A DNA stretch of 64,000 nucleotides from Acidimicrobiia bacterium (GTDB lineage Bacteria > Actinomycetota > Acidimicrobiia > Acidimicrobiales > Ilumatobacteraceae). Position numbers and translations under genes: made by a program. The notes under the pieces were generated by a model. That model had not been told where the DNA came from. It ran no database searches and saw only the letters and a program-made list of their open reading frames with translations. The DNA is taken from contig JBJTBM010000117.1 in NCBI GenBank assembly GCA_046091365.1, forward strand, positions 11,030-75,029, read 5' to 3'. Of this stretch, positions 1 through 64,000 are shown in pieces (position 1 is the stretch's first letter; every line of letters starts with the position of its first letter).

Positions 1-77
1 TCGCGTCCGATCGCGCCTCCTGGATCACCGGTGAGACCTACGTGATCGACGGTGGCGCCGGGGTGAAGAGCGCCTGA
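1..77 (+). CDS. 3' end of a short-chain dehydrogenase/reductase (partial, runs off the window)
   Basis: Frame 3 reads ...ASDRASWITGETYVIDGGAGVKSA*. This is the usual SDR C-terminal ITG..Y.VDGG tail. Stop TGA is at 75-77. Confidence 0.5.
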   Translation, partial: ASDRASWITGETYVIDGGAGVKSA

Positions 78-78
78 A

Positions 79-852
79 TCAGAGCGACTCGAAGATCGCC
101 GGCAAGGTGGGGTAGCGGCCGGTGTTGCCGCCGCCGTCGACGGACACGAACGAAGCGCTCATGAACGCGGACTCGTCGGAGGCGAGGAAAGTTGCCACGT
201 CGGCGATCTCCTCGGGAGTGGCGTGTCGACCGAGTGGGGCGTTCTCCTCGAACTGTCGGACGACCTCGGGCACGGCGAACATCCCGGCGGTGGCGTTCGT
301 GCGCACCAATCCGGGGGCGATGGTGTTGACGCGAACCCCCCGGGGTCCCATCTCCATCGCGGCCACCCGCGTGAGCATCGCCACCCCGGCCTTGGCGGCG
401 CAATAGGCCGACATGCCCGCCGACGGTTGGATGGCGTTGAGCGACGAGATGGTGATGACCGATCCGCCCCGGCGAACGTGCGGTGCGGTGGCCTTGAGTG
501 TGACGAACACTCCCACGAGGCACAGGTCGATGATGCGCCGCCAGTCGGCGAGGTCGTGTTCGTGGATGAGTCCGTAGGTGCCGGCCCCGGCATTGGCCAC
601 CACCACGTCGAACCCACCGAACTCGGCCACTCCGGTCGCGACGGCGGTGTTCGTGCTCTCCTCGTCGGTCACGTCGGACGTCACGGTGAGCAGGCGGCCG
701 CGTTGGCCCTCGGCGAGGCGCGCGAGACCGGCGGAGTCGATGTCGGTCGCCACGACGCGCGCTCCCTCGGCGAGGTAGCGACGGGCGATGGCGGCACCGA
801 TTCCCGAAGCGGCTCCGGTGACGAGGGCGGTCTGGTCGTTGAGTCGGGTCAT
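79..852 (-). CDS. SDR family oxidoreductase
   Basis: 257 aa. The N-terminus has TGAASGIGAAIA (Rossmann TGxxxGIG), plus NAG and a YxxxK-type core. A -10-like TAGCGT lies 6 nt upstream of the ATG. Confidence 0.9.
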   Translation of the reverse strand: MTRLNDQTALVTGAASGIGAAIARRYLAEGARVVATDIDSAGLARLAEGQRGRLLTVTSDVTDEESTNTAVATGVAEFGGFDVVVANAGAGTYGLIHEHDLADWRRIIDLCLVGVFVTLKATAPHVRRGGSVITISSLNAIQPSAGMSAYCAAKAGVAMLTRVAAMEMGPRGVRVNTIAPGLVRTNATAGMFAVPEVVRQFEENAPLGRHATPEEIADVATFLASDESAFMSASFVSVDGGGNTGRYPTLPAIFESL

Positions 853-861
853 GGACGAACG

Positions 862-1977
862 CTAGTGCCGCTCGTCCTCCGGCAAATCGCGCACGAGGAG
901 CGACAGTTCCGTGCGCCGGATCTTGCCCGACGACGTGCGCGGAATGCCGTCCACCCGCACGCGCAGGCTCGGCGCACAGTACGCCGGTAGCGAACCCTTC
1001 ACGTGCTCGCGGATCGCGGCGAGACTCGGCGCGACGCCGGTGTGCACGATCATCACCCGTTGTCCCCACTCGGGGTCCGGTCGTCCGATGACAGCGGCAT
1101 CTTCCACGAGGTCGGACAGCACACGCTCCACGCTCTCGGGCCAGACCTTCTCGCCCCCGGTGACGATCACGTCGCCGATACGACCGTCGACGCTGAGTCG
1201 GCCGTCGGACGACAGCGTGCCGGAATCGCCGGTGTGGAGCCATCCGTCGGAGTCGATCGCCGTCGATCCGTCGCGGTAGGCGCGCATGAGCATCGGCGCG
1301 CGCACGAGGATCTCGCCGTCGGCGACGCGCACCTCGACTCCGTCGATGGCCCGACCGTCGTACACCACGCCCGAACCGGTCTCGGTCATTCCGTAGGTGG
1401 CCACACAGTTCGCCGGACGGTCGGCAGGAGGGCGCGACCCGCCGAGCAGGATGCGACGGAAGCGCGTGGGGTCCACCCGGGCGAGCGCCGTGGCTACGAG
1501 GGAGGTGAGTGAGCACGAGCTGGCGTTCACCCGTTCGGCGTCGAAGCCGTCGTGCACCTCGAGCGGGGTGTCGGTGAGAACCGCCCGACTCACCACCGAG
1601 AATCCGCCGATGTGACCGACGGGCAGACACGCGAGCCAGGCATCGCCCTCCTGTCGGTCGAGGGCCCTCGAGGTCGCCCTTGCCGAGGCGATGAGGGAGT
1701 CCATGGTGTGCACCACGCCCTTGGGCGCACCGGTGGATCCGCTGGTCGCGATGACCAGGGCGTCACCCGCCCCGGTGTCGAGCGCATCATCGAATCGGGA
1801 GTCGCCGAGCGCGGTCATCACCTCGTGGGGGCGAAGCGCGGCGAACAACGCCGCCTTGGCCGGCCGAGGCAGGCGTTGGTCGACGGGCAGCACCGCGTCG
1901 CCGCGATCCCACACCCGTCGGACGATGTCGACCCACGCACCGTCCGTCGGCATGTCGAGAGCGACGAGACGGGGCAC
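862..1977 (-). CDS. menE: o-succinylbenzoate-CoA ligase (AMP-dependent synthetase)
   Basis: 371 aa with the adenylate-forming motifs TSGSTGAPKGV, YGMTE and GKIRR. It sits divergent to menA inside a men cluster. Confidence 0.75.
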   Translation of the reverse strand: MPRLVALDMPTDGAWVDIVRRVWDRGDAVLPVDQRLPRPAKAALFAALRPHEVMTALGDSRFDDALDTGAGDALVIATSGSTGAPKGVVHTMDSLIASARATSRALDRQEGDAWLACLPVGHIGGFSVVSRAVLTDTPLEVHDGFDAERVNASSCSLTSLVATALARVDPTRFRRILLGGSRPPADRPANCVATYGMTETGSGVVYDGRAIDGVEVRVADGEILVRAPMLMRAYRDGSTAIDSDGWLHTGDSGTLSSDGRLSVDGRIGDVIVTGGEKVWPESVERVLSDLVEDAAVIGRPDPEWGQRVMIVHTGVAPSLAAIREHVKGSLPAYCAPSLRVRVDGIPRTSSGKIRRTELSLLVRDLPEDERH

Positions 1978-1983
1978 GCGAGA

Positions 1984-1989
1984 ACTCTA
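1984..1989 (-). promoter_or_regulatory. -10 element TAGAGT for a leaderless menE transcript
   Basis: On the minus strand: TAGAGT, a 6-nt spacer, then the GTG start at 1977. Confidence 0.45.
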
Positions 1990-2027
1990 GGCACGATTCG
2001 CGCGCAACATCCGACCGTCCGGTGCCT

Positions 2028-2033
2028 TAGCGT
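2028..2033 (+). promoter_or_regulatory. -10 element TAGCGT for a leaderless menA transcript
   Basis: TAGCGT, a 6-nt spacer, then the GTG start at 2040. It is back to back with the menE -10. Confidence 0.45.
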
Positions 2034-2039
2034 GGCGAT

Positions 2040-2903
2040 GTGAACAAGTGGATCGTCGGCGCCCGGGTGCGCACCCTGCCCGCCGCCATCGTTCCGGTCG
2101 CGGTCGGTGCGACGGTGGCCGTCGGTGAGCCCGCGGTGACGTGGTGGCGAGTCGTGTTGGCCGGCGTCGTGAGCCTGATGTTGCAGGTGGGTGTGAACTA
2201 CGCCAACGACTACAGCGACGGCGTGCGTGGCACCGACGACATGCGGGTGGGTCCGGCGCGTCTGGTGGGCGGTGGATTGGCCACCGCGCGTGCCGTCAGG
2301 CGAGCGGCGTTCATGTCGTTCCTCGTGGCGGCGGTGGCGGGTTTGGTCTTGGCCCTGCAGACGAGTCTGTGGTTGGTGGTGATCGGACTGGCGTCGATTC
2401 TGGCCGGCTGGTTCTACACCGGAGGCCGGCACCCCTACGGATATCTCGGATTCGGCGAGTTGTTCGTGTTCGTCTTCTTCGGCTTGGTGGCCACCGTGGG
2501 CACCACGTACGTGGTGGCCGAGCGGGTGACCGCGCTGGCGTGGCAGATGGGGGTGTCGGTCGGCGCGTTGGCCTGTGCCTTGCTGGTGACCAACAACCTG
2601 CGTGACATTCCCACCGATCGCGCGGTCGGCAAGCGCACGCTCGCAGTGCGTCTGGGAGACCCCCGTACGCGGCGGTTGTACGTGGGGCTCGTCGTGGGCG
2701 GGGTCGTCATCGGCGCCGCGGCCGCGTGGCAACGGCCGTTGGCGGCGTTGTCGCTCGTGGTGTTGTTGGCGGCGTTGTCCCCGGTTCGTGCGGTGCGCCG
2801 TGGGGCGAGCGGTCGCGAACTGATCGCCGTACTTGCCGGCACGGCTCGGGTGCAGATGGTGTTCGGCGTCGTCGCCTCGCTGACCCTCGCCGTCGGGGCC
2901 TAA
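2040..2903 (+). CDS. menA: 1,4-dihydroxy-2-naphthoate polyprenyltransferase
   Basis: 287 aa polytopic membrane protein of the UbiA family (NDYSDGVRGTD, i.e. the NDxxD motif), in men-cluster context. Confidence 0.85.
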   Translation: MNKWIVGARVRTLPAAIVPVAVGATVAVGEPAVTWWRVVLAGVVSLMLQVGVNYANDYSDGVRGTDDMRVGPARLVGGGLATARAVRRAAFMSFLVAAVAGLVLALQTSLWLVVIGLASILAGWFYTGGRHPYGYLGFGELFVFVFFGLVATVGTTYVVAERVTALAWQMGVSVGALACALLVTNNLRDIPTDRAVGKRTLAVRLGDPRTRRLYVGLVVGGVVIGAAAAWQRPLAALSLVVLLAALSPVRAVRRGASGRELIAVLAGTARVQMVFGVVASLTLAVGA

Positions 2904-3673
2904 ACGAGCCAGTCACGCACGATGCGAGCCACGTGATCGGGTCGCTCGAGATGCGCGGCGTGGCCACAGTCGGGAACGGACGCGAACGTCGCGTTGGCAC
3001 CGATGGCCGCGCTCATGCGGCGGCCGATGTCGTCGAACTTGTGGTCGAGGGCCCCGGCCAACACGAGAACGGGAACCTCGACGGACGCGAGGCGGTCCCA
3101 GAGCGACTCCTGTTCACCGACCCCGTGACGACGCAGACTGCTCGTCAGTCCCTCGACGGTGTTGGTGTGGCGAGCTTCGCGTTCGACGGGGTCGAGCGGT
3201 AGGCCGGCGAAGAGGGGTTGTGTGAGCCACCAGGCTACGAAGTCAGGCACACCCATCTCGTCCACCCGCCCCGCCAGGGCACTGTCGGAGTCCCGGCGTC
3301 GGGCGCGTTCGCCCGGATCGGCGATTCCCGGTGTTCCCCCGATCAGAACCAGACCGCGCAGCGGTGCGTGGGCAACCGCAGCGTGCAGAAGGATGCGGGC
3401 GCCCATCGAGTAACCGACGTAAACGCCGTCTCCGCCGACGTCGACGACCATACGCGCGGCCGTGGTGAGGTCGTAATCGGCTTTCGGTGAGCGACCGTGA
3501 CCGGGGGCGTCGACGCGCACGAACGTGGGTCCGGTTCCGATGGCGTCGACAAGGCGGTCCCACGACCGCGAGGTCTGCGTGAACCCGTGCAGCAACACGA
3601 GACGCCGCCCATCGGTGCCGGGTGATTCGTCCGCGAAGAGCGCGCCCGGACGCGGGCTCCAAGCACGGGTCAT
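2900..3673 (-). CDS. menH: alpha/beta hydrolase, probable SHCHC synthase
   Basis: 257 aa with LLHGFTQTSRSW and a GYSMGA nucleophile elbow. It lies between menA and menD. Confidence 0.7.
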   Translation of the reverse strand: MTRAWSPRPGALFADESPGTDGRRLVLLHGFTQTSRSWDRLVDAIGTGPTFVRVDAPGHGRSPKADYDLTTAARMVVDVGGDGVYVGYSMGARILLHAAVAHAPLRGLVLIGGTPGIADPGERARRRDSDSALAGRVDEMGVPDFVAWWLTQPLFAGLPLDPVEREARHTNTVEGLTSSLRRHGVGEQESLWDRLASVEVPVLVLAGALDHKFDDIGRRMSAAIGANATFASVPDCGHAAHLERPDHVARIVRDWLV

Positions 3674-3679
3674 GACGGA

Positions 3680-4354
3680 TCAGCTCGCCGAGGCGTTCTT
3701 GCGTTCGATGGTTCGTCGAATGACGCGCTCGAAAGTTTCGGTGTCCTGTGCGCCCGGGATCGACCACGCACCGTCGATCACGTAGGTCGGAACCCCCGTG
3801 ATTCCGTGCGACACCGCCGTCGCCAGTTCCTCGCGTACCTCGCCCCGTCCGACGTCGCTCGCCAACATGTCGGCGACATCGGAGCGGTCGCATCCGATGG
3901 CCGTGGCCGCGATCGGCGCCAGCACCTCGGCGTCGGCGACATCGAGGCCCCGCGTGAAGTACGCGTCGAGCAAGGCCGCCTTCACGCGCGATTGGACGGC
4001 GGCTCCGTGCGTGACCCCCGTCCACCACAGGACGCGGTGGGCGAGCAGGGTGTTGGCGCGCTTGGCGACGTCCATGCGGAACTCGATGCCGTCCTCGCGA
4101 GCCGTGGCGGTGAGGTTTTCGATGATTCGGTCGGCTCGCTCGTACCCTCCGAACTTTTTCGCGTAGGTGTCACGGACCGGGTTGGCGACGCCCACGGGAG
4201 CCGTGGGATCGAGTTGATACGCGCGGTACACGACCTCGATCGGTTCGGCGACGGCATCGGGCCCCGAGGTGAGTGCTTCGATGGCGCGATCGAAGCGCAC
4301 CTTTCCGATGTAGCACCAGGGGCACACGACGTCGGACCAGATCTCTATGACCAC
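3680..4354 (-). CDS. DsbA/FrnE-like thiol-disulfide oxidoreductase with no signal peptide
   Basis: A CPWC active site lies about 10 residues from the N-terminus (VVIEIWSDVVCPWCYIGK). The start is placed at GTG 4354 because TAGGTT lies 6 nt upstream. The ORF-track start is 4360. Confidence 0.8.
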   Translation of the reverse strand: MVIEIWSDVVCPWCYIGKVRFDRAIEALTSGPDAVAEPIEVVYRAYQLDPTAPVGVANPVRDTYAKKFGGYERADRIIENLTATAREDGIEFRMDVAKRANTLLAHRVLWWTGVTHGAAVQSRVKAALLDAYFTRGLDVADAEVLAPIAATAIGCDRSDVADMLASDVGRGEVREELATAVSHGITGVPTYVIDGAWSIPGAQDTETFERVIRRTIERKNASAS

Positions 4355-4397
4355 GGACACAACCTACCCAGCAGGTCGGTGGGCGACGCGACGGGGG

Positions 4398-4403
4398 TAG
4401 CGT
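4398..4403 (+). promoter_or_regulatory. -10 element TAGCGT for leaderless menD
   Basis: TAGCGT, a 7-nt spacer, then GTG at 4411. Confidence 0.45.
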
Positions 4404-4410
4404 CAGCCTC

Positions 4411-6066
4411 GTGAGCAAGCCCGAGGACGTCCAGGCTTCGTTCTGCGCCACGCTCGTCGACGAGTGGGCGCGACTCGGCGTTCGGGCGGCGATGATCGCC
4501 CCCGGGTCCCGTTCGACGCCACTGGCGCTGGCTCTGGTGTCACACCCGTCGATCGAAACATCGATCTTCCTCGACGAACGATCCGCGGCGTTCGCCGCCC
4601 TCGGATGGGGTCTCGTCTCCGAGGTGCCCGCGGTCGTTCTGTGTACGTCGGGAACCGCGGCCACGCACTTCCACGCCGCGGTCGCCGAGGCCGACCTGTC
4701 GATGGTGCCTCTGCTCGTCGTCACCGCCGACCGTCCCGGCGAGTTGAAAGACGTCGGTGCGGCTCAGACGATCGACCAAACCGATCTGTTCGGCTCCAAG
4801 GTCCGCTGGTTCCACGAACCCGGTGTCGCGGTCGAGGCGACCCGTCGCACGTGGCGATCCCTGGCCGTACGGGCCTTCGCGGCGACGGTCGGGGTCGATC
4901 CCGGACCCGTGCATCTCAACCTCGCCTTCCGCGAACCGCTTCTCGGTGTGGTCCGGGTCGACGATGACGTTGTGAAGCGTTCGGTGGAGCGCGGCCACTC
5001 CGTGTTGGCGCGTGAGGTCGTGGAGGAACTGGTCGCCACCTGGACGGGGCGCCGCGGTGTGATCATCGCCGGTCGTGGTGCCGCGCACCCGGGGCGATTG
5101 CTCGCCTTGAGTACCGCCCTCGGCTGGCCGCTGTTGGCCGAACCCCGGTCGGGAGCGCAGTCGGGTTCGGTCCTGCACTACGACTCGATCGTTCGTTCGG
5201 CCGGTGCGAGTCTGCGCCCCGAGGTGGTGGTTCGCTTCGGTGAGGCCCCGTCGTCGAAGGTCCTCGGCCGATTCCTCGCCGACTCCGGAGCCACGCAGTG
5301 GCACGTGGCCCGAGGGGGCCGACCCTACGACCCCGACCACGTCGTGGCGGGCTGGTTGCGTTGCGATCCCGACACCTTGATCGACGCCGTGATCGACGCG
5401 TTGCCCGGCGGCGCCGTGAACGGCGACTGGGCGCAGATGTGGCGGGAACGCGACGTCGCGGCCCGGGCCGTGATGTCGGCCCTCGACGATCCGTCCGCCG
5501 AACCCACCGGTCCGAACGTGGCGCGCCACGTGGTGTCGTCGCTACCCGCCGGATCGCATCTCGTGCTGTCGTCGTCGATGCCCATCCGCGACGTCGAGTG
5601 GTTCGCCGGCGACTGCTCGCACCTGATCGTGCATTCGAGCCGCGGTGCCAACGGCATCGACGGAGTGGTGGCCACCGCCATCGGCGTGGCGCTGGCCTCG
5701 GGGCGCCCGACCGGACTGCTCATCGGCGACGTCGCGTTGATCCACGACGCCTCGAGTTTGGCCGCATTGGATCGACGGCCCGTCGACCTGCGGGTGGTCG
5801 TCGTCGATAACGACGGTGGCGGCATCTTCCATCATCTTCCGCAGGCTTCCGCGCTCGACCCGACGGTGTTCGAGCGCCTGTTCGGCACGCCTCACGGGGC
5901 CCACATCGAGGTGATCGCGCGGGGATTCGGGATCGACGCCGACACCGCGCCGACCCTCGGCCGGTTGCGCGAGCGGGTGGCGAACGTCGGACCGACGCTC
6001 ACCGTGGTGCGCACCGATCGTGAGCGCGATCTCGCCGAGCACCGGCGACTGCACGCCGCCGTCTGA
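4411..6066 (+). CDS. menD: SEPHCHC synthase (2-succinyl-5-enolpyruvyl-6-hydroxy-3-cyclohexene-1-carboxylate synthase)
   Basis: 551 aa ThDP enzyme with a MenD-type N-terminus (FCATLVDEWARLGV...APGSRSTPLALA) and a GDxxxxHD ThDP motif. Confidence 0.9.
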   Translation: MSKPEDVQASFCATLVDEWARLGVRAAMIAPGSRSTPLALALVSHPSIETSIFLDERSAAFAALGWGLVSEVPAVVLCTSGTAATHFHAAVAEADLSMVPLLVVTADRPGELKDVGAAQTIDQTDLFGSKVRWFHEPGVAVEATRRTWRSLAVRAFAATVGVDPGPVHLNLAFREPLLGVVRVDDDVVKRSVERGHSVLAREVVEELVATWTGRRGVIIAGRGAAHPGRLLALSTALGWPLLAEPRSGAQSGSVLHYDSIVRSAGASLRPEVVVRFGEAPSSKVLGRFLADSGATQWHVARGGRPYDPDHVVAGWLRCDPDTLIDAVIDALPGGAVNGDWAQMWRERDVAARAVMSALDDPSAEPTGPNVARHVVSSLPAGSHLVLSSSMPIRDVEWFAGDCSHLIVHSSRGANGIDGVVATAIGVALASGRPTGLLIGDVALIHDASSLAALDRRPVDLRVVVVDNDGGGIFHHLPQASALDPTVFERLFGTPHGAHIEVIARGFGIDADTAPTLGRLRERVANVGPTLTVVRTDRERDLAEHRRLHAAV

Positions 6067-6084
6067 TTCGTCGCGTTCGCGCGC

Positions 6085-7272
6085 TCATGGCCGCACGATG
6101 GCCGAGAGCATCGCTTGGAACTTGGCTTGGGTCTCGGCCAGTTCGGACATCGGATCGCTCGCGGCCACGATGCCCCCGCCGGCGGTCAAAGTGGCGGTGC
6201 GTCGGTCCGCCGACAGTTCGGCGCACCGGATCGCCACGGCCCACGTGCCGTTGCCGCGCGCATCGACCCAACCGACCGCTCCGCCGTACATGTCGCGATC
6301 GAACCCTTCGTGCCCGGCGATGAGGGTCAGAGCCTCCTCGCGGGGATGGCCCCCGAGGGCGGGCGTCGGACACAGCGATCGGGCAAGTTCGAGCACGGAC
6401 GGGTGCTGGTCGCGCAGACGACCTTCGATCAATGTTCCGAGATGTTGCACGTTGGCGACCTTGACCACCGACGGCTCGGGTTCCCAATCGAGATAACTGC
6501 AGTGCGGGAGCAACATGTCGTGGATCACGTCGATGACCACGCGGTGCTCGATCTGGTCCTTGATGCTCGCCAGCAACCTCGCGGCCAACTCGTCGTCGGT
6601 GTGCGGGTCGCCCGTGCGTGGCGTGGTGCCAGCCAGCGGATGCGAACGAACGACGTCGCCGTCGACTGCGATGAGAAGTTCGGGTGAGGCACCGATGAAA
6701 CCGTCGATCGAGTATCGGTAACTCGACCCGAACGAGCCGCGCAATCGGGCCAACACCGCGTGCACCGGGATCGCTTCGGAACTCTCGATGGTGATCTGAC
6801 GGGCGATCACCGCTTTCACGAGATCGCCGGCGCGCACCGCGTCACGGGCGGCGGCCACAGCCGACAGATACCGCTCGATCGGGGTGAGTGGTCGCACCGT
6901 GAACGATGCCGGAACGACGGGGGAGGGGGCGGCGAACGTCGGCACGCTCGCTCCGTCGACCGTGGTGCACCAACAGTTCCCCGAACCGTCCTTGCCCACC
7001 AGAACGGCCGGTATCACGGCGGTCCCGCGGGCCCCCGGGAGAAAGGGCAGACGCCCGAAGGCGACCGGACCGACCTCTGGAGCATCCGGTGGGAGTCCGT
7101 GGCTCTCGTGCGAGATGGCGGCGAGGAACGCCGGGGCGTCGTCGAGGTCGACGCGGGCGACGACGCCGCGGCCGGCCCAACCGACCCCGTCGCGGACGAA
7201 CAGGTATCCGTCGTCGGCGGCGACGTCGTTGAGGTCGGGCGCCGAGGCCAACGGAACCGTCACGGCGCGCAT
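6085..7272 (-). CDS. menF: isochorismate synthase
   Basis: 395 aa chorismate-binding enzyme (PTPALGGHPREEA...YGGAVGWVD...AIRC...GGGIV). Confidence 0.85.
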   Translation of the reverse strand: MRAVTVPLASAPDLNDVAADDGYLFVRDGVGWAGRGVVARVDLDDAPAFLAAISHESHGLPPDAPEVGPVAFGRLPFLPGARGTAVIPAVLVGKDGSGNCWCTTVDGASVPTFAAPSPVVPASFTVRPLTPIERYLSAVAAARDAVRAGDLVKAVIARQITIESSEAIPVHAVLARLRGSFGSSYRYSIDGFIGASPELLIAVDGDVVRSHPLAGTTPRTGDPHTDDELAARLLASIKDQIEHRVVIDVIHDMLLPHCSYLDWEPEPSVVKVANVQHLGTLIEGRLRDQHPSVLELARSLCPTPALGGHPREEALTLIAGHEGFDRDMYGGAVGWVDARGNGTWAVAIRCAELSADRRTATLTAGGGIVAASDPMSELAETQAKFQAMLSAIVRP

Positions 7273-7277
7273 GCTCG

Positions 7278-7994
7278 TCAGTCCCGGGTGGCGACCATCA
7301 ACTGTGTGATGCCGCCCGACAACTGTCGATGCTCGGCGTCACCGAAGCCGGCCCGTCGCAGGCTCTCGAGCATCGCTGCGGGTTCGGGAAGGTAGGCGAC
7401 GCTCTTGGGCAGGTAGCGGTATGCCGCAGGGTCGGAGAGCCAACCGCCGATCTTGGGCACGATGCGACCGAAGTAGACGCCGTTGCCGAAACGGACGAGG
7501 CGGTTGCGTGGCACCCCGACGTCGAGCAGGGCGATTCGACCCCCCGGTCGTACGACGCGGCCGAGTTCGTCGAAGAAACTCGGAAGGTCGCGCAGGTTGC
7601 GCAGAGCGAACCCGCACGTGGCGCCATCCACCGATCCATCGGTGATCGGCAGGTTCAAGATGTCGGCTTGGCTCCGCGGGGCTCCGGAGCGATCGGCGGC
7701 CAGCATGCCGAAGCTCAGATCCATGGACAACGGTCGGATGCCGACACGACGCAGATCGACACAGAGGTCGCCGGTGCCGCTGGCCAAGTCGAGCACGAGA
7801 CTGCCGCTCGGCAATCCGAGCAAACGAACCGTCTTGCGCCGCCAGCGGGTGTCGAGGCGGAAGGTCATGATGCGGTTGACGAGGTCGTAGCGGGGCGCGA
7901 TGGCGTCGAACATCTCGCGAACGGCGGTCACCTTGGCGGCGCCCTCGGGGAGCCGCTCGGTGTCCCAGGACGGGCTGTCGGGATCTCGTTCCAC
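7278..7994 (-). CDS. ubiE: demethylmenaquinone methyltransferase
   Basis: 238 aa with FDAIAPRYDLVNRIMTF and a DLASGTGD SAM motif. TAGCCT lies 6 nt upstream of the GTG. Confidence 0.9.
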   Translation of the reverse strand: MERDPDSPSWDTERLPEGAAKVTAVREMFDAIAPRYDLVNRIMTFRLDTRWRRKTVRLLGLPSGSLVLDLASGTGDLCVDLRRVGIRPLSMDLSFGMLAADRSGAPRSQADILNLPITDGSVDGATCGFALRNLRDLPSFFDELGRVVRPGGRIALLDVGVPRNRLVRFGNGVYFGRIVPKIGGWLSDPAAYRYLPKSVAYLPEPAAMLESLRRAGFGDAEHRQLSGGITQLMVATRD

Positions 7995-8110
7995 GGCACG
8001 AGGCTAGGTGTGACCCGTGCCGTTCACGGGTTCGGGGTCGTGGGCATCGGTCACCGAGGGCCATAATCGGGTCAGGTATCCGCCGTTCAGCGCCATGGGG
8101 AGGCACTCAG

Positions 8111-9349
8111 ATGATCGATTTCACCCTCGCACCCGAGCACGAGGCCATTCGTTCGAAGGTCCGTGACTTCGTCGACTCCGAGATCCGGCCGGCGATCGAG
8201 CCGTTCGGACATCGCGAGGAGATGGACGGCGAGAGCCACAAGAAGTATGTGGGCGAACTCATCAAATTGCGCAAGCGCGCGGTGGAGGTGGGTCTGTGGT
8301 TGCCACACATGCCCAAGGAGTGGGGCGGCATGGGACTCGGTCACGTGGCGCTGGCCATGGTGCAGGCCGAGGCGGCCAAGACACGGGTGGGACCGTGGGT
8401 CTTCAACTGCCAGGCGCCTGACGAGGGCAACATGCACACCTTGTTGCACTGGGCGACGCCCGAGCAGAAAGAGAAATACCTGAAGCCCCTGTGCAACGGA
8501 GTGTCTTCGTCGTGCTTCGCCATGACCGAGCCCGAAGTGGCCGGATCCGATCCCACTCTCATTCGCACGCACGCCATCAAGGACGGCGACGAGTGGATCA
8601 TCAACGGACACAAGTGGTTCATCTCGGGGGCCAATCGCGCCAAGTTCGCCATCCTGATCGCCCGCACCGAGATGGACGTGCCCGAGGGCTCGCGCGGGGC
8701 CAACACGGCGTTCATCATCGACCTGCCGACCGAAGGCTGGAACAACGTGCGCGAGGTCGAGACCATGCACGGCCCGGGCGGCCACAGCGAGATCGTCATC
8801 TCCGACCTGCGCGTACACGACTCGCAGATTCTCGGTGGTCGCGGCAACGGTCACCGACTCGGTCAGTACCGACTCGGACCGGCGCGTCTGGCCCACTGCA
8901 TGCGCTGGATCGCCCAGGCCGAGAGTGCCCTGAACATGATGGTCGACCGTTCGTTGAAGCGTTACTCGCACGGGTCGTACCTGGCCGAGAAGCAGGGTGT
9001 GCAATGGATGATCGCCGACTCGGCGATGGAGATCTACCAGTGCAAACTCATGATCCTGCACGCCGCGTACAAGATCGATCGGGGCGACGACTTCCGCACC
9101 GAGGTGTCGATGGCCAAGCACTTCGTCGCGAACTCGTTGAACCGCGTGATCGACCGGGCCATTCAGGTGCACGGTGCCCTCGGTTACTCGACGGACACTC
9201 CGTTGGCCAACATGATGCAGCACGCACGGTGGGCGCGGTTCGCCGACGGCGCCGACGAGATCCACCAGATGCGCATCGCCGAGAACACCATCAAGGCGTT
9301 CACCGACACTGGGTCAACGAGCAAGGCCACCGGCGACCTGCCGATCTGA
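8111..9349 (+). CDS. acyl-CoA dehydrogenase
   Basis: 412 aa with the ACAD fold (CFAMTEPEVAGSDP, GGxGxG, C-terminal helical domain). The SD sequence GGGGAGG precedes the ATG. Confidence 0.9.
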   Translation: MIDFTLAPEHEAIRSKVRDFVDSEIRPAIEPFGHREEMDGESHKKYVGELIKLRKRAVEVGLWLPHMPKEWGGMGLGHVALAMVQAEAAKTRVGPWVFNCQAPDEGNMHTLLHWATPEQKEKYLKPLCNGVSSSCFAMTEPEVAGSDPTLIRTHAIKDGDEWIINGHKWFISGANRAKFAILIARTEMDVPEGSRGANTAFIIDLPTEGWNNVREVETMHGPGGHSEIVISDLRVHDSQILGGRGNGHRLGQYRLGPARLAHCMRWIAQAESALNMMVDRSLKRYSHGSYLAEKQGVQWMIADSAMEIYQCKLMILHAAYKIDRGDDFRTEVSMAKHFVANSLNRVIDRAIQVHGALGYSTDTPLANMMQHARWARFADGADEIHQMRIAENTIKAFTDTGSTSKATGDLPI

Positions 9350-9354
9350 GCTGG

Positions 9355-10968
9355 TCAGGAGCCGGCGGCGATCTCCTTGGCCCATCGGTAGTCCGCCTTG
9401 CCCGACGGCGAGCGCAGGATCGACTTCACACGAATGATGGCTTTGGGCAACTTGTAACGGGCAATATGCCGGGAGGCCTCGTCGATCAGATCCTGATCGG
9501 TCGGATCGTAACCGGGGCGTAGCTGGACGATGGCGACGACCTCGTTGCCCCCGCGTTCGCTCGGTCGACCCGCGACGACGCTGTCGAAAACGGCCGGATG
9601 CGGACGAATCGCGAGCTCCACTTCCTCGGCGAAGATCTTCTCGCCGCCCGAATTGATGGTGACCGAGTCGCGCCCCCGCAGTTCGACGATCGGACCCTCG
9701 AGCAGAACCGCGCGATCGCCGGGTACGACGTAACGGACACCATCGATGATCGGGTACGTGCGGGCGGTCTTGGCCGGATCGCCCAGATATCCGAGAGCCA
9801 ATCGCCCGCTCTTGGCGAGCCAGCCCACCTCCGGATCGCTGGGCTCGAGAACCCGTGTGAGGTCCTCCGACAGGACGTGGTTGTTGGGAGTGAGCGGAAA
9901 GGTTCCCGTCGACGCGCCACCGGCGGCCGACACGTGGGTCAATTGACCGCCGGCCTCGGACGAGCCGAGTCCGTCGATGATCACGAGGTGCGGAGCGATC
10001 TCGAGCAATTCGCGTTTGAGGTGCGCCGACAGCGCCGCCCCGCCGGACAACAGCACGTTGAGTGACGAGAGGTCGTAGGAGCGCCGGTGCAGTTCGTCGA
10101 TCAGCGGTCGCGCGAAGGCGTCGCCGACGATCAACAGGAAGTCGATGCACTCCCGTTCGACGGTGCTCCAGATGTCGGCGGGATCGAGGCGCTCGGGCAC
10201 GCTCGGAACGAAGACCGTGCCTCCGATGTTCCACGTTCCGAGGCTCACCCAGTGTCCGGCGCCGTGCATGAACGGCGGGGCGATGAGGGCCCGGCGTCCC
10301 ACCGCGGCGGCCACGAACTCGTCGATCTTCGTCGCGGTCTTCGATGCGCCGAAGCACTCCACGAGCGCGTCGCCCTGTCGCCACATGACGCCCTTGGGCA
10401 TTCCGGTGGTACCACCGGTGTAGAGGATGTAGAGGTCGTCCGGAGTGGCCTCGTGCTCGATGGTGGTCGGAGCCCCGGCGATCGCGTCCTCGTACCACGT
10501 CGCCCCGTCGAGCAGCCTGTGGCCGGATTCGTCGCGTACCTGCAGCAGGATCCGCAAGCCGGGAAGCCGCTCGCGCACCTCGGCCAAGGTCGGGGCGAAG
10601 CACGAGTGAAAGACGATGGCCGTGGCGGCGGAGTCGAGCAACAGGTAGGTCAACTCCTCGGCGACGTATCGGTAGTTCACGTTGAATGGCGCGACCCGCG
10701 CCTTGAACGCACCGAGCATGCACTCGAGGTACTCGTTGCCGTTGTGCAGGTAGATGGCCAGGTGATCCTGTCCGCTCACAGACGGCTCCAGCCGGTCGCG
10801 CTCGATGTGGCAGCCGAGACCGGCGTCCTGCAGGTACCGGGCGAGCCGCCGGGTCCGATCGGTCACCTCGGCCCACGAGTACCGACGGTCGCCGAAGACG
10901 AGGCACTCCTGCTCGGGGCGAGTGCTCGCGATGGCCTCGTGCACCTCACCGACCGTGAATTCGTCCAC
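9355..10968 (-). CDS. acyl-CoA synthetase / AMP-binding enzyme (FadD-like)
   Basis: 537 aa with YTGGTTGMPKGV, a SGGEKI-type motif and PSGKADYR. TAGGTT lies 6 nt upstream of the GTG. Confidence 0.9.
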   Translation of the reverse strand: MDEFTVGEVHEAIASTRPEQECLVFGDRRYSWAEVTDRTRRLARYLQDAGLGCHIERDRLEPSVSGQDHLAIYLHNGNEYLECMLGAFKARVAPFNVNYRYVAEELTYLLLDSAATAIVFHSCFAPTLAEVRERLPGLRILLQVRDESGHRLLDGATWYEDAIAGAPTTIEHEATPDDLYILYTGGTTGMPKGVMWRQGDALVECFGASKTATKIDEFVAAAVGRRALIAPPFMHGAGHWVSLGTWNIGGTVFVPSVPERLDPADIWSTVERECIDFLLIVGDAFARPLIDELHRRSYDLSSLNVLLSGGAALSAHLKRELLEIAPHLVIIDGLGSSEAGGQLTHVSAAGGASTGTFPLTPNNHVLSEDLTRVLEPSDPEVGWLAKSGRLALGYLGDPAKTARTYPIIDGVRYVVPGDRAVLLEGPIVELRGRDSVTINSGGEKIFAEEVELAIRPHPAVFDSVVAGRPSERGGNEVVAIVQLRPGYDPTDQDLIDEASRHIARYKLPKAIIRVKSILRSPSGKADYRWAKEIAAGS

Positions 10969-11042
10969 GGGGCGAACCTAGGTGGACGGAAGTTGGCACC
11001 ACGAATCCGGTGGTCGTCGATCCCGTCGTTTAGGGTTCGGCC

Positions 11043-12041
11043 ATGACGCAACACGCGGCACCGGTGAGTGGTTCGTCGGCGAACGGCATCGTCTTCGGCA
11101 TGTTCATTCCGCAGGGCTGGAAGATGGAGTTGTCCAACATCGACGATCCGGCCGACAAGTGGGCCAAGACGATCGAGGTGGCCGAGGCCGCCGAGCGCCT
11201 CGGTTACGACTCGCTCTGGGTGTACGACCACTTCCACAATGTCCCGCGCCCGGCACACGAGACCGTTTTCGAGTGCTGGTCCACTATCGCGGCCGTCAGC
11301 CAGCGCACCTCGCGGATCAGGCTCGGGCAGATGGTCGGGTGCAACAGTTACCGCAACCCCGGTCTGCTGGCCAAGGTCACCTCGACGATCGACGTCATCT
11401 CGGGGGGACGCCTCGAGTGGGGGATCGGCGCCGGATGGTACGAGAACGAGTACCGCGCGTACGGATACGACTTTCCCAAGCCCAAGGACCGCATCGGCAT
11501 GCTGCGCGAGAGCGTGGAGATCGTGCGCTCCATGTGGACCGAGAAGGAGACCACCTACAAGGGCCAGTACTACGAGATGGTGCGGGCGAACTGTGATCCC
11601 AAGCCCCTGCAGCGCCCGATGCCCCCGATCTGGATCGGTGGCGGAGGCGAACAGCTGACCCTGCGCGTCGTGGCGATGTACGCGGACTGCTCGAACTTCG
11701 GGGGCAATCCCGAGGAATGGGAACGCAAGCGCAACACATTGTGGAACCACTGCCGCACGGTCGGGCGCGATCCGGCCACCATTCGCATGACCTGGTCACC
11801 GGAGGTGTTCATCCGCGAGACCGAAGCCGAGGTCGAGGCGGCCGGGTCCCGCAGCCTGTGGGGAGAGAACGTCGACTCGTGGCGGGCGGGCAACCTCGTG
11901 GGAACCCCCGAGCAGGTGTGCGAAAAGATCGAGACCTACTTGTCGCTCGGCTGTCGCGGCCTCGTGCCGTGGTGTCCCGACTACCCGAGTCTCGAGACAT
12001 TGGAGCTGTTCGCGACCAAGGTGATCCCGAACTTCCGCTGA
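11043..12041 (+). CDS. LLM-class (luciferase-like) F420-dependent oxidoreductase
   Basis: 332 aa with GYDSLWVYDHF, RIRLGQMV and GRLEWGIGAGW. TAGGGT lies 6 nt upstream of the ATG. Confidence 0.85.
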   Translation: MTQHAAPVSGSSANGIVFGMFIPQGWKMELSNIDDPADKWAKTIEVAEAAERLGYDSLWVYDHFHNVPRPAHETVFECWSTIAAVSQRTSRIRLGQMVGCNSYRNPGLLAKVTSTIDVISGGRLEWGIGAGWYENEYRAYGYDFPKPKDRIGMLRESVEIVRSMWTEKETTYKGQYYEMVRANCDPKPLQRPMPPIWIGGGGEQLTLRVVAMYADCSNFGGNPEEWERKRNTLWNHCRTVGRDPATIRMTWSPEVFIRETEAEVEAAGSRSLWGENVDSWRAGNLVGTPEQVCEKIETYLSLGCRGLVPWCPDYPSLETLELFATKVIPNFR

Positions 12042-12042
12042 C

Positions 12043-12501
12043 TCAGACGTACGAGCGGAAGATGATCTCGGCGACGCACGATGGCTTGGGCGAACCTTCG
12101 CACTCGAACGTGAATTCCATCGTCGACTGCACGCCACCGGCGATCTCCTCGATCGCCAGCAACTTCACGCCGAGGCGCAGACGGGCCCCGACGGGCACCG
12201 GCGAGGGGAACCGGACCTTGTTGGCTCCGTAGTTCACACCCATCGAGAAGCCTTCGATGCGCACCACGGTCGGATAGAGCGCCGGTCCGAGCGACAGCGT
12301 CAGGTAGCCGTGGGCGATCGGTCCTCCGAAGGGACCGGACTTGGCCCGTTCCACGTCGACGTGGATCCACTGGTGGTCACCGGTCGCTTCGGCGAACTGA
12401 TTGACCCGCTCCTGGGTGATCTCCATGTAGTCGCTGTAACCCAAGTGCTCGCCCACGGCGGCCTTGAGTCCTTCCACTCCGACGATGACGCGTGCGCTCA
12501 T
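12043..12501 (-). CDS. MaoC-family (R)-specific enoyl-CoA hydratase
   Basis: Hot-dog hydratase motif (FAEATGDHQWIHVDVERAKSGPFGGPIAHGY). The start is placed at ATG 12501 because CAGGAT lies 6 nt upstream. The ORF track extends to 12606. Confidence 0.85.
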   Translation of the reverse strand: MSARVIVGVEGLKAAVGEHLGYSDYMEITQERVNQFAEATGDHQWIHVDVERAKSGPFGGPIAHGYLTLSLGPALYPTVVRIEGFSMGVNYGANKVRFPSPVPVGARLRLGVKLLAIEEIAGGVQSTMEFTFECEGSPKPSCVAEIIFRSYV

Positions 12502-12538
12502 GGCGACATCCTGCCAGACGGAGGCGGTCCCGCCGAAC

Positions 12539-12970
12539 TCAGCGGTACCAGACTCTTTGGTGTTCGCGACTTTGGGGGTGCAACAACAGTGCGCAAAGGG
12601 CGACATCGAAGATCAGGCTGATCGTGTTGCCCCCGCTGATGCGGTCCCAGATGTCGAAACGGGAACCGGAAAGGATCCAGAACCGCAGGAGGAACGGCGA
12701 GAAAGCGGCGAAGAGGCCGAGTCGCCAACCCCAGCGACGGTCGTTGGCCATGAGTAGTCCGCCGAGGATGAACGAAGCGATCACGGCGAGTCCGATGACG
12801 GCACCGATCCCCCCTTTGTCGACGCGGGCGTAGCCCACCCAATCGGAGCGATCCATGAACCCGATGAGCGCGAAGAACCCGTTGAGGTAGAGCAGCATCG
12901 TGGCGATCTGCAGGGTCTGCGGAGCCATTCGGTCGAACCAGCGGCGAAAGTCGATCGACGAGCGGGCCAT
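12539..12970 (-). CDS. small integral membrane protein, hypothetical
   Basis: About four hydrophobic spans. The start at ATG 12970 is supported by CATCCT 6 nt upstream. It is divergent from era. Confidence 0.55.
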   Translation of the reverse strand: MARSSIDFRRWFDRMAPQTLQIATMLLYLNGFFALIGFMDRSDWVGYARVDKGGIGAVIGLAVIASFILGGLLMANDRRWGWRLGLFAAFSPFLLRFWILSGSRFDIWDRISGGNTISLIFDVALCALLLHPQSREHQRVWYR

Positions 12971-13043
12971 GCACACAGGATGGCACATCCACGGGGGACG
13001 ATTCGGTCGAGGCTCCGGGTTCGTCCCGATAGGGTCAGGCGCG

Positions 13044-13883
13044 ATGCGCTCGGGATTCGTCACGTTGGTCGGTCGCCCCAACGTCGGCAAGTCGACGTTG
13101 TTGAACGCGATCTGCGGCAGCAAGGTGTCGATCGTCTCCGACAAACCGCAGACGACCCGTCGTCAGGTACGCGGCGTGCTCACCCGCACCGACGCCCAGA
13201 TCGTCTTCGTCGACACGCCGGGCTTGCACAAGCCCGTCACCGCTCTCGGCGAGCGGGTGAACGCCGCGGCGATCGAGTCACTCACCGACGTCGACGTGGC
13301 CATTCTGGTGTTGGACGGGACGATGCCGTTCGGGTCCGGCGACCGCTGGGTGGCCTCGCGTCTCGACCTGAGCAAGACGATCGTGGTGGTGAACAAGACC
13401 GATCGCGCCGGACGCGACAAGACTCTGGCCCAACTGGCGACGTCGTCCGAACTCGATGCGGTGGCCTACTTCCCGGTGTCGGCCAAGTCGGGCGACGGAA
13501 TTGGGCCGCTCGTCGAGCACGTCGTGTCCATGCTCCCCGAGGGGCCGATGTACTACCCCGAAGACGTGGTCAGCGACCTCCCGGAGTCCGAATGGGTCGC
13601 CGAATTGGTGCGCGAGCAGTTGCTCGCGATGTTCCGAGAGGAATTGCCGTATTCGATCGCGACCCGCGTGACCGAGTGGGAGTGGCCGCGTGTGCGCTGT
13701 GAGATCGTCGTGGAGCGCGAGAGCCAAAAGGGTATGGTCATCGGCAAAGGGGGAGCGGTCCTCAAAGAGGTCGGCACTCGCGTGCGGCGCCAGTTGCCCG
13801 ACGGGGTTTTCATCGAACTGCACGTGGTGGTCGACAAGGATTGGCAACAACGACCCGATCGCGTCGAGCGTCTCGGTTACTGA
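13044..13883 (+). CDS. era: GTPase Era
   Basis: GRPNVGKST P-loop, DTPG, NKTD and a C-terminal KH domain (VIGKGGAVLKEVG). TAGGGT lies 8 nt upstream of the ATG. Confidence 0.95.
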   Translation: MRSGFVTLVGRPNVGKSTLLNAICGSKVSIVSDKPQTTRRQVRGVLTRTDAQIVFVDTPGLHKPVTALGERVNAAAIESLTDVDVAILVLDGTMPFGSGDRWVASRLDLSKTIVVVNKTDRAGRDKTLAQLATSSELDAVAYFPVSAKSGDGIGPLVEHVVSMLPEGPMYYPEDVVSDLPESEWVAELVREQLLAMFREELPYSIATRVTEWEWPRVRCEIVVERESQKGMVIGKGGAVLKEVGTRVRRQLPDGVFIELHVVVDKDWQQRPDRVERLGY

Positions 13884-13898
13884 CCGAGTGGTCGTACG

Positions 13899-14540
13899 TC
13901 AGCAGGCGTACCCCGCCGGCAGAAGATTCGCGTAGTCGTCGCAGGCGACGGTCCCACCGGGATCGGTGAGGTCGCCCCGTCCGCGTGGAACGCTCTGCGG
14001 GTTCGATCCCGAGGTGAAGGCAACCTGACCGATGCCCGCGCGTCGCGTGAGGGTCAGCACGATCTGGGCGATCGCCAATCGCTGTTCGGCTCCGGGGAGC
14101 CCCGTGATGAACGCGGGCGGGAGGTCCACCGTGGCCACACCACGCGAAACCTCGACCGCGGCAACGAAGTCCAGCGCCAGCGCGGTGCGCAACCCGGCCG
14201 CCGTGTCGCCCTCGGGCACTCCTTCGGCCAGGGCGGCCATCACCTGGGGCGCCGCGGCGGGACTGAGTAGCAGTCGGGTGATCGGCACCACCTGCGTACC
14301 GGCGACGAAGAAGAGATTCACGACTTCGACGGGCACCGTCGTGCTGGTGGTGGTCGACTCGACCGGCTGCACGGTGGTCGCGGGGGCCGCGGTGGTGGTG
14401 GTGGTGGTCACCGCGATGGTGGTCACGTTGAGTTCGTACGGGATCTGGTCGGGGTCGATGGAGCTCACATCCCCCGAACCGGGGATGCTGCACCCCACGA
14501 GCGCGACGAGGTTGACAAGGACGACAGCTCGAAATCTCAC
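13899..14540 (-). CDS. GerMN-type lipoprotein (miniature LpqB-like)
   Basis: Lipobox LVALVGC, a Thr-rich linker and a C-terminal GerMN-like segment. It overlaps the kinase stop by 4 nt. Confidence 0.7.
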   Translation of the reverse strand: MRFRAVVLVNLVALVGCSIPGSGDVSSIDPDQIPYELNVTTIAVTTTTTTAAPATTVQPVESTTTSTTVPVEVVNLFFVAGTQVVPITRLLLSPAAAPQVMAALAEGVPEGDTAAGLRTALALDFVAAVEVSRGVATVDLPPAFITGLPGAEQRLAIAQIVLTLTRRAGIGQVAFTSGSNPQSVPRGRGDLTDPGGTVACDDYANLLPAGYAC

Positions 14541-15934
14541 GAGACCTCCCGGGGGAAGAAGACGACGAATCGTGCGCCACCGGTCGGGGCGTCCTCGACC
14601 CAGGTGCGACCGCCGTGAGCGCGCACGTGTTCGTCGACGAGAGCGAGGCCGAGGCCGGTTCCACCGGCTCGGCTGCGACCGGCCGAACCGCGGGCGAAGC
14701 GCTCGAAGATGCGCAAGCGTTCGCTGTGGGCGACGCCGGGGCCGGAGTCCTCCACCGCCACGACGATTCCGATGACGCCGGATTCCTCGGCGTGATTCTC
14801 GATCCTGATGCGGTCGGCGCCTCCGCCGTGGATGCGGGCGTTGTCGAGGAGGTTCGCCAGGATGCGCTCGAATCGTCGCTTGTCGACCGCGCCGACTCCG
14901 TCACTGTCGGGTGCCACCACGACGGGCACGTCGGTCGCCCCATAGCGCTGAGCGATACGTCGCACGAGGGCGACGAGGTCGGTTTCCTCGCGGTGGAGGT
15001 CGGTCACGCCGACGTCGAGGCGCGCGAGCTCGAGCAGGTCGATCACCATCTGGTCGAACCGACGCACCTGGCTGATGACGACATCGAGCGCCTGCTGTGT
15101 CCTATCGTTCAGGTCGGCCCGGCGCGCGTCGAGTACCTCGACCGCGGCCGCCAGGGCGGTGATGGGCGAGCGCAACTCGTGGCTCACGTCGCTGGCGAAG
15201 CGAGCCTCGCGTTCGATGCGGGTTTGGACGGCGTCGGCCATCTCGTTGAACGACGTGACGAGTCGGGCCAGGTCGGGGTCGACCTCCTCGTCGAGTCGGG
15301 TGTCGAGTCCGCCTTCGGCGATGTCCCCTGCGGCCTCGCTCACCCGTTCGAGGGGCCGCATGATACGACGGCCGACCGCGACGCCGACGAGCCCGGCCAC
15401 CAGGGCGACCACGATCACGCCGACGATCAACGCCGAGCCGATAGCGGTCAGCGTGCGCTGTTCATCATCGAGCGGGAAAGCCTCGAAATACTGGGCGTCG
15501 ATGTCGGCGATGTGGACCGCCACCGCGATGTACGGCTGGTCGTCGAACGTGAACCTTTGGCGCGACGTGGTTCCGGTGAGTGCCGCCTGCACCAACTCCG
15601 GGGGGAACGCGGCCTGCGTGTAGCGGATTTCCTGGCTGAAGTAGAGGTTCTCGGGCTGCAGGTGCAGGACCGCGAACCCGCCCTGCTCGGTGCGCACGTT
15701 GCTGATCAACTCGAACGCCTCGCTGCGTCGGGTACGGATCTGCGAACGGATCAGTTGGGCGTTGTTGAAGGACTGGCGTTCGACGACGTCGTCGCGACGC
15801 TGGAGGATGTAGGACCGTGCGGTCAGATAGGTGGCAGTCGAGAGTGCCACCGAGGCGAGCAGACCGGTGGCGACGAACAGCAACGTCACGCGCTGGCGCA
15901 GGCTGATGGAGCGCAGTCGATCCCGCAGGGTCAC
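14537..15934 (-). CDS. mtrB: sensor histidine kinase, MtrB-like
   Basis: Two TM spans, a HAMP domain, the H-box FASDVSHELRSP and an HATPase domain (DSGPGV, GGTGLGLA). The start at GTG 15934 is supported by CAGGAT 6 nt upstream. An alternative longer start is GTG 16087. Confidence 0.8.
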   Translation of the reverse strand: MTLRDRLRSISLRQRVTLLFVATGLLASVALSTATYLTARSYILQRRDDVVERQSFNNAQLIRSQIRTRRSEAFELISNVRTEQGGFAVLHLQPENLYFSQEIRYTQAAFPPELVQAALTGTTSRQRFTFDDQPYIAVAVHIADIDAQYFEAFPLDDEQRTLTAIGSALIVGVIVVALVAGLVGVAVGRRIMRPLERVSEAAGDIAEGGLDTRLDEEVDPDLARLVTSFNEMADAVQTRIEREARFASDVSHELRSPITALAAAVEVLDARRADLNDRTQQALDVVISQVRRFDQMVIDLLELARLDVGVTDLHREETDLVALVRRIAQRYGATDVPVVVAPDSDGVGAVDKRRFERILANLLDNARIHGGGADRIRIENHAEESGVIGIVVAVEDSGPGVAHSERLRIFERFARGSAGRSRAGGTGLGLALVDEHVRAHGGRTWVEDAPTGGARFVVFFPREVS

Positions 15935-16197
15935 CCACTCATCCTGCCCGATCGGATCGACGTCGACACGGGGCGTTCGGTGGCGGACAGCGAATCGCCC
16001 GGTTCGGGCTGGGCCAGCGAACCGGGCGAGATCCGTGTCGATCGCGCCGGGCGGTGAGGGCCAGGGGGAGGACGGCCCCCACCGCACCAGCGTGAACGGG
16101 GGTCAGTCTCCCGAGGGTCTGTGAAAGGTCCGTGTGGCTTCTGTGCGTTTTGTGTAACAAATCGGGACCGGGACACCGGATCGGCGAGAATCGTCCC

Positions 16198-16884
16198 GTG
16201 CACTCGCTGCTCTTCATCGAAGACGACGACCAGATCAGGTTGGCCCTGCGACTGGCCCTGGAGGATGAGGGGTACGAGGTGCGCGAAGCCGCCGACGGGG
16301 TGGCGGGTCTGGCCGCGTTCCACCAGAGAGAACCCGACCTCGTGCTGCTCGACCTACGGCTGCCCGACATCTCGGGCTTCGAGGTCTGTCGGGCCATCCG
16401 GGCCATGAGCATCGTCCCGATCGTGATGGTCACGGCCGAGACCGACACGATCGACATGGTGTCGGGACTCGAGGCCGGGGCGGACGACTACGTGACGAAG
16501 CCCGTGGTCCCCAAGGAATTGGCGGCGCGCATTCGCGCGCACCTACGCCGGGTGCAGTTGCAGGTGACCGTCGCTCCGACCACCACGGAGACCTTCGGCG
16601 ACATCGACCTGCGACGCGAGCAGGGTCTCGTCTTCAAGGCCGGACGCGAATTGTCGTTGACCAAGACCGAGTTCAACCTCCTCTGCGAGTTCGCCGATCA
16701 CCCGAACGTCGTGTTGTCGCGCGATCAACTGTTGGAGCGGGTATGGGGCTACGACTACCTCGGTGACAGTCGGCTCGTCGACGCGCACGTGCGTCGGTTG
16801 CGCGTGAAGATCGAGGACCACCCCGACGACCCGCGCATCATCCTGACCGTGCGCGGTCTGGGCTATCGGCTCATCCCCGCGTGA
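16198..16884 (+). CDS. mtrA: OmpR-family response regulator, MtrA-like
   Basis: IVMVTAETDTIDMVSGLEAGADDYVTKPVVPKELAARIRAHLRR closely matches remembered MtrA. A winged-helix C-terminus is present. GAGAAT lies 6 nt upstream of GTG 16198. Confidence 0.85.
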   Translation: MHSLLFIEDDDQIRLALRLALEDEGYEVREAADGVAGLAAFHQREPDLVLLDLRLPDISGFEVCRAIRAMSIVPIVMVTAETDTIDMVSGLEAGADDYVTKPVVPKELAARIRAHLRRVQLQVTVAPTTTETFGDIDLRREQGLVFKAGRELSLTKTEFNLLCEFADHPNVVLSRDQLLERVWGYDYLGDSRLVDAHVRRLRVKIEDHPDDPRIILTVRGLGYRLIPA

Positions 16885-18784
16885 TGTTGCGGAGGAACTC
16901 GGCCACCTCGCGGCGGTCGATCGACTTGCGCATAGGGGGCATGGCCGCCATGATGTCGCGCCGGTAACCCTTCACGGCCAGACGCGAGTCGAAGACCGCC
17001 ACCACCCCACGGTCGGAGGCGTTGCGGATGAGACGTCCGGTCGCCTGGGCGAGCAGGGTTGCCGCCCGGGGCAGGTCGATGTCGCGGAACGCGCGGTCGC
17101 CGAGCGCCTCGCGTCGGGCGCTGAGCAAAGGGTCGTCGGGTCGGGGAAACGGGATGCGATCGATCGTCACGAGCGACAACGTGCGGCCGGGAATGTCGAT
17201 GCCTTGGAAGAAACTCGCCGTCGCGAACAGGCACGACGTTTCGTCGTCGCTGAACAATCGTACGAGTTGGGCCCGGGGGAACTGGTTCTGTTCGAAGATG
17301 GTGACGCCGAGTCGTGGTCGGAGTGCTTGCGCGGCGGCTTCCATCGCCTTGTAACTCGTGAAGAGGGCCAATGTGCGTCCGCCGGCGGCCTCGATGAGGT
17401 GGTGCAGTTCGTCGTGCATCGCCGAGCGGAACGCGGGCGCGTTGGGTTCGGGGAGGGATTTGGCGCAGTAGAGAATCGCATTCTCGCCGTAGTCGAAAGG
17501 GCTCTCGACGTTCAGCAGGCTCGTGTCCTCGAGTGGAAGGCCGACGCGGGTCGGCATGTTCGCCGGGATGGTCGCACTGGTCAAGATCGCGGTGTGCTTC
17601 GACCAGATCCCCTCGCGCAGGAACGACGAGACGTCGAGGGGTGCGATGTCGAGCACCGGACGATCGACTCGTCCGCTCACGAACGGCACGAAGGTGGCAT
17701 CGATTCCCAACGCGGCGTTGAGGGTCGCGTCGAGGCGACCGGCGAGTGTCTGGGCGCGCAGTCGACGTTGGGCCGAGTCCTCGTCCTTGGTCTCCACGCG
17801 TCGCAGCGCCTCGAGGGCGGTCGACACCACCCGCACCCCGTTGGCCAGCACCTCGGCGATTGGTCGAGGCAACGGCGTCGACAGACGATTGTTGTGGTCG
17901 GGTGCGAGCACCTCGGTGAGCATCGCACCGACGTCGGTGATCATCTTTTGCAGATCCGGGTCGTCGATGATGCGTCGGACCGCGTTGGCGAAGAAGGTGA
18001 AACTTCCGTCGCCGATCGAGAGCCCGATGGTGCCACTCATCGTGTCCTCGAGACCGTGCGCCTCGTCGACGATCACGATCTCGTGCTCGGGTAGCAACGC
18101 CCCGTCGGATGCGATGTGGTTGCCATAGAGGTGCGTGTTGACGACGATGACGTCGGCCTCGGCGGCTCGGGCTCGGGCCACCTCGGTGAAACACGAGCCG
18201 CCGAAGGGACAGCGGTTCGCCCCGGGGCACTCTTCGCTGCCGACCGACACCGCGATCCGGGCCCGTTCGGAAGGTGCGAAGGCGAGCGAGTCGAGGTCGC
18301 CGCTCGGCGTCGTGGCGGCCCAGGCGACGAGTTGGTCGATCTCGCGTTTGGTCGAGGCGGAGTAATCGTCGAGTTCGAGCAGGGTCGGGGAGTCGTCCTT
18401 GCGACGCTTACTCGCGACTTCTCCGGTCAATTCGGCGACCCGCTGACGACAGACGTAGTTACGACGACCCTTCAGGACCGCCCACGACACCTCGCGACCC
18501 AGGTATTCGCGCAGTGCGTCGACGAGGAACGGCAGATCCTTGGAGGCCAATTGGTCCTGCAGGTTCTTGGTGGCGGTGGCGACCACCGTGCGCTTGCCCG
18601 ACATCATCGCGGGCACGAGGTACGCGATGGTTTTGCCCGTTCCGGTGCCGGCTTGGACGACGAGGTGACGTCCCTCGGTGATGGCCTCCTCGACGGCCAT
18701 GGCCATCTGGCGTTGCCCAGGTCGGCTCTCGGCGCGGGGCAACGCCGACGTGGCGATCTCGAGCGCATCGGACAATCTGGGCAT
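16871..18784 (-). CDS. dinG: ATP-dependent DinG/XPD-family helicase (Fe-S type)
   Basis: 637 aa with QAGTGTGKT and DEAH, a Cys cluster (VCRQ...ECPGANRCPFGGSC), and helicase motifs V/VI. TACGGT lies 6 nt upstream of ATG 18784. Confidence 0.85.
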   Translation of the reverse strand: MPRLSDALEIATSALPRAESRPGQRQMAMAVEEAITEGRHLVVQAGTGTGKTIAYLVPAMMSGKRTVVATATKNLQDQLASKDLPFLVDALREYLGREVSWAVLKGRRNYVCRQRVAELTGEVASKRRKDDSPTLLELDDYSASTKREIDQLVAWAATTPSGDLDSLAFAPSERARIAVSVGSEECPGANRCPFGGSCFTEVARARAAEADVIVVNTHLYGNHIASDGALLPEHEIVIVDEAHGLEDTMSGTIGLSIGDGSFTFFANAVRRIIDDPDLQKMITDVGAMLTEVLAPDHNNRLSTPLPRPIAEVLANGVRVVSTALEALRRVETKDEDSAQRRLRAQTLAGRLDATLNAALGIDATFVPFVSGRVDRPVLDIAPLDVSSFLREGIWSKHTAILTSATIPANMPTRVGLPLEDTSLLNVESPFDYGENAILYCAKSLPEPNAPAFRSAMHDELHHLIEAAGGRTLALFTSYKAMEAAAQALRPRLGVTIFEQNQFPRAQLVRLFSDDETSCLFATASFFQGIDIPGRTLSLVTIDRIPFPRPDDPLLSARREALGDRAFRDIDLPRAATLLAQATGRLIRNASDRGVVAVFDSRLAVKGYRRDIMAAMPPMRKSIDRREVAEFLRNITRG

Positions 18785-18790
18785 CGGGTC

Positions 18791-18796
18791 ACCGTA
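18791..18796 (-). promoter_or_regulatory. -10 element TACGGT for leaderless dinG
   Basis: On the minus strand: TACGGT, a 6-nt spacer, then ATG at 18784. Confidence 0.4.
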
Positions 18797-18843
18797 CCGC
18801 AGGGTCGCCGGACACGATGGGGACGGCGATGGCTCGCGACGAT

Positions 18844-19509
18844 TCAGTGTGCCGACGCACGACGGGCGAGGGCGATCGCGGCCACCAGATCGTCGTGCGA
18901 GTAGTCGGGCCAGGCCGCCTTGGCGAAGTGGATCGGCGCCCCCATCGACTGCCAGAGGAGGAAGTTCGACACGCGGTGTTCGCCCGATGTGCGCACCATG
19001 ACGTCGACGCGTGGAAGGTCCGACTCGTACATCGCGACGTCGAGCGCCGGGACCGTCGGCTCGCGTCCCTCGCGACGCAATCGCTCGGCGGCGTGGGCTA
19101 TCTCGGCGCGGCTGCCGTAGTCGAAAGCCACGGTGAGGGTCATACCGGTGTTCGCGGCCGTGTCGGCGATGGCTTTGCGAATGGCGCGTTGCACGTAGCG
19201 GGGTGTGCGGGCGGTGGGTTCGTCGAACGGACGACCGAGCCAGCGCACCCGGACCCCGAGGTCGTTCAACTCGGCCACCCGTCCGAACAACTTCTCGTGC
19301 AGGCCGAGAATGTGGCGCACCTCGCGTCGCGGTCGCACCCAGTTCTCGGTGGAGAAACCGAAGACGGTCAGGTGGTCGACACCCAGTCGGACCGCGGAAC
19401 GTACCACCGCGGCCAGATTCTCCTCGCCCGCGGTGTGGCCGGCGGTTCGGGGCAGGTCGCGTTGACGGGCCCAACGGCCGTTTCCATCCATGATGCAGGC
19501 GACATGCAC
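18844..19509 (-). CDS. uppS: cis-prenyltransferase (undecaprenyl-diphosphate synthase family), catalytic-type but lacking the C-terminal RXG
   Basis: HVACIMDGNGRWA, GH, FSTENWVRP and RTSGEHRVSNFLLWQ are present. The protein ends ...ALARRASAH. The start at GTG 19509 is supported by TACGGT 6 nt upstream. Alternative in-frame starts are at 19554 and 19590. Confidence 0.85.
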   Translation of the reverse strand: MHVACIMDGNGRWARQRDLPRTAGHTAGEENLAAVVRSAVRLGVDHLTVFGFSTENWVRPRREVRHILGLHEKLFGRVAELNDLGVRVRWLGRPFDEPTARTPRYVQRAIRKAIADTAANTGMTLTVAFDYGSRAEIAHAAERLRREGREPTVPALDVAMYESDLPRVDVMVRTSGEHRVSNFLLWQSMGAPIHFAKAAWPDYSHDDLVAAIALARRASAH

Positions 19510-19515
19510 GGGTGA

Positions 19516-19521
19516 ACCGTA
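19516..19521 (-). promoter_or_regulatory. -10 element TACGGT for uppS
   Basis: On the minus strand: TACGGT, a 6-nt spacer, then GTG at 19509. The hexamer is the same as for dinG. Confidence 0.35.
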
Positions 19522-19570
19522 CCGCCTCGGTCCGTTCGGTCGAAGACACCTCACCGACCACGGGGTGGGG

Positions 19571-19576
19571 CACAAT
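19571..19576 (+). promoter_or_regulatory. -10-like CACAAT for the uppS-like/recO operon
   Basis: CACAAT, a 6-nt spacer, then GTG at 19583. Confidence 0.3.
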
Positions 19577-19582
19577 GGTTCG

Positions 19583-20137
19583 GTGTTCACTCGTCGGGCT
19601 TCCGTTCGGTCCGCTTCCGAGGTCGGGGGCGAACTGCGGCACGCCGTGGTGGTCGGCGGAGAGCTGAGCGAATGGGAGTCCATGTCGGAGTCGGAGTGGG
19701 AGCGACGCGTCGCCCTCATCGGATCGGTGGCATCGCGGCATGGCGCCCGACACCTGTCGGTCCTCCCGTACGGAGCGACGGGTGGCTCGTCGATGCGGGG
19801 ATCGGTCCGTCACGAATCGCACGGGGTGTCGGTCGTCGTCTCCTGGAGCGCCGACGGTCGCGAGCGGATCGCCGCGGCCGTCCGGACGATCGACCCGGCA
19901 CGTGCGATCGACGAGCAAGCGGTCGAGAAGGCGATGCACGGTGAGGCGGGCGAACCTGATCTGGTGGTGGTCCTCGGACCGTCCGACCGGTTGCCTCCCT
20001 CGCTCGTCTGGGAACTCGCCTACAGCGAGTTGGTCTTCGTCGACACGAGTTGGGATTCCCTCGACGCCGAAGCGCTCGACGACGCCTTGGGTGTCTTCCA
20101 TGGACGGGAGCGTCGATTCGGCGGGGTCGATGGATGA
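19583..20137 (+). CDS. degenerate UppS-fold protein that keeps the C-terminal RRFGG but lacks the catalytic motifs
   Basis: It aligns to UppS: LRHAVVVGGELSEWE versus HVAIIMDGNGRWA, and DLVVVLGPSDRLPPSLVWELAYSELVFVDTSWDSL...GRERRFGG versus [35 protein letters not shown]...RERRFGG. Its stop overlaps the recO ATG (ATGA). The start is uncertain (19583 or 19646). Confidence 0.6.
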   Translation: MFTRRASVRSASEVGGELRHAVVVGGELSEWESMSESEWERRVALIGSVASRHGARHLSVLPYGATGGSSMRGSVRHESHGVSVVVSWSADGRERIAAAVRTIDPARAIDEQAVEKAMHGEAGEPDLVVVLGPSDRLPPSLVWELAYSELVFVDTSWDSLDAEALDDALGVFHGRERRFGGVDG

Positions 20138-20898
20138 CGAGCCGCCTGTACCGCGATCGTGGCATCGTCCTGCGCACCTACAAATCCGGTGAGTCGGATC
20201 GCATCATCGTCTTTCTGACCGAGAACAATGGCAAGGTCCGCGCCATCGCCAAGGGGGTGCGTAAGACGCGGTCGAAATTCGGTGGACGGCTCGAACCGAT
20301 GTCTCTGCTTGACCTGCAACTCCACCGGGGGCGCGATCTGGACATCGTCAACCAGGTGGAGACCGTCGACAGTTTGCACGCGGTGTTCGGTGACCTCGAC
20401 TCGATGACCGAGGCGATCGCGACCCTCGAGGCGGTCGATCAGTTGGTGCCCGACCGCGAGCCGGTGGGGAACCTGTTCCGCATGCTCGTCGGAGTCCGCC
20501 GCACGTTGCTCACACGACCGTCACCGCTCGTCGTCCCGGCCTTCCTCTGGAAGTTGCTCTCGTACGAAGGGGTTCATCCGGTCCTCGACCGGTGCTCGTC
20601 GTGCGGAGAGTCCGCCGTCTCGGAGTTCACGCTCTTCGATGTCGCACTCGGTGGCGTGGTGTGCTCGTCGTGTCGCTCGGGGGCCCCGATCTCGGCGGCG
20701 GCACTCGACCTGATGCGCGATGTGCTGGGAGGGAATTTGGGCGACGCCCTCGACCGTGCCCATCATCCCGGAGGCCAGACGCTCGACGACCCGGTGGTCA
20801 ACGAGGTCGCGGCGTTGGCGACGCGAGCCTTCGAGCATCACGTCGAGCGGCGTCTGCGCTCGGTGTCGATCTTCGAACGGCACGAACCGGGTTCCTGA
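20134..20898 (+). CDS. recO: DNA repair protein RecO
   Basis: 254 aa with an OB-fold N-terminus (LYRDRGIVLRTYKSGESDRIIVFLTENNGKVRAIAKGVRK) and a Zn motif CxxC...CxxC. Confidence 0.9.
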   Translation: MTSRLYRDRGIVLRTYKSGESDRIIVFLTENNGKVRAIAKGVRKTRSKFGGRLEPMSLLDLQLHRGRDLDIVNQVETVDSLHAVFGDLDSMTEAIATLEAVDQLVPDREPVGNLFRMLVGVRRTLLTRPSPLVVPAFLWKLLSYEGVHPVLDRCSSCGESAVSEFTLFDVALGGVVCSSCRSGAPISAAALDLMRDVLGGNLGDALDRAHHPGGQTLDDPVVNEVAALATRAFEHHVERRLRSVSIFERHEPGS

Positions 20899-20929
20899 TC
20901 TGCGCGTCACCCCCGTAGCCTTGTCCCTC

Positions 20930-22240
20930 ATGCCGGCCACGGACCTCGAACAGATCGTCAACTTGTGCAAGCGCCGGGGGTTCGTCTACCCGTCGGCCGA
21001 GATCTACGGCGGCTTTCGGAGTTCGTACGACTACGGTCCGCTCGGTTCGCTGATGTTGCGCAACGTGCGCGAGTCATGGGTGCGAACGATGGTGCAGAAG
21101 CGGGACGACGTGGTGTTGATCGACGCCGCGATCCTCGGCCCGCCCCAGGTGTTCGAGGCCAGCGGCCATCTCGCGAACTTCAGCGACCCGCTCGTCGACT
21201 GCAAAAAGTGCAAACAGCGGTTCCGCGAGGATCATCTCGAGAACCCGAGCGTGTGTCCGGGTTGCGGCTCGGAGGGAACGCTCACCGAGGCGCGCGCGTT
21301 CAACTTGATGTTCAAGACCTACGCGGGCCCCGTCGAGGGCTCCGGAGCCGAGGTGTACCTGCGTCCCGAGACCGCTCAGGGCATGTTCGTGAACTTCACG
21401 AACGTCCTGCAGACGAGCCGCAAGAAGCCGCCCTTCGGGATCGCCCAGGTCGGCAAGAGTTTCCGCAACGAGATCACGCCGGGCAACTTCATATTCCGCA
21501 CACGCGAGTTCGAACAGATGGAACTGGAGTTCTTCGTGCCTCCGGCCGAGGGTCCGGCATGGTACGAGTTCTGGTGCAACGCGCGTATGCAGTGGTACGT
21601 CGAACTCGGGATACCGGCCCACATGTTGCGTTTGCGGGCGCACGACGCCGACGAGTTGTCGCACTACTCCGCGGGCACCGCCGACGTGGAGTTCGCATAC
21701 CCGTGGGGTTGGGGCGAGCTCGAGGGCATCGCCCAGCGGACCAACTTCGACCTCAACCAGCATGCGACCCACTCTGGGCAGAAACTCGACTTCTTCGATC
21801 AGTCGACGAACGAGCGCTACGTGCCCTTCGTGATCGAGCCGGCCGCTGGCGTGAATCGTGCGATGGCCGCCTTCTTGTTGGCGGCCTACGAGGAACAAGT
21901 GGTCGGCGACGAGACCCGCACCGTGTTGCACCTCCACCCCCGCCTCGCGCCGTACAAGGTCGCCGTGCTGCCCTTGAGCAAGAAGGACAACCTCACGCCG
22001 GTGGCCCGCGCGGTGTTCGAGTCGCTCGGTGAGCGGTACATGGTCGACTACGACGACACCCAGTCGATCGGCAAGCGGTACCGCCGTCAGGACGAGATCG
22101 GCACCCCGCTGTGCATCACCGTCGATTTCGACTCGCTCGAGGACCACGCCGTGACGATCCGCGACCGCGACTCGATGGAGCAGGTGCGCGTGCCGATCGC
22201 CGACCTCGAGACCGAGGTTCGGGTGCGTCTCGGCTTCTGA
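20930..22240 (+). CDS. glyQS: glycine--tRNA ligase (dimeric GlyQS type)
   Basis: N-terminus IVNLCKRRGFVYPSAEIYGG..YDYGPLG, with class II motifs. TAGCCT lies 8 nt upstream of ATG 20930. Confidence 0.95.
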   Translation: MPATDLEQIVNLCKRRGFVYPSAEIYGGFRSSYDYGPLGSLMLRNVRESWVRTMVQKRDDVVLIDAAILGPPQVFEASGHLANFSDPLVDCKKCKQRFREDHLENPSVCPGCGSEGTLTEARAFNLMFKTYAGPVEGSGAEVYLRPETAQGMFVNFTNVLQTSRKKPPFGIAQVGKSFRNEITPGNFIFRTREFEQMELEFFVPPAEGPAWYEFWCNARMQWYVELGIPAHMLRLRAHDADELSHYSAGTADVEFAYPWGWGELEGIAQRTNFDLNQHATHSGQKLDFFDQSTNERYVPFVIEPAAGVNRAMAAFLLAAYEEQVVGDETRTVLHLHPRLAPYKVAVLPLSKKDNLTPVARAVFESLGERYMVDYDDTQSIGKRYRRQDEIGTPLCITVDFDSLEDHAVTIRDRDSMEQVRVPIADLETEVRVRLGF

Positions 22241-22267
22241 GCGCTCCGTTCCGAGCGTCTACTCTTG
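22241..22267 (+). terminator. weak hairpin after glyQS
   Basis: GCGCTC-cgttcc-GAGCGT followed by CTACTCTTG. The tail is only modestly T-rich. Confidence 0.3.
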
Positions 22268-22308
22268 AACCGGGCCTTGGGCCCACGAACCACGGAGGAA
22301 TCGTCCAC

Positions 22309-22614
22309 ATGGCCAAAGTCGCCGTTATCGCCAAGATCGCCGCTCAAGAGGGCAAGCGGTCCGACCTCGCCAAGGCCCTGCAGGCCGCGCTCGACACCGC
22401 TCAGGGAGAGGCCGGTACGGAGGCCTACATCCTGCACGAGGACGCCTCGGACGCGAACCTGTTGTGGATGTACGAGATGTACACCGATCAGGATGCCCTG
22501 ACGGTCCACATGGGTTCGGACGCGTTCAAGGCCCTCGGCCCGGCGATCATGCCGTTCTTGGCCGGTCGCCCGGAGTTGATCTTCGTGACGCCCATCGGTG
22601 GCAAGGGCGCCTGA
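22309..22614 (+). CDS. antibiotic-biosynthesis-monooxygenase (ABM) domain protein / putative quinol monooxygenase
   Basis: 101 aa ferredoxin-like ABM pattern (VIAKI...GTEAYILHED...LWMYEMYTDQDALTVHMGSDAFK). The SD sequence GGAGGA lies 8 nt upstream. Confidence 0.75.
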   Translation: MAKVAVIAKIAAQEGKRSDLAKALQAALDTAQGEAGTEAYILHEDASDANLLWMYEMYTDQDALTVHMGSDAFKALGPAIMPFLAGRPELIFVTPIGGKGA

Positions 22615-22621
22615 GCCCATA

Positions 22622-23413
22622 GTGAGCCCGCTCGCGACCTATCTCGACCGGATCGTCGCCTGGCACCGCGACCGCGCCGCCGCGGACGCGCGTGACCCGG
22701 TCGCCCTCGAAGGTCGGTGCCGGGAGATGGCACCGACACGGGGATTCCGTGATCGACTACGCACCGATGCCGTCACCGGCCTCGCCGTCATCACCGAGGT
22801 GAAGCGACGGTCGCCGTCGAAGGGCGACCTGAACGTCGATCTCGATCCGACCGAGTTGGCCCTCGCATACCGCGACGGTGGTGCCTCGTGCTTGTCGGTG
22901 CTGACCGACGAGAACTTCTTCGGGGGTTCGATCAACGATTTGCAGTTGGCCTCGGCGGCCAGTGGGCTGCCGGTGTTGCGCAAGGACTTCACGGTCAGCG
23001 CCTTCGACGTCCTCGACACGCGCTTGATGGGCGCCGATTGTGTCCTGTTGATCGTCGCGGCGCTCTCCGACGCCGAACTGGTCGACTTTCACGGACTGGC
23101 GATGTCGGTGGGTCTCGACGTGTTGGTCGAGATCCACGACGAGGAGGAGTTGTCGCGGGCGGTCGCGGTCGGCGCCGATCTCGTCGGGGTGAACCAGCGT
23201 GACCTCGTCACGTTTGAGGTCGATCACGAGCGGGCCGTCCGCGTCGCCGCGGCCATGCCTGACGGCGTGGTGAGGGTCGCCGAGAGCGGGGTGCGCGGTC
23301 CGGTCGATGCCGCAGCGTTGCGGGCCGCGGGATTCCACGGGGTGTTGGTGGGGGAGAGCATCGTCACGGCCGACGACCCCCGGGGCGCCGTGTCCGCGCT
23401 GCGTCGCGCCTGA
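22622..23413 (+). CDS. trpC: indole-3-glycerol phosphate synthase
   Basis: ITEVKRRSPSKG, KDF, VLLI, EIHD and NQRDL motifs. The start is ambiguous (GTG 22622 or GTG 22598). Confidence 0.9.
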   Translation: MSPLATYLDRIVAWHRDRAAADARDPVALEGRCREMAPTRGFRDRLRTDAVTGLAVITEVKRRSPSKGDLNVDLDPTELALAYRDGGASCLSVLTDENFFGGSINDLQLASAASGLPVLRKDFTVSAFDVLDTRLMGADCVLLIVAALSDAELVDFHGLAMSVGLDVLVEIHDEEELSRAVAVGADLVGVNQRDLVTFEVDHERAVRVAAAMPDGVVRVAESGVRGPVDAAALRAAGFHGVLVGESIVTADDPRGAVSALRRA

Positions 23414-23456
23414 ATTGATCCGCACCGCGGGTCGCGCGTCGGGTTACCCTCGGTTC

Positions 23457-24110
23457 ATGTTCGTCAAGGTGTGCGGCATCACGTCGGAGGACGATGCCTT
23501 GCTCGCCGTTGCCATGGGGGCCGACGCGGTCGGGTTCGTGTTCGCCCCGTCCCCACGGCAGGTCGCTCCACAGGTGGTGTACGACATCACCCGTCGTCTG
23601 CCTCCCGAGATCCTGACGGTCGGGGTGTTCAAGGACGAATTACCCGATCGAATCTTCGACATCGTGACCCGCGCTGGTGTCAAGGCGGTGCAGCTGCACG
23701 GTCAGGAGCCGATCACGACGGTGGCCGCGGTGTCCGAACACGTGCGATGGGTGATCAAGTCGGTGGTGGCCGGATCGCGCGAGGCGCGGATCGCCAACCA
23801 GATGGGCACCGATCTCATCCTCGTCGACGCCCCCGAACCGGGTTCGGGCAAGGTGTTCGATTGGTCCCTGGTCGATCAGATCCCGTCGGGAATCCGTCTG
23901 ATCCTCGCCGGCGGGTTGACTCCGGAGAACGTGGCCCCGGCGGTCGAGTACGTGAACCCCTGGGGAGTCGACGTGTCGTCGGGAGTCGAGGCCGCTCCGG
24001 GTCGCAAGGACCCGTTGAAGGTGAAGCGATTCATCGCCAACGCGCGGGCCGCGGCCCCGGCCCCCTTCGACGAGGGTGCCGACTTCCCGTACGACTGGGC
24101 TGACGAATAG
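23457..24110 (+). CDS. trpF: phosphoribosylanthranilate isomerase
   Basis: MFVKVCGIT...GADAVGFVFAPSPRQV...QLHG. TACCCT lies 6 nt upstream of the ATG. Confidence 0.9.
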   Translation: MFVKVCGITSEDDALLAVAMGADAVGFVFAPSPRQVAPQVVYDITRRLPPEILTVGVFKDELPDRIFDIVTRAGVKAVQLHGQEPITTVAAVSEHVRWVIKSVVAGSREARIANQMGTDLILVDAPEPGSGKVFDWSLVDQIPSGIRLILAGGLTPENVAPAVEYVNPWGVDVSSGVEAAPGRKDPLKVKRFIANARAAAPAPFDEGADFPYDWADE

Positions 24111-24203
24111 TTCACTAGTTCACACCCGCGACCGGCAATCGACTGTGCCGTTCGCGTCGAACGGTGCGAACATGGTCGTCCAGTCGCCAACTCGGGGAGT
24201 TCC

Positions 24204-25376
24204 ATGAGTTCACAGCCATCGATCATGTCCGCGCCGTCCGAGAGCGGTCGCTTCGGTGAATTCGGGGGTCGATTCGTGCCCGAGACCCTCGTTCCGGCGT
24301 GTCAGGAACTCGAGCGCGCGTTCGTCGAGGCGTGGGCCGACCCGATCTTCCGCGCCGATCTCGACGCGATCGCCAAGGAGTACGCGGGACGTCCGTCGAT
24401 CCTCACCGAGTGCCATCAACTCGGGGTTCGGCTCGGCATCCGGTTGCTGTTGAAGCGCGAGGACTTGAATCACACCGGTTCGCACAAGATCAACAACGTG
24501 CTCGGTCAGACGTTGCTGGCCAAGCGTATGGGCAAGAAGCGGATCGTCGCCGAGACCGGGGCCGGTCAGCACGGAGTCGCTTCAGCCACCGCCGCGGCGT
24601 TGATGGGGCTCGAGTGCAAGGTGTACATGGGTGCCGTCGACGTCGAGCGCCAGGCATTGAACGTCTTTCGCATGAAGTTGCTCGGCGCCGAGGTCGAGGC
24701 GGTCGAATCGGGCAGTCGCACGCTCAAGGACGCGGTGAACGAAGCGATGCGCGACTGGGTGGCCAGTGTCGAGTCGACGCACTATTGCCTCGGCTCCGTG
24801 ATGGGCCCCCATCCGTACCCGTGGATGGTGCGCGAGTTCCACCGCGTGATCGGCGACGAGGCACATGCCCAATGTCTCGACCGGTTGGGCGACGTGCCCG
24901 ACGTGGTGGTGGCCTGCGTGGGTGGCGGATCGAACGCCATCGGCATATTCTCGGGGTTCGTCGACACGCGGGCCCGTCTCGTGGGTGTCGAACCGGCCGG
25001 TGGTGCGGCGGTCGGTCGTGGTCAGCCCGGCGTGGTGCACGGCATGCGGAGCTTTCTCATGCAGGACGAGTACGGACAGGTTCAAGAGGCGCATTCGGTC
25101 TCGGCGGGTCTCGACTATCCCGGGGTCGGACCCGAGCACTCGTACCTCGCCTCCATCGGTCGCGCCGAGTACCCGAGCGTGACCGATGACGAGGTGATCG
25201 CGGCGTTCCAGTTGATGGCCCGCACCGAAGGCATCATCCCGGCCCTCGAGTGTGCCCACGCCGTGGCCTGGATCGTGCGCGAGGCTCCCGCGATTCAGGG
25301 ACAGACCGTGCTCATGAACCTGTCGGGTCGCGGCGACAAGGACGTCGGACAGATGATGGAGATCCTCGGTCGATGA
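24204..25376 (+). CDS. trpB: tryptophan synthase beta chain
   Basis: [24 protein letters not shown] and GGGSNAIG. The SD sequence GGGGAG is upstream. Confidence 0.95.
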
Positions 25377-26155
25377 ATCGTCTCGAGGCGAAGTTGCGCG
25401 ACACGCGCGCGGCTGGTCGCAAGATACTGGTTCCGTACCTCACCGGAGGCATACCGGGCTGGACCGATGGTGTGCGTGCCGCGGCGGCCAACGGAGCCGA
25501 CGTGATCGAGATCGGTCTGCCCTTCAGCGACCCGGTGATGGATGGCCCCGTCATCCAGGAGGCGTCGCAACGGGCATTGGACGCCGGGGCGAACCCGGTG
25601 TCGATTCTCGACGAGGCCCGGGCCCTCGATGTCGAGGTGCCGTTGGTCGTGATGTGCTACTACAACACCGTCCACCACCCCGGTGCGGAACGTTTCGCGG
25701 CGATGCTGGCCTCGGCGGGCATGTGGGGCGCGATCGTTCCCGATCTGCCACTCGAGGAATCGGATTCGTGGTGCGCCGCCGCCGATGCCCGCGACCTGGC
25801 CACCATCATGTTGGCCGCCCCCACTGCTCCCGACGAGCGGCTGACGCGGGTGTGCGCCCGCGCGCGGGGCTTCGTCTACTCGGTCGGGTTGCTCGGGGTG
25901 ACGGGGGAGCGCACGGCGTTGGCGGCCACCGCCACGACGCTGGCGGCCCGTTTGAAGGCCGTGACCGACGTGCCGGTGGTGGTCGGCGTCGGGGTTTCCA
26001 ACGCCGAACAGGCCGTCGAGGCCTGTCGGGTGGCCGACGGCGTCGTGCAGGGAGCCTCCGTTGTGCGCCGATTCATGATCGACGGTGCCGACGGGGTCGG
26101 TGACTACGTCGCCGAGGTACGGCGCGCCCTCGACGGCGCGTTCCGTCCGGTGTGA
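25373..26155 (+). CDS. trpA: tryptophan synthase alpha chain
   Basis: Its ATG overlaps the trpB stop (ATGA). Motifs [26 protein letters not shown] and GFVY..S..GVTG are present. Confidence 0.95.
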
Positions 26156-26156
26156 C

Positions 26157-26181
26157 TTCGGTCCGGTTGACCGAATCTTTA
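26157..26181 (+). terminator. intrinsic terminator after trpA
   Basis: 7-bp stem TTCGGTC/GACCGAA with a 5-nt loop, followed by TCTTTA. Confidence 0.5.
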
Positions 26182-26267
26182 GTGCTAAATACGACATGAC
26201 CCCCACTTGTCGGGTCAGACTGAAGAAGCCCGATCGGGCACCTACCCCCTAGACACTGGAGTACAAC

Positions 26268-26828
26268 ATGCGCAAGACCCTTGGATTGGCCCTGGCGGCC
26301 ACCGCTCTGCTCGTGGCCTGTGGCAGCGACGACAACGACGCCGTCACCACTGAGGCCCCGATGACCAGCGAGGGCCCCATGACGACTGAGGCCCCCGCGG
26401 CCGAAGACATCGTGACCATCGCGTCAGGAAACGAGGACTTCTCGACTCTGGTTGCCGCGGTGTCGGCCGCCGGCTTGGTGGAGACCCTGCAGGGCGAGGG
26501 TCCGTTCACGGTGTTCGCGCCCACCAACGAGGCCTTCGCCGCGTTGCCCGCCGGCCTCGTCGACAAGCTCCTGCTCCCCGAGAACAAGGACGTTCTGGTC
26601 AAGATCCTCACCTATCACGTGGTCGCCGGTGCCGTCATGTCCTCCGACGTGATGGCCGGAGACGTGCCGTCGGTCGAGGGGGGCAACATCGCCGTCACGA
26701 CGAACGACGGAGGTGTCCAGGTGAACGGAGCCAACGTCGTGACCCCCGACATCGTGGCGAGCAACGGCGTGATCCACGTGATCGACGCGGTGATCCTGCC
26801 GCCGGACGTGGACCCCGCGGCTCTCTGA
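26268..26828 (+). CDS. fasciclin (FAS1) domain lipoprotein
   Basis: Lipobox LLVACG and FAS1 motifs ([25 protein letters not shown]). The SD sequence GGAG is upstream. Confidence 0.85.
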
Positions 26829-26847
26829 GTCCGACGAATCGACGACG

Positions 26848-26875
26848 GGGCGGGCCTTCGGGCCCGCCCTTTCGC
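26848..26875 (+). terminator. intrinsic terminator after the fasciclin gene
   Basis: Perfect 9-bp GC stem GGGCGGGCC-ttcg-GGCCCGCCC, followed by TTTCGCATT. Confidence 0.7.
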
Positions 26876-26903
26876 ATTCTCCGGTCGTGGGGCACAATGC
26901 ACC

Positions 26904-27194
26904 ATGGCTTGCGATTTGTGCGAGGCGGCCCGATTGACCGAGTGGTTCCACGAGGACGATGTCTGTTGGGTGGCCGAATGCGAAGTGTGTTCGGTGCCGA
27001 TGGTGGTGTGGCGCGAACACCGCGCCGACCCCGACGCGACGACGAAGGAATATCTGCACGCGCGATTGGCCGACGTGGTGGCTCGACACTTCGACTACGA
27101 ACACTACGTGGACGACAACATGCGACAGATCCCGGACCATTACCACGCACACGCGCGACCGCGCCGGTGGGGACAGCCGATCACTCGGCGGTGA
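26904..27194 (+). CDS. small Cys/His-rich protein with a histidine-triad-like HYHAHA motif, hypothetical
   Basis: 96 aa with CDLC...CWVAECEVC...MVVWREH...DHYHAHA. CACAAT lies 5 nt upstream of the ATG. Confidence 0.5.
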   Translation: MACDLCEAARLTEWFHEDDVCWVAECEVCSVPMVVWREHRADPDATTKEYLHARLADVVARHFDYEHYVDDNMRQIPDHYHAHARPRRWGQPITRR

Positions 27195-27379
27195 GAATCG
27201 GGTTCAGCAGGGGCGCTTGATCGGACGACCGCTCATCATGACTCCTCGTTGGGCGATAACTCGATGAAACCACTCAGCGTGTCGACCTTCTCTGGGTCAT
27301 TCGGCCCATTCGCATCCTTTTGCCACACAGAGTGGTCACATCCCCACATCGGGTCGACTCTGCGGCGGTCGGGCGGTTC

Positions 27380-27385
27380 TAAGGT
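27380..27385 (+). promoter_or_regulatory. -10 element TAAGGT for the leaderless bcp-fabZ transcript
   Basis: TAAGGT, a 6-nt spacer, then ATG at 27392. Confidence 0.45.
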
Positions 27386-27391
27386 GGACCC

Positions 27392-27844
27392 ATGTTGAAG
27401 ATCGGTGATCGGGCACCCGCGCTCGGGATTCGCGATCAGACCGGTTCGAAGGTGTCCCTCTCGTCGTTCGCCGGTCGCCGCGTTCTCGTGTACTTCTACC
27501 CAAAGGCCGACACACCCGGATGCACCCAGCAGACGTGCGCATTGCGGGACATCGCACCCACGATCGGTGACACCGCCATCGTCGGCGTCAGCCCCGATCC
27601 CGAGCCACGGCAGAAGAAGTTCGCCGACAAATACACGATCACGTTCCCCCTTTTGTGCGACACCGAGCACGTCGTGTGCGAGCGCTACGGCGTGTGGCAG
27701 GAGAAGAATCTCTACGGAAAGAAGTACATGGGCGTGGTGCGGTCGGCCTTCCTCGTCGGTCCCACCGGACGCATCGAAGAGGCGTGGTACAAGATCAGCC
27801 CGAAGGACACACCCGGCAAACTCGTCGAGGCGATCCGGCGATGA
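27392..27844 (+). CDS. bcp: thioredoxin-dependent peroxiredoxin Bcp
   Basis: VLVYFYPKADTPGCTQQTC, which is the peroxidatic PxxxTxxC motif. Confidence 0.9.
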   Translation: MLKIGDRAPALGIRDQTGSKVSLSSFAGRRVLVYFYPKADTPGCTQQTCALRDIAPTIGDTAIVGVSPDPEPRQKKFADKYTITFPLLCDTEHVVCERYGVWQEKNLYGKKYMGVVRSAFLVGPTGRIEEAWYKISPKDTPGKLVEAIRR

Positions 27845-28266
27845 CATTCCCCGCCCCCGCGGATCTGTTGCCGCATCGGCCTCCCTTCTTGTTCGTCGAC
27901 GAGGTCGTCGATCTCGTACCCGGCCAGTCGGCCCGTGGGCTGTGGCGTCTCACGGGGGACGAGTGGTTCTTCGCGGGACACTTCCCGGGTCGGGCGACCC
28001 TGCCCGGCGTGCTGATGTGCGAGTCGATCGCCCAAATGGGTGCCATCGCGGTCCTGGCCTCGGGAGTCGGCAACGGTCGTCTTCCGCTCTTCGGAGGACT
28101 CGACGGCGCGCGTTTCCGCCGACAGGTCGGCCCCGGCGACGTTCTCACCCTCGAAGTGGAACTCGGGCGCATGTCGTCGCGGGCCGGCAAGGGAAGCGGG
28201 CGCGCACTGCTCGGCGATGACGTCGCGTGCGAGTGCGACCTGATGTTCGTGTTCGTCGACGCCTGA
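27841..28266 (+). CDS. fabZ: 3-hydroxyacyl-ACP dehydratase FabZ
   Basis: Its ATG overlaps the bcp stop (ATGA). Motifs LLPHRPPFLFVDEV...FFAGHFPGRATLPGVLMCESIAQ are present. Confidence 0.85.
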   Translation: MTFPAPADLLPHRPPFLFVDEVVDLVPGQSARGLWRLTGDEWFFAGHFPGRATLPGVLMCESIAQMGAIAVLASGVGNGRLPLFGGLDGARFRRQVGPGDVLTLEVELGRMSSRAGKGSGRALLGDDVACECDLMFVFVDA

Positions 28267-28280
28267 CGTCGTCGAGTCGC

Positions 28281-29477
28281 TCAGGCCGGGCCGAGGATGA
28301 TGCTGCCGTTGTGGCCGCCGAACCCGAAGTTGTTCGACATGGCCGGAGCCGGGACCCACGGACGTGCCGCACCGATGACGACGTCGATGTCGACATCGTC
28401 ATCGAGGGACGTAGTGCCCGCGGTCGGGGGAATCGATCCGTGGCGCATCGACAACAAGACCGACGCCGCCTCGAGGGCGCCCGCCGCTCCGAGAGCGTGT
28501 CCGGTGACGCCCTTGATACTGGTCACCGCCGGCTGGTGCGCACCGAACACCGCGCGAATCGCCGCGGCCTCGGCCTCGTCGTTGCGCGGAGTGGAGGTGC
28601 CGTGAGCGTTGACGTAGGTGATCTGATCGGGGCGCAGGCCAGCATCGTCGAGGGCCATGTGCATGCAGTCGATGGCGCCCACGCCGCCCGGGGCGGGCGC
28701 GGTGATGTGATGCGCGTCGGCGTTGCTGGCCGCCCCGAGAATCTCGCCGAGGATCTCGGCACCGCGGGCGACCGCGTGCTCCCATTCCTCGAGCACGAAA
28801 ATCGCGGCACCCTCGCCCATCACGAAGCCGTCGCGTTCGCGGTCGAAGGGCCGACTCATCCCGACGGTGGACAGCGCGGTCATGTTGCTGAAGCCGGCGA
28901 GTGACGACGGCGTGGCGGCCGCTTCGCTGCCGCCGCTCACGATGGCGTCGCACCGGCCCATGGCGATGAGGCGTGCGGCGTACCCGAGTGCGTGGGTCCC
29001 CGCGGCGCAGGCCGTGCAGATCGTCTCGTTCGGTCCGCGCAAGCCGTAACGCATGGATATGGCGGCTCCGGACGCGTTGGCCATCATCATCGGCACGAGG
29101 AACGGCGAGACGCGCCGCTCACCTTTTTCGAGGCGAATCTGGACCTGTTCCTCGAGGGTGCCCAAACCGCCGATGCCGGTGCCCAGGATCACCCCGAAAC
29201 GCCGGGGGTCGATGCCCAAGGTCGCGGCGTCCTCGGCGACGACTCCGGCTTGCTCGAGCGCCTCCCGGGCCGCGGCGAGAGCGAACTGTTCCACGCGATC
29301 GGCCCGTCGGGCTTCCTTGGGGTTGGAGAAATAGGGCAGCGGGTCCCAGTTCTCGATGGTGATCCACTGCGGGCCGTCGATGCCCGGTCCGTGCAACCCG
29401 GTCCAGAAGGCGTCCTTGCCGAGGCCGCAGGTGGAGACGACGCCGAGACCGGTGACGGCGACACGGCGTCCGAGCAT
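28281..29477 (-). CDS. fabF: beta-ketoacyl-ACP synthase II
   Basis: 398 aa KAS with active-site TACAAG, two HGTST/GH-type histidines and C-terminal NFGFGGHN. Confidence 0.95.
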   Translation of the reverse strand: MLGRRVAVTGLGVVSTCGLGKDAFWTGLHGPGIDGPQWITIENWDPLPYFSNPKEARRADRVEQFALAAAREALEQAGVVAEDAATLGIDPRRFGVILGTGIGGLGTLEEQVQIRLEKGERRVSPFLVPMMMANASGAAISMRYGLRGPNETICTACAAGTHALGYAARLIAMGRCDAIVSGGSEAAATPSSLAGFSNMTALSTVGMSRPFDRERDGFVMGEGAAIFVLEEWEHAVARGAEILGEILGAASNADAHHITAPAPGGVGAIDCMHMALDDAGLRPDQITYVNAHGTSTPRNDEAEAAAIRAVFGAHQPAVTSIKGVTGHALGAAGALEAASVLLSMRHGSIPPTAGTTSLDDDVDIDVVIGAARPWVPAPAMSNNFGFGGHNGSIILGPA

Positions 29478-29716
29478 CAGCCCAGCTTTCCGGTGATGAG
29501 GTCGAAGGCCTGTCCGACGGTCTTGATGTCGTTGACCTCCTCCTCGGGAACTTCGACGCCGAATTCCTCCTCGAGGGCCATCACCAACTCGACGAGATCG
29601 AGACTGTCGGCCTCGAGGTCGTCACCGAACGACGCCGCGGGGACGACCATGTCGGCGTCGACGCTCAGGACGTCGACGGCACACTTGACGAAGCGGGCGA
29701 AAAGTTCCTGATTCAT
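29477..29716 (-). CDS. acpP: acyl carrier protein
   Basis: 79 aa with the [12 protein letters not shown] phosphopantetheine attachment motif. Confidence 0.95.
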
Positions 29717-29784
29717 GAGAGTTCTCCTGACTGCGGGGTGTGACCCAACTGTAAACGCTGGCGGGGTCGGGAGCGGGTCTTGTC

Positions 29785-30489
29785 TCAGTGACCCATGCCG
29801 AGGCCGCCGTCGACAGGTATGACCGCTCCGGTGATGTACGCCGCGTCCTCGGAGGCGAGGAACGCGATCACGCCGGCGATCTCGTCGACCGTGGCGATAC
29901 GGGCCAGGGGTACCGCGGCGGACAAATCGTTCAGCCGCTCGGGTCCGAGGGCCGCGGTCATCTCGGTCTCCACCGGACCCGGCGCCACCACGTTCACCGT
30001 GATGGAACGACTGGCGAATTCGCGGGCCAGCGAACGGGCCAATCCCACCAACCCGGCCTTGGACGCCGCGTAGTTGGCCTGCCCGGCCGAGCCCAGGAGT
30101 CCGACCACCGATCCGACCAGGATGATGCGACCACGGCGGGCCCGGATCATCGTGCGTGAGGCCCGTTTGGCGACGCGGAAGGCCGCAGTGAGGTTGGCGT
30201 CGAGCACCTCGCCGAAAGACTCCTCGGTCATCTTGAGCACCAGTCCGTCGCGGGTGATACCGGCGTTCGAGACCACCACCTCGACCGGCCCGAGTTCGGC
30301 CTCCACGCGTTCGAATGCGGCGTCAACCTCGTCGCCAGACCGAACGTCGCACTTGAGCGCCAAGAATCCGTCGGGTGGCGGGGACGAGTTGTACGTGACT
30401 GCGACCTTGTCGCCCAAGGCCGCGAAACGTCGCGCGGTGGCCAAACCGATTCCGCGCGAACCACCGGTGACGAGCACGACGCGACTCAC
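29785..30489 (-). CDS. fabG: 3-oxoacyl-ACP reductase
   Basis: SDR with [12 protein letters not shown] and YAASKAG. The start at GTG 30489 forms a GTGA overlap with the fabH stop. The ORF-track start is 30504. Confidence 0.9.
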
Positions 30490-31439
30490 GGGTTCGGTCC
30501 CCAACGCAGCACGGCACTGGCCGCGGTCATACCGGCACCGAACCCGACGAGTAGTACGTGGTCACCGTCGCGCAGACGGTTCGCCTCGATGGCGTCGACC
30601 AGGGCCAGCGGGATACTGGCCGACGAGGTGTTACCCGTGTAGTGCAACACCGTCGCCGCCCGTTCGATCGGGACCCCGAGTCGCTCGCACGCCGCTTGGA
30701 TGATCCGGATGTTCGCTTGATGGGGCACGACGAGGGCGATGTCGGAGGGATCGATGCCCGCCGCGTCGAGCGACTTGCGTCCGGAGTCGACCATGATGCG
30801 CACGGCGCGACGGAACACCTCCTTGCCCTCCATCTGGATGTGGCCGCCGAGGTCGCAATACAGCAGTTCCTCGGCCGAACCGTCGGCATCGATGTCCCAG
30901 GCGATCAACTGACCCGGGCCGTCGGTGGCCTCGAGGACGACCGCGCCCGAACCGTCGGCGAAGAGCACCGCGGTGTTCCGATCGTTCCAGTCGGTGATGC
31001 GTGACAACGTGTCGGTGCCGATCACGAGCACGTTGCGGGCGCCGATGGCGATGAGACCATGGGCCACGGTGAGGGCGTAGACGAAACCACTACAGGCCGC
31101 GTTGACGTCGAAGGCCCCGCACGACAGACCGAGGGCGTTCTGTACGGAGGCCGAGGTGGCCGGGACCGTGCGGTCGGGTGTGGTGGTGGACAACACGAGT
31201 GCGTCGATCTGACCGGGGTCGACACCGGCGCGCTCGAGCGCGATGCGTCCCGACGCCACGCTCAGTTCGGCGGTGGTGCCCCCGATACGACGTTCAGCGA
31301 TACCACTGCGCTCCTTGATCCACTCGTCGGAGGTGTCGAGCGTGCGCATGAGGTCGGCGTTGGTCACGACTCGGTCGGGTAAGGCGCGTCCCCAGCCGGT
31401 GATACGGGCCCCACGAGCTCCGGGAAGGGTCGCAGGCAT
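30486..31439 (-). CDS. fabH: beta-ketoacyl-ACP synthase III
   Basis: 317 aa with AACSGF, HQAN and GNTSSAS motifs. Confidence 0.95.
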   Translation of the reverse strand: MPATLPGARGARITGWGRALPDRVVTNADLMRTLDTSDEWIKERSGIAERRIGGTTAELSVASGRIALERAGVDPGQIDALVLSTTTPDRTVPATSASVQNALGLSCGAFDVNAACSGFVYALTVAHGLIAIGARNVLVIGTDTLSRITDWNDRNTAVLFADGSGAVVLEATDGPGQLIAWDIDADGSAEELLYCDLGGHIQMEGKEVFRRAVRIMVDSGRKSLDAAGIDPSDIALVVPHQANIRIIQAACERLGVPIERAATVLHYTGNTSSASIPLALVDAIEANRLRDGDHVLLVGFGAGMTAASAVLRWGPNP

Positions 31440-32615
31440 TCAGGCGGTCCTCAACCAGGCGATGGGCTGGCGGGGCGTGATGCGCTCACCATCGACGGCG
31501 ATGAAGGCCTGCAGGATGCCGTCGAAGGCCGAACGGACATCGGCCTCGCCGACGCGTCCGATCACGGTGCCGATCTCGATACGCGACCCGGGGGACAGGT
31601 CGGTGCGGGGCGAAAAAACGCCGGCGGCCGGGCTCACGACGAGACGTTCGACCGCGAAGAGGTGCTCGCCTTCGAGTTGTGCGGCGCCGGTCGGACTGGA
31701 CACGTTCACCCACTCGATGAACTTGTCGAGGTCGTCGGGAGTGGCGACCGAGATCGTGCGAGCACCCTCGAGCGTGCGCTTGGCCATGCCGGTGAGGACG
31801 CCACCGGGGCCGAGTTCGGCCAGGCTCGTCACCCCGAGTTCGGACAACGTGACGAGGCATTGCTTCCAACGCACCGGACTCGACAATTGGGCCGACAGCA
31901 GACTCGCCCACTCGTCGCCGTGATCGTGCGCGGCGGCGTCCACGTTGGAGATGACCGGAACCTCGGTGTCACGCGGGGAGGCCGCCGCGATCGCTTGGCG
32001 CAGCCGGTCGCGCGCGGGGGTCATGTACGGCGTGTGGAAGGCGCCCGAGACCGGAAGAGGCATCGCTTTCTTGGCTCCGAGTTCCTTGGCGATCTCGACG
32101 GCGCGGGCCACGCCCTCGGGTGATCCGGCGAGGACGATCTGTCCGGGTGCATTGAAGTTGGCGACCCAGACGTCGGCGTCGGCGCGTCGACAGGCGACCT
32201 CGACGAGTTCGTCGTCGAGCCCGAGGATGGCGCTCATCGTTCCGGGATTCGACGTACCCGCCTCGTGCATGGCGTCGGCGCGTTCGCTCACCAGTCGCAC
32301 ACCGTCGTCGAATCCGAGGGCGCCGGTGGCGGTGAGCGCCGTGTACTCACCGAGGCTGTGCCCCGCGCAGAAGCTCGGCTCGACGCCGAGACGCTCGACC
32401 GCATCGAGGACCATGAGGCTGGAGACGAAGGTGGTCAGTTGAGCGTTGCGCGTGTCCTTCAACTCCTCGGCGTCGGCGTCGAGCAGCAGGCGCGCGACGT
32501 CGCGACCGGCGACATCGCTCGCCTCAGTGACGAGTTCCCACGATTCGTGGTCGACCCAGGGTCGGCCCATACCGGGGCGCTGGGACCCCTGGCCGGGAAA
32601 GGTGAATGCGAGCAC
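31440..32615 (-). CDS. fabD: malonyl CoA-ACP transacylase with a C-terminal biotinyl/lipoyl-like extension
   Basis: FPGQGSQ and GHSLGEY in the first ~305 aa, then an extra ~86 aa beta-barrel-like tail. TAAGTT lies 6 nt upstream of GTG 32615. Confidence 0.9.
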   Translation of the reverse strand: MLAFTFPGQGSQRPGMGRPWVDHESWELVTEASDVAGRDVARLLLDADAEELKDTRNAQLTTFVSSLMVLDAVERLGVEPSFCAGHSLGEYTALTATGALGFDDGVRLVSERADAMHEAGTSNPGTMSAILGLDDELVEVACRRADADVWVANFNAPGQIVLAGSPEGVARAVEIAKELGAKKAMPLPVSGAFHTPYMTPARDRLRQAIAAASPRDTEVPVISNVDAAAHDHGDEWASLLSAQLSSPVRWKQCLVTLSELGVTSLAELGPGGVLTGMAKRTLEGARTISVATPDDLDKFIEWVNVSSPTGAAQLEGEHLFAVERLVVSPAAGVFSPRTDLSPGSRIEIGTVIGRVGEADVRSAFDGILQAFIAVDGERITPRQPIAWLRTA

Positions 32616-32621
32616 GATGCG

Positions 32622-32627
32622 AACTTA
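32622..32627 (-). promoter_or_regulatory. -10 element TAAGTT for the leaderless fabD-fabH-fabG-acpP-fabF operon
   Basis: On the minus strand: TAAGTT, a 6-nt spacer, then GTG at 32615. Confidence 0.45.
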
Positions 32628-32684
32628 GACCCTCGGAGGAGCCACGGTTGTTCTCCGTCGCGAGGGGTCGGGAGCCCCGGCGGG

Positions 32685-32690
32685 TAGCGT
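32685..32690 (+). promoter_or_regulatory. -10 element TAGCGT for the tRNA at 32700
   Basis: TAGCGT ends 9 nt before tRNA position 1. Confidence 0.35.
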
Positions 32691-32699
32691 GTCGCTCGC

Positions 32700-32772
32700 G
32701 CCCCGGTAGCCCAACGGCAGAGGCAGCGGCTTCAAACTCCGTACGGTGTGGGTTCGAATCCCACCCGGGGCA
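32700..32772 (+). tRNA. 73-nt class-I-shaped tRNA. The hand fold gives anticodon CAA, so the isotype is uncertain.
   Basis: Acceptor stem GCCCCGG/CCGGGGC with A73. U8, A14 and GG are in the D loop. T arm is GTGGG-TTCGAAT-CCCAC. The variable region is 5 nt. The anticodon arm is GCGGC-TTCAAAC-TCCGT with a C31/U39 mismatch. CCA is not encoded. Confidence 0.75.
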
Positions 32773-32814
32773 CGCACCACCTCCGTGAATCCCCCGACTT
32801 CGTAGACTTTCGGC

Positions 32815-33099
32815 GTGGGCCGGCGATTGGTGGAGAAGCGATTGCGCGACGTCGGTGGTCGACTGCGCACATTGCGCGCCTCGCTCGCCGTGGCCGAGGA
32901 GCAACTCGCACACCTCGTCGACGAGGCCGAGGACATGGGGTTGCGGGCCCTGGTGTCCGAGACCCCCGGGGCCGACCTCGACTACCGGGAAGCCCGACGG
33001 CACGCCGACGCCATGATCCGTCACCGCGACTCCGTACTCGCGGCCATCGCCGAACTCGAGTCGAAGCAGGACCAACTCCTCGAGCAAATGCGTCCGTGA
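32815..33099 (+). CDS. small coiled-coil protein, hypothetical
   Basis: 94 aa with heptad-like charged sequence. TAGACT lies 6 nt upstream of GTG 32815, which supports expression. Confidence 0.45.
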   Translation: MGRRLVEKRLRDVGGRLRTLRASLAVAEEQLAHLVDEAEDMGLRALVSETPGADLDYREARRHADAMIRHRDSVLAAIAELESKQDQLLEQMRP

Positions 33100-33182
33100 T
33101 CACGCCGACGGGGTCCGGCGCCCGGCCACCTTCCTCGGTGCCGGTCTCGGTATTCGAGTCGTGATGGTCGGCACGGAGATGG

Positions 33183-33773
33183 TTGACTGACACCGTGAGC
33201 GTCCGAGTCGTCATCGCCGAGGACGAGGCGATCATCCGTCTCGACCTGTTGGAGACATTGAGAGAAGAGGGCTACGACGTGGTGGGCGAGACCGGTCGCG
33301 GCGACGACGCTCTCGGCCTCGTGCGCGAACTGCGTCCCGACTTGGCGATCCTCGACGTCAAGATGCCCGGCATGGACGGTCTCGAGGTCGCCAAGGTGAT
33401 CGGCGAGGAACGCATCTGCGGGGTTCTGGTTCTCACCGCGTTCAGTCAACGCGAGATCATCGAGCAGGCGCGCGACGCCGGCGCCTTGGCCTACCTGGTC
33501 AAGCCGTACCAGAAAAGCGACCTGATCCCGGCGATCGAGGTGGCGATCGGGAGGTTCCGGGAGATGCAGGCGCTCTCTGGTCACGTCGACGCTCTGGGCG
33601 AGCAGCTCGAGGCCCGCAAGGTGATCGACCGCGCCAAGGGAGTTCTGATCGATGACTTCGGAATGAAAGAGAAGGACGCTTTCGCGTTCATCCAGCGCAC
33701 CGCGATGAAGGAACGTTCGAAGATGCGCGAGGTCGCCGACCGAATCCTGTCGGGCGATCTGCGTCCCGGCTGA
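33183..33773 (+). CDS. ANTAR-domain response regulator (PdtaR-like)
   Basis: Receiver domain (VVIAEDE...DVKMPGMDG...LVKP) plus an ANTAR domain (ARKVIDRAKGVLIDDFGMKEKDAFAFIQRTAMKERSKMREVA). The start is TTG 33183 or GTG 33195. Confidence 0.9.
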   Translation: MTDTVSVRVVIAEDEAIIRLDLLETLREEGYDVVGETGRGDDALGLVRELRPDLAILDVKMPGMDGLEVAKVIGEERICGVLVLTAFSQREIIEQARDAGALAYLVKPYQKSDLIPAIEVAIGRFREMQALSGHVDALGEQLEARKVIDRAKGVLIDDFGMKEKDAFAFIQRTAMKERSKMREVADRILSGDLRPG

Positions 33774-33822
33774 GCGACGTGCCGTCGCGCATGTTCGATC
33801 GGCTCCGTGGGAGGATGGGATC

Positions 33823-34767
33823 GTGGCCGATCGCAGCCTGCTGATCCTCGACGGAAACTCGTTGACTTACCGGGCGTTCTTCGGTATCCCGGCCGACATG
33901 GTGACGGCTTCCGGACAGGTCACCAACGCCGTATTCGGATTCACCTCGATGCTCCTGACCGTGTTGAAGGATCGTCGTCCCGACGGTGTCGTGGTGGCCT
34001 TCGACCGTCCCGAGCCGACGTTCCGGCACGTGGCCGAGCCGACGTACAAGGCCCAACGCGAGGAAACACCGGAGATTCTTCGCCAGCAGATGGGCATCGT
34101 GAAAGAGGTGCTCTCGGCTTTGGGAGTGACGACGATCGAGTGCGTCGGCTTCGAGGCCGACGACATCATCGCCACGGTCGCCGCCCGGGCGGTCGCCGCC
34201 GGGTTCGCGGTGATCGTCGTCACCGGCGACCGCGACAGTTATCAGTTGGTCAAGGATCCCGATGTGCAGGTGCTCTACAACAAGCGTGGCGTCACCGACT
34301 ACGCGCTGTACGACGAGGCTGGCATCATGGAGAAGACCGGGGTGCACCCCACGCGGTACGTCGAGTACGCGGCGTTGCGCGGCGACCCAAGCGACAATCT
34401 CCCCGGAGTTCCCGGCGTCGGCGAGAAGACCGCGGCGAAGTTGATCAACACCTATGGCGACCTCGACGGAATCTTCGCCCACGCGTCAGAGCAGACACCC
34501 AAGTTGCGCGCTTCGCTCACTGAGAACGAATCAGTGGCTCGACGCAACCTCGAACTGATGCGGCTACGTCACGACGCGCCGATCATCGTCGACCTCGACT
34601 CGGTGTCGGTGACTCCGGACCTGGAACGGGTCGACGAATTGTTCCGCGCGCTCGAATTTCGCACCATGGGTCAGAGATTGCGCGACGTTCTCGGGAATCT
34701 CGGCGTGTCCACGCCGGTGGCCGCGACGACTGCTAGGTCATCGGTCGGCGAGGTGTTGGTGGCCTAG
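33823..34767 (+). CDS. polA: DNA polymerase I, 5'-3' exonuclease (FEN) portion, ended by an in-frame TAG
   Basis: LLILDGNSLTYRAFF, GFEADDIIAT, TGDRDSYQL and GVPGVGEKTAAKLI (H3TH). The stop TAG is at 34765-34767. Confidence 0.85.
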   Translation: MADRSLLILDGNSLTYRAFFGIPADMVTASGQVTNAVFGFTSMLLTVLKDRRPDGVVVAFDRPEPTFRHVAEPTYKAQREETPEILRQQMGIVKEVLSALGVTTIECVGFEADDIIATVAARAVAAGFAVIVVTGDRDSYQLVKDPDVQVLYNKRGVTDYALYDEAGIMEKTGVHPTRYVEYAALRGDPSDNLPGVPGVGEKTAAKLINTYGDLDGIFAHASEQTPKLRASLTENESVARRNLELMRLRHDAPIIVDLDSVSVTPDLERVDELFRALEFRTMGQRLRDVLGNLGVSTPVAATTARSSVGEVLVA

Positions 34768-36492
34768 GTGGCCCGCGAGTCGGTCGACGAGTCGCTGGTG
34801 CGATTGCGAGAGACGACGTCCACCCAACTGCACGGTTGGTGGTCGGGGCAAACGGGGCGGTCGGAATTGCTCGGTGTCGCCGCGGTGGTCGACGGTTCCG
34901 ACGTGGTGTGGTTCGATCGGGAGGCGTTAAACCGGGCCGACGTCGGGGAATGGTTGTCGGGCGTCGTCTTCGACGGGCACGACACCAAGGCCCTGATGCG
35001 GTCTCTGCTCGCTCTGGGCATCGATCTTCGAGGATTGCGCACGGACACGGCGATCGCCGCGTACCTCATCGATCCGGCACAGTCGGCGTACGGCGTCGTC
35101 GACATCCTGTCGAAGTACACCGACCATCGCTTCGCCGACGCGGCGGGTGCCCAAGGCGAGCTCGATCTCGACGGGACGGCGATCAGCGTGGCCGAGGAGG
35201 CCGGACGGGCCGCGATCGCGGTGAGCAAGGTAGTGGGTCCGTTACGGGCGACACTCGAGTTCCAGTCGATGTCCGATCTCTACGACGAGGTCGAGAATCC
35301 GCTGGTGCGCATTCTGGCGCGCATGGAGCACGCCGGTGTCGCCGTCGATCGCGACATCCTGGGCGCCATCGCCGAGCGTCTCACGAAGGAGACCCGCGAA
35401 CTCGCCGACTCGTTGCAGGTCGTCGCCGGTACGACCTTCAATCCGAACTCGCCGTCCCAATTGGGGCGAATCCTCTTCGACGAAAAGGGCCTGACGCCGC
35501 CCAAGAAGACCAAGACCGGGTATTCGACCGACGCCGCCACGCTCGAGAAGATCCGTGACGAGTGGCCCGAGTTCATCGATCCACTCCTGCGGTATCGCGA
35601 GGTCGACAAGTTGCGCGGTACCTACGGAGACGGTCTCCTCGCCGAAGTGGCCGCCGACGGGCGTATTCACGCCAGTTTCAATCAGACCGTCGCGCGGACG
35701 GGGCGACTGTCGTCCGACCAGCCCAATCTGCACAACATTCCGGTGCGCACCGACGAAGGGCGGATCTTCCGGACGGCGTTCGTTCCGGCGGGTGGTTGCC
35801 GACTCCTGGTGGCCGACTACAACCAGATCGAGTTGCGCTGCATCGCCCACCTGGCCGACGACCCCGGTCTGATTGCTGCGTTTCGCGAGGGACGCGACGT
35901 GCACAACGCCACCGCGTCGCGGGTGTTCGGAGTCGAGGCCGACTCGGTGACCCACGAGCAGCGTTCGCGGGCCAAGATGGTCTCGTACGGTCTGGCCTAC
36001 GGTATGGAGGCGTACGGACTGGGTCAGCGGTTGGGTATCCCCACTGGTGAGGCGGCCGGAATCCTCGATGCGTACTTCGTGGCCTTCCCGAACGTGCGCG
36101 ACTACATGGATCGCACCGTGGCCGAAGCCAAGACCCGCGGTTACACCCTCACGCTGTTCGGGCGCCGACGGCGCATTCCCGAACTCGAGAGCGACAACTT
36201 CCGGGTACGACAGATGGGCGAACGCCAAGCGATGAACGCGGGCATCCAGGGTTTGGCCGCCGACATCTTCAAGAAGGCCTTGATCGCCGTCGACGGAGCG
36301 CTCGAAGAGCGCGGCTTCGGGTCGCGTCTGGTGTTGCAGGTCCACGACGAGGTGATCGTCGAGGCCCCACTCGAGGAGATGGACGAGGTGGGTCCGTTGG
36401 TACTCGGCCTCATGGAGTCCTGCGTGCAGTTGAAGGTGCCGCTGGCCGTCAATTCGGCCTGGGGCGAATCGTGGGCAGCGGCCAAGGGGTGA
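34768..36492 (+). CDS. polA: DNA polymerase I, 3'-5'-exo-like plus polymerase portion
   Basis: It is in the same frame and starts at the GTG immediately after the TAG. Pol A motifs are DYNQIELR, RRRAKMVSYGLAYG and QVHDE. Confidence 0.9.
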   Translation: MARESVDESLVRLRETTSTQLHGWWSGQTGRSELLGVAAVVDGSDVVWFDREALNRADVGEWLSGVVFDGHDTKALMRSLLALGIDLRGLRTDTAIAAYLIDPAQSAYGVVDILSKYTDHRFADAAGAQGELDLDGTAISVAEEAGRAAIAVSKVVGPLRATLEFQSMSDLYDEVENPLVRILARMEHAGVAVDRDILGAIAERLTKETRELADSLQVVAGTTFNPNSPSQLGRILFDEKGLTPPKKTKTGYSTDAATLEKIRDEWPEFIDPLLRYREVDKLRGTYGDGLLAEVAADGRIHASFNQTVARTGRLSSDQPNLHNIPVRTDEGRIFRTAFVPAGGCRLLVADYNQIELRCIAHLADDPGLIAAFREGRDVHNATASRVFGVEADSVTHEQRSRAKMVSYGLAYGMEAYGLGQRLGIPTGEAAGILDAYFVAFPNVRDYMDRTVAEAKTRGYTLTLFGRRRRIPELESDNFRVRQMGERQAMNAGIQGLAADIFKKALIAVDGALEERGFGSRLVLQVHDEVIVEAPLEEMDEVGPLVLGLMESCVQLKVPLAVNSAWGESWAAAKG

Positions 36493-37217
36493 GCGTCGAC
36501 GACGCGCACTGGTTCGAGGAACTGGCTCGGCACATGGGGGAGACCTACCTCCGCTACTCGTTCACCAAGGGCACCCGTCAGGAATGCGACCACCTCGTGG
36601 GGTCACTCGGGTTGACCACTGGTGCCCGGGTGCTCGATGTCGGGTGCGGTCCGGGCCGACACGCCCGCGAGTTGGCCCGGCGCGGGATGGAGGTGCACGG
36701 GGTCGACATCAGCGACGAGTTCGTGCGTATCGCGGCTACCGAAGCGCCCGCTGGGGCGACCTTCGAACGCTTCGACGCCCGTCGTCTGGTGGAGCGCGAC
36801 GATTTGGCCGGTCGGTTCGATGCGGCGATCTGTCTGTGTCAGGGAGCCTTCGGTCTGAACCTCGACGACCGGGACGACCGCCTGGTCCTCGCCGGCATCG
36901 CCCGTGCCGTCCGTCCGGGCGGCGGGTTGGCGCTGACCGCCTTCAACGCGTATTTCGTGGTCAAACACCACACATCGGCGTCGTTCGATCCCGCCACGGG
37001 GGTGTCGGTCGAAACGACCGACGTGCACGATGCCGCCGGTCAGACTCGCTCGGTCCAGCTGTGGACCGGCTGCTACACCCCTCGTGAACTGCGTCTTTTG
37101 CTGGAATTGCACGGTTTCGCGGTCGAACAGGTGAACTCGGTCGAGCCCGGCGATTACGCGGTACGAACACCCGAGGTCGACCGGCCCGAGTTCCTGGTGC
37201 TCGCGACCCGCCGGTGA
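36471..37217 (+). CDS. class I SAM-dependent methyltransferase
   Basis: VLDVGCGPGRHA motif I. The start is either ATG 36471 or GTG 36489, which overlaps the polA stop as GTGA. Confidence 0.8.
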   Translation: MGSGQGVSVDDAHWFEELARHMGETYLRYSFTKGTRQECDHLVGSLGLTTGARVLDVGCGPGRHARELARRGMEVHGVDISDEFVRIAATEAPAGATFERFDARRLVERDDLAGRFDAAICLCQGAFGLNLDDRDDRLVLAGIARAVRPGGGLALTAFNAYFVVKHHTSASFDPATGVSVETTDVHDAAGQTRSVQLWTGCYTPRELRLLLELHGFAVEQVNSVEPGDYAVRTPEVDRPEFLVLATRR

Positions 37218-37395
37218 ACGGTCGAATGGCCCGACGGGTCCGTGTCGTCGCCGGGCGGTAAACGATCCGTGCGCTGGTAACTTTGCCCAGCCCAGCGCGG
37301 TGCGCCCGGCTCGTCCCCGTCCCTTCAACACATTTCCGAAAGCGATCAGTCCCTTGTCCGACACCTTGACCCCCGCCTCGTCCGAATTCGCTCCC

Positions 37396-38658
37396 ATGGG
37401 AACGGTCGACGCAGACGGCAATTACACCCCCCGCAAGATCACCGAGAACGACCTGTCCGGGACGTTCGCCGACGCCATCGAAGGCACCATGACCAAGCTC
37501 GCCGACGGCGAAGTCGTGCGCGGAACTGTCGTGAAGATCGACAAGGACGAGGTTCTCGTCGACATCGGATACAAGAGCGAGGGTGTGATCCCCGGCCGCG
37601 AGTTGAGCATTCGCAACGACGTCGACCCGGGTGAGATCGTCAAGCTCGGCGAAGAAGTCGAGGCCCTGGTGCTGACCATGGAGGACAAGGAGGGCCGTCT
37701 CATCCTGTCGAAGAAGCGCGCCCAGTACGAGCGCGCCTGGGGCAACATCGAGAAGAAGAAGGAAGCCGACGAGATGGTCGAGGGTCTGGTGATCGAGGTC
37801 GTCAAGGGCGGCCTCATCGTCGACATCGGTCTGCGTGGATTCCTTCCCGCGTCCCTCGTCGAACAGCGTCGCGTCCGCGACCTGCAGCCCTACGTCGGAA
37901 AAGTCCTGCAGGCCAAGATCATCGAACTCGACAAGAACCGCAACAACGTGGTGCTCTCGCGTCGGGCGTACCTCGACGAGACCCAGAAGGAAGTGCGCGA
38001 CGGTTTCCTCACCAACCTGAAGGTGGGCGATGTCCGCGACGGCGTGGTGTCGAGCGTGGTCGCATTCGGGGCGTTCGTCGATCTCGGTGGCATGGACGGT
38101 CTCATACACGTGAGCGAGCTCTCGTGGAATCACGTCGACCACCCGGGCACCGAGGTGAAGATCGGCGACAAGGTCACCGTGAAGGTTCTCGACATCGACT
38201 TCGATCGTGAGCGCATCAGCCTCTCGCGCAAGCAGACGCAGAAGGACCCCTGGGAGGTCTTCGCCTCGGGGCACGAGGTCGGACAGTTGGTTTACGGTCG
38301 GGTCACCAAGTTGGTGCCGTTCGGTGGCTTCGTGCAGGTCGGCGAGGGCATCGAAGGTCTCGTGCACATCAGCGAGATGAGCACGCAGCACGTCGAGTCG
38401 CCCGAGCAGGTCGTGGCGCCCGGTGAGGAATTGTGGGTCAAAATCATCGACCTCGATCTGGCTCGCCGCCGCATCAGCCTGTCGATCAAGCAGGCCGCCG
38501 AGGGTGGAGAACTGGCCGAGGAGTACCGCAAGCACTTCGAGGTCGACGAACACGGCAACTGGACCGCCGGAGCCGACGACGCCTCGCGCGAAGCGACCTG
38601 GGCCGAGTACTACGGCGAGTCGGGAGCTCCCCACGAGCAGGCCCCAGCCGAGTCCTGA
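37396..38658 (+). CDS. rpsA: 30S ribosomal protein S1
   Basis: Four S1 repeats, with high identity to remembered mycobacterial RpsA (ILSKKRAQYERAWG, GLRGFLPASLVE, IIELDKNRNNVVLSRR). Confidence 0.9.
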   Translation: MGTVDADGNYTPRKITENDLSGTFADAIEGTMTKLADGEVVRGTVVKIDKDEVLVDIGYKSEGVIPGRELSIRNDVDPGEIVKLGEEVEALVLTMEDKEGRLILSKKRAQYERAWGNIEKKKEADEMVEGLVIEVVKGGLIVDIGLRGFLPASLVEQRRVRDLQPYVGKVLQAKIIELDKNRNNVVLSRRAYLDETQKEVRDGFLTNLKVGDVRDGVVSSVVAFGAFVDLGGMDGLIHVSELSWNHVDHPGTEVKIGDKVTVKVLDIDFDRERISLSRKQTQKDPWEVFASGHEVGQLVYGRVTKLVPFGGFVQVGEGIEGLVHISEMSTQHVESPEQVVAPGEELWVKIIDLDLARRRISLSIKQAAEGGELAEEYRKHFEVDEHGNWTAGADDASREATWAEYYGESGAPHEQAPAES

Positions 38659-38663
38659 TCGTT

Positions 38664-38681
38664 CGAGCCGGTCACGGCTCG
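38664..38681. terminator. hairpin between the convergent rpsA and LuxR-regulator genes
   Basis: CGAGCCG-gtca-CGGCTCG (7 bp). It overlaps the regulator stop codon. No T tract on either strand. Confidence 0.35.
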
Positions 38682-39295
38682 AGGCGCACGATCCCGAGTC
38701 GCACGGCGCGGATGACCGCTTCCGTGCGGTCACGGGCGTCGAGTTTGGCGTAGATCGACGCCAGATGGTTCTTGACCGTCTTGTGGCTGATGAAAAGTTT
38801 CGCCGCCACTTCCGGCGTCGAGCAGCCTGCGGCCACGGCGTCGAGCACCTCGATCTCGCGCTCGGACAAGTCGTGATCGGGGGCTCTCTCGACGGTCGCC
38901 CGCATCGCCGCGGCCACCGCCGGCGACAGGGTCACATCACCGCCGACGACCCGACGCACCGTGTCGACGACCTCGTCGATCGAACACGACTTGTCGACGT
39001 ATCCCACCGCGCCGGCGTTGATCGCCTCGCGGATGGTCGCGTGGTCGGAGTGCATCGACAGGATGATCACCTGCTGACGCCCGTCGGCGCGCATGATCGA
39101 TCGGGTGGCCGACACCCCGTCGCCGCCCGGCATCGACACGTCCATCAGCACGACATCGGGTCGCAGTTCGAGGGCCATGGCGACCGCCGACGGACCGTCA
39201 CTCGCCTCACCGACCACCTCGACTCCGTGATCTTCGAGGTTTCGTCGCAACGCCTCGCGGAGAACGCGATGGTCGTCGGCCAACACGACTCGCAT
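38672..39295 (-). CDS. NarL/LuxR-family response regulator
   Basis: Receiver domain (VVLADDH...DVSMPGGDG) plus a LuxR HTH (LSEREIEVLDAVAAGCSTPEVAAKLFISHKTVKNHL). Its ATG overlaps the kinase stop (ATGA). Confidence 0.9.
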   Translation of the reverse strand: MRVVLADDHRVLREALRRNLEDHGVEVVGEASDGPSAVAMALELRPDVVLMDVSMPGGDGVSATRSIMRADGRQQVIILSMHSDHATIREAINAGAVGYVDKSCSIDEVVDTVRRVVGGDVTLSPAVAAAMRATVERAPDHDLSEREIEVLDAVAAGCSTPEVAAKLFISHKTVKNHLASIYAKLDARDRTEAVIRAVRLGIVRLEP

Positions 39296-40521
39296 CAGGC
39301 CACGCTCGTGTCGACCGATACGGTCACCGTCGTGCCCGCGCTGGATGAGTCGATGCGCAGGTCCGCCCCGATCCACTCGGCGCGTTCGCGCATGCCTCGT
39401 AGTCCGTGACCTTCGACCGCACCTCCGAGACCGCATCCGTCGTCGGACACACTGGCCACGAGAAGATCACCGGATCGCGAGACCCGTACCGTCAGGTGTC
39501 GGGCGCCCGAGTGACGCTCGGCGTTGAACATCGCCTCGCCGAGAATCAGCAACAACTCCGATCCGACGGCATCAACCAACGGCTCGAACCGTCCGTCGAC
39601 GTCGATCGCGATGTTCGAACGTGTACGGACCCGGGCCGCGAGATCGTCGAGCGCCGCGCGGGACAGTCCCGACCCGTCGTGTCCGGTTCGCAGGTCGTCC
39701 AAAATGCCGCGCAGTTCGCCGATCGTCATATTCAGGCTCTCGCGCAAACGGCTCGCCCGGTCGGCCGCATCACCGTCGAGCGCACGAGCGAGGCCGTCGA
39801 CCTCGTAGCCCAACGCCGCGAGGGAACCCGCCACGCGATCGTGGAGTTCGCGCGCCATGCGGGCCCGCTCGTCGTCGGCGGCGCGGTCGGCGAGTCGCGC
39901 GAAGATGCGTGCGTTGTCGAGGGCGATCGCCAGAGCGTCGGCGATACCGACGAGGGCCTCGGTCTGGGCCGCGTCCGGCCGATTCCCGGGTAACCACTCG
40001 GCGGCCAGGATGCCTACGGTGTCTCCGCGCGATGTGAGGGCGCGGTAGACGCCGTGGTCGGCGGCCTCCCATATCTGGCCTCCGTCGATCGCGATCGCCC
40101 GCTTGGATTCCAGGCAGGCGAGCACCCGGGTGTCGATGGCCGGGGCGACCCGGTCGTTCGGACCGCTCGCGGTTCGCCACCCGCCGGACTCGTCGACCAG
40201 GAGAACCATCACGGCATCGGCGGTCACCAACTGGCGAGCCCGGTCGACTCCGCGCCGTATCACCTCCTCCTCGTCGAGGCTCGACGAGATGGTGACGGCG
40301 AGTCGTTGCAGGGACAGCAGGAGATCGTTGGCTCGAGCGAGGTCGTCGAGTCGTCGATCCGGGACCGGTGACACGGGGTCGCGCCGATCAGGACCATCGG
40401 AGTCGCGCGGTCCGCGACGGCGCTCGACGAGGGGCCACGACATCTCCCCGGTCTCGTCCTGGCTCGGAATTGGACGCAACGACGGGTGATTTGGGGATCG
40501 GCGACGGCGACGCTCGGTCAC
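39295..40521 (-). CDS. soluble GAF-domain histidine kinase (HisKA_3 type)
   Basis: No TM spans. A GAF-like N-terminal half is present, with the H-box ARELHDRVAGSL and an HATPase domain (DDGCGL...GHGLRGMRERA). TACCCT lies 6 nt upstream of GTG 40521. Confidence 0.85.
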   Translation of the reverse strand: MTERRRRRSPNHPSLRPIPSQDETGEMSWPLVERRRGPRDSDGPDRRDPVSPVPDRRLDDLARANDLLLSLQRLAVTISSSLDEEEVIRRGVDRARQLVTADAVMVLLVDESGGWRTASGPNDRVAPAIDTRVLACLESKRAIAIDGGQIWEAADHGVYRALTSRGDTVGILAAEWLPGNRPDAAQTEALVGIADALAIALDNARIFARLADRAADDERARMARELHDRVAGSLAALGYEVDGLARALDGDAADRASRLRESLNMTIGELRGILDDLRTGHDGSGLSRAALDDLAARVRTRSNIAIDVDGRFEPLVDAVGSELLLILGEAMFNAERHSGARHLTVRVSRSGDLLVASVSDDGCGLGGAVEGHGLRGMRERAEWIGADLRIDSSSAGTTVTVSVDTSVA

Positions 40522-40527
40522 GGGGGC

Positions 40528-40533
40528 AGGGTA
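40528..40533 (-). promoter_or_regulatory. -10 element TACCCT for the leaderless kinase/regulator operon
   Basis: On the minus strand: TACCCT, a 6-nt spacer, then GTG at 40521. It lies within a 41-bp divergent intergenic region shared with coaE. Confidence 0.4.
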
Positions 40534-40550
40534 CCCAACGATCCCTCGCC

Positions 40551-40556
40551 TAGCGT
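40551..40556 (+). promoter_or_regulatory. -10 element TAGCGT for leaderless coaE
   Basis: TAGCGT, a 6-nt spacer, then ATG at 40563. Confidence 0.45.
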
Positions 40557-40562
40557 GTCGGC

Positions 40563-41201
40563 ATGATTCTCGTGGGTCTCACCGGCGGCATCGGTTCGGG
40601 GAAGTCGACCGTGTCGGAGTTGCTCGCGGAGAGGGGCGCGGTGATCATCGATGCCGACGCGATCACCCGCGAGGTGCAACTACCGGGTTCACCGGTGGTG
40701 GCCGAGTTGGCGGAACGATTCGGCCCCGAGGTGTTGGCCCCCGACGGCTCGCTCCTGCGTCAGGCGCTGGCGAACGTCGTCTTCGCCGATCCCGAGGCGT
40801 TGAAGGCCCTGAACTCCATCGTCCATCCGGCGGTGGGTCGCGAGATGAATCGTCGGATGCTCGAACAACGTGCGACATCCAACGTGGTGGTGCTCGACAT
40901 CCCGTTGCTGACCGAGAATCCGCGCGAAGGCCTCCAAGGTCGCATCGTGGTCGACGTGCCGGTCGAGACCCAGGTGGCCCGACTGGTGGCGCACCGCGGG
41001 TTCGACGAAGCCGATGCCCGTGCTCGTATCTCCCGTCAGGCGACGCGTGAGGCGCGGCTGGAACACGCCGACTTCGTCGTCGACAACAGCGGAACGCCGA
41101 CCGACCTGGCACCTCAGATCGACCGTCTCTGGTCGTGGTTGTGTTCGCTACCCCAACTTCCCGTCGACTACGAGCCTGTGGCGCCGACACCCAAGACCTG
41201 A
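40563..41201 (+). CDS. coaE: dephospho-CoA kinase
   Basis: ILVGLTGGIGSGKST P-loop, and IIDADAI. Confidence 0.9.
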   Translation: MILVGLTGGIGSGKSTVSELLAERGAVIIDADAITREVQLPGSPVVAELAERFGPEVLAPDGSLLRQALANVVFADPEALKALNSIVHPAVGREMNRRMLEQRATSNVVVLDIPLLTENPREGLQGRIVVDVPVETQVARLVAHRGFDEADARARISRQATREARLEHADFVVDNSGTPTDLAPQIDRLWSWLCSLPQLPVDYEPVAPTPKT

Positions 41202-41204
41202 TTC

Positions 41205-41220
41205 GAGAACAGGTGTTCGC
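41205..41220. promoter_or_regulatory. candidate LexA (SOS) box GAAC-N4-GTTC
   Basis: GAGAACAGGTGTTCGC. The core GAAC-N4-GTTC palindrome lies 20 nt upstream of the uvrB -10 hexamer. Confidence 0.45.
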
Positions 41221-41239
41221 CCGACTCACCGTTTCGAAC

Positions 41240-41245
41240 TAGGAT
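41240..41245 (+). promoter_or_regulatory. -10 element TAGGAT for leaderless uvrB
   Basis: TAGGAT, a 6-nt spacer, then GTG at 41252. Confidence 0.45.
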
Positions 41246-41251
41246 GACGGG

Positions 41252-43303
<2,052 letters not shown>

Positions 43304-43325
43304 GGACGGCCGAGGCGAATCTCAC

Positions 43326-43331
43326 TAGTCT
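43326..43331 (+). promoter_or_regulatory. -10 element TAGTCT for leaderless uvrA
   Basis: TAGTCT, a 6-nt spacer, then ATG at 43338. Confidence 0.45.
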
Positions 43332-43337
43332 CCGAAC

Positions 43338-46181
43338 ATGTCCGACCGCCTGATCATCCGAGGTGCCCGCGAGCACAACCTCAAGAACATCAGCGTCGAT
43401 CTACCGCGTGACAAGATGATCGTCTTCACCGGACTGTCGGGCAGCGGGAAGTCCTCGCTCGCATTCGACACGATCTACGCCGAGGGTCAACGGCGATATG
43501 TCGAGTCCCTGAGCGCCTACGCGCGGCAGTTCCTGGGTCAGATGGACAAGCCCGACGTCGACGTCATCGAGGGACTCTCGCCGGCCATCTCCATCGACCA
43601 GAAGTCGGGGAGCCGAAACCCGCGCTCCACGGTCGGAACGATCACCGAGGTGTACGACTACCTGCGTCTGCTCTACGCCCGCATCGGGGTTCAGCACTGT
43701 CCGAACGACGGCACCCGTCTGGCTCGTCAGACGCCGCAGCAGATCGTCGACCGCGTGCTGACCCTTCCCGACGGTACGCGGTTCCAGGTCTTGGCCCCGG
43801 TGGTCCGGTCGCGCAAAGGCGAGTACGAGACCCTTCTGAACGACCTGGCCGGACAGGGGTTCGTGCGCGCCCGCGTCGACGGCGAGGTGGTCGACATCGT
43901 GGAGTTCCTGAAGCGCGACGCCAAGTTGGCCCGCTACGAACAGCACACGATCGACGTGGTCGTCGACCGTCTGGTGCGAAAGGACGGCATCGAGCGACGT
44001 CTCACCGACAGCCTCGAGACCGCCCTGCGTCTGGCCGACGGGGTGGCGACCGTCGAGATCGTCGCCGACAAGGGTGACGACGAGGCGCTGACCTTCAGTC
44101 AGCATCTGGCCTGCCCGTCGTGCGGGTTGTCCTTCGACGAACCCGCACCGCGAAACTTCTCCTTCAACTCGCCGTTCGGTGCGTGCGAGACCTGCGACGG
44201 TCTCGGAACGACGTTCGAGGTCGACCCGGAGTTGGTGATCCCCGATCCCGACCTGGCCCTCAGTCAAGGGGCGATCGCTCCATGGCGCAGTGCCACGACC
44301 GGGTTCTTTCAGCGGATTCTCGAGTCCGTGGCGAACGATCACGGGATCGACATGAACAAGCCGTGGGGCAAGCTCCCGGCCAAGGCCCAAAAGCTCGTGT
44401 TGAACGGCTTGCCCGGCAACATCACCGTCAAATTCAAGAATCGCTACGGGCGGGCCCGTCAGTTCAACACCACGTTCGAAGGGGTCATCCCCTGGATCAA
44501 ACGTCGTCACGAATCGGCCGAGAGCGACTGGAGTCGGGAGCAGTACGAGGGGTACATGCGACTCGTGCCGTGTGGCGTGTGCAATGGTATGCGCCTGAAG
44601 CCGAGCACGTTGGCGGTGACGGTGAACGATCGAAACATCTCGGAGGTCTGTGAGATGTCGATCGCCGACTCGGCCCGTTTCCTGGCCGGGCTGACGTTGT
44701 CGGATCGTGACCGCATCATCGCCGAACGGGTGGTCAAGGAGATCAACGCCCGGCTCGGATTCCTCCTCGACGTCGGACTCGACTATCTGACCCTGGCCCG
44801 CTCGGCGGGCACGCTCGCCGGGGGAGAGGCCCAGCGCATACGATTGGCGAGTCAGATCGGTTCGGGTCTCGTGGGCACGTTGTACGTGCTCGACGAGCCG
44901 TCGATCGGTTTGCACCAGCGCGACAACCGTCGGCTGATCGACACCCTTTTGCGGTTGCGCGACCTGGGCAACACGGTGTTGGTCGTCGAACACGACGAAG
45001 AGACGATCAAGGAGAGCGACTGGATCGTCGACATCGGGCCGGGGGCGGGCGAGCACGGCGGACAGGTCGTCTACAGCGGCCCGGTGAAGGGCATCGCCAA
45101 GGTGAAGGACTCAGTCACCGGTCAGTACCTCTCGGGAAAGAAGTCGATTCCCGTCCCGAGCAAGCGTCGGGCACCGGGCAAGGAGTGGCTCGAAATCGTC
45201 GGTGCGCGCGAGCACAATCTGCGCGACATCGACGTGAAGGTCCCCCTCGGTTGTTTCGTGGCCGTGACCGGGGTGTCGGGCAGCGGAAAGAGCACTCTCG
45301 TGAGGGACATCCTCCTGCCGGTGCTCATGCAACAGATCTACAAGTCGAAAGATCCGGCCGGTCGGCACAAGCGCATCAACGGCGTGGGACTCCTCGACAA
45401 GGTGATCGACATGGACCAGTCTCCGATCGGTCGCACGCCTCGTTCGAATCCGGCCACCTACACCGGGGTTTTCGACGGTATTCGTAAGTTGTTCGCGACG
45501 ACCGCCGAGGCCAAGGTTCGTGGGTACATGCCGGGTCGATTTTCTTTCAATGTTCAAGGGGGTCGCTGCGAGGCCTGTTCGGGTGATGGCACGATCAAGA
45601 TCGAGATGCACTTCCTTCCCGACGTCTACGTTCCCTGCGAGGTGTGCAAGGGGGCCCGTTACAACCGTGACACCCTCGAGATCCAGTTCAAGGGGAAGAA
45701 CATCTCCGAGGTCCTCGACATGTCGATCTCCGAGGCGGTCGACTTCTTTGCGAACCAACCGGCCATCGCCCGTCACATGCAGACGTTGGTCGACGTCGGA
45801 CTCGGATACGTCCGACTCGGACAGCCGGCTCCGACGCTGTCGGGTGGCGAGGCCCAACGGGTGAAGCTGGCCTCGGAACTGGCCAAGCGCAGCACCGGTC
45901 ACACGATCTACCTGCTCGACGAGCCGACCACCGGTTTGCACTTCGAGGACGTGCGGCGCCTGCTGACCGTGCTGTCGCGACTCGTCGATCAGGGGAACAC
46001 GGTTCTGGTGATCGAGCACAATCTCGACGTGATCAAGACGGCCGACTGGTTGATCGACCTCGGACCCGAGGGCGGCAGCGGGGGTGGTCTCGTGATCGCC
46101 GAGGGCGCACCCGAGGTGGTCGCCACGTGCGCGCAGAGCCACACCGGACGATTCCTCGCACCGCTGCTGACCGGGGACTGA
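43338..46181 (+). CDS. uvrA: excinuclease ABC subunit A
   Basis: 947 aa with two ABC modules ([18 protein letters not shown] and LSGGE twice) and Zn-finger Cys pairs. Confidence 0.95.
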
Positions 46182-46182
46182 C

Positions 46183-48060
46183 ATGGTGTCGCGGCCCGAG
46201 CCCGGATCCATCCCCGAAAGCCCGGGCTCCTACCAGTTCAAGGACGATCTCGGTCGGGTGATCTACGTCGGCAAAGCCACCAATCTTCGTTCACGGGTGT
46301 CGAGCTATTTCCAGGATCCGGTGCACCTGCATCCGCGCACGGCGCAGATGGTCCAGACGGCCACCAGTGTGGAGTGGGTGACGGTGCGCAACGAGGTGGA
46401 GGCGTTGATCCTGGAGTACTCGCTGATCAAGGCACATCATCCGCGATTCAACGTTCGACTTCGCGACGACAAGAGCTATCCGTTCCTCGCTCTCACGCTC
46501 GACGAGGTATGGCCGAGGGCGGTGGTGGTGCGGGGTTCCAAGAAGAGGGGTGTGCGCTACTTCGGGCCCTATCCCCACGCCTACGCGATTCGAGAGACGC
46601 TCGACCTCTTGTTGCGCACGTTTCCTGTGCGTACCTGCAGTGCGGGAAAGTTCAACCAGCATCAGCGCCTCGGTCGACCGTGCCTGCTCTTCCACATCGA
46701 GAAGTGCAGTGGTCCGTGCGTCGGCGAGGTCGACGGTGCCCGATACCGCTCGATGGTCGACGAGTTGTGCGCGTTCCTCGACGGCGAGACCGACGAAGTG
46801 GTGTCGCGCATGGAGAAGGAGATGGCCGACGCGGCCGGTGCACTCGAGTACGAAAAGGCGGCACGGTTGCGCGACCGCCTCGCGGCGGTGGCCAAGGCCG
46901 TCGAGCGCCAACAGATCGTGGGCGAGCGCTCCGAGGACATGGACGTCGTCGGGATCGCCGACGACGAACTGGAGGCTGCGGTGCAGGTCTTCTTCGTCCG
47001 CAAGGGACGCATCGTCGGTCGTAAGGGATTCATCCTCGACAAGGTGGAGAATCTTTCCGATGCCGAACTCGTCACCCGGGTCGTCGAGAGTCTGTACGGC
47101 GACGAGCCTCCGCTCGGCATCCCGAAGATGGTGGTGGTGCCCCACGAGCCAGTAGCCGCTGCCGTGCTCGAGGAGTGGCTCGGCGGTCAGCGCGGCACGC
47201 GGGTCGAGGTTCGCGTCCCGGCGCGGGGCGACAAGCGGGAGTTGCTCGAAATGGTCGCCCGCAACGCCAAGGAGGACTTCCACCGTCACCGGTTGCGGCG
47301 ATCGAGTGACCACAACAGTCGCAGTCGCGCTTTGAGTGAACTGCAGGATCTCCTGGGTCTTCCCGAGGCGCCGTTACGTATCGAGTGCTACGACATGGCC
47401 CACCTCCAAGGAACCGACTACGTCGGGTCGATGGTCGTGCTCGAGGACGGCTTGCCGGCCAAACGCGAGTACCGCCGATTCCGTATCAAGGAGGTACCCG
47501 GCAACGACGACTTCGCGGCGATGGAGGAGGTCTTGCGTCGTCGTCTCACTGCCTACGTCGACGAGCGCGACCGAACGCTCGAGGGTGAGGACCTGCCGAG
47601 CAAGGCCCGCAAGTTCGCCTACCCGCCGCAGTTGTTGCTCGTCGACGGGGGGAAGGGCCAGTTGGCGGTGGCCGAGCGGGTGGTCCGGGAACTGGGCCTG
47701 GAGAGCGAGATTCCCGTGGCCTCGTTGGCCAAGCGTTTCGAAGAGGTGTACGTGCCCGGTCGGTCGGAACCCGTCGATGTGCCCCGTGGCAGCGAAGCAC
47801 TCTTCATGTTGCAACGGATCCGCGACGAGGCCCACCGTTTCGCCAACACCTTCCACCGCGAAGTGCGGGCCAAACGCATGGTCGGAAGTGCCCTCGACGG
47901 CATCGAGGGACTCGGCGACGCACGTCGCAAGAAGTTGTTGCGAACGCTCGGGGGAGTGACGGCCGTGAAGCGGGCCACCTTGGAAGAGCTCATAGCGCTC
48001 TCGTGGCTGCCCGAGTCGGTGGCCCGCGCTGTGCACGCGCGATTCCATCCCGAAGGTTGA
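46183..48060 (+). CDS. uvrC: excinuclease ABC subunit C
   Basis: 625 aa with a GIY-YIG N-terminus (GSYQFKD...VIYVGKA), a UVR domain (YEKAARLRD) and Endo V/HhH domains. It starts 1 nt after the uvrA stop. Confidence 0.95.
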   Translation: MVSRPEPGSIPESPGSYQFKDDLGRVIYVGKATNLRSRVSSYFQDPVHLHPRTAQMVQTATSVEWVTVRNEVEALILEYSLIKAHHPRFNVRLRDDKSYPFLALTLDEVWPRAVVVRGSKKRGVRYFGPYPHAYAIRETLDLLLRTFPVRTCSAGKFNQHQRLGRPCLLFHIEKCSGPCVGEVDGARYRSMVDELCAFLDGETDEVVSRMEKEMADAAGALEYEKAARLRDRLAAVAKAVERQQIVGERSEDMDVVGIADDELEAAVQVFFVRKGRIVGRKGFILDKVENLSDAELVTRVVESLYGDEPPLGIPKMVVVPHEPVAAAVLEEWLGGQRGTRVEVRVPARGDKRELLEMVARNAKEDFHRHRLRRSSDHNSRSRALSELQDLLGLPEAPLRIECYDMAHLQGTDYVGSMVVLEDGLPAKREYRRFRIKEVPGNDDFAAMEEVLRRRLTAYVDERDRTLEGEDLPSKARKFAYPPQLLLVDGGKGQLAVAERVVRELGLESEIPVASLAKRFEEVYVPGRSEPVDVPRGSEALFMLQRIRDEAHRFANTFHREVRAKRMVGSALDGIEGLGDARRKKLLRTLGGVTAVKRATLEELIALSWLPESVARAVHARFHPEG

Positions 48061-48066
48061 CGGAAC

Positions 48067-48987
48067 TCAGCCGAAAGCCGACGACATCGCTTCGGCGATG
48101 CGGCCGTACGTCTCGAGGCGCGCCGTGGGCGACGTCCCGAGGGTGAAGTCCGGAAAGATCACCTCGTCGAAACCGAGTTCGGCGTACCGACCGACCTCGT
48201 CCACGAATCGCTCGATGGTGCCGATGACGGCCCGATCGGCCGGAGCCGCGGTCCGGATACGTTCGGCCTTTGGCTCGTCCTCGGCGACGAAGAACATCCC
48301 CTGCACGGAGCAGCGAATGTCCGCCGGATCACGTCCGACCCGCTCGCAAGCGGCCCGCAGAACCGCGATGCGCTCGGCGGCCGTTTCGGCGGTGCCCCAC
48401 GTGTTCCATTCGTCGGCGTGTCGCGCGGTGATGGCCGTCATGCGGGGGCCGCCGGTGCCCACGAGGATCGGCAGTGGACGGGCGACGGGTTTGGGGTCGC
48501 ACGGCGCATCGGTGATCGTGAAGTGTTCGCCGACGAAGTTCGTTCGGCGATCGACGAGCAGCGATCGGATCACGGTGAGTGCCTCTTCGAAGCGCTTCAC
48601 CCGAGCGGCCGGTTCGAACATGTCGACTCCGTACGCGCGATGCTCGTTGACTTGCCAACCGGCGCCGATTCCGAGCACGAGCCTCCCGTTGGAGATGCGG
48701 TCGATGGTGGTGGCGGTGTTCGCCAGCACCGCCGGATGACGAAAGGTGGTGGGCGACACCAGTGACCCGATGCGCAAGCGCGACGTCACCGCGGCGAGGG
48801 CGGCGATCACCGACCAACACTCTTCGACCGGACCGTCCTTTGTCGCGCCGTCATCCGTGTTGGGCATGAAGTGGTCGGCGAACCAGATTCCCGTCCACGG
48901 GCCGTTCTCGGCCCAGCGGGCCAGGGAAAGAATCTCGTCCCAATCGCGTTGGGGGGTGGGCCAGACGGAGAAGTCGATCGCGGACAC
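48067..48987 (-). CDS. LLM-class F420-dependent oxidoreductase
   Basis: GIWFADHF, RLRIGSLV and GRLVLGIGAGW. The start at GTG 48987 is supported by TACCCT 6 nt upstream. The ORF-track start is 49014. Confidence 0.85.
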   Translation of the reverse strand: MSAIDFSVWPTPQRDWDEILSLARWAENGPWTGIWFADHFMPNTDDGATKDGPVEECWSVIAALAAVTSRLRIGSLVSPTTFRHPAVLANTATTIDRISNGRLVLGIGAGWQVNEHRAYGVDMFEPAARVKRFEEALTVIRSLLVDRRTNFVGEHFTITDAPCDPKPVARPLPILVGTGGPRMTAITARHADEWNTWGTAETAAERIAVLRAACERVGRDPADIRCSVQGMFFVAEDEPKAERIRTAAPADRAVIGTIERFVDEVGRYAELGFDEVIFPDFTLGTSPTARLETYGRIAEAMSSAFG

Positions 48988-49043
48988 GGGCCAAGGGTAG
49001 ACCGGTGACCCCACTCAGGGGCGGGTGGTCGTAGGCTCCGGCG

Positions 49044-49772
49044 ATGTCCGATGACGACCTCTGGGAGACCCACGCGTCGTGGTGGATCGACGGTTTCACC
49101 GATGGTGCCGATCCGGAGTACGAGGAGCAGATCCTTCCGCTGGCGGCTGAGGAACTGGCGGGCTTCCCGCACGTGCTCGACGTGGGGTGCGGTGACGGAC
49201 AGGTGTCGCGCCTGGCGAGACGCATAGGAGCCTCGCTCGTGGTCGGCATCGACCCCACCCGCAATCAGATCGACGTCGCGGCCGGACGGGCCGGGGGTGC
49301 CCACTTCGCGCGGGCCGGGGCCGACCACCTTCCGTTCGCCGACGGCACCTTCGACGCGGTCGTCGCTTGTCTCGTTTTCGAACACATCGTCGCCGTCGAC
49401 ACGGCGATCTCCGAGGTGGCCCGGGTGCTGCGACCGGGCGGACGATTCTGTTTCTTCCTCAATCACCCGTTGTTGCAGACGCCCGGAAGTGGCTGGATCG
49501 ACGATCAGATCCTCGACCCGCCCGAACAGTATTGGCGCATCGGGCCGTACCTCGTCGAACAGCAGACTGTCGAAGAAGTGGAGAAGGACGTCTTCATACC
49601 CTTCGTGCACCGGCCCTTGAGCCGTTACCTGAACGCTCTCATCGCTCACGGTCTCCTGCTCGAGCGCATGGTCGAGCCGGCGCCACCACCGGGATTCCTC
49701 GCCCGCGCCACCGAGTACCAGGAGGCGGCGACCATCCCGCGCCTGTTGTACCTACGCACGGCGAAGTCCTGA
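49044..49772 (+). CDS. class I SAM-dependent methyltransferase
   Basis: VLDVGCGDG motif I and FDAVVACLVFEH. TAGGCT lies 6 nt upstream of the ATG. Confidence 0.8.
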   Translation: MSDDDLWETHASWWIDGFTDGADPEYEEQILPLAAEELAGFPHVLDVGCGDGQVSRLARRIGASLVVGIDPTRNQIDVAAGRAGGAHFARAGADHLPFADGTFDAVVACLVFEHIVAVDTAISEVARVLRPGGRFCFFLNHPLLQTPGSGWIDDQILDPPEQYWRIGPYLVEQQTVEEVEKDVFIPFVHRPLSRYLNALIAHGLLLERMVEPAPPPGFLARATEYQEAATIPRLLYLRTAKS

Positions 49773-49902
49773 GCCGGAGGGCGTGATCGTGCTCATCGAA
49801 ACTCGGTTCTGGACCCCCGAAAATCCTTCCGATCCATTCGCGTCGTCGACTCGCGACGCCAACGATTTCGAGCCCATTCGTCGGCTCGTGTTGGACGCTC
49901 GC

Positions 49903-49908
49903 TAGTTT
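49903..49908 (+). promoter_or_regulatory. -10 element TAGTTT for leaderless rapZ
   Basis: TAGTTT, a 7-nt spacer, then ATG at 49916. Confidence 0.45.
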
Positions 49909-49915
49909 TTCGGAC

Positions 49916-50761
49916 ATGGCCGACGTCCTCGTCATCACCGGTTTGTCGGGAGCGGGGAGGTCATCGACGGCCGGAGTGCTCGAGGATCTCGACTGGTACG
50001 TGGTCGACAACCTGCCGACTTCACTCGTCGACACGATCGTCGAACTGGCGAGCGTGCCGGGATCCGGGATCGAGCGGCTCGCGCTGGTCGCCGGTCGCCA
50101 ACACCTGGAGTTGATGCCGAAGGTGGCGCGGATGCGCGGCGAAGGTCATCGGGTGCGCGTGGTGTACCTCGATGCGTCGACCCGTGAGTTGGTGAAGCGC
50201 TACGAGGCGAGTCGCCGCCGACATCCTCTGGCGGCCGAAGCGGACGGGCTGGTGGAGTCCATCGAACTCGAGCGATCGTTGCTCGAGCCCATGAAAGGCG
50301 ATTGCGACCTGGTCATCGACACGACCGAACTCAACACGAATCAATTGAAGGCGAAACTGCTCGGGCTATTCGAGAGCGCCGAACGGGAGACTCTGCGCAT
50401 CGCCGTGGAGTCATTCGGGTTCAAACACGGTCTCCCATTGGACGCCGACATCGTGATGGATGTCCGTTTCCTCCCGAACCCACATTGGGACGAGGCGCTG
50501 CGGCCGCTCACGGGACTCGACGCCGCGGTCCGCGAGTATGTGCTCGGTCGCCCCGAGGCGGGGACGTTCGTCGACCACCTCGTGGGTCTGCTGGCCGGGA
50601 TCGTTCCGCAGTACGCGGCGGAGGGCAAGAGCTACCTGACCATCGCCGTCGGGTGCACCGGCGGCCGCCACCGATCGGTCGCCGTGGCGGCCGAGGTCGC
50701 GACGCGCTTGCAGGCGTCGGGGAATCCGGTGCGCGTCAATCACCGCGACATCGATCGCTGA
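49916..50761 (+). CDS. rapZ: RNase adapter / nucleotide-binding protein RapZ (YvcJ)
   Basis: VITGLSGAGRSS P-loop, VVDNLP, and the C-terminal GCTGGRHRSV motif. Confidence 0.9.
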   Translation: MADVLVITGLSGAGRSSTAGVLEDLDWYVVDNLPTSLVDTIVELASVPGSGIERLALVAGRQHLELMPKVARMRGEGHRVRVVYLDASTRELVKRYEASRRRHPLAAEADGLVESIELERSLLEPMKGDCDLVIDTTELNTNQLKAKLLGLFESAERETLRIAVESFGFKHGLPLDADIVMDVRFLPNPHWDEALRPLTGLDAAVREYVLGRPEAGTFVDHLVGLLAGIVPQYAAEGKSYLTIAVGCTGGRHRSVAVAAEVATRLQASGNPVRVNHRDIDR

Positions 50762-51892
<1,131 letters not shown>

Positions 51893-51896
51893 CGAC

Positions 51897-53021
51897 ATGA
51901 TCGACGGAATACCAACGCTCGACGATCTGGGCGACGTCGCGGGTCGGCGCGTCCTGGTGCGCACCGACTTCAACGTCCCGATGGAGACTTCTGCTGACGG
52001 CTCACGGCGCGTCACCGATGACTTCCGCGTGCGGGCCGCCCTTCCCACCATCGAGTGGTTGCGCGAACGCGGTGCGTCGGTCGTCTGCGCCAGCCATCTG
52101 GGACGTCCCAAGGGTGCTCCCGAAGACAAGTACTCCATGGCACCGGTCCGGGAACTCCTCGCGACGTTGGCACCGGGGGTCGAGTTGCTAGAAAACCTGC
52201 GCTTCGACGCCGGCGAAGAAGCCGACGATCCGCTCTTCGTCACCCGTCTGGTGTCGGGTATCGATGCCTACGTCGACGACGCCTTCGGTGCCGCGCACCG
52301 AGCCCACGGGTCGATCGTGGGACCGCCCCGCACACTTCCTTCGGCGATGGGTCGTCTGCTCGAGCGCGAGGTCGAGGTGTTGCTCGGACTGCGTCGACAC
52401 CCCAAGCATCCCTTCGTGGCGGTTCTCGGAGGGTCGAAGATCTCCGACAAGCTCGGTGTCGTCGAGTCGCTGCTCGACATCGTCGACGCGCTCGTCATCG
52501 GTGGGGCGATGTGTTTCACCTTCCTTGCGGCGCAGGGCTTCCCGGTCGGGGCGTCACTGTTCGAGCCGGACCAGGTCGAGACCTGCCGGCGGCTGCTCGC
52601 CACCGGCAAGTCCATCCATCTTCCCGAAGACATCGTCGGACTCGACGTCGACGGCAACTACGCCACATACGGACGCCGTCTGCCCGAAGGCGCCAAGGGT
52701 TTCGACATCGGACCGGGCTCGGCGGCGGCATTCAGCGACATCATCATGGACGCCCGCATGGTTTTTTGGAACGGACCGATGGGTATGTTCGAGGACGAGC
52801 GTTTCGCCAAGGGAACCCGGACTGTTGCTCAAGCGATGGCCGACACCAAGGCATTCACCGTGGTCGGCGGGGGAGACTCCGCCGCCGCCGTGGCACAGTT
52901 CGGTCTCGACGACGAGGTCGATCATGTGTCGACGGGTGGCGGAGCGTCGCTCGAATTGTTGGAGCTCGGCGACCTGCCGGGCCTGAAGGCTCTGAGAGAG
53001 GCCCCCAATGCCCGCGTCTAG
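51897..53021 (+). CDS. pgk: phosphoglycerate kinase
   Basis: VLVRTDFNVP, SHLGRPKG and FWNGPMGMFE. Confidence 0.95.
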   Translation: MIDGIPTLDDLGDVAGRRVLVRTDFNVPMETSADGSRRVTDDFRVRAALPTIEWLRERGASVVCASHLGRPKGAPEDKYSMAPVRELLATLAPGVELLENLRFDAGEEADDPLFVTRLVSGIDAYVDDAFGAAHRAHGSIVGPPRTLPSAMGRLLEREVEVLLGLRRHPKHPFVAVLGGSKISDKLGVVESLLDIVDALVIGGAMCFTFLAAQGFPVGASLFEPDQVETCRRLLATGKSIHLPEDIVGLDVDGNYATYGRRLPEGAKGFDIGPGSAAAFSDIIMDARMVFWNGPMGMFEDERFAKGTRTVAQAMADTKAFTVVGGGDSAAAVAQFGLDDEVDHVSTGGGASLELLELGDLPGLKALREAPNARV

Positions 53022-53790
53022 CCGTCGACCACTGATCAGTGGCAACTGGAAGATGAATCTCAACCATTACGACGCCATGCAGGTCGTGCAGAAGTTGAGT
53101 TATCTCGTCACCAAGGACGACGTCGAACGAGTCGATGTCTCGGTCCACCCGCCGTTCACCGACATCCGCACGGTGCAGACGACGCTCGAGAGCGATCGGA
53201 TCCCGTTCTTCCTCGGCGCACAGAACTGCCACTCGGAGGATTCCGGTGCGTTCACCGGCGAGGTTTCACCGGCTTTCCTCGCCAAGTTGAACGTCCGATA
53301 CGTCATTTGTGGGCACAGTGAGCGCCGTCAGTCGTTCGGAGAGACCGACCAGTTCGTGGCCGCCAAAGTCGCCGCCATCATCCGGCACAAGATGCACCCC
53401 ATCGTCTGCGTCGGCGAGACCCGTGAACAACGTGAGGCCGGCGAGGCCTTGGCGGTGGTCGGAGCCCAGGTGGTGGCGTCGCTCGCCGGGCGGGAGGCGA
53501 CCCAGTTCATGGATCTCGTCGTGGCCTACGAACCGATCTGGGCCATCGGCACCGGCCTCACCGCAACGGCCGCCGACGCGCAGGAGGTGTGTCGGCACAT
53601 CCGCTCCACAGTGGCGACCTCCTGGGGGACGGATGCCGCCAACGCCCTACGTATCCAGTACGGCGGATCGGTCAAAGCCGGCAACATCGGTGAACTGATG
53701 GCCCAGCCTGACATCGATGGCGCCCTCGTGGGCGGCGCGAGCCTCGACGCGGACGAGTTCGCGCGCATCGTCCAGTATCCGACCTCCTAG
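53008..53790 (+). CDS. tpiA: triosephosphate isomerase
   Basis: ISGNWKMN, CGHSERR, AYEPIWAIGTG and GGASL. Confidence 0.95.
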   Translation: MPASSRRPLISGNWKMNLNHYDAMQVVQKLSYLVTKDDVERVDVSVHPPFTDIRTVQTTLESDRIPFFLGAQNCHSEDSGAFTGEVSPAFLAKLNVRYVICGHSERRQSFGETDQFVAAKVAAIIRHKMHPIVCVGETREQREAGEALAVVGAQVVASLAGREATQFMDLVVAYEPIWAIGTGLTATAADAQEVCRHIRSTVATSWGTDAANALRIQYGGSVKAGNIGELMAQPDIDGALVGGASLDADEFARIVQYPTS

Positions 53791-53827
53791 GTCCGATGCC
53801 CGTTCGACACGGCGTATGATCGAGGTG

Positions 53828-54805
53828 ATGTCGGTCGATCAGGAGCCCAACACCGAGTCGGTGGCGACGCCATCGGGCCTGTCACCGTTGCAACTCGGGT
53901 TGCGGCGTTTTCGCCTTAATCGATGGGCGACCATCGCTTTCTGGGTCGTGTCCTTCTACGTGTTCGTGGCGATCTTCGCTCCGATGCTGGTGAAGATCCT
54001 CAACATCGACCCGTACGCCCTCGACCGTCAAGCGATCAACGACCTCGGACTTCCTGCCGGACCCTTGGGCGGCGTGTCGTGGGACCATCCCTTCGGGGTC
54101 GAACCGGGTACCGGTCGGGACATCCTCGGACGATTGATGTACGGGGCGCGAATCTCACTCATGATCGGCACCATCGGAACCTTTTTGACCACGGCAGTGG
54201 GCGTCACTTTGGGGATCGTGGCCGGATTGCGCAAAGGTTTCGTGGACGCCCTGATCAGTCGCGTCGGCGATGTCACCTTGGCCTTCCCCTCGTTGTTGCT
54301 GATCATCGCGTTGGCGAATCCGATGACGCAGCGCCTCGAATCCTGGGGAATCCCGGCGGGCAACACGGCGCGGCTGACCTACATCTTGTCGGTCCTCACC
54401 GTGTTCGGCTGGGTGTACATGGCCCGGCTGGTACGCGGACAGGTGCTGTCACTTCGTGAACGCGAGTTCGTCGAGGCGGCGCGTTCGTTCGGTGCCGGCA
54501 CCGGCCATTTGGTGTTCCGACAGCTGCTTCCGAACCTGTGGCCCCAGATCATCGTGTTCGTCTCCTTGAGCCTCCCGGGATACGTGGCTCTGGAGGCAAC
54601 GTTGTCCTTCCTGGGAGTCGGTTTGTTGGCCCCGGCCGCGTCGTGGGGCATCATGCTGGGCGATTCGGTGCGGTACTACCGCGCCGATCCGACGTACCTC
54701 TTCATCCCCGGTTTCATCCTGATGGTGCTGGTTCTGGCCTTCAACCTGCTTGGAGACGGCCTCCGAGACGCCTTCGACCCCCGTAGCGACCGCCAACAAC
54801 TCTGA
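53828..54805 (+). CDS. ABC transporter permease (DppC/OppC type)
   Basis: Six TM spans with an EAA-like loop (SLREREFVEAARSFGAG). TATGAT lies 7 nt upstream of ATG 53828. The ORF track extends upstream into tpiA. Confidence 0.85.
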   Translation: MSVDQEPNTESVATPSGLSPLQLGLRRFRLNRWATIAFWVVSFYVFVAIFAPMLVKILNIDPYALDRQAINDLGLPAGPLGGVSWDHPFGVEPGTGRDILGRLMYGARISLMIGTIGTFLTTAVGVTLGIVAGLRKGFVDALISRVGDVTLAFPSLLLIIALANPMTQRLESWGIPAGNTARLTYILSVLTVFGWVYMARLVRGQVLSLREREFVEAARSFGAGTGHLVFRQLLPNLWPQIIVFVSLSLPGYVALEATLSFLGVGLLAPAASWGIMLGDSVRYYRADPTYLFIPGFILMVLVLAFNLLGDGLRDAFDPRSDRQQL

Positions 54806-54888
54806 GGTCGGTACGGGACGGGCACCATCGCGCCAGTGGTAGGGTCGGGGCATCTCGCGGCCCCGGGCCGCACGAAGGGGAGGTAGCA

Positions 54889-56655
54889 ATGAGAATCAGA
54901 CGGATCTCCGTCGGGCTCATCGCCGTGGCCGCGCTTCTGTCGGCCTGTGGTGGTGGCGGCGGTGGAGCAAAGAGTGGTGAGGAGTCGGGCGGTCGCTCGG
55001 CGACCATGGATGGTGTCAAGGACGGCGGCACTCTGTACGTCCTGACGTTGCAGGAAGGGGCTTCCCACCTCGACCCGCAGCGCGTCTACACGGGCGCCGA
55101 ACTCGGCGCGTGGGGTTCCACGTTCACCCGTACGCTCACGACCTACAAGCCGGTCGAGGGCAAGGACGGCACGAGCTTGGTGCCCGACATGGCCACCGAC
55201 CTCGGCACCGCGTCGGACGACCTCAAGACCTGGTCGTTCACCATGCGCGACGGAGTCACGTGGGAGGACGGCTCGGACGTGACCTGCGCCGACATCGCCT
55301 ATGGCGTGTCGCGTACGTTCGCCGCTGAGGTGACCGCCGGTGAGGGACCGATGTACGCCTTGAGCTACCTCGACATTCCCGACGGCGACTCCGACTTCGG
55401 TAGCGCCTACCCCGGACCGTGGTTGGCCGATGCCGACCAGCAGGCCCTGTTCGACGAGGCAGTCAGCTGCGACGGCAAGACCATCACCTTCAAACTGAAG
55501 GTCCCGGTCGCCGACTTCAACTACACCGTCGGCCTATTGGCCTTCGCCCCGGTCCCCAAGGACAAGGACACCGCGGATCAGTACACTCTCGGACCCGTGT
55601 CGAACGGACCTTTCAAGGTGGAGAGCTACGAAGAGGGCAAGGAGATGGTGCTCGTTCGTAACGAGAATTGGAACAAGGACTCCGATCCCGTTCGCGAGCC
55701 CCACGTCGACAAGATCGTGTGGCAGTTCGGTGTCGAAGAGGCCGTGATCGACGAGCGCATGATCGCCGATGCCGGTGACGACCAGAACACCATTGTCTAC
55801 GGCGGAATTCTCCCGGAGAACCTGCAGACCGTGTTCGGCGACGATCAGTTCAAGGATCGCCGTACCGACGGTTTCGACGGCTTCGTGACGTACACCATGT
55901 TCAACGTCGAGAAGGTCAATTGCGTCGAAATGCGCAAGGCGATCTGGCTCGCCCTCAATCGCGAGGCGCTGCGCACCGCGGCGGGCGGACCGTTCACCGG
56001 CGAGTTTGCAAAGAGTTTCGTGGCCCCGCTGTTGGCGGCTGACTACGAGCCCGCCAAGCTGGTCGACGGCCTGAATGAAGACGGCATCCCGAATGTGGAA
56101 GCGGCCACGGCGATGTTGGACAAGGCCAAGGAGGCCTGCCCCGACGTCTACGAGCGCGCGACCGGCGAGGGCTTGCGCTTCGACCATCCCGACTCGGCCA
56201 CCTGGCAGAAGAATATCGCCATCTGGATCGACTCGCTGAAGGCCATCGGTGTGAACATCATCGACAACCCGATCGAGCCGTCGAAGTACTACGCGACCAT
56301 CAACGGTGACCGGGGCGACATGATGCGCGCTGGTTGGGCCGCCGACTGGGCGAATGCCTCGACGGTGATCCCGGAACTCTTCAGTGACGGTGGTGGTTTC
56401 AACTATCACAGCAACGAGAACGACCCAGCGTTCGCCGAGTTCCAGGCCAAGGTCGACGAGGCCAAGGCCGAGACCGACCGTGCCAAGCAGTCGAAGATGT
56501 GGAAGGAACTGAACCAGTACGTGATCGACCAGGTGTGGTCGATCCCCGGTTCGGCCAGCAAGAGCCAGAACCTCGTTGGTTCGAACGTTCGCGGTGCCTT
56601 CCAGTGGCTGCCGTTCGGCTGGTACAACCTCGGCGGAATCGGCCTCGCCGGCTGA
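54889..56655 (+). CDS. ABC transporter substrate-binding lipoprotein (family 5, peptide/nickel type)
   Basis: Lipobox LLSACGGGGG. The 588 aa length is typical of SBP family 5. The SD sequence GGGGAGG is upstream. Confidence 0.9.
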   Translation: MRIRRISVGLIAVAALLSACGGGGGGAKSGEESGGRSATMDGVKDGGTLYVLTLQEGASHLDPQRVYTGAELGAWGSTFTRTLTTYKPVEGKDGTSLVPDMATDLGTASDDLKTWSFTMRDGVTWEDGSDVTCADIAYGVSRTFAAEVTAGEGPMYALSYLDIPDGDSDFGSAYPGPWLADADQQALFDEAVSCDGKTITFKLKVPVADFNYTVGLLAFAPVPKDKDTADQYTLGPVSNGPFKVESYEEGKEMVLVRNENWNKDSDPVREPHVDKIVWQFGVEEAVIDERMIADAGDDQNTIVYGGILPENLQTVFGDDQFKDRRTDGFDGFVTYTMFNVEKVNCVEMRKAIWLALNREALRTAAGGPFTGEFAKSFVAPLLAADYEPAKLVDGLNEDGIPNVEAATAMLDKAKEACPDVYERATGEGLRFDHPDSATWQKNIAIWIDSLKAIGVNIIDNPIEPSKYYATINGDRGDMMRAGWAADWANASTVIPELFSDGGGFNYHSNENDPAFAEFQAKVDEAKAETDRAKQSKMWKELNQYVIDQVWSIPGSASKSQNLVGSNVRGAFQWLPFGWYNLGGIGLAG

Positions 56656-56675
56656 TTCCCCACAACGACTGACGT

Positions 56676-56706
56676 GGTGGGTGGTCGCCCGGAGCGACCA
56701 CCCACC
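56676..56706 (+). terminator. strong hairpin (attenuator / transcript-stabilising element) after the binding-protein gene
   Basis: Perfect 13-bp stem GGTGGGTGGTCGC-ccgga-GCGACCACCCACC. There is no T tract (an I-shaped hairpin of the actinobacterial type). Confidence 0.55.
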
Positions 56707-56726
56707 CTCAGTTCGGTCCGGCACCG

Positions 56727-57716
56727 ATGTTCTATTTCGTCATCCGTCGTACGGCCTTCGCCGTCTTCTTGTTGTTCGTCATCAGTGCCTTCACCTTTTG
56801 GATCTTCTCGGCCCTTCCGGCCGACCCGGCGGCTCTCACCTGCGGCAAGAACTGTCGCCCCGAGGTGATCGAAGCCAACCGTGAGCGTCTCGGCTACGAC
56901 AAGCCGATCATCGAGCAGTACGGCAGCTACATGAAGGGGATCTTCGTGGGCCGCGACTACGGCGAGGATGCCGCCGCCATCCATTGTCCGGCCCCCTCGC
57001 TCGGATATTCCTACGACCGACACGAGTGCGTGACGAGTCTGGTCTCGTCCACCTTGCCCGTCACGGCCTCGGTCGCGGCGGGAGCCTTCGTCTTGTGGAT
57101 GTTCATCGGCATCGGAATGGGCACCATTGCCGCGCTCAAACGCGGGAAGTGGCAGGACCGCGTCGCCACGATTTTCAGCGTGATCGGGGTGAGTTTCCCC
57201 ACCTTCTTCCTCGGGCTCCTGTCGATTCTCTTCTTCGTGATCTGGACGGGCTTGCTCCCGTTCCCGCGTTATGTGGGCATCACCGAGAATCCGGTCGAGT
57301 GGGCCACCGCATTGATCCTTCCGTGGTTCGTCCTGGCTCTCATCTCCGCCGCCACCTACGTGCGCATGACTCGCAACGGGGTACTCGAGGTCATGAACGA
57401 GGAGTTCGTGCGGCTGGGTATCGCCAAGGGTCTTCCCCGACGCCGGTTGATCGTGCGATACGTGTTGCGGGCCGCCTTGGTCCCGATCGTGACCATCGCC
57501 GGTCTCGATTTCGCCGTTCTCCTCGGTGGCGCACTGGTGACCGAGAGCATCTTCAATCTGCCCGGTCTCGGCAAACTGACGTTGGCCGCGGTGATCAACT
57601 CCGACCTTCCGATCCTGGTGGCGACGACTTTGGTGGCGGCCGTGTTCATCGTCGTCGCCAATGCCGTCGTCGACATCTTGTACGGCTATCTCGATCCGCG
57701 AGTGAGGGTGAAGTGA
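56727..57716 (+). CDS. ABC transporter permease (DppB/OppB type)
   Basis: 329 aa with six TM spans and an EAA loop (EEFVRLGIAKGL). Confidence 0.9.
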   Translation: MFYFVIRRTAFAVFLLFVISAFTFWIFSALPADPAALTCGKNCRPEVIEANRERLGYDKPIIEQYGSYMKGIFVGRDYGEDAAAIHCPAPSLGYSYDRHECVTSLVSSTLPVTASVAAGAFVLWMFIGIGMGTIAALKRGKWQDRVATIFSVIGVSFPTFFLGLLSILFFVIWTGLLPFPRYVGITENPVEWATALILPWFVLALISAATYVRMTRNGVLEVMNEEFVRLGIAKGLPRRRLIVRYVLRAALVPIVTIAGLDFAVLLGGALVTESIFNLPGLGKLTLAAVINSDLPILVATTLVAAVFIVVANAVVDILYGYLDPRVRVK

Positions 57717-58723
57717 ACGACGTCCTTCTGTCGGTGCGCGACCTTCACGTGACCTTCGGTACCGGTGAGGGCGATGTGCGGGCGGTGCAGGGCGTCTCAT
57801 TCGACGTCCGTGCCGGCGAGACGATCGCCATCGTGGGTGAGAGTGGCTCGGGGAAGTCGGTGACCGCGAACTCGCTGATGCGGCTCAACTTCGGAGTCGA
57901 CGTGCGGGTGAGCGGCCAGGTCCTGCTCCAGGGCCGTGATGTTCTGGCCATGACGGAGGAAGAAGCGCGCGGAGTTCGGGGTCGGGACGTGGCGATGATC
58001 TTCCAAGACCCGCTCACGGCCCTCAATCCCTTCTACACGGTGGGTCGCCAGATTGCTGAGGCCTACGAAATCCACCATCCCGGCACCACCAAGAAGGAAC
58101 TCCGCGAGATCGCCCTCGAGTCGCTGAACAAGGTGGGAATTCCCGAGCCCGGAAAGCGCGTCGATCAGTATCCGCACGAATTCTCGGGTGGTATGCGCCA
58201 GCGCATCGTCATCGCGATCGCGCTCGTGAACAGCCCGAAGCTGCTCATCGCCGACGAACCGACGACGGCTCTCGACGTGACGGTTCAGGCCCAGATCCTG
58301 GAGTTGATCGCGGCGATGCAGGCCGAGCACGGCTCGGCGGTGATTCTCATCACCCACGACCTGGGGGTGGTCGCCGAGATCACTGAACGTGTGATGGTGA
58401 TGTACGCCGGTCGGGTCGTCGAGTCCGCGTCGGTCGGTGATGCGTTCGCGCGGCCGACGCACCCGTACACACGAGGACTCCTGAAGTCGGTGAAGAGTCT
58501 CGATTCGCAACGGCACAGTCGGCTCGAGCCCATCCCGGGTATTCCACCGTCGCTGATCAATCTTCCATCGGGTTGTCCGTTCCACCCGCGTTGCACCTTC
58601 GCCGCCTCTCTCAACGGTCGATGCTCGGTCGAGGTCCCGGTGTTGAAGTCGGTGGGCGCGGGCCATTCGGCGTGCCATTTGTCCGACGAGCGACTGGCCG
58701 ATCTGCTGGGGGAGGAGGCATGA
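57713..58723 (+). CDS. ABC transporter ATP-binding protein (DppD/OppD type)
   Basis: Its GTG overlaps the permease stop (GTGA). Motifs are GESGSGKS, SGGMRQR, LLIADEPTTALD and a C-terminal oligopeptide-type Cys motif. Confidence 0.9.
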   Translation: MNDVLLSVRDLHVTFGTGEGDVRAVQGVSFDVRAGETIAIVGESGSGKSVTANSLMRLNFGVDVRVSGQVLLQGRDVLAMTEEEARGVRGRDVAMIFQDPLTALNPFYTVGRQIAEAYEIHHPGTTKKELREIALESLNKVGIPEPGKRVDQYPHEFSGGMRQRIVIAIALVNSPKLLIADEPTTALDVTVQAQILELIAAMQAEHGSAVILITHDLGVVAEITERVMVMYAGRVVESASVGDAFARPTHPYTRGLLKSVKSLDSQRHSRLEPIPGIPPSLINLPSGCPFHPRCTFAASLNGRCSVEVPVLKSVGAGHSACHLSDERLADLLGEEA

Positions 58724-59697
58724 GTGACGTCGTTCTCGAGGCCCGAGACCTCCGCAAGTACTTCCCGACGGGCACTTCGAAGCTCCTGCAGCGAGCCACG
58801 GATCTGGTGCAGGCCGTCGACGGCGTGTCGTTCGATCTGCAGAGGGGTAGCACGCTCGCGATCGTTGGCGAGTCCGGCTGCGGCAAGTCGACGCTCGGGC
58901 GCTTGTTGGCGCGGCTGATCGAGCCGACCTCGGGCTCGGTGCTACTCGATGGTGTCGACATCACGTTGGCGTCCGCCAAGCAATTGTTGGCGATGCGACG
59001 CGACATTCAGGTGGTGTTTCAGGATCCCTATGCGTGTTTGAACCCGAGGCACAGCATCGGACAGAGCATCGGGACTCCCATTCGTATCCAGAAGACATTG
59101 GGTCGCGCGGCCGAAAAGGCACGAGTGCGCGAGTTGATGGAGCTGGTGGGTCTGAATCCCGAGCACTACAACCGTTTCCCGCACGAATTCTCCGGTGGCC
59201 AGCGTCAGAGAGCCGGCATCGCACGGGCCTTGGCCCTGGATCCCAAGGTGATCGTCGCCGACGAGCCCGTGTCGGCACTCGACGTCTCCATTCAAGCGCA
59301 GATCCTGAACCTGTTGGAGGATCTGCAGGGACGGATGGGTTTGTCGTACGTGTTCATCGCCCACGATCTGTCGGTGGTACGCCAGATCGCCGACCAGGTG
59401 GCGGTGATGTACCTCGGCAAAATCGTCGAGATCGGTTCGCCAAGCGCCGTGTACGAGAACACCGCGCATCCCTACACTCGTGCCTTGTTGTCGGCGGTTC
59501 CGGTGGCCGACCCCGCCGCGGCCGCGGGTCGGCGTCGAATCGTGCTCACCGGAGACGTACCGAGTCCGGTGAACCCGCCCTCCGGGTGTCGTTTCCGCAC
59601 CCGTTGTCCCAAGGCGCAGGACCAATGCGCCGTCGAAGAGCCGGCTCTGGTCGACCGAGGGTTCGGTCACCCGGTGGCCTGCCATTTTCCCGGTTGA
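58720..59697 (+). CDS. ABC transporter ATP-binding protein (DppF/OppF type)
   Basis: Its ATG overlaps the previous stop (ATGA). Motifs are GESGCGKST, SGGQRQR and VIVADEPVSALD. Confidence 0.9.
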   Translation: MSDVVLEARDLRKYFPTGTSKLLQRATDLVQAVDGVSFDLQRGSTLAIVGESGCGKSTLGRLLARLIEPTSGSVLLDGVDITLASAKQLLAMRRDIQVVFQDPYACLNPRHSIGQSIGTPIRIQKTLGRAAEKARVRELMELVGLNPEHYNRFPHEFSGGQRQRAGIARALALDPKVIVADEPVSALDVSIQAQILNLLEDLQGRMGLSYVFIAHDLSVVRQIADQVAVMYLGKIVEIGSPSAVYENTAHPYTRALLSAVPVADPAAAAGRRRIVLTGDVPSPVNPPSGCRFRTRCPKAQDQCAVEEPALVDRGFGHPVACHFPG

Positions 59698-59703
59698 CGC
59701 CGT

Positions 59704-59709
59704 TAGGCT
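59704..59709 (+). promoter_or_regulatory. -10 element TAGGCT for secG
   Basis: TAGGCT, an 8-nt spacer, then GTG at 59718. Confidence 0.4.
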
Positions 59710-59717
59710 TTCCGACC

Positions 59718-59957
59718 GTGCGTGACGTGGTGATGTACTTCATGGTGGTCGTCAACATCGTGTCGACGATCGGCATGGTGGCCGGCATCCTCATGCACAG
59801 CGGCAAGGGCGGCGGACTCTCCGACATGTTCGGTGGCGGAAGCGGTGCGGGAATCGGTTCGGCGGCCGCCGAACGCAACCTTAACCGCATCACCTTCGTC
59901 ATCGCGCTCGTCTGGGTGGTGTCGATTCTGAGCCTCGGTTTCCTGCTGGTTCGTTGA
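59718..59957 (+). CDS. secG: preprotein translocase subunit SecG
   Basis: 79 aa with two TM helices and a Gly-rich loop (HSGKGGGLSDMFGGGSGAG). An alternative start is ATG 59733. Confidence 0.8.
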   Translation: MRDVVMYFMVVVNIVSTIGMVAGILMHSGKGGGLSDMFGGGSGAGIGSAAAERNLNRITFVIALVWVVSILSLGFLLVR

Positions 59958-59972
59958 GCCTCGGGTCACCGG

Positions 59973-59978
59973 TATTGT
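59973..59978 (+). promoter_or_regulatory. -10 element TATTGT for tRNA-Leu
   Basis: TATTGT ends 11 nt before tRNA position 1. Confidence 0.35.
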
Positions 59979-59989
59979 CAGAGTTCCAC

Positions 59990-60076
59990 GTCGAAGTGGC
60001 GGAATAGGCAGACGCGCTAGCTTGAGGGGCTAGTGATCGTAAGATCGTGGGGGTTCAAGTCCCCCCTTCGACACCA
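59990..60076 (+). tRNA. tRNA-Leu (anticodon GAG), class II with a long variable arm and CCA encoded
   Basis: Acceptor stem GTCGAAG/CTTCGAC with A73 and CCA. The anticodon arm is CTAGC-TTGAGGG-GCTAG. The variable arm is TGATCGTAAGATCGT. The T arm is GGGGG-TTCAAGT-CCCCC. Confidence 0.9.
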
Positions 60077-60086
60077 CACCCACTTT

Positions 60087-60110
60087 GTGACAGATTGTCG
60101 CTTTGTGTAT
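60087..60110 (+). terminator. hairpin 1 after tRNA-Leu (palindrome GTGACA-gat-TGTCGC) with a T-rich tail
   Basis: 6-bp stem including one G-U pair, a 3-nt loop, then TTTGTGTAT. Confidence 0.4.
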
Positions 60111-60128
60111 ATGCGGGGTGTACACAAT

Positions 60129-60157
60129 GCGACAATTTGTCGCATTTTGGTGTTTTT
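60129..60157 (+). terminator. hairpin 2 after tRNA-Leu (palindrome GCGACA-att-TGTCGC) with a T-rich tail
   Basis: Perfect 15-nt palindrome followed by ATTTTGGTGTTTTT. Confidence 0.5.
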
Positions 60158-60192
60158 CGGGGGTGGGGCAGTCGTCGGCGACCGACCCTGCT

Positions 60193-60822
60193 CTAGTCAG
60201 AATCCAACGCCTTCATCAGCGACTCGAAGAGCTCGTCGTACGTGTTCAACGCCGGAAATTGCGGGAACTCGGCGATCACCTTCGGTGGTGCGTGAAACAG
60301 GAAACCCGCATCCGCGGCCCCCAACATCGTCGTGTCGTTGTACGAATCGCCAGCTGCGACCACCCGGTAATTGAGCGACTTGAACGCTTCGACGGCGCGT
60401 TGCTTCTGGTTGGCCTGACGCAAGCGGTAGCCCACGATGCAATCCTTGTCGACCACCAGTCGGTGACACATGATCGTCGGTCGGCCGAGATGCTCCATCA
60501 AGGGTCTGGCGAACTGTTCGAAGGTGTCGGACAGGATGACGAGTTGGGTGCGGCGACGAACCCGATCGAGAAAGTCGCGCGCGCCGGGTAGGGGATCGAG
60601 GCCGGAGATGACGTCCTCGATCAGCGACATCCGCAGACCTTCGCGCTCCATGATGTCGATGCGGTAGTGCATCAACGCGTTGTAGTCGGGTTCGTCGCGG
60701 GTTGTGCGGCGCAACTCGGGGATCCCGGTGCGTTCGGCGACGGCGATCCAGATTTCAGGCACCAGGACGCCCTCGAGGTCCAGGCAGACCAGACCCTGAG
60801 AGGACGCGACGTCGTGGCTCAC
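60193..60822 (-). CDS. thrH: HAD-family phosphoserine phosphatase / homoserine phosphotransferase ThrH-like
   Basis: 209 aa. It is near-collinear with remembered Pseudomonas ThrH (CLDLEGVLVPEIWIA, VILSDTF, VGYRLRQ, AFKSLNYRV.AAGDSYNDTTML, LFHAP..V..EFPQFPA). Confidence 0.8.
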   Translation of the reverse strand: MSHDVASSQGLVCLDLEGVLVPEIWIAVAERTGIPELRRTTRDEPDYNALMHYRIDIMEREGLRMSLIEDVISGLDPLPGARDFLDRVRRRTQLVILSDTFEQFARPLMEHLGRPTIMCHRLVVDKDCIVGYRLRQANQKQRAVEAFKSLNYRVVAAGDSYNDTTMLGAADAGFLFHAPPKVIAEFPQFPALNTYDELFESLMKALDSD

Positions 60823-60832
60823 CCCCTCATTC

Positions 60833-60847
60833 TGTCACCGTGCGACA
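60833..60847. promoter_or_regulatory. palindrome TGTCAC-cgt-GCGACA abutting the thrH -10, a candidate operator
   Basis: It uses the same 6-mer arms as the two palindromes at 60087 and 60129. It overlaps the CAGAAT -10 (60829-60834, minus strand), which lies 6 nt before the GTG at 60822. Confidence 0.35.
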
Positions 60848-60934
60848 CCCGACGCCCGTTTCGAATGTCGCGCTGACGTGAAAAGGAACGGTTCGTCGAT
60901 CGCCTGGTCGTCGAGCGACGTCATCGAGGCAACG

Positions 60935-61942
60935 TCAAACCAATGACGTCTCGGCACGGACGCGCCGTTGGAACCACTCGACTGCGACCTCGTGCTTGGT
61001 GCTCAACGGGCCGGCTGCGTAGAGTCCGGAGTCGATCGACCTCTGTACCTGCTCGCACATCGCCTGATCCTCGTCGAGTACGACATTGGACATGTCCAAC
61101 ATGCGTTCGATGGCGTTCGGATCCGGGGACGTGGAGTAATAGTCGTAGACAACCTCGGTGGTGTCGACATCGACCGGGATGATGCGTTCGACGTTCATGC
61201 CGTCGGCGTAGATGTTGAGCGCAAGATTCGGGTAGCGGAACAACCATGCGCCACCGGACGGTGAGCCCTCGGTGGTGTCACACGAGTGGTGGCAGTAGCC
61301 CTCCTCGGGGACCGTCACCCGATATGTGCGCATGTCGAGGGCACGCGCGAGCGACGGGTGGATGAGCTGAACGTGATAGCCCTCGAGGTAGTTGTCGACA
61401 TAGGTTTTCCAATTGCAAGCCAGGCGTCGCGTCATCCGGCGCACGAAACGGAAGCGATCGACGTGGTGTCCGGCGACGACGTCGGGAAGGCCTCCGAGCG
61501 ACTCATGAAGACCGGGTCCGTGGGGTGCGACCCGTACGAACACCATCCCGCTCCAGGTCTCGACCGCAACCCGGGTGAGAGACCGGTCCTTGGGACAGAG
61601 ATCGTCGGAGTCCCCGAAATCGCGGGCCGCGACCAGCTCTCCGCGCCAGTTGAACGCCCAGCCGTGGTACCGACACACCAGATTGCCGGTGATCCCGTGT
61701 CCCGGCCACACGATCGGTCCGGCCCGGTGGGGGCACACGTTGACGAATCCCACGAGATCGCCGTCGGGGCGTCGGACCACGACCAGGGGGAAGCCGGCGA
61801 CGTCGGCCGAGACGTAGGCCCCATTCGTCGCCACCTCGGATTCGGAGCAGAACATCAACCACTCGTTCGACCAGACCGTGGCGCGTTCGCGTTCGTACCA
61901 ATGTCGGTCGCGGTAGTACTCGGGATCGAGGGCGAGTGTCAC
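60935..61942 (-). CDS. Rieske [2Fe-2S] aromatic-ring-hydroxylating oxygenase, alpha subunit type
   Basis: Rieske motif CPHRAGPI...CRYHGWAF, plus a C-terminal catalytic domain with His ligands (YLEGYHVQLIHP). Confidence 0.85.
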   Translation of the reverse strand: MTLALDPEYYRDRHWYERERATVWSNEWLMFCSESEVATNGAYVSADVAGFPLVVVRRPDGDLVGFVNVCPHRAGPIVWPGHGITGNLVCRYHGWAFNWRGELVAARDFGDSDDLCPKDRSLTRVAVETWSGMVFVRVAPHGPGLHESLGGLPDVVAGHHVDRFRFVRRMTRRLACNWKTYVDNYLEGYHVQLIHPSLARALDMRTYRVTVPEEGYCHHSCDTTEGSPSGGAWLFRYPNLALNIYADGMNVERIIPVDVDTTEVVYDYYSTSPDPNAIERMLDMSNVVLDEDQAMCEQVQRSIDSGLYAAGPLSTKHEVAVEWFQRRVRAETSLV

Positions 61943-61943
61943 C

Positions 61944-63092
61944 TCAGAGTCCCATGTCCTTGGCGATGATGCTCTTCATCACTTCGGTGGTGCCCCCGTA
62001 AATGGTCGTGATGCGCGCGTCGGCGTAGGCGCGAGCGATGGGGTACTCGCGCATGTATCCGTATCCACCGAACAACTGCAGGCACTTGTCGGCCACGCGC
62101 TTCAACAACTCGGTGCACCAGTACTTCGCCGCGGCAGCCTCGGCCGCCGAGAGCGTCCCCGCGTTGAGGGCCAGTATTCCAGCGTCGACGTATGCCTGAG
62201 CCACGTCGACCTCGGTTCGCTGTTCGGCCAGCACGAACTTGGTGTTCTGAAATGATCCGATGGTGGTTCCGAAGGCTCGGCGATCCTTGACGTAGTCGAG
62301 GGTCCAGCCGACGCATGCCCGGGCGGAGGCCAGGCTCGCCAACGCGATGGATAGACGCTCCTGGGCCAGGTTCCCCGTCAGGTAGTGGAAGGCCCGTCCC
62401 TCGTCGCCGAGACGGTTCTCGACCGGAACTTCGACGTCGGTGAAGAACAACTCGGCGGTGTCGGCGCTGGTCTGACCGATCTTGTCGAGGTTTCGTCCGC
62501 GCTCGAAGCCGGGCATGCCCCGTTCGACGACGAGCAACGACATGCCGGTGTGTCGTTGGCTCGGGTCGGTCTTGGCCGCGACGATCACGAGGTCGCTGTT
62601 GATTCCGTTGGTGATGAAGGTCTTGGATCCGTTCAGGATGTAGCGGTCACCGTCTCGACGTGCGGTCGTGGCTATGCCGGCGAGGTCGCTGCCCGTTCCG
62701 GGTTCGGTCATCGCGATGGCCGTGATCAATTCGCCCGAAGCGATGCCGGGGAGCCAACGGGCTTTCTGCTCTTCGCTGCAGATGTCGGTGAAGTACGGGG
62801 TCGTGATGTCGTTGTGCAGGGTGATGCCGTTGCCGGCGCCACCGATGCCCGCGAGAGCCAACTCCTCGCCGATCACCGCGTTGAATCTGAAGTCGGTGCT
62901 TCCTCCACCGCCGTACGGCTCGGGTATCGCCATGCCGAGGAAACCGTTCGCCCCGGCCCGGGTGTACAGGTCGCGTGGGGCGATGCCGTCCTCCTCCCAG
63001 CGCGGGTAATCGGGGAGGATTTCCTTGGCGATGAAGGCCCGGAAGCTGTCGGCGAACGCGAGATGTTCGTCGTCGTACAGGGAGCGTTCCAT
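61944..63092 (-). CDS. acyl-CoA dehydrogenase
   Basis: ACAD motifs AMTEPGTGSDL and QLFGGYGY, with a catalytic Glu near the C-terminus. CAGAAT lies 7 nt upstream of ATG 63092. Confidence 0.9.
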   Translation of the reverse strand: MERSLYDDEHLAFADSFRAFIAKEILPDYPRWEEDGIAPRDLYTRAGANGFLGMAIPEPYGGGGSTDFRFNAVIGEELALAGIGGAGNGITLHNDITTPYFTDICSEEQKARWLPGIASGELITAIAMTEPGTGSDLAGIATTARRDGDRYILNGSKTFITNGINSDLVIVAAKTDPSQRHTGMSLLVVERGMPGFERGRNLDKIGQTSADTAELFFTDVEVPVENRLGDEGRAFHYLTGNLAQERLSIALASLASARACVGWTLDYVKDRRAFGTTIGSFQNTKFVLAEQRTEVDVAQAYVDAGILALNAGTLSAAEAAAAKYWCTELLKRVADKCLQLFGGYGYMREYPIARAYADARITTIYGGTTEVMKSIIAKDMGL

Positions 63093-63109
63093 GGCTCCCA
63101 TTCTGCCCG

Positions 63110-63850
63110 TTACGCCCAGCCTCCGGCATATGCGACGAACTGACCGGTGGTGAAACGACTCGTGCCGTCGAGGAAGACCATGCAGAACGAGGAGAACTCC
63201 TCCATGGTGCCGAGGCGACGCATGGGCACCTGGGCCTCGATCTTCGCCCGCACGGCGGGGTCTGTGGCGCCGCTGGCCTTCAGGAAAGCGGGGAAGTCCA
63301 TGAAATTCGTGCCCACCGCGTTCACCTGGACCCCGGTGCGGGCGACCTCGTTGGCGACGTTCCTGACGAGCATCGTGGCGGCCGCTCGCGCGGAGGAATA
63401 CAACGGTGCCCCGGGTGTCGGCCGCGCCGCCGAGGCGCTGGTGATCACCAGAACCTGTCCGCTTTCCCTCTCCACCATGGGTGGTACGACGGAGCGGAGG
63501 AAGTTGTACGGGGCCTCGACGCAGCCCGTGAGCACCTGGCGCAGATCATCCACCGTGCTGTTGACGAATCGGCCGGTGACGATCTGGCCCGAGAACATGA
63601 CGGCCGAGTCGAGTCGACCGAAGTCGTCGAGGGCCGCGTTCACGAGTCGGTTCGCTTGTTCGGTCGTGGCCAGGTCACCGCACGCCGGGACACTCACGGC
63701 TCGGGCGCCGAGTCGTTCCATTTCGTCGACCAGATCGCTCGAGGCGTCACCGAGCACGAGGTCGAATCCGCGTTCGGCGAATCGTCGGGCCAGGTCGGGG
63801 CCGACGTAGTAGCGGGTGTCGGAGACGATGGCAACGGGGCGTTCGGTCAT
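63110..63850 (-). CDS. SDR family oxidoreductase (atypical glycine motif)
   Basis: 246 aa with the YSSARAA catalytic Tyr region and an SDR C-terminal half. TACTGT lies 7 nt upstream of ATG 63850. Confidence 0.8.
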   Translation of the reverse strand: MTERPVAIVSDTRYYVGPDLARRFAERGFDLVLGDASSDLVDEMERLGARAVSVPACGDLATTEQANRLVNAALDDFGRLDSAVMFSGQIVTGRFVNSTVDDLRQVLTGCVEAPYNFLRSVVPPMVERESGQVLVITSASAARPTPGAPLYSSARAAATMLVRNVANEVARTGVQVNAVGTNFMDFPAFLKASGATDPAVRAKIEAQVPMRRLGTMEEFSSFCMVFLDGTSRFTTGQFVAYAGGWA

Positions 63851-63907
63851 GAGGGCGACAGTAGGTAGAGACAGCACTAATGTCAATACAACGAAGCGGG
63901 AGGGATC

Positions 63908-64000
63908 ATGGAGAAGTTCGAAGGGCGCATCGGTCGTACCGTCGCGGAGTCCGAGCCGTGGTGGCCGACACGGCCGCATCCCGGTGACGAGGCACCGAAT
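63908..64000 (+). CDS. 5' end of an arylsulfatase-like protein (partial, runs off the window)
   Basis: MEKFEGRIGRTVAESEPWWPTRPHPGDEAPN resembles actinobacterial arylsulfatase N-termini. The SD sequence GGGAGGG is upstream. Confidence 0.45.
   Translation, partial: MEKFEGRIGRTVAESEPWWPTRPHPGDEAPN

Follow-up and report, generated by a model that had tools for sequence, protein, structure and literature searches.

A divergent gene pair beside recO in Acidimicrobiia encodes a candidate two-subunit undecaprenyl-diphosphate synthase

The stretch of DNA analysed here (the window, 64 kb in length) stems from an Acidimicrobiia MAG; members of the host clade, acIV/Ilumatobacteraceae, are widely distributed across lakes, soils and the sea. 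Two genes related to undecaprenyl-diphosphate synthase (UppS) diverge from one another at this locus, one from each of two apparent operons, and the following features were assigned:

16871..18784, minus strand: DinG-like (Helicase_C_2) helicase (PF13307, 3.5e-36; PF00270, 9.1e-12).
18844..19509, minus strand: proposed long subunit, catalytic UppS-type cis-prenyltransferase (221 aa, GTG start).
19510..19582: divergent intergenic region, 73 bp between both start codons, read from the sequence.
19583..20137, plus strand: proposed short subunit, non-catalytic protein of the cis-prenyltransferase fold (184 aa, GTG start).
20134..20137, plus strand: ATGA overlap between the TGA stop of the short gene and the ATG start of recO, read from the sequence (translational coupling).
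20134..20898, plus strand: recO, co-transcribed 3' of the short gene (TIGR00613, 6.6e-36).
20930..22240, plus strand: glycyl-tRNA-synthetase-type class II synthetase downstream of recO (PF00587, PF03129).

Re-reading of the sequence bore out the coordinates, strands and motifs that the original prediction had given for both genes, and every one of its sequence-level claims held, save for one detail at the C-terminus of the long protein that is described below. The helicase gene, co-oriented with the long gene and 59 nt downstream of it, is probably part of the same operon; at 74 of 76 loci a co-oriented helicase orthologue likewise comes after the long gene, in most cases no more than 150 nt away. 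Promoters for both operons presumably lie in the 73-bp intergenic region, and at most related loci the gap between long and short gene spans 43–260 nt; a scan of positions 18600–21100 gave no match to the sigma-70 consensus or to a terminator, such a scan being uninformative in a high-GC actinobacterium. The stop/start overlap with recO had been pointed out before and is indeed present, and at each of the 82 related loci recO is the next gene after the short one: the overlap is 4 nt at 20 of these and 1 nt at 12, with a gap of less than 30 nt at most others. Linkage of uppS to recO is a feature shared with Actinomycetota, although the order here is short gene then recO and not recO then uppS; the latter, classical order, which had been pointed out for mycobacteria, was found in the nearest canonical relative. 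The canonical Actinomycetota uppS position is occupied by the class II synthetase (context only), which at 53 of 75 loci is found within 400 nt after recO; a UppS-like gene downstream of recO was detected at none of the 82 loci, leaving the classical site empty. Within the 64-kb window there is no further UppS.

The long protein matches the Pfam family PF01255 with an E-value of 3.1e-61 (207 bits, cut-off 27) over profile positions 1–209 of 219, and TIGR00055 (uppS) with 186.8 bits (cut-off 109.55) over positions 4–218 of 228: the part of the profile missing from the protein is only the last ~10 positions, where the RXG motif sits. It is 40–46% identical to E. coli UppS and M. tuberculosis Rv2361c, and in the numbering of the E. 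coli enzyme D26, R30, S71/N74/W75/R77, R194, R200 and S202 are all kept (MAFFT alignment A3), with the same catalytic and substrate-binding residues being invariant in 36 orthologues (alignment A2); in the AY(A/S)E motif, an invariant Gly takes the place of the Tyr. Since all IPP-binding residues are retained, the sequence would predict a normal IPP-condensing enzyme. Single-chain cis-prenyltransferases carry both the active site and a C-terminal RXG, and nearly all of the nearest canonical representatives display AY.E and R.RR[FY]G at fixed spacing; the long protein has no RXG. It had been proposed that the protein lacks RXG and that RAS stands in its place; the first part of this is correct, whilst the second is not, as the chain terminates right at the site of the RXG arginine (index 38 after FLLWQ), many orthologues being 3–5 residues shorter. 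RXG is found in none of the 120 homologues among the matches listed, nor in P0559, P0530 and P0504 (long homologues from a second search, whose sequences were inspected), nor in any complete long orthologue from ~76 related genomes, and no RXG-like extension is encoded past the stop codon in any frame. At a few MAG loci (L021, L026 and L030) the long gene is frameshifted.

The short protein is 100% identical to a 184-aa protein at NCBI from an Acidimicrobiia MAG, annotated as 'undecaprenyl diphosphate synthase family protein'. It also matches PF01255 (7.6e-13, 49 bits, cut-off 27), and so both products fall within the family as foreseen, but it does so only over profile positions 112–219 of 219, reaching the very end of the profile. 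The dimer-interface segment LPPSLVWELAYSEL is kept, reading PDLVVVLG..RLPPSLVWELAYSELVF, and the C-terminus is RERRFGG. In contrast to the long protein, the short protein is not equipped for catalysis: the Mg2+-binding Asp is lost, an invariant GG standing where DG is expected; ~60 residues are deleted, corresponding to ~S71–T135 of E. coli UppS and including the S71–R77 motif; and R194 is changed to V/L and S202 to P, with only the equivalent of R200 retained. For the N-terminal region MAFFT recovered the originally proposed pairing of LRHAVVVGGELSEWE with RHVAIIMDGNGRWA. A pairwise HMMER match of SRHGARHLSVLPYG with E. coli PAHGCRHVAIIMDG was dropped, as MAFFT and the strand order of the AF2 model favour the original pairing. 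The AF2 model has a pLDDT of 88.2 and a pTM of 0.83, and when it was submitted to Foldseek the top matches were bacterial UPPS at a probability of 1.0 (TM 0.55–0.63 for E. coli UPPS), with NgBR not among the top 50. The R.RRFGG tail is present in all 120 short-protein homologues listed, save one with RRLGG; its retention, like the uniform lack of RXG among the 120 long-protein homologues, goes well beyond chance. The residues invariant in the short family (alignment A1: P138, L141, W143, E144, L145, Y147, E149, R175, R177, R178, F179, G180 and G181) map to the interface elements and the tail and avoid the active-site positions. A dN/dS of 0.03–0.31 points to purifying selection and, together with the confident prediction of a cis-prenyltransferase fold, marks the short gene as genuine.

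The short protein is encoded in at least 413 species-level genomes, and a survey of related genomes, as the original prediction had suggested, recovered the arrangement of helicase and long gene on one side and short gene and recO on the other at 78 of 80 informative loci. In GCA_047602055.1 the pair is unlinked, the RXG-less long orthologue being found ~1.05 Mb away on the same 4.9-Mb contig; long and short genes are syntenic or co-occur in every genome looked at. In the homologues compared (120 listed for each protein, together with the ~76 genomes), the reciprocal loss that had been postulated, of RXG in the long and of catalytic residues in the short protein, is a clade-wide trait. The mean distance is 0.35 for the long and 0.90 for the short protein, and hence the catalytic subunit evolves 2.6 times slower. 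A mirror-tree comparison of the two gave a partial r of 0.50 (p 5e-4), but this does not discriminate, because the recO-helicase control is no lower (0.56). Two other RXG-less bacterial proteins were considered as members of further pairs and rejected: the gene for P0245 adjoins a trans-prenyl synthase and that for P0330 lies beside a glycosyltransferase on a 2.7-kb contig, neither having a partner gene, and both are probably different, specialised enzymes.

A review defines heteromeric cis-prenyltransferases by a catalytic subunit without RXG and an accessory subunit with it, as did the original prediction in calling this combination their hallmark, and the pair matches this definition in sequence (an RXG-less catalytic protein and an RXG-bearing protein of the same fold devoid of catalytic residues) as well as in its co-occurrence. 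We consider it probable (roughly 0.68) that long and short proteins are the subunits of a heterodimeric cis-prenyltransferase that makes a polyprenyl-diphosphate lipid carrier, and 'candidate' heteromeric UppS, the wording first chosen, remains the right level of claim. In such a heterodimer the long subunit would supply the full catalytic pocket, with the Mg2+-binding Asp, the Ser/Asn/Trp/Arg motif and the IPP-binding Arg-Arg-Ser, whilst the short subunit would be a catalytically dead, trimmed copy keeping the interface helices and the betaE-betaF linker. Its RRFGG tail would cross the interface into the long subunit, where, by analogy, Arg178 and Gly180 may complete the diphosphate/Mg2+ site, so that each heterodimer would hold one composite active site. 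The models for this tail would be Arg292* of the M. tuberculosis homodimer, contributed in trans by the counter-subunit in MtDPPS, and Arg290 of NgBR acting on DHDDS: the NgBR tail reaches into DHDDS, and the kcat of a DHDDS homodimer is ~400-fold lower. What the data show are the motifs, the fold, conservation, selection, synteny and co-occurrence; dimerisation, complementation in trans, a product of C50–C55 and an essential role in cell-wall synthesis are inferred. The pair most likely would have arisen by duplication of a recO-linked uppS in the ancestor of the Ilumatobacteraceae/acIV Acidimicrobiia, followed by reciprocal degeneration. A fuller proposal would have the pair as the only cis-prenyltransferase of these organisms, an obligate two-subunit enzyme supplying peptidoglycan synthesis with undecaprenyl or decaprenyl diphosphate, and as the first heteromeric one in Bacteria, with an origin by this duplication and degeneration that is independent of the archaeal/eukaryotic NgBR lineage; taken as a whole, we would give this an even chance.

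The pair could be heteromeric and yet not serve housekeeping, with a canonical homodimeric UppS encoded elsewhere providing the peptidoglycan carrier and the pair a specialised polyprenyl. Actinomycetota often possess two or more cis-prenyltransferases, such as Rv1086 and Rv2361c, which speaks for this possibility. Several observations nevertheless make it unlikely: the long protein is 67–95% identical over the clade with a dN/dS of up to 0.16, which is housekeeping-like; its score lies above the uppS equivalog cut-off; the place beside recO where uppS usually sits is vacant; and the window holds no second UppS. The finding that none of the 20 nearest RXG-bearing representative clusters looked up is labelled Acidimicrobiia, many being without a source name, hints weakly in the same direction. 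Those RXG-bearing clusters that are named belong to Streptomyces, Gaiellales, Thermoleophilia, Propionibacteriaceae, Brevundimonas, Devosia and similar.

We also regard it as improbable that the long protein suffices on its own as a homodimeric UPP synthase working without RXG, with the short protein a pseudoenzyme of another role (regulation, substrate or product binding, or a function related to recO). Such a division would fit the sharing of an operon between the short gene and recO rather than the long gene, the residual activity retained by DHDDS homodimers and the occurrence of RXG-less family members outside such pairs (P0245, for example), some proteins of the fold functioning without the motif. 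However, selection on the short protein holds exactly those elements that a partner site would need, namely the RRFGG tail and the interface linker, and the pair is syntenic or co-occurs in all genomes examined. Furthermore, the long protein retains every IPP-binding residue, and RXG is needed in every IPP-elongating cis-prenyltransferase tested, mutations of the motif crippling E. coli UPPS, the Giardia enzyme and the Methanosarcina enzyme. An artefact, either a sequencing or assembly error that cuts the long gene short or decay of the short ORF into a pseudogene, might be suspected from the few frameshifted long genes, but is already refuted by the comparative data: none of 240 listed homologues, no complete orthologue from ~76 genomes and no frame beyond the stop restores the RXG that a corrected 3' end might have been expected to supply, and the short ORF, far from lacking homologues, has a dN/dS well below 1, a wide distribution and a confident fold.

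On the heterodimer reading, then, an abundant group of aquatic actinobacteria appears to have divided undecaprenyl-diphosphate synthase between a catalytic protein and a small helper devoid of catalysis; two-subunit enzymes of this kind have so far been characterised in eukaryotes and in some archaea only. According to reviews up to 2026 all characterised bacterial cis-prenyltransferases are homomeric, and the two-subunit design is held to be an invention of Euryarchaeota that was inherited by eukaryotes; if true, a bacterial, independently evolved heteromer would break the homodimer-only rule and provide a clean natural case in which duplication, degeneration and complementation have fixed a homodimer as an obligate heterodimer. 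A small, soluble and anchor-free model of the DHDDS/NgBR mechanism, easy to express and crystallise, would also become available; RXG mutations in the human pair lead to glycosylation disease. Annotation would be affected too: at present the short protein carries nothing beyond its family name, and the long protein is named as if self-sufficient.

Comparison with known systems begins with the homodimers. E. coli UppS and M. tuberculosis Rv2361c share the catalytic residues of the long protein and also provide RXG in trans, but each of their chains carries both active site and RXG and each dimer has two sites, whereas in the proposed pair these are split between chains with one site per dimer. 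An inactive paralogue as obligatory partner is likewise known from the large and small subunits of mint GPPS and from the medium-chain HexPP/HepPP synthases; this is an analogy only, as these heteromeric trans-prenyltransferases are all-alpha proteins of unrelated fold that work by a different mechanism. The archaeal enzymes Methanosarcina MM_1083/MM_0618 and MA3723/MA4402 and Archaeoglobus Af1219/Af0707 are also prokaryotic, soluble two-component systems; they make medium-chain carriers of 8–12 isoprene units, and their RXG partner has no transmembrane domain. They belong to another domain of life, however, and the origin of the pair is apparently separate, the short family being nearest to bacterial UPPS; in the literature, the accessory subunits of archaea and eukaryotes are traced to Euryarchaeota. 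Searched against PDB sequences, profile A1 of this family gives 5.6e-20 to 1e-13 for bacterial UPPS, compared with 1.6e-5 for DHDDS and 1.8e-4 for NUS1/NgBR, and as the short protein is nearer to bacterial UPPS than to NgBR, an origin independent of NgBR/Nus1 is indicated. Unlike NgBR, of which it does not qualify as an orthologue, the short protein has no transmembrane N-terminal region; unlike DHDDS, the long subunit is without the C-terminal helix-turn-helix, and tetramerisation is therefore not expected. A C50–C55 bacterial carrier would be the product rather than dolichol, and the genes are adjacent and divergent on a bacterial chromosome. In spite of these differences, DHDDS (hCIT) with NgBR (NUS1), yeast Rer2/Srt1 with Nus1 and plant CPT with CPTBP/Lew1 all follow the same design of an RXG-less catalytic subunit and an RXG-tailed non-catalytic one, and the likeness extends to their evolution: in the eukaryotic enzymes the catalytic subunit is far more conserved than the accessory one, and in the long/short pair, too, it is the catalytic subunit that is the more conserved.

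The two cis-prenyltransferase-like genes described in the original prediction were recovered as a divergent pair, with coordinates, strands and motifs in agreement, and are termed here the long gene (a UppS-type enzyme) and the short gene (same fold, non-catalytic).

Features of the locus (window coordinates, strand, feature)
16871-18784, minus: DinG-like helicase gene (Helicase_C_2 + DEAD), 3' of the long gene
18844..19509, minus: long ORF, GTG start, product M-HVACIMDGNGRW, 221 aa
19510-19582: spacer of 73 bp between the divergent long and short genes
19583..20137, plus: short ORF, GTG start, 184 aa
20134-20137, plus: ATGA, overlap of the short TGA with the recO ATG, as predicted
20134..20898, plus: recO, 3' of the short gene

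The long product aligns to Pfam Prenyltransf (PF01255) at 3.1e-61, its match spanning profile positions 1-209 of 219 only, and lies above the TIGR00055 uppS equivalog cut-off (186.8 vs 109.55 bits; positions 4-218 of 228). For the short product the PF01255 match (7.6e-13) is confined to positions 112-219 and runs up to the profile end; the recO product matches TIGR00613 at 6.6e-36. No UppS-like gene beyond these two was found in the 64-kb window. TANNNT-like hexamers lie 6 nt 5' of both GTG starts (TACGGT, minus strand, for the long gene and CACAAT for the short gene), and both mRNAs may, judging by this spacer, be leaderless; leaderless mRNAs are common in Actinomycetota. A convergent gene for an OmpR-type response regulator (Response_reg + Trans_reg_C; 16132-16884, plus) runs 14 nt into the 3' end of the helicase gene; loci L001 and L083/L084 also have two-component genes near recO.

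Residues were compared in an alignment of both products with E. coli UppS and P0395, a canonical actinobacterial UppS. The long protein retains (E. coli numbering) D26, the DGNGRW loop, S71/N74/W75/R77 as FSTENWVRP, and R194, R200 and S202 as VRTSGEHRVSNF; its catalytic and substrate-binding columns are invariant in 36 orthologues. The predicted N-terminal pairing of the short protein was reproduced (RHAVVVGGELSEW vs RHVAIIMDGNGRW): it carries Gly-Gly at the site of the catalytic Asp-Gly, is missing some 60 residues that correspond to E. coli ~71-135 (the FSSENW motif plus the product-tunnel helices and strand), and has V for R194 and P for S202, leaving the R200 equivalent as the sole survivor of these three, while retaining PDLVVVLG..RLPPSLVWELAYSELVF and the C-terminal RERRFGG. 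Nearly all canonical relatives combine AY.E and R.RR[FY]G at fixed spacing. The short family has LAY[SAG]E after the Trp, with Y147 and E149 invariant; in the long family an invariant Gly replaces this Tyr and conservation of the Glu is lost. As aligned, the reciprocity between the two proteins covers the AY.E-type motif as well as the C-terminal RXG.

That RXG is absent from the long protein stands, whilst its proposed replacement by RAS does not: the chain stops at the position of the RXG arginine. R-x-G after the WPD[FY] helix was found in none of the best 120 long homologues (67-95% identical), nor was RXG found in the complete orthologues of related genomes or encoded past the long stop codon in any frame, and the possibility that a corrected sequence restores it was not borne out. 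On these comparisons, RXG loss is a trait of the clade and not an error. In the MAG loci L021, L026 and L030 the long gene is frameshifted or truncated (split tblastn matches, or an early stop after FLLWQAAGAPS), which could reflect faulty assembly or true pseudogenes.

The short ORF is a real gene: rather than lacking conserved homologues, as had been raised as a possible refutation, it has 1311 in the database, and one NCBI protein from an Acidimicrobiia MAG is identical to it. The best 120 of the 1311 span 150-224 aa at 41-100% identity, all with R.RRFGG at the C-terminus except one with RRLGG. By the Nei-Gojobori method, dN/dS in 14 pairs of close genomes ranged over 0.03-0.31 (short gene), 0-0.16 (long gene) and 0-0.21 (recO). 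In a 72-sequence short-family alignment the invariant residues cluster in the betaE-betaF linker and the tail, and the AlphaFold2 model based on it (pLDDT 88.2, pTM 0.83) predicts the strand and helix order of a trimmed cis-prenyltransferase; Foldseek against the PDB placed bacterial UPPS structures at the top (probability 1.0, TM 0.55-0.63).

When one genome per GTDB species was searched for the family-specific peptide LVWELAY[SAG]E, at least 413 genomes proved to encode a short relative, and the best 80 belong without exception to Acidimicrobiia, Ilumatobacteraceae or acIV-type MAGs. With two further loci from contig look-ups, these 80 gave a synteny set of 82. The predicted coupling extends throughout: recO follows the short gene in all 82 loci, overlapping it by 4 nt in 20 and by 1 nt in 12, with a gap below 30 nt in most others, and glyS lies <400 nt 3' of recO in 53/75. 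The long gene is divergent and upstream in 78 of the 80 loci with enough upstream DNA, followed on its own strand by the DinG-like helicase gene in 74/76; thus, both synthase halves are probably co-transcribed with a DNA-repair gene, the long half with that for the helicase and the short half with recO. Among the informative loci, only L001 (4.9-Mb contig, GCA_047602055.1) has no long gene next to the short one; its closest relatives have long-short gaps of 0.7-2.1 kb. With a long orthologue of this subclade (L037, L041, L055, L058, L063, L001) as the query, a search located P0559, RXG-less and with a helicase gene 4 kb downstream, ~1.05 Mb away on the same contig, so that the pair co-occurs though unlinked: the gap widens from 0.7 to 1.5 to 2.1 kb to ~1.05 Mb, and short-recO coupling persists through all steps. 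Loci L046 (CAMDER010000062.1) and L059 (CAMDCI010000001.1), titled 'MAG: Bifidobacterium breve', carry the helicase-long|short-recO cluster of Acidimicrobiia type with recO 76% identical to that of the window, and this organism name looks wrong.

What defines a heteromeric cis-prenyltransferase is that its catalytic subunit has no RXG and an accessory subunit supplies the motif. The NgBR tail extends through the dimer interface to form both DHDDS substrate sites, and DHDDS homodimers have a ~400-fold lower kcat; homodimeric enzymes show the same transverse tail contacts. In MtDPPS, an actinobacterial homodimer, the RXG Arg292 comes from the counter-subunit and binds Mg2+-bound waters, Asp76 and the beta-phosphates. 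Given such a trans-acting RXG, the two active sites of a long-long homodimer would each be without the trans arginine, and a long-short heterodimer would hold exactly one complete site. The short gene evolves 2.6-fold faster than the long gene, which, together with its conserved interface and tail, matches the pattern reported for accessory subunits. Mirror-tree co-variation between the two was positive, but no stronger than in the recO-helicase control. We consider that the two proteins probably form a heteromeric cis-prenyltransferase with one composite active site (probability roughly two in three).

It is unlikely that the pair serves a specialised product whilst a canonical UppS is encoded elsewhere in the genome. 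P0395, the nearest canonical relative and RXG-bearing, is encoded in the classical actinobacterial arrangement, recO->uppS, with stop and start overlapping by 1 nt (L083/L084, 7273-8798), so recO-uppS coupling occurs in both gene orders; a GNAT acetyltransferase gene follows there and overlaps the uppS 3' end. No UppS-like gene occupies this classical site 3' of recO in the 82 pair-bearing loci. By BLASTP the closest RXG-bearing relatives of the long protein share ~45-46% identity with it (phmmer table: 47-49%), and where a source is named it is Streptomyces, Gaiellales, Thermoleophilia or another non-Acidimicrobiia taxon. That the long protein manages without RXG is also improbable: mutating RXG severely impairs the enzymes of E. 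coli, Giardia, human and Methanosarcina, although RXG-less family members do exist in unrelated contexts. One of these, P0245 (L085, 4248-4994), also lacks AY.E, is 51% identical to the long protein and is encoded directly 3' of a PF00348 gene for a trans-prenyl diphosphate synthase. It probably has a specialised role in terpenoid synthesis and, having no short partner, shows that loss of RXG is not in itself proof of a heteromer. Orthology of the short protein to NgBR is ruled out: its family profile scores 5.6e-20 to 1e-13 against bacterial UPPS, 1.6e-5 against DHDDS and ~2e-4 against NgBR/NUS1, indicating a degenerate bacterial UppS paralogue.

For the candidate pair, the chances are even that it is the sole, obligate and independently evolved two-subunit UPP synthase of its hosts. 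According to a 2026 review all characterised bacterial cis-prenyltransferases are homomeric, and full-text searches turned up no account of a bacterial heteromeric one. By analogy, the pair would work like DHDDS/NgBR in its two-component design, but in Bacteria and with a short subunit that is not an NgBR orthologue; it would likewise resemble the two-component enzymes of Methanosarcina and Archaeoglobus, differing from these in its bacterial host.
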